From the IMG/VR virus record IMGVR_UViG_2526164609_000021: a stretch of DNA of 31,343 nt. The stretch is one strand, 5' to 3'. The notes beneath the pieces were generated by a model. The model made no database searches and was not told the origin of the DNA. It was given only the letters and a program-made list of their open reading frames with translations. This document shows, one piece after another, positions 1 through 31,343 of this stretch. The position numbers were made by a program, and so were the translations under genes. Each line of letters starts with the position of its first letter. Position 1 is the first letter of the stretch. Origin of the DNA: a virus (Duplodnaviria; Heunggongvirae; Uroviricota; Caudoviricetes).

Positions 1-20666: not shown

Positions 20667-21581
20667 TCACGTCAGCTGGTAATGACGATCGGGAAGAATT
20701 TTTGCTGGAATTTCGGCTTCATCGTTCATCTGTAAGAGGTCAATTTCAATAGCGTTGCAGATGGCATCCAGCGGTAAATCATTGTTTTCAGTACCGAACG
20801 GATCTTCCAGTTCTTCCGCCAGACAATCCAGCGAAATAAAAGTGTAGGAAATCAGCACAGAGATAAAAGGCGTCATGTAATGCAGGTCCACGACCAGCGC
20901 GAACGGCAGCATGATACAAAACAGATAAACAGTACGATGCAAAATCAGGGTGTAGGCAAAGGGAATTGGCGTATAGGCAATGCGCTCGCATCCTGCCAGG
21001 ACCGCTGAAATATCATTAAGCCGATCGTTGAGGCTAATAAACAGGATTTCTGAAAGCTGCCCATTGCGGCGCTGAACCGCCAACCACTCCCCCATTATTA
21101 ACAAGATACGGTTAGCTGGAGAGTTCGAAGCCAGTACAGGCTGAAGATCTTCAGTCTTGAGATAATGAGCCAGCACTTCCGCCTGTGGCTGTTTGCGTAA
21201 TGTCATGCGTAAACAGTGGGCGAAGGCGATTTGCAGCCTGGCAAACTCCCTTACACTTGCCGAATCCGGCAATGTCGTTTTTACCTCACGTAGTAACGAC
21301 CGTGAGGCAATCATCAACTGTCCCCAAAGTTTTCGCGCTTCAACGTAACGGGCGTACCCGGCATTATTACGAAAACCAAGAAAAATGGCGATGGCGACAC
21401 CGAGAATGCTGAACGGTGCGAGGGTGAATTTGATGCCCAGATGCGTGTACCAGGGCAGCATGAAAATAACAGCGATAGAAAAGAGAAAATTGAGTAGTAA
21501 GCGCGAGGATATCTTGGATAATACTGAGCCGTGCCAGACAAAAATACGGCGCAGCCAGTGTTGTTGTGGACGAACAATCAT
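20667..21581 (-). CDS. yneE: Bestrophin-like membrane protein YneE
   Basis: MIVRPQQHWLRRIFVWHGSVLSKISSRLLLNFLFSIAVIFMLPWYTHLG... to ...PAKILPDRHYQLT; convergent with tam as in E. coli K-12. Confidence 0.9.
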   Translation of the reverse strand: MIVRPQQHWLRRIFVWHGSVLSKISSRLLLNFLFSIAVIFMLPWYTHLGIKFTLAPFSILGVAIAIFLGFRNNAGYARYVEARKLWGQLMIASRSLLREVKTTLPDSASVREFARLQIAFAHCLRMTLRKQPQAEVLAHYLKTEDLQPVLASNSPANRILLIMGEWLAVQRRNGQLSEILFISLNDRLNDISAVLAGCERIAYTPIPFAYTLILHRTVYLFCIMLPFALVVDLHYMTPFISVLISYTFISLDCLAEELEDPFGTENNDLPLDAICNAIEIDLLQMNDEAEIPAKILPDRHYQLT

Positions 21582-21777
21582 GGTTATCTTCAGGCGTGGA
21601 AAAGTCGCCCTATTAAACGTGATTACGATCACATTCTCAAGACGCTACTTACAAATTACCTACAAGCTTACAACATTAACAGGCGCTGCATGTGGCACCT
21701 GTTAATGATAAAGGCATATAGGATGTTGTAACTAATATAGTGAAATAAGAAACCCGGTCGAAACCGGGTTCAGAGTA

Positions 21778-22563
21778 TTAGCACAACGGGCGTACAGCTT
21801 CGCGCATCCCTTTTTCAAGAATCGCATCCAGGTCATTAGCAACCTGCTCGACCAGACCAGGCACTTGCGTCAGGTCCTGCTCCCAGTGGTCTTTTTCTGC
21901 CAAAACAATCGCTACCAGTTCCGGGGTGCCGATAACACGGTCACGATGCTGGCTCCAGAGTTGCTGATAACGTTCCAGCCAGTGTGCATCGTCCTGTACC
22001 GGATATGTTTCTCCGTTACGCTCACCGCGATAGAAGGCAATCAATGCCGTTAATGCGAAAGTAAGGCGCGCCGGAAGTGTGCCGTTTGCCTTCTGCCCTG
22101 CCAGCAGCTGCGGCAGGATGCGGGTGCGGAACTTGGTCATACCGTTGAGCGCGATAGACAGCAGCTGATGCTTAATGTACGGGTTACGGAAACGCCCGGT
22201 GACTGCACTGGCGAAAGATTCCAGTTCATCACGAGGCAAATCCAGTACCTGAATAATTTCTTCGTCGATGGCTTTTTCAACGAATGCGCAAATTTCAGCA
22301 TCGTTCATCGCTTCACCTACGGTATCCAGCCCTGCCTGGAACGCCACCGGCACCAGCGCGGTGTGCGCACCGTTGAGGATTGCCACTTTGCGTTCTTTAT
22401 ACGGTTTAATATCGTCAACAATCAGCACATTGAGCGGATATTTGTCCAGGCGCAGCTCAGTCGCTAAGGATTTCGGCCCCTGAATCACAAACAGGTAAAA
22501 GTGTTCAGCGGTGTCGAGAAAACCATCGTGATAACCCAGTTCTTCTTCCAGTTTAGCCACTTC
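21778..22563 (-). pseudogene. uxaB: Altronate oxidoreductase UxaB, C-terminal about 260 aa only, fused in frame to a phage tube fragment
   Basis: [72 protein letters not shown]... to ...[12 protein letters not shown]; the N-terminal roughly 190 codons of uxaB are absent. Confidence 0.9.
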
Positions 22564-22686
22564 ACCACCCCGGTAGCTGTCGGTGTTGCGCGTCAGCTTA
22601 GGCAGAGTGACGGACGTCACATTACCCACTTCGTTTTCACCATCCACAAACAGCGTAAAAAAGCGAAGATGTTTTGGCACAGCCAT
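22564..22686 (-). pseudogene. P2-like tail tube protein, N-terminal 41 codons only
   Basis: [41 protein letters not shown] matches the P2-type tube N-terminus (MA.PRKLK...F.DG......V.LPKLTRK...YRG) and runs directly into uxaB codons. Confidence 0.7.
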
Positions 22687-23870
22687 CAGGCACCTCCCAG
22701 CACCGCAAATGCGGGTTCAAAGTATTCATCAGTAAACGTCTGGTAAAGCTCCATGTCTTCCAGTGGCGGAACGGGCGTATATTTGTAGCGAATACGCACA
22801 CGTCCCTGACGTAAATCCGTGGTGCTGTTATCCACCACGTCATACCAGCACTCCGCGCCAATCAGTTTCCCGGCAGTCACCAGTGAATCCAGTTTTGCCC
22901 TGATGGCACTGATAACATCCTTCACATTCGCAGGCGTCAGTGGACTGTCGATGGTTTCAAACTGCGCTTCCGCAATTGAATCAGCCAGCACCTGTGCGGT
23001 TCGGGTATACACCTCAAAGATGTAGGCGTTCGTTTCCGGTGTGCGGTTACCCCAGAAGCGGACCCCGTTGCGACGAATAATGGTCGTGATTTCTTTGTTG
23101 TTGAGGCTGTTGGCATCGCTGTCTTCGGCCTGCAACGACCAGAACACATGCCTCGACATCCCCAGCACATTTTTAACCGGAACGTTGGACAGCGATTTGT
23201 TCCATCCCTGTTCATGGTCAATGTACGCACGAAGGCCGCACGCATAGGCAGGCGCGGGGAACGTTTCGTTTTTGCCATTTTTCGGGTTGTAGGCGATGAA
23301 GTCCGGCCATAAGAGCATCACCTCACGTTCGTTGAATTTCTGGCGGTAGGTAATTGCCTCGGCCATCGTGTTACAGCCATGACATGAGGCATACACAAAC
23401 GCGCGCAGTTTATCTGCAATCACGCACAGGGATTTTGTTACCGCCTCCGTGTCCAGCTCCGGCGCGGCCAGAATACGCGGACGGTATCCGATGCTTTCAT
23501 CCTGCTCTGCAACAAGCAGCGCATACATCCCCATATAGCTGCCGTCATCCTCAGAACCACCGATAACCAGTTGATCCTGCGTTTTTCCGTCTTCTTCTTT
23601 GTGTTCAGCCACGCGAACGACGATCACCTTTGTGCTCACCTGGTCTGCGATGGCCTTAAGCGCACGATAAAGCGTCCCCGTTGTCCCGCATTTTCCCAGC
23701 ACGTCATTGACGCGGGTCAGCAGTGTGGGCTTGTTCAGCGGGAACAGCTTCGCGTCCGCATCATCCGCCGTTGCCACGATACCGATAACGCTGGAATCAA
23801 CATCGTTAATCGCTGTTACCAGGTCGGTATTCTCCGTAACACGGGCACCATGAAAACGAGTTTCACTCAT
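22686..23870 (-). CDS. P2-like contractile tail sheath protein
   Basis: 394 aa; blocks FPLNKP, KLRAF, WPDF, EQGW.K.LSNV, FWGNRT, YTRTAQV and [10 protein letters not shown] line up with P2 sheath protein FI. Confidence 0.85.
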
Positions 23871-24027
23871 AGCTTCAGCCCCTTGTATCCGTTAAATGAT
23901 TCAGCAACAATCATCACCCACCACGCGCGTAATCTCACCCCTGCGCCGTTCTCCCGCCACGGCGACAACAAAAAGCAGTACCCCCCTCCGCACGCACATG
24001 CGACCATGCCGCACAGGGAGGGAGCAG

Positions 24028-25137
24028 ATGACCGACACCACCATGCAATTGCTCAGTCAGGGCACGGCCCCCGTGAAAATGCCGGATTTTGATATTCTCT
24101 CGGAGGGTAAAACGCTGTCAGGCGTGGCGGAGCGCCTGATGAGCCTGTAACTGACCGACAACCGGGGATTTGAGGCGGACCAGCTCACCATCACGCTGGA
24201 TGATGCGGATGGTCAGTTGCAGCTACCGCCACGGGGCGCGCGTCTGACGGTTCTCATTGGCTGGAAAGGGGAACCGCTGACAGAAAAAGGCACTTACATT
24301 GTTGATGAAATCGCTCACGAAGGACCGCCGGACAGGCTGACTGTTTCAGCCAGAAGCGCAGATTTTCGGGATGAATTTAACGTTAAACGTGAGGTGTCCT
24401 GGCATGATGTGACCGTTGAGCGTGTGGTATCCGCCATCGCTCATCGGTACGGTCTGAAACCGCAAATCAGCGAAATGCTGATGGATATCGAAATCGACCA
24501 CGCCGACCAGACCGAAGAAAGCGACATGTCCTTTCTTACGCGCATGGCGGAAATGCTGGGAGCAATCGCCACGGTAAAAAGCGGCAATCTGTTATTCATC
24601 ATGCCAGGTGGTGGCGTGAACGCACAGGGGCAGCCGTTGCCCTCGTTCGCCATTACACGCAGCAGCGGCGATCGCCATCAGTTCCGCATTGCTGACCGCG
24701 AGGCGTATACGGGGGTACGCGCCTACTGGCTTGATCTTAATTACGGGAAAAAGAAAAAAGTCAGCGTGAAACGCCGCAAACCGCCAAAACCCAAAAAGGA
24801 GAAAAGCAGCAGTCGGGAAGGCGACTATATGGAAGGTGCGGAAGGCAACGTGTTTGTGTTACGCAAGACTTATCAGAACGAGCAGGCAGCAAGACGCGCA
24901 GCGGCGGCAAAGTGGCAGCAGCTACAACGCGGAGCCGCATCATTCTCCATCACGCTGGCGCGTGGTCGTGCAGAACTCTATCCCGAAATGCATGGCACAG
25001 TGACAGGCTTTAAAAGCGAGATTGATTATCAGGACTGGATTATTGCAAAAGCCGAGCACACCATTGATAACAGCGGCTTTACCACGCAGCTTGAACTTGA
25101 AGCAAAAATCCCGGAATGGATAGCAGAAACAGAATAA
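24028..25137 (+). pseudogene. P2 gpD-like late tail protein with in-frame TAA stop
   Basis: MTDTTMQLL...GVAERLMSL, then TAA at 24148..24150, then same-frame LTDNRGFEADQLTITLDDADGQLQLPPRGARLTVLIGWKGEPLTEKGTYIVDE... (gpD family signature). Confidence 0.75.
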
Positions 25138-25686
25138 ATCTCTTAAAAATATTATTTTTGAGATGTGCTTCTACACTGACAGTAAGAACAAAAGATAATG
25201 TATCAGCCCACTAGATGTCAGAGGTTGGGGCATCAACCAGATGCTAACAATAATACGGATGTTTTTCCCACATGACAGAGGAAGTCAAGTATAATCTTCA
25301 CAGTCCATCCCGTCCAAGGGAATATGACTCAATAGTAAAAGTTCCAGTTTAGTTAGTAGACCCACACTTTATAGAAGAGTAATTCATGATTGGACAATTT
25401 TTAAGTGCAACAGAGATTTTAGCAAAGAACTATGTTCGTAATAAAATGGTTAAAAATCCATTTTATTCGAATTTAAAATGGAATTTTATTGAAAAAAACA
25501 TCATAAGATTAACATCCTCACCGGTTAAATCAGTACTTTGCATATCAGCTTTTTCATTTGTACTACTTTATGTTGGATATTTAAACGAATTATTTATAAA
25601 AAATAATCTTTTACATTATTTCCCGTTTAGGCATTCATTAACCGAATGGCAAACAACCATTTTAAGTGGCCGGTAATGACTCCAAC

Positions 25687-26189
25687 TTACTGATAGTGTT
25701 TTATGTTCAGATAATGCCCGATGACCTTGTCATGCAGCTCCACCGATTTTGAGAACGACAGTGACTTCCGTCCCAGCCTTGCCAGATGTTGTCTCAGATT
25801 CAGATTATGTCGCTCAATGCGCTGAGTGTAACGCTTGCTGATAACGTGCAGCTTTCCCTTCAGGCGTGATTCATACAGCGGCCAGCCATCCGTCATCCAT
25901 ACCACGACCTCAAAGGCCGACAGCAGGCTCAGAAGACGCTCCAGTGTGGCCAGAGTGCGTTCACCGAAGACGTGCGCCACAACCGTCCTCCGTATCCTGT
26001 CATACGCGTAAACAGCCAGCGCTGACGTGATTTAGCACCGACGTAGCCCCACTGTTCGTCCATTTCAGCGCAGACAATCACATCACTGCCCGGTTGTATG
26101 CGCGAGGTTACCGACTGCGGCCTGAGTTTTTTAAGTGACGTAAAACCGTGTTGAGGCCAACGCCCATAATGCGTGCACTGGCGCGACAT
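25687..26189 (-). pseudogene. insB: IS1 InsB frame, split by a 1-bp deletion
   Basis: InsB is broken into two overlapping ORFs (25929..26189 and 25687..25980) at the shortened A-run. Confidence 0.8.
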
Positions 26190-26383
26190 CCGACGCCATT
26201 CATGGCCATATCAATGATTTTCTGGTGCGTACCGGGCTGAGAGGCGGTGTAAGTGAACTGTAGTTGCCATGTTTTACGGCAATGAGAGCAGAGATAGCGC
26301 TGATGTCCGGCAGTGCTTTTGCCGTTACGCACCACGCCTTCAGTAGCGGAGCAGGAAGGACATCTGATGGAAATGGAAGCCAC
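26108..26383 (-). CDS. insA: IS1 InsA
   Basis: Identical 91-aa InsA to copy 1. Confidence 0.9.
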
Positions 26384-28177
26384 GCAAGCACCTTAAAATC
26401 ACCATCATACACTAAATCAGTAAGTTGGCAGCATTACCTAAGTGGCCAATTGACAATTATTGGTATTGTATACCCCCTTGTTATAGGTTTAGTAAGTGTC
26501 TTATTCCCAAAAAAGGCAGATAGAAAAATAGCCCAAACTGCTTATCAGCGTTACTCAGGATTCATGCTTGCTGGACTCAGCGGGCTTTTCTTATCAGGAT
26601 TTATACTTCTCAGTGTACTAATTAAAACTGTCTTTGGAAGTTATCTTTATGGTATAGCTTGTCTAATCAGCATATTATGGCTTTTGATAAACATAGTTCT
26701 TTCTATTTGGTTCTTTATCGTGAGTCTTGAAATTCTTGATGATGTAAAACGGCAAATAATTATAAAGCGATACATTGCCTTCGAAATAGTAATGCCCCAT
26801 ATTTGTAACAAAATCTCAGCCAAGCTTAGGTTATACCCTATCTATCAAAAACATAACTATTCAAATTTAGAAATCAAGCAAGCCGATTACAAAGGAGAAT
26901 ACATATCTGTGGCTAGCAGTTATTCTAAGGAAGATGAGTTAAGTTTATATCACCGTCCTTTTCAACTTACTCTTAATCTTATTAATTACCAACTAAAAAA
27001 GAAGAATCATTTTGCGTCATTTGTCATTGGTGATAATCGTACAAAAGAAACAGAATCCACGGGTAAGATACTTTTTAGCGTTAAAAATATCAAACCAGAC
27101 AGCTTATTAATAAAAATACTTAAGCAATGTTTTTATAGGGCTCCGATTAAAGGAGGAGATTTTTCCGTAAGTCTTACAATGCAGGCTATAACAGCAGATA
27201 CGTATATGTATCTGCGGGATTCTGATCTCATTAGTTTTGACAATGCTATCTCTGCATTAATTAATAACTTTAATAATCTCTGCGATTTGTATTTTTTTCA
27301 AGATGATAATACCAACAATAACTTCTTACTGATCACTACAGAATTATTTGAACGGAGTTTTCAATATGAGTTTTCAGATGAAGTTTATAAAATATCAAAT
27401 AATTCCATGGATAAAATTAATCTTTCTGAAAGATTTTTTGATTTATGTCTTTGGAGCGGAGTGCGTATTATCAATAATAGAAAACATCTTATCAGCAATG
27501 AACTTTGTATCTATATGGGAATTACTCGTTCACAATGGTCAATATTAACAGAATGGTTCCGAAACAACCAATCACTCTTAAATGCCTCGCTTCGTTCACG
27601 TTATAATCGTATATTAAGAACCTATACCACTGTTTGGGAGCAATATCAAGAAAGCATAAACTTTCGTTTCTGCAATACAGAGAATTCAGATTTATTTGAA
27701 TTATTTTGCAAAACGCAACTACAAGAACTTCCATCGATGATTATTGATGCAACACAGACTCGCGATCCTTCTACTATTGATACAGCCGTCGATCTTATTA
27801 ACCGATGGCAGCACTCAATGAATATTGACAGCCATTCGGTAGAAAAATACAGTTACAAAGGCCAGCTTTTTAACCCGGTTTTTTTCATATCCAAAAAACT
27901 AAACTTCAATTCAGACAGAGAGTGGTTCAATATTGCCATCATAAATGCGTTGACTGACATGCGTATATGCACATGTCTTTATCTGACATCAAGAATCAAT
28001 ACTTCTGACAAACTAATGACACATTACATTAAACTTATTTTAGAGGGTAAACTTATTGACCAAACCGGTGGATATGAAACTCCCACTGAAGAAATTGATA
28101 ATGCAAGCCAACTAATCAAGATATTAATTAGAATCTGCCTGTGGACATGGTCTGAAAATATGGAGCACAATGGGTAG

Positions 28178-28489
28178 ATGAATAGTTTAGCAAGGCGTTT
28201 ACGTGACTATGATAAAACAGACATGGTGATGGGCAGAGTTTACAGTAATGTTTTTGACTGTGGATTTATTGATATGGAACAATCATGGATTCAGCTATTA
28301 TTAATTTTTTCTAACAAGAACGATAGCGTATCAAAAGAAATAAAAGAAGCAATAGAAAACAACTATATAACATATCGTGAGAAGCAACGACTCATTGGAG
28401 TATTATCAAAAATTTGTAACTCCATCGAATACACTAAAATCAAGCTGACTTTAACATTGGACGATCTCCAAACAAAAAAGAAAACTTAA
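28178..28489 (+). CDS. Gene B of the AT-rich cassette: small hypothetical protein (103 aa)
   Basis: ATG at 28178 directly abuts the TAG of gene A (tagatg); AT-rich; no hydrophobic helix; no homolog recognised. Confidence 0.5.
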   Translation: MNSLARRLRDYDKTDMVMGRVYSNVFDCGFIDMEQSWIQLLLIFSNKNDSVSKEIKEAIENNYITYREKQRLIGVLSKICNSIEYTKIKLTLTLDDLQTKKKT

Positions 28490-28515
28490 GAAAGTTGCTT
28501 CAAGAGCATATTAAC

Positions 28516-29280
28516 ATGCTAAAGAAAGATCTTGATATGAGACTTCAGGATGCTGCCATAGATGTACATCGACTAGATAGCACTGCACGTAAAACATCAG
28601 AACATCTTCGTAAACGCATCAAGAAAACGCTCCCTCTTTCACTTTTCAAATCTATTGATTTTAAGCAGGCTAGCGATTGTTTCACAAAACATAAGATATC
28701 TATTAAGATAGATAAAGAACCGTATGCCGAAGGAATAGAATCCATCCCTTATATCAATGAAGGTGATATTCAAGCAGACTTAATTCTCAAGGACATCCAG
28801 AGAATAATACTTTCAAATTTATTTAGCACTGGCTGTTCGCAACATACCGTAATAGAAGATTTCAATATGTTGATTGATCACATAAAATCATCTGCTGACT
28901 TGGCTGGCAAACTGGTTCTTGTGATGAGTAAAGAGATCTTTCAGCAATATAATCGTATGCTTTTCGATAATCCCAACCTCAGAGAACTAATGAGAAAAAA
29001 TGATGATGGCTCTATGAACATAACTACTGAATCCGGTACCCGTAAGGTTTACTTCTTACCATTTGTTAATCAACCATTTTCTCTTGTGGTAAAGGATAAC
29101 TACTTCACTAAATTAATTATTAGAGAATATGATAATAATAAGTTAGTAAATGTCACTTCAGAGAATATCAAAAGTGACTCAGATAAATTCAAGCTAACTC
29201 TTAACTATGAGTTGAATATAGTATTTGAAGGAAACGCTGATTTAAAAATAGCTCACTCGCAAAGAGTGACATCAGAATAA
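28516..29280 (+). CDS. Gene C of the AT-rich cassette: hypothetical protein (about 254 aa from the ATG; TTG at 28495 also possible)
   Basis: Same strand, about 26 bp after gene B; soluble, charged; no homolog recognised. Confidence 0.55.
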   Translation: MLKKDLDMRLQDAAIDVHRLDSTARKTSEHLRKRIKKTLPLSLFKSIDFKQASDCFTKHKISIKIDKEPYAEGIESIPYINEGDIQADLILKDIQRIILSNLFSTGCSQHTVIEDFNMLIDHIKSSADLAGKLVLVMSKEIFQQYNRMLFDNPNLRELMRKNDDGSMNITTESGTRKVYFLPFVNQPFSLVVKDNYFTKLIIREYDNNKLVNVTSENIKSDSDKFKLTLNYELNIVFEGNADLKIAHSQRVTSE

Positions 29281-29288
29281 TATCTTTG

Positions 29289-29319
29289 ACGGCGCTCCTT
29301 AGAGTGCCGTTCGTTTATT
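29289..29319 (+). terminator. Candidate intrinsic terminator after gene C
   Basis: Imperfect stem acggcgctc / gagtgccgt with loop ctta, followed by tcgtttatt. Confidence 0.35.
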
Positions 29320-29622
29320 AACTAATGCTAAAAATCATTATATAGAGAAAGTCATGTTTAAATCTTAGAGAATACAACCTAGAATAGTGCAAGCACTACA
29401 ATAAGAGAGGTCGCTATGTTCCGTTGTCCGCTTTGTGGCGCATCTGCCCGTATCCGCACCAGTCGTCCGGAAAATGATTCAAACACCGTGAGACAAAAGT
29501 ATTATCAGTGTAACAATCTAGAATGCGGCGTATGTTTCTCAACACTGGAAGCCTTCCACAAATTCACTTCAAAGCACGCCTCCCCCATTCACTCATCAGA
29601 GGGCATCCCGTTGGATTTGCCC

Positions 29623-30528
29623 CTATATTTCCAGACATCTGTTATCACTTAACCCATTACAAGCCCGCTGCCGCAGATATTCCCGTGGCGAGCGATAACC
29701 CAGCGCACTATGCGGATGCCATTCGTTATAATGCTCGAACGCCTCTGCAAGGTTCTTTGCTGCCGTTAACCCGTCTGGTTTGGGCATGATACTGATGTAG
29801 TCACGCTTTATCGTTTTCACGAAGCTCTCTGCTATTCCGTTACTCTCCGGACTCCGCACCGCCGTGTTCTTCGGTTCAAGTCCCAACATCCGGGCGAACT
29901 GGCGTGTTTCATTAGCCCGGTAGCATGAACCATTATCCGTCAGCCACTCCACTGGAGACGACGGAAGATCGTTGCCGAAGCGGCGTTCCACCGCTCCCAG
30001 CATGACGTCCTGTACTGTTTCACTGTTGAAGCCGCCGGTAGTCACCGCCCAGTGCAGTGCCTCACGCTCACAGCAGTCCAGCGCGAACGTGACACGCAGT
30101 CTCTCTCCGTTATCACAGCAGAACTCGAACCCGTCAGAGCACCATCGCTGATTGCTTTCTTTCACGGCCACTCTGCCTGTATGTGCCCGTTTCGATGGTG
30201 GTACAGCAGGTTTTCGCTCAAGCAACAGCGCATTCTGGCGCATGATCCGGTAAACACGTTTGGCATTGATCGCAGGCATACCATCAAGTTCTGCCTGTCT
30301 GCGAAGCAGCGCCCATACCCGACGATAACCATACGTGGGCAGCTCTCCGATAACATGGTGTATACGGAGAAGCACATCCGTATCATCAGTGTGACGACTG
30401 CGGCGGCCATCCATCCAGTCATCGGTTCGTCTGAGAATGACGTGCAACTGCGCACGCGACACCCGGAGACAACGGCTGACTAAGCTTACTCCCCATCCCC
30501 GGGCAATAAGGGCGCGTGCGCTATCCAC
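29623..30528 (-). CDS. insD: IS2 InsD (orfB, DDE transposase frame)
   Basis: 301-aa ORF ...[41 protein letters not shown]...[49 protein letters not shown]... Confidence 0.9.
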
Positions 30529-30851
30529 TTTTTTGCCCGTCCATATTCAACGGCTTCTTTGAGGAGTTCATTTTCCATCGTTTTCTTGCCGAGCAGGCGC
30601 TGGAGTTCTTTAATCTGCTTCATGGCGGCAGCAAGTTCAGAGGCAGGAACAACCTGTTCTCCGGCGGCCACAGCAGTAAGACTTCCTTCCTGGTATTGCT
30701 TACGCCAGAGAAATAACTGGCTGGCTGCTACACCATGTTGCCGGGCAACGAGGGAGACCGTCATCCCCGGTTCAAAGCTCTGCTGAACAATTGCGATCTT
30801 TTCCTGTGTGGTACGCCGTCTGCGTTTCTCCGGCCCTAAGACATCAATCAT
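30486..30851 (-). CDS. insC: IS2 InsC (orfA)
   Basis: [57 protein letters not shown]... Confidence 0.9.

Positions 30852-31343: not shown

Follow-up and report, generated by a model that had tools for sequence, protein, structure and literature searches.

The chimeric reading frame and its parents

We analysed a window of 31,343 nucleotides (the whole stretch of DNA in viral record IMGVR_UViG_2526164609_000021), in which one open reading frame joins the start of a phage tail tube gene, FII, to the end of the bacterial gene uxaB (Table 1). The frame matches the Phage_tube profile PF04985 near its N-terminus (fusion residues 4-44, profile positions 1-42 of 165, E=5e-8) and the Mannitol_dh_C profile PF08125 over most of the remainder (residues 92-289, E=6e-58). 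Alignment places fusion residues 42-302 on UxaB 223-483, with E42 corresponding to UxaB E223; of the Rossmann domain, this segment has only the final 41 residues, and it includes all of Mannitol_dh_C. A sequence-only reading of this DNA had described 41 tube codons followed by the UxaB C-terminus, a description that is exact by ORF listing, Pfam and three-way alignment. We also asked, as that reading had proposed, whether the first 41 residues might be native UxaB; native UxaB begins MKTLNRRDFPG... and bears no resemblance to them.

Both parents can be followed at the DNA level. Window positions 22564-22686 correspond to the initial 123 nt of intact FII in E. coli P88-like prophages, with 98.4% identity, and the match continues into the sheath gene at 99.7% identity. 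At the protein level 39 of the 41 phage-derived residues are identical to intact FII copies, the two changes being K22N and K34N. The ATG of the fusion overlaps the TGA of the sheath ORF as ATGA and is preceded by GGAGG. On the other side, positions 21781-22563 share about 98% identity with codons 223-483 of E. coli uxaB; the best megablast identity, 97.3%, is skewed toward matches that run through a patch of homology at the crossover, and the K-12 gene is 98.1% identical, differing at 16 nt and at 4 of 261 amino acids.

Table 1. Features at the fusion locus, in window coordinates.
Feature	Positions	Strand	Basis or remark
Native chromosomal islet tam-yneE-TerC-uxaB	19909..22563		98.1% identity to MG1655 1607350-1610015
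Replication-terminus site ATATAGGATGTTGTAACTAATAT, which we take to be TerC from the Ter consensus	21716..21738	+	Between fusion stop and yneE
Native uxaB intrinsic terminator hairpin	21750..21771	-	Kept directly 3' of the stop
FII'::'uxaB chimeric ORF	21778..22686	-	302 codons plus stop, ATG start; ORF listing, Pfam, alignments
uxaB-derived segment, codons 223-483 plus native stop	21778..22563	-	Pfam, DNA and protein alignment
Crossover TG, common to both parents	22563..22564	-	3' end of 15-bp patch 22577-22563
Phage-derived segment, codons 1-41 of FII (P88-like major tail tube gene)	22564..22686	-	Pfam PF04985 and DNA alignment
Tail sheath gene FI, intact, 394 aa	22686..23870	-	ORF listing and Pfam; stop overlaps fusion ATG (ATGA) as in intact prophages
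FI upstream region with pF-like putative activator motif GTTGTCGCCGTGGCGGGAGAAC (about 23969-23948)	23871..24027	-	Alignment with ETEC4088 and P2
gpD (late control D / baseplate hub) pseudogene	24028..25137	+	In-frame TAA at 24148-24150; Ser in ETEC4088
ogr', late-gene activator, 65 native codons plus 13 IS2-derived	29416..29652	+	Alignment
IS2 in the 3' end of ogr	29611..30942		5-bp overlap of flanking homology, the target duplication

The phage parent is readily recognized. From gpD to FII codon 41, the phage arm is 99.7% identical to, and has the same gene order as, a complete prophage of E. coli ETEC4088 (NZ_CP122629.1), and window positions 22564-25200 are 97.4% identical to phage P88 over 97% of their length. 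P88 is a mitomycin-inducible P2-like coliphage (PMC5285337). By nucleotide similarity and synteny, the remnant is P2-like (P88-like, Xuanwuvirus). What survives of the prophage is attR-hok-ogr'-cargo'-gpD'-FI-FII' (window 22564-31343), and its set of head, tail, lysis, replication, immunity and integration genes is incomplete. The Pfam match of gpD covers only profile positions 64-304, which raised the possibility of a gene severed by an aberrant inversion; we rejected this possibility because the N-terminus lies upstream, in frame, behind the TAA. The divergent order of D and FI was likewise rejected as a sign of inversion; it is native to inducible P88-type phages.

The 38-kb ETEC4088 prophage is integrated between ihfA and btuC, its order running pheT and ihfA, then hok, ogr, cargo, gpD (<-), FI (->), FII, E, E', T, U ... 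int, then btuC. An attR-side junction like that of ETEC4088, at the ihfA-hok edge, occurs in at least 12 E. coli genomes. Because the Shigella genomes that we examined at this locus (loci L003-L008) retain the hok-ihfA-pheT attR side, just past the right end of the window, the prophage occupied its own attachment site. On the ETEC4088 map, about 31 kb separate the phage-side breakpoint, between FII codons 41 and 42, from attL, and about 6.5 kb separate it from attR.

On the host side, a native islet of 2.65 kb remains, bounded on the left by IS4 and on the right by the phage junction. In MG1655, tam(+), yneE(-) and uxaB(-) lie at 1.607-1.611 Mb, and btuC(-), ihfA(-) and pheT(-) at 1.794-1.798 Mb. 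On the K-12 map, about 185 kb separates uxaB from the ihfA-btuC site, an interval that holds tyrS and ribC, two indispensable genes. The flanks of the fusion, tam(+) yneE(-) uxaB(-) ... ihfA(-) pheT(-), are collinear with MG1655, and FII and uxaB are co-oriented.

The crossover and how it may have arisen

To resolve the crossover, we aligned the window with the intact FII of the E. coli JNE151685 prophage and one intact uxaB. The window equals the phage through ...CTACCGGGGTGG (G22565) and uxaB from AAGTGGCTAAA... (A22562), and the boundary drawn earlier from the sequence alone, 22563/22564, falls within the intervening 2-bp TG ambiguity common to both parents. The parents match at 11 of the 15 patch positions 5' of the crossover, or at 10 of 15 with the K-12 allele of uxaB. 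Because of this imperfect homology patch, the BLAST matches of the two parents overlap: by megablast, those to uxaB reach 22577 and those to the phage reach 22563. The three-way alignment revealed no IS end and no att-like sequence at the join. Both parents are identifiable, the breakpoint is sharp, the homology is short and no mobile-element end is present; the join thus bears the signature expected of short-homology illegitimate recombination. That the two frames agree had a prior of one in three and calls for no special explanation.

We therefore read the ORF, with considerable confidence, as a non-functional chimeric pseudogene, a junction scar left behind as a lineage of Shigella dysenteriae reduced its genome, and made by one microhomology-type recombination. 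The ancestral chromosome would have had a P88-like (P2-like, Peduoviridae) prophage in its usual place, between ihfA and btuC. A single RecA-independent, microhomology-type illegitimate recombination would then have joined FII codon 41 to uxaB codon 223, removing in the same event the 5' 666 nt of uxaB, roughly 31 kb of prophage beyond FII and the intervening chromosomal DNA. The prophage functions lost in this way would include E, T, U, tail fibre, baseplate, lysis, head, replication, immunity and integrase. By chance, the join would have been in frame, leaving the FII start codon and ribosome-binding site to be read on to the native uxaB stop and terminator. We infer a single recombination event that truncated both genes at once.

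We regard a deletion, preceded by other rearrangements, as the most likely topology of this event. As FII and uxaB are co-oriented on a collinear map, deletion yields exactly the head-to-tail fusion observed. A one-step deletion from a K-12-like map is, however, impossible because the interval contains the indispensable tyrS and ribC, so either this interval had been relocated by earlier rearrangements or something other than a simple deletion took place.

The latter case would be that of an inversion or translocation, for instance after IS-mediated inversions that had turned FII and uxaB to face opposite ways, with the reciprocal uxaB5'::FII3' join possibly lost since. The presence of tyrS and ribC in the K-12 interval means that the region was rearranged in this lineage anyway; the locus is crowded with IS1, IS2, IS4 and a second prophage remnant, and the only native DNA left is the 2.65-kb islet. 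An inversion should, however, have generated a second, in-frame chimera, UxaB(1-222)::FII(42-170), with the predicted junction ...CCGCGYGATG/GCATGATGGG..., and among 5.8 billion sequences we found no protein that covered more than 72% of this chimera or both of its halves. A 224-aa protein family of 339 members (P0036) was considered as the reciprocal side and rejected, as it represents uxaB running into an IS3-family end at codon 225 (presumably IS629-like, judging from the inverted repeat), ends with the contig and derives from a different allele. Nor does the 31-kb window contain other fragments of the prophage or of uxaB/dgcF, and the flanks are collinear with K-12, as a deletion predicts. 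We thus consider an inversion or translocation unlikely, though it deserves to be weighed.

The sequence-only reading had instead proposed a two-step history, in which a P2-like prophage integrated into uxaB and truncated it, and was itself truncated later by a separate event. This proposal does not hold up. Bare abutment of phage and uxaB DNA is the one observation that speaks for it, and the breakpoint falls in the middle of FII rather than at a phage end, far from both attL and attR, at a join without att-like sequence. Moreover, the same Shigella genomes keep the attR-ihfA junction, the usual E. coli site for this type of phage, and one recombination accounts for both truncations. We regard a two-step history as highly improbable and retain the single illegitimate recombination.

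Two sequence elements near the breakpoint might invite a more specific mechanism. The first is TerC, at a distance of about 825 bp; the second is a perfect Chi site, 29 nt away on the side that was deleted. Given how Tus/Ter and RecBCD/Chi work, the geometry fits the retained DNA in neither case, and we rejected a Ter- or Chi-driven event in favor of coincidence.

Product, expression and decay of the fusion

In intact UxaB, the PF01232 Rossmann domain spans residues 16-263 and Mannitol_dh_C spans 273-470. The break between UxaB residues 222 and 223 removes 207 of the 248 Rossmann-domain residues, and the PF01232 match is absent from the fusion. The fusion does keep the K-x4-N-x2-H motif, as KVAILNGAH, which is invariant in an alignment of enterobacterial UxaB and aligns to KLRMLNGSH of the solved homologue 4im7; we take this motif to be catalytic, as in the structures of mannitol 2-dehydrogenase. 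Because the dinucleotide-binding part, within UxaB 1-222, is missing, NAD(H) binding and tagaturonate reductase activity would be lost, and the activity of the fusion should almost certainly be gone. A break inside the Rossmann domain thus lends support to the earlier prediction that the product is unlikely to retain dehydrogenase activity. As for the phage part, the fusion scores 30.9 bits against the TIGR01611 tube model (cut-off 102.75), whereas the intact FII parent matches PF04985 over positions 1-165; with 41 of 170 tube residues, the fusion is predicted to be incapable of forming a tube subunit.

Despite these losses, the fusion protein carries the database name 'tagaturonate reductase [Shigella dysenteriae]'. 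It scores 391 bits against NCBIfam NF002969, for which the cut-off is 359, with only positions 220-482 of the 482-position profile matched, and it is because this partial match exceeds the cut-off that the name was assigned. The name is an annotation trap: metabolic reconstructions that trust it would wrongly credit these strains with UxaB.

Any transcription of the fusion would come from an Ogr-dependent late promoter upstream of the sheath gene. The FI upstream region equals that of ETEC4088 except at two positions, both outside a putative activator motif, GTTGT...AAC (TGT-N12-AgA), that is centred about 88 nt before the sheath ATG and has the same length as the P2 site. In the P2 record, the pF activator-binding site is centred 83 nt before the FI ATG. 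We found the motif by direct alignment to P2, and it is one mismatch away from TGT-N12-ACA; exact TGT-N12-ACA Ogr sites do not occur upstream of the sheath gene, and their total in the window equals chance.

P2-type late promoters require Ogr; in the window, IS2 interrupts ogr (86 codons) after codon 65. The truncated Ogr aligns to residues 1-63 of the 72-residue P2 Ogr, including all four zinc-binding Cys, by virtue of which some late-promoter activity may persist. Even so, with ogr truncated and no early, replication or immunity genes left, the fusion is probably expressed at a low level at most. The earlier suggestion that phage or sheath-gene transcription drives the fusion thus stands in part: any expression would come from the phage side, where the ATGA overlap, GGAGG and FI upstream region are kept, but strong expression is doubtful with ogr cut. 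An IS2 insertion in ogr is also found in E. coli STEC384. We considered common ancestry of the two insertions and rejected it, as they lie 9 bp apart in different ogr alleles; judged by position and allele, they are independent hits at a hotspot.

Several genes of the remnant have decayed. Besides the nonsense mutation in gpD, a 1039-aa cargo ORF is broken by IS1, a nonsense mutation and a frameshift. The sheath gene has four substitutions, three of them non-synonymous, and the tube segment has two, both non-synonymous. In the uxaB-derived part, Y141D, P146Q and A213T, which make up three of the four amino acid changes relative to K-12, fall at positions that are invariant or nearly invariant among 11 enterobacterial UxaB sequences. 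Sister genomes of the clade retain the ancestral residues at two of the changed positions, K34 as in the phage and Y141 as in UxaB, so K34N and Y141D arose after the fusion; a synonymous change at E77 arose on another branch of the clade.

We also compared the remnants with their native neighbors. Within the clade, over a common region of 5.7 kb, tam and yneE together show no non-synonymous and two synonymous changes, and the remnants show four non-synonymous changes, two synonymous changes and a 1-nt indel, counts that are too small for statistics. Relative to K-12, yneE has two amino acid differences and tam has none. The uxaB remnant has a dN/dS of 0.10, little more than the 0.055 of yneE, and most of this divergence had accumulated before the fusion formed. 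The within-clade counts are small, but their consistent direction suggests that the remnant is under relaxed constraint and drifting.

Could the chimera nevertheless be made, and could selection have acted here? In one version of this idea, the chimera is produced, through sheath coupling, the pF-like promoter and truncated Ogr, and the islet, which lies between two prophage remnants, was kept by selection, for example for the TerC fork barrier or for yneE. The fusion would then mark the closest tolerated deletion endpoint beside a Ter site rather than a random scar; we consider this very improbable. In another version, the chimera itself is expressed and retained for a function, for example as a stable UxaB C-domain protein co-translated with the sheath. 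Several features would suit such a function: every genome seen has the fusion frame open, with an intact sheath ORF in front of it, the native signals for translational coupling have been kept, and truncated Ogr has its zinc-finger core. Against it, the post-fusion changes are mostly non-synonymous and at conserved UxaB residues, the remnant's other genes, apart from the open sheath ORF, are broken, and an open frame is to be expected of a scar with less than 0.3% within-clade divergence. We know of no precedent for half a Rossmann-fold enzyme and a quarter of a tube protein serving as a functional unit, and a retained function is hard to credit. We thus continue to view the ORF as a decaying pseudogene.

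Occurrence in genomes and relation to known systems

The identical 302-aa protein occurs in 196 blocks on 156 contigs of the protein index. Carriers include the complete chromosomes CP026807.1, CP026823.1, CP026805.1 and CP026832.1 and one NCTC contig. AKNG01000040.1 also carries the fusion, and the window is 100% identical to it across 19.6 kb. Many of the short-read contigs with the fusion are 5-6 kb long and end at the flanking IS1 and IS4. A 289-aa version of the fusion (L018) proved to be another start-codon call on identical DNA and was discarded as a variant. Both the fusion and sheath ORFs are open in every genome seen, as expected of a young scar.

Outside these carriers, the two halves were found apart. 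In a megablast search of 5,426 complete E. coli genomes they were never joined, and no place in these genomes covers at least 80% of window positions 21600-24300. We also sought the pre-deletion state by way of the window's exact sheath allele, and all ten contexts, including further complete genomes, already carry the fusion. The junction is a fixed feature of one S. dysenteriae clade. An assembly or sequencing artefact, such as a chimeric contig, has nothing in its favor and can be dismissed almost outright, as the same junction recurs in independent assemblies built with different technologies, among them complete chromosomes, a draft from 2012, NCTC contigs from long reads, and Logan assemblies of separate sequencing runs.

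The junction sequence thus offers a stable and unique marker for the fusion-bearing clade (marker string CTACCGGGGTGGTGAAGTGGCTAAACTGG). The locus is also a base-resolved case of a host-prophage gene fusion by microhomology-mediated illegitimate recombination, in the part of a Shigella chromosome where replication terminates, and with uxaB, a gene of galacturonate catabolism, the list of catabolic genes that a clade of S. dysenteriae has lost grows by one. A literature search found no paper on CP026807, on uxaB in S. dysenteriae or on a Shigella uxaB pseudogene.

Compared with its parents, the fusion is a partial copy of each. Like E. coli UxaB (b1521; tagaturonate reductase / altronate oxidoreductase, of the long-chain mannitol dehydrogenase family), it has Mannitol_dh_C, the K-x4-N-x2-H motif, the stop and the terminator, with TerC-yneE-tam downstream, but it lacks residues 1-222, has three lineage-specific substitutions at conserved positions and takes its promoter and start codon from the phage. 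With P88-like FII (Xuanwuvirus, Peduoviridae; a homologue of P2 gpFII) it shares the 41 codons, the ribosome-binding site and the ATGA overlap, bar two substitutions, but it keeps only 41 of 170 residues.

Two known kinds of remnant provide the closest comparisons. The cryptic P2 remnant of E. coli K-12 consists of ogrK and yegZ (gpD'), and it too is a right-arm remnant that retains D and ogr beside attR after deletion of the rest. It differs in attachment site and phage lineage; in the locus described here, the sheath gene and 41 FII codons survive as well, and the endpoint lies in a host gene. Genome reduction in Shigella, for its part, has left pseudogenes and deletion scars known as 'black holes', such as the cadA region, with its large deletions marked by remnants of prophages and IS elements. 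The fusion resembles these scars in that a catabolic gene is lost, prophage remnants and IS elements flank the junction, and the state is fixed in a clade. It differs in that the junction itself is IS-free, appears microhomology-mediated and forms an in-frame chimera, and in that the loss of uxaB is not known to be adaptive. We conclude that the parents are ordinary and that this fusion is a new instance of a familiar process, the reduction of Shigella genomes.

Naming of the fusion and the breakpoint in uxaB

Public records call the truncated chimera (window 21781–22686, minus strand), in which tail-tube codons precede the C-terminal part of UxaB, a 'tagaturonate reductase'. Against NCBIfam NF002969 the fusion protein scores 391 bits, with only profile positions 220–482 matched, and it acquires this name because it exceeds the model's cut-off of 359 bits. 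A truncated fusion that scores above a family cut-off is an annotation pitfall.

Intact uxaB carries a perfect Chi site 29 nt 5′ to the breakpoint; on its phage side the junction has the sequence GGTGGTGG. This geometry does not suit a RecBCD/Chi-promoted event in which the 3′ half of uxaB is kept, and we therefore regard the proximity of Chi to the breakpoint as coincidence. A different lineage has undergone a separate inactivation of uxaB: in a contig from Logan (SRR6954241; L014 6001–6701), codon 224 is followed by an inserted IS3-family end (TGAACCGCCCCGGAAATCCTGGAGACTAA), which puts this break just two codons away from the one in Shigella. The N-terminal UxaB fragments form a cluster of 339 members.

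Features of the window and of the loci compared with it
Feature	Location	Strand	Remarks
IS1	3–754
IS1	6707–7474
IS1	25672–26439
IS4	18480–19908		adjoins tam at second codon
tam	19909–20663		ATG and ribosome-binding site lost
TerC-type replication terminus site, perfect, ATATAGGATGTTGTAACTAATAT	21716–21738	+	between fusion stop/terminator and yneE
gpD, phage baseplate-hub gene	24028–25137	+	in-frame TAA at 24148–24150
1039-aa cargo ORF, destroyed copy	25386–29282	+
1039-aa cargo ORF, intact	L013 3250–6369	-
ogr′, late activator gene	29416–29652		interrupted by IS2 after codon 65/86
IS2	29611–30942		inserted in ogr 3′ end
Chi site, perfect, GCTGGTGG	parental uxaB nt 630–637 (intact loci L026 / L002)		deleted side of junction

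The surviving chromosomal islet

The 2.65-kb tam-yneE-TerC-uxaB islet (19909–22563) is the sole native chromosome left at the locus, with prophage remnant on either side. Its terminus site is one that we take to be TerC, going by the Ter consensus, and two singleton SNPs in other strains, at 21714 and 21715, fall 1–2 bp outside it. Upstream of tam, E. coli carries the lsr operon, whose place in the window is taken by IS4 together with a tail-gene remnant of a lambdoid prophage (~1–18475); tam has lost its start codon and ribosome-binding site because IS4 abuts it.

Decay of the phage remnant and its cargo slot

The in-frame TAA in gpD, where the intact ETEC4088 prophage encodes Ser, is common to all Shigella loci compared, and a 1-nt deletion at 24072 occurs in only some of them. 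In E. coli STEC384, IS2 has independently entered another ogr allele (L015 16990–17300), in the same orientation and only 9 bp from the insertion site in the window. These two insertions suggest that the 3′ end of ogr may be an IS2 hotspot. Two of the IS1 copies share 99.9% identity and one, inverted, is at 91%; all three are likely to serve in further rearrangements, and because of them short-read contigs of the locus reach only 5–6 kb.

In the window, the 1039-aa ORF between gpD and ogr is disrupted by IS1 (25663–26438), by a nonsense mutation at position 28176 and by the loss of 1 nt. PGAP labels the ETEC4088 version 'MFS transporter'; searches of Pfam, PADLOC and NCBIfam with it gave no match, and the intact ORFan may be of interest as a candidate for a defence or cargo role. 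The gpD-ogr interval is a variable cargo slot in P88-like prophages, holding this ORF in ETEC4088, a ParA-family gene in JNE151685 and hxsDBCA in STEC384.

Follow-up and report, generated by a model that had tools for sequence, protein, structure and literature searches.

With 229–348 IS copies per chromosome, mostly IS1, Shigella is known for IS-driven pseudogenisation (Hawkey et al. 2020, PMC7373316). P2-like prophages carry defence genes in recognised slots, namely old/tin near cos and Z/fun in the tail genes (Rousset 2022 PMC9122126; PMC13586616). A single-gene defence of E. coli has been described with SNIPE, which combines one TM helix with DUF4041 and a GIY-YIG nuclease (bioRxiv 10.1101/2025.11.03.685801). 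Proteins of the HK97 fold comprise phage major capsid proteins, encapsulins and the satellite capsid-redirecting protein Ccm of SaPIbov5. PrrC-type passengers are embedded in type I R-M operons.

The locus compared here with these systems lies in a window of 31,343 nucleotides, which is the whole stretch of DNA that was analysed and which is 100% identical to the Shigella dysenteriae draft assembly GCA_000268105.1 across the overlap. The host element is a P2-like prophage remnant adjoining ihfA/pheT; its tube gene is truncated and its ogr gene is split by IS2. Three IS1 copies, one IS2 and one IS4-type transposase were found in the window. The cargo slot is bordered upstream by the P2-type gpD (baseplate hub) gene (24217–25137, plus strand) and downstream by an ogr/delta-like late-gene activator (29416–29611, plus strand), whose frame is interrupted after about codon 65 through the insertion of IS2 (29612–30942, minus strand, 1331 bp, 5-bp duplication CCCGT). 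Similar to the P2 moron slots, a single low-GC gene is placed between conserved P2 core genes. In contrast to the described defence slots, the cargo gene matches no PADLOC model, and the gpD-ogr slot, near attR, is situated outside the two main described P2 hotspots. In related prophages this slot is either empty or occupied by different cargo, and literature searches by accession and keyword gave no description of it as a defence hotspot. The comparison with published Shigella pseudogenisation (PMC7373316) reveals the same dominance of IS1 with hundreds of insertions per chromosome, whereas the target here is prophage cargo and not a metabolic gene. The papers searched contain no description of this specific IS1 insertion.

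A genuine IS1 family element is present at 25672–26438, with the transposase on the minus strand, as established by length, terminal repeats, insA/insB' arrangement, 9-bp duplication and near-identity to known copies. It measures 767 bp, compared to 768 bp in the sister genomes, and aligns over its full length with 99.9% identity to annotated 768-bp Shigella 'IS1 family transposase' loci. The 23-bp imperfect terminal inverted repeats, an IRR-type end at 25672–25694 and an IRL-type end at 26416–26438, agree at 20 of 23 positions (GGTAATGACTCCAACTTACTGAT on the left, GGTAATGCTGCCAACTTACTGAT at the right end on the minus strand). The gene insA (Zn-ribbon/HTH; 26108–26383, minus strand, 91 aa, GTG start) is followed by insB' (DDE_Tnp_IS1; 25687–26189, minus strand) in the −1 frame, and the A6C slippery motif is present. 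In the sister copies the gene call is a product of 232 aa, to which PF03811, PF12759 and PF03400 are assigned. In the window, insB' is divided into frames of 86 and 97 aa by a 1-nt deletion (A3 at 26010–26012 versus A4 in the sister copies). This nucleotide, probably an error, is the sole difference from a Shigella chromosomal IS1 isoform (a relative of IS1A/IS1R), which the element matches in length, repeats, frames and duplication. A copy with broken insB could be non-autonomous; judged by sequence comparison, a sequencing error is more likely.

The clean 9-bp duplication reported by the first-pass annotation could be confirmed; IS1 elements typically duplicate 9 bp, sometimes 8 bp, of their target. 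The repeat TAAGTGGCC occurs exactly twice in the window, at 25663–25671 (nt 278–286 of the cargo gene) and at 26439–26447, both copies abutting IS1, and the chance of a match at that exact position is ~4^-9. Intact alleles hold a single copy at the empty site. Excision of IS1 together with one repeat gives ...TILSG-QLTIIG... in one frame, as had been stated before and as is found in the uninterrupted alleles.

Judged by comparison with its relatives, the interrupted 'gene A' is, together with the next two ORFs, one gene of 1039 codons and not a multi-gene system. Codons 1–95, including TM1, occupy 25386–25671 on the plus strand, and the 96-aa ORF called for this 5' fragment ends 5 nt inside IS1. 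Codons 96–671 with TM2–TM4 and the helical middle follow at 26448–28177 (plus strand), ending at TAG 28175–28177; the 671 aa formerly taken for a whole gene are thus only a part. Codons 673–1039 (28178–29280, plus strand) appear in this assembly as ORFs of 103 and 261 aa (28178–28489 and 28495–29280). 'A' and 'B' are separated by the derived TAG, 'B' and 'C' by a contraction of A7→A6 that is found in this assembly only. Comparison with relatives lacking the insertion, as proposed by the first-pass annotation, revealed one continuous ORF: in five closed E. coli genomes the uninterrupted locus is a 3120-nt ORF with 98.8–99.8% identity, and a single 1039-aa ORF is also present in intact copies of S. 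boydii/sonnei and of P2-like prophages, where it is located near the end of 35–37 kb IMG/VR prophage contigs. WP_264716223 and WP_049143931 are intact alleles of E. coli. Of the 183 homologues the 120 best were compared, and nearly all of these are single ORFs of ~920–1080 aa with at least 90% query cover. A profile search gave 508 clusters (50% identity); the majority of the matches listed are full length (~1030–1150 aa). Separate conserved ORFs corresponding to 'genes A, B, C' are absent from the relatives, which encode one ORF.

Ten sister loci (L018–L027), closed chromosomes included, were compared; one of them, L025, is the window's own assembly. The IS1 junction is identical in 10/10, and the nonsense codon W672* (TGG→TAG, 28175–28177) accompanies IS1 in every one of them. 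None of the genomes read carries only one of the two. Since both lesions are common to all sisters examined, the gene was pseudogenised before those strains diverged. The exact 96-aa fragment ending in IS1 was found under Shigella names on 74 contigs and is indexed in 120 collection blocks, whereas the GTDB species-representative genomes yielded no exact match to the IS1/gene junction. Six changes are derived in this lineage (Q116P, E427D, G573V, W672*, V710I, C961R), all of them amino-acid-changing or nonsense; Q116P affects an invariant and C961R a nearly invariant column. The insertion is therefore neither as simple nor as recent as initially assumed.

Two lesions are private to the window's assembly. 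L025 is the only one of the ten loci in which IS1 measures 767 bp and in which an A6 run at 28474–28479, by contraction from A7, splits the 'B' from the 'C' ORF; the alignment of L025 with the closed genome L018 shows 0 mismatches and 2 gaps across 12.3 kb. From this comparison of assemblies the 'B'/'C' frameshift and the insB deletion are probably homopolymer sequencing errors of the draft assembly. In some sisters decay has proceeded further, with a second IS1 or a 1.5-kb deletion adjoining IS1. Independent breaks of the same gene were found elsewhere, in S. flexneri (IS1 at about codon 380), in E. coli DEC6A (frameshift) and in Salmonella (internal deletion). In the explanation we favour, IS1 transposed between codons 95 and 96 of an accessory ('moron') gene under duplication of 9 bp, and the pseudogene has drifted, with 6 derived substitutions, 0 of them synonymous. 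As a whole, we assign a probability of roughly 85% to the explanation that a genuine IS1 resides in a single 1039-codon gene of a P2-like prophage, that this is an old shared pseudogene and that it results from ordinary IS-driven decay in Shigella.

Since the window stems from a draft assembly with likely homopolymer errors, the IS1 itself might be suspected to be an assembly artefact. The same junctions and duplication in nine other assemblies, including closed chromosomes, make this probability negligible. On the reading that follows the first-pass annotation, a simple, recent IS1 insertion at the level of the strain would be the only damage to gene A, within a multi-gene system that is intact apart from it, and toxicity of the system may have favoured it. 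The duplication and the frame restoration on which this reading builds are real, the gene has been inactivated independently in other lineages, and that the insertion inactivates the gene is correct; the multi-gene system does not exist in the relatives, which have one 1039-aa ORF. Beside IS1 there are a nonsense codon and five more derived amino-acid changes, the insertion is in all ten sister assemblies read, its fragment is on the 74 contigs, and E. coli, S. boydii and S. sonnei tolerate the uninterrupted allele, so that we regard this reading as very unlikely. Membrane-anchored defence effectors are often costly, and near-identical alleles have been inactivated independently at least four times (IS1 at codon 95, S. 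flexneri, DEC6A, Salmonella); both could speak for an adaptive loss of the cargo gene, be it through cost, through autoimmunity or through a clash with the Shigella lifestyle, instead of neutral decay. We consider such a loss unlikely, as the prophage around the gene is degraded too, hundreds of IS insertions exist in Shigella (PMC7373316) and intact alleles persist in the five closed E. coli genomes and several Shigella assemblies. With the whole prophage degraded and Shigella being IS-rich, the earlier suggestion that inactivation by an IS can indicate a costly or toxic system is not needed. The repeated independent inactivation of the cargo gene leaves some room for the cost argument.

A 637-aa ORF on the plus strand (26264–28177) has its TTG start codon within IS1, on the strand opposite to insA, and continues into codons 96–671 without TM1; its extent is as had been noted from the ORF list. 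This ORF is a mechanical by-product of the insertion. Its presence, and the fact that gene callers annotate products of 537–637 aa at this position, could point to the fusion or the downstream fragment as a functional unit driven from IS1, which we judge to be highly improbable. In addition to TM1, the product would lack the C-terminal 367 residues, as W672* ends it at codon 672, and with them all of the HK97-fold C-terminus; no family member has an architecture without both parts. Gene callers differ on the start, and the fragment-length matches in the family have inconsistent boundaries, none being demonstrated as a complete gene. A promoter consensus scan of the plus strand revealed no promoter-like site in the right-hand 630 bp of IS1, and the sole such site in the element (25779–25808) is located 455 bp upstream of the start of the read-through ORF. 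Further, the downstream fragment carries substitutions at invariant positions and is deleted or re-interrupted in sisters. That the intact gene encodes an MFS transporter, as the PGAP/RefSeq product name has it, or another housekeeping membrane protein instead of a defence protein is an assumption we find scarcely credible. The N-terminus is indeed hydrophobic, but only about four hydrophobic segments exist, all within residues 45–196, compared to ~12 TM helices in an MFS transporter, and ~840 soluble residues follow. MFS_1, Sugar_tr or any other Pfam or NCBIfam match was not obtained, and low GC, patchy distribution and the mobile-element and defence-island contexts speak against a housekeeping transporter.

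The intact protein is predicted to have four TM helices in its N-terminal part, a middle part of alpha-helices and, at the C-terminus, a domain of the HK97 fold. The N-terminal TM module is highly conserved in the family, and its TM2 contains an invariant motif (Q96, P105, G109). Searches of the intact protein and 31 family members with Pfam, NCBIfam, PADLOC and PHROGs gave nothing significant. In PADLOC-DB v2 the protein had 0 matches, with isolated matches at E > 0.01 for single members among the 31 scanned. Nine distant members with divergent N-termini had no Pfam match, and a PDB sequence-profile search gave 0 matches at E ≤ 1. In deposited phage genomes the gene is absent according to tblastn, and literature searches by accession and keyword found neither a description of the family nor a link to phage defence.

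The neighbourhoods of the homologues are variable and rich in defence genes, with no conserved partner, as expected for cargo of defence islands and mobile elements. An AAA_21-type ATPase and RES are neighbours at one locus; HNH, FRG, DUF3800 and a P4-type primase, RES and Mrr_cat, or TIR_2, HNH_2 and DUF3800 at others. Patatin, an EEP nuclease and hsdM/S/R were found as further neighbours, and at the Shewanella and Psychrobacter loci only housekeeping genes were among the ORFs scanned. The homologues stand alone in prophage, plasmid and defence-island slots and once within a type I R-M operon: in Aliikangiella marina, in this one species only, the gene is flanked by hsdS and hsdR, all three being on one strand. 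This position resembles that of the PrrC-type passengers; in contrast to those, the homologue has no anticodon-nuclease or ATPase domain. With SNIPE the protein shares the stand-alone, inner-membrane-anchored organisation with a large cytoplasmic part and the location on mobile elements. Identity with SNIPE was ruled out, since the architecture differs and neither DUF4041 nor GIY-YIG was detected by Pfam.

In the window, the HK97-fold domain corresponds to about 28640–29260 (plus strand), and the predicted structure agrees with the HK97 fold, which is characterised by the E-loop hairpin, the spine helix and the P and A domains. The likeness is at the level of the fold, with 5–13% identity, and is derived from predicted structures; sequence-profile searches against capsid families in Pfam and PHROG gave no match at E ≤ 0.1. 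The domain is not similar to the capsids, encapsulins and Ccm at the level of sequence profiles; in contrast to them, it is preceded in the same polypeptide by ~780 residues including the four TM helices, and scaffold, protease or portal genes are not found nearby. From architecture and contexts, the intact protein is probably a putative single-gene factor that is anchored in the membrane, acts in anti-phage defence or exclusion and travels as cargo of prophages, plasmids and defence islands. In one plausible mechanism, its capsid-like domain would engage phage capsid or procapsid proteins, and the conserved TM module would serve as anchor or effector. More specifically, and tentatively, the proteins may form an undescribed anti-phage or anti-mobile-element family anchored in the membrane, in which a domesticated HK97 domain could recognise, co-assemble with or poison incoming phage capsid proteins and would be coupled to the four-helix module, the Shigella copy being a fossil.

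In a prophage remnant of Shigella, an IS1 insertion that duplicates 9 bp is a textbook case of genome decay, and the pieces of the split gene are already annotated in public genomes. The value of the present analysis for this locus is corrective: the 'three-gene candidate system' is to be read as one pseudogene, two of its apparent lesions are probably errors of the draft assembly, and nothing supports 'MFS transporter' as its RefSeq name. Of more interest is the sizeable uncharacterised family behind it (the 508 clusters), which combines a membrane module with an HK97 capsid-like domain. If this family indeed represents a defence protein with a capsid-derived domain, it would represent a new route to phage sensing or phage interference.

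The 9-bp sequence TAAGTGGCC occurs at 25663-25671 and 26439-26447 and nowhere else in the window. Both copies directly adjoin a 767-bp IS1 element (25672-26438) with insA and insB on the minus strand, whose inverted repeats stand at the element ends (GGTAATGACTCCAACTTACTGAT on the left, GGTAATGCTGCCAACTTACTGAT on the right, minus strand). Shigella plasmids carry 768-bp copies, annotated "IS1 family transposase", that match the element from end to end at 99.9% identity. In silico excision of IS1 with one repeat gives a single frame, ...TILSG-QLTIIG..., and the repeats, ends and restored frame thus bear out the clean insertion described in the first-pass annotation. The insertion is an ordinary one, annotated in public genomes before; it lies exactly where the stretch begins in which the invariant residues of the family are densest.

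The extent of the interrupted gene was examined by a megablast search of 5,426 complete E. coli genomes with 24900-29700. Five have the locus with no IS1 in it (98.8-99.8% identity), and their gpD-to-ogr interval is a single 3120-nt ORF of 1039 aa, annotated as "MFS transporter" or "hypothetical protein" (the former is the RefSeq product name at the E. coli loci L001, 6487-9606, and L002, 3487-6606). With IS1 removed in silico, only seven positions distinguish the window from E. coli VG38-53E1, and two of these make the ORF boundaries taken earlier for gene ends. At 28176, G to A turns TGG (W672) into TAG, the first false gene end; at 28474-28479 an A7 run is shortened to A6, and the frame shift gives ORFs of 103 aa (28178-28489) and 261 aa (28495-29280). 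Nearly all of the best 120 of 183 homologues from a word-index search are single ORFs of ~920-1080 aa with at least 90% query coverage. An exhaustive profile search gave 508 clusters (50% identity); full-length proteins of ~1030-1150 aa make up most of the matches listed. Given the single ORF in E. coli and the homologues, gene A (the 671-aa ORF) and the two downstream ORFs are therefore pieces of one gene. Comparison with the five E. coli genomes confirms the restored frame, but the boundaries assigned to gene A are absent there. The proposed multi-gene candidate system is not upheld, relatives encoding one 1039-aa ORF and the boundaries being the TAG and the A7 to A6 change; it is a useful correction that the locus is one gene, not a system.

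Age and authenticity of the lesions were assessed in ten sister Shigella loci, seven of them from closed chromosomes. The left IS1 junction is identical in all ten and the right one in nine, having been lost in L024 through an IS1-adjacent deletion; TAG at codon 672 is likewise found in 10/10. The 96-aa product, which runs five bases into IS1 before it ends, exactly matches a named protein ("MULTISPECIES: hypothetical protein [Shigella]") and has a UniProt entry from S. dysenteriae; records place it on 74 contigs, and the index of the collection has it in 120 blocks. Of the ten loci, only that of the window's own draft assembly (GCA_000268105.1, contig AKNG01000040.1) combines a 767-bp IS1 with an A6 run; the window is 100% identical to it over 11,958 bases. 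Compared over 12.3 kb with the closed genome CP026807, this draft shows no substitution and just two homopolymer gaps, A4 to A3 at 26010-26012, a frameshift in insB, and A7 to A6 at 28474-28479, the frameshift between the second and third ORFs of the cargo gene. Both 1-nt contractions are confined to this draft assembly and are therefore most simply sequencing errors. The correction is of use, since these two apparent lesions are probably assembly errors that make false ORF boundaries. In reality the lineage has codons 1-95 followed by IS1, codons 96-671, TAG and codons 673-1039.

With two intact alleles as the reference for polarity, six substitutions are derived in the Shigella copy, and not one is synonymous (Q116P, E427D, G573V, W672*, V710I, C961R). 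Q116P falls in an invariant column of the family alignment and C961R in a nearly invariant one. At the sequence level, the six changes read as the pattern of drift after inactivation. Decay has gone further in sister genomes: in L019 and L023 the same pseudogene has taken up another IS1 (about 8476-9261), inverted and flanked by a 9-bp duplication of its own, and in L024 it has lost 1.5 kb from the right end of the first IS1 onwards (7054-7058). The inactivation claimed for this strain is thus real, as that of a long-dead pseudogene in a decayed prophage. The insertion is neither simple, W672* being common to 10/10 sister loci and accompanied by drift, nor recent, with its junction common to sister genomes and the fragment on 74 contigs. 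The second lesion shared across sister genomes is a further useful correction.

The 637-aa ORF reading from a TTG start inside IS1 into the gene without the first transmembrane segment (26264-28177) does exist mechanically in the sequence. Its predicted product stops at codon 672, so it also lacks the C-terminal 367 residues. Gene callers made four different choices of its start in sister genomes, in some of which the fragment downstream of IS1 is deleted or re-interrupted. A consensus scan of the plus strand found no promoter-like site in the right-hand 630 bp of IS1. The predicted ORF is considered a by-product.

The cargo gene is an island of 32-36% GC between flanks of 53-56%, in the order P2-type gpD (PF05954), cargo gene, ogr, then hok and ihfA/pheT; the E. 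coli prophages share this chromosomal site. What fills the gpD-ogr slot varies among related E. coli prophages, with nothing there in EC476 and an unrelated gene in B7A. Near-identical copies occur on eight IMG/VR viral contigs (98-100% over matched residues); one ends at residue 659 with its contig, and two lie near the ends of 35-37 kb contigs. The variable slot and these copies therefore mark genuine P2-type cargo. The prophage in the window is a stump. P2-like homology begins only at 22563; the remaining prophage has therefore been lost through deletion or rearrangement. A 302-aa ORF (21778-22686) is a fusion in which ~41 codons from the P2 tail-tube gene are joined to the C-terminal domain of a mannitol dehydrogenase. 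A 1331-bp IS2 (29612-30942, 5-bp duplication CCCGT) cuts ogr at ~codon 65, so the late-gene activator is dead too. gpD may be truncated or frameshifted as well. At 23896-25137 it appears as an 84-aa ORF followed by a separate 306-aa ORF with a TTG start, against a gene of 369 aa in one E. coli relative.

Elsewhere in the window, an IS1 copy cut by the window start (1-753) is near-identical to the studied one with its A4 run intact. A ~10% divergent isoform (~6700-7474) terminates the lambda-type tail-tip gene gpJ (7453-9849) with its end at 7452-7474. A 448-aa IS4-family transposase (18496-19842) separates the lambda-like tail region from chromosomal methyltransferase and bestrophin genes. Adjoining the lambda-like tail genes is an ipaH-type T3SS effector (LRR and NEL E3 ligase, 1071-2822), a mark of a Shigella or EIEC genome. 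Shigella chromosomes carry 229-348 IS copies, 46-73% of them IS1 (PMC7373316), and IS1 in a dispensable cargo gene is expected background there.

Near-identical alleles were broken independently elsewhere (proteins P0278, P0300 and P0290). In S. flexneri the protein continues from residue 380 into an IS1 end; the break in E. coli DEC6A is a frameshift after residue 281, and that in Salmonella an internal deletion that joins residue 220 to residue 993. Such repeated loss fits rapid turnover of prophage cargo. As to the suggestion that inactivation hints at a costly or toxic gene, the independent events leave a modest chance of a cost, but intact alleles are still present in E. coli, S. boydii and S. 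sonnei.

No model in Pfam, NCBIfam, PADLOC or PHROG matches the intact protein or 31 relatives, and a PDB sequence search with it gave no match. The RefSeq name MFS transporter finds no support from Pfam, NCBIfam or topology and is probably a misannotation spread across the cluster. AlphaFold2 run on a 31-sequence alignment (pLDDT 80, pTM 0.64) predicts four hydrophobic helices within residues 45-196, which carry the family's densest invariant blocks (Q96-K118 and Y131-F147), an all-helical middle and a C-terminal alpha/beta domain. The family is patchily distributed in Gammaproteobacteria and one Desulfobacterota genome. Divergent homologues have variable neighbourhoods rich in defence-type genes: an AAA_21-type ATPase and RES on large plasmids; HNH, FRG, DUF3800 and a P4-type primase; RES and Mrr_cat; TIR_2, HNH_2 and DUF3800; or patatin and an EEP nuclease. 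Two loci show only housekeeping genes among the ORFs scanned. In Aliikangiella marina (L047, 3001-12449) a type I R-M operon has a 24%-identical homologue between its hsdS and hsdR genes; the ORFs abut and share one strand, and such a place is typical of defence passengers.

From the architecture and the defence-rich neighbourhoods we infer a stand-alone, membrane-anchored anti-phage or exclusion protein, with a probability of roughly 0.4-0.5. SNIPE is likewise a membrane-anchored single-gene defence, but its architecture is unlike that of the intact protein. A capsid-directed mechanism through the predicted HK97-like domain would be unlikely. Satellite-encoded HK97 homologues, Ccm among them, redirect capsid assembly. 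Bacterial immunity is often triggered by major capsid proteins, as for Avs7/8/10, Lit and CapRel (PMC12803255). Our literature search found no description of the family. The one noteworthy by-product of the analysis is this uncharacterised family, with transmembrane helices and a predicted HK97 fold, of which E. coli retains intact alleles.
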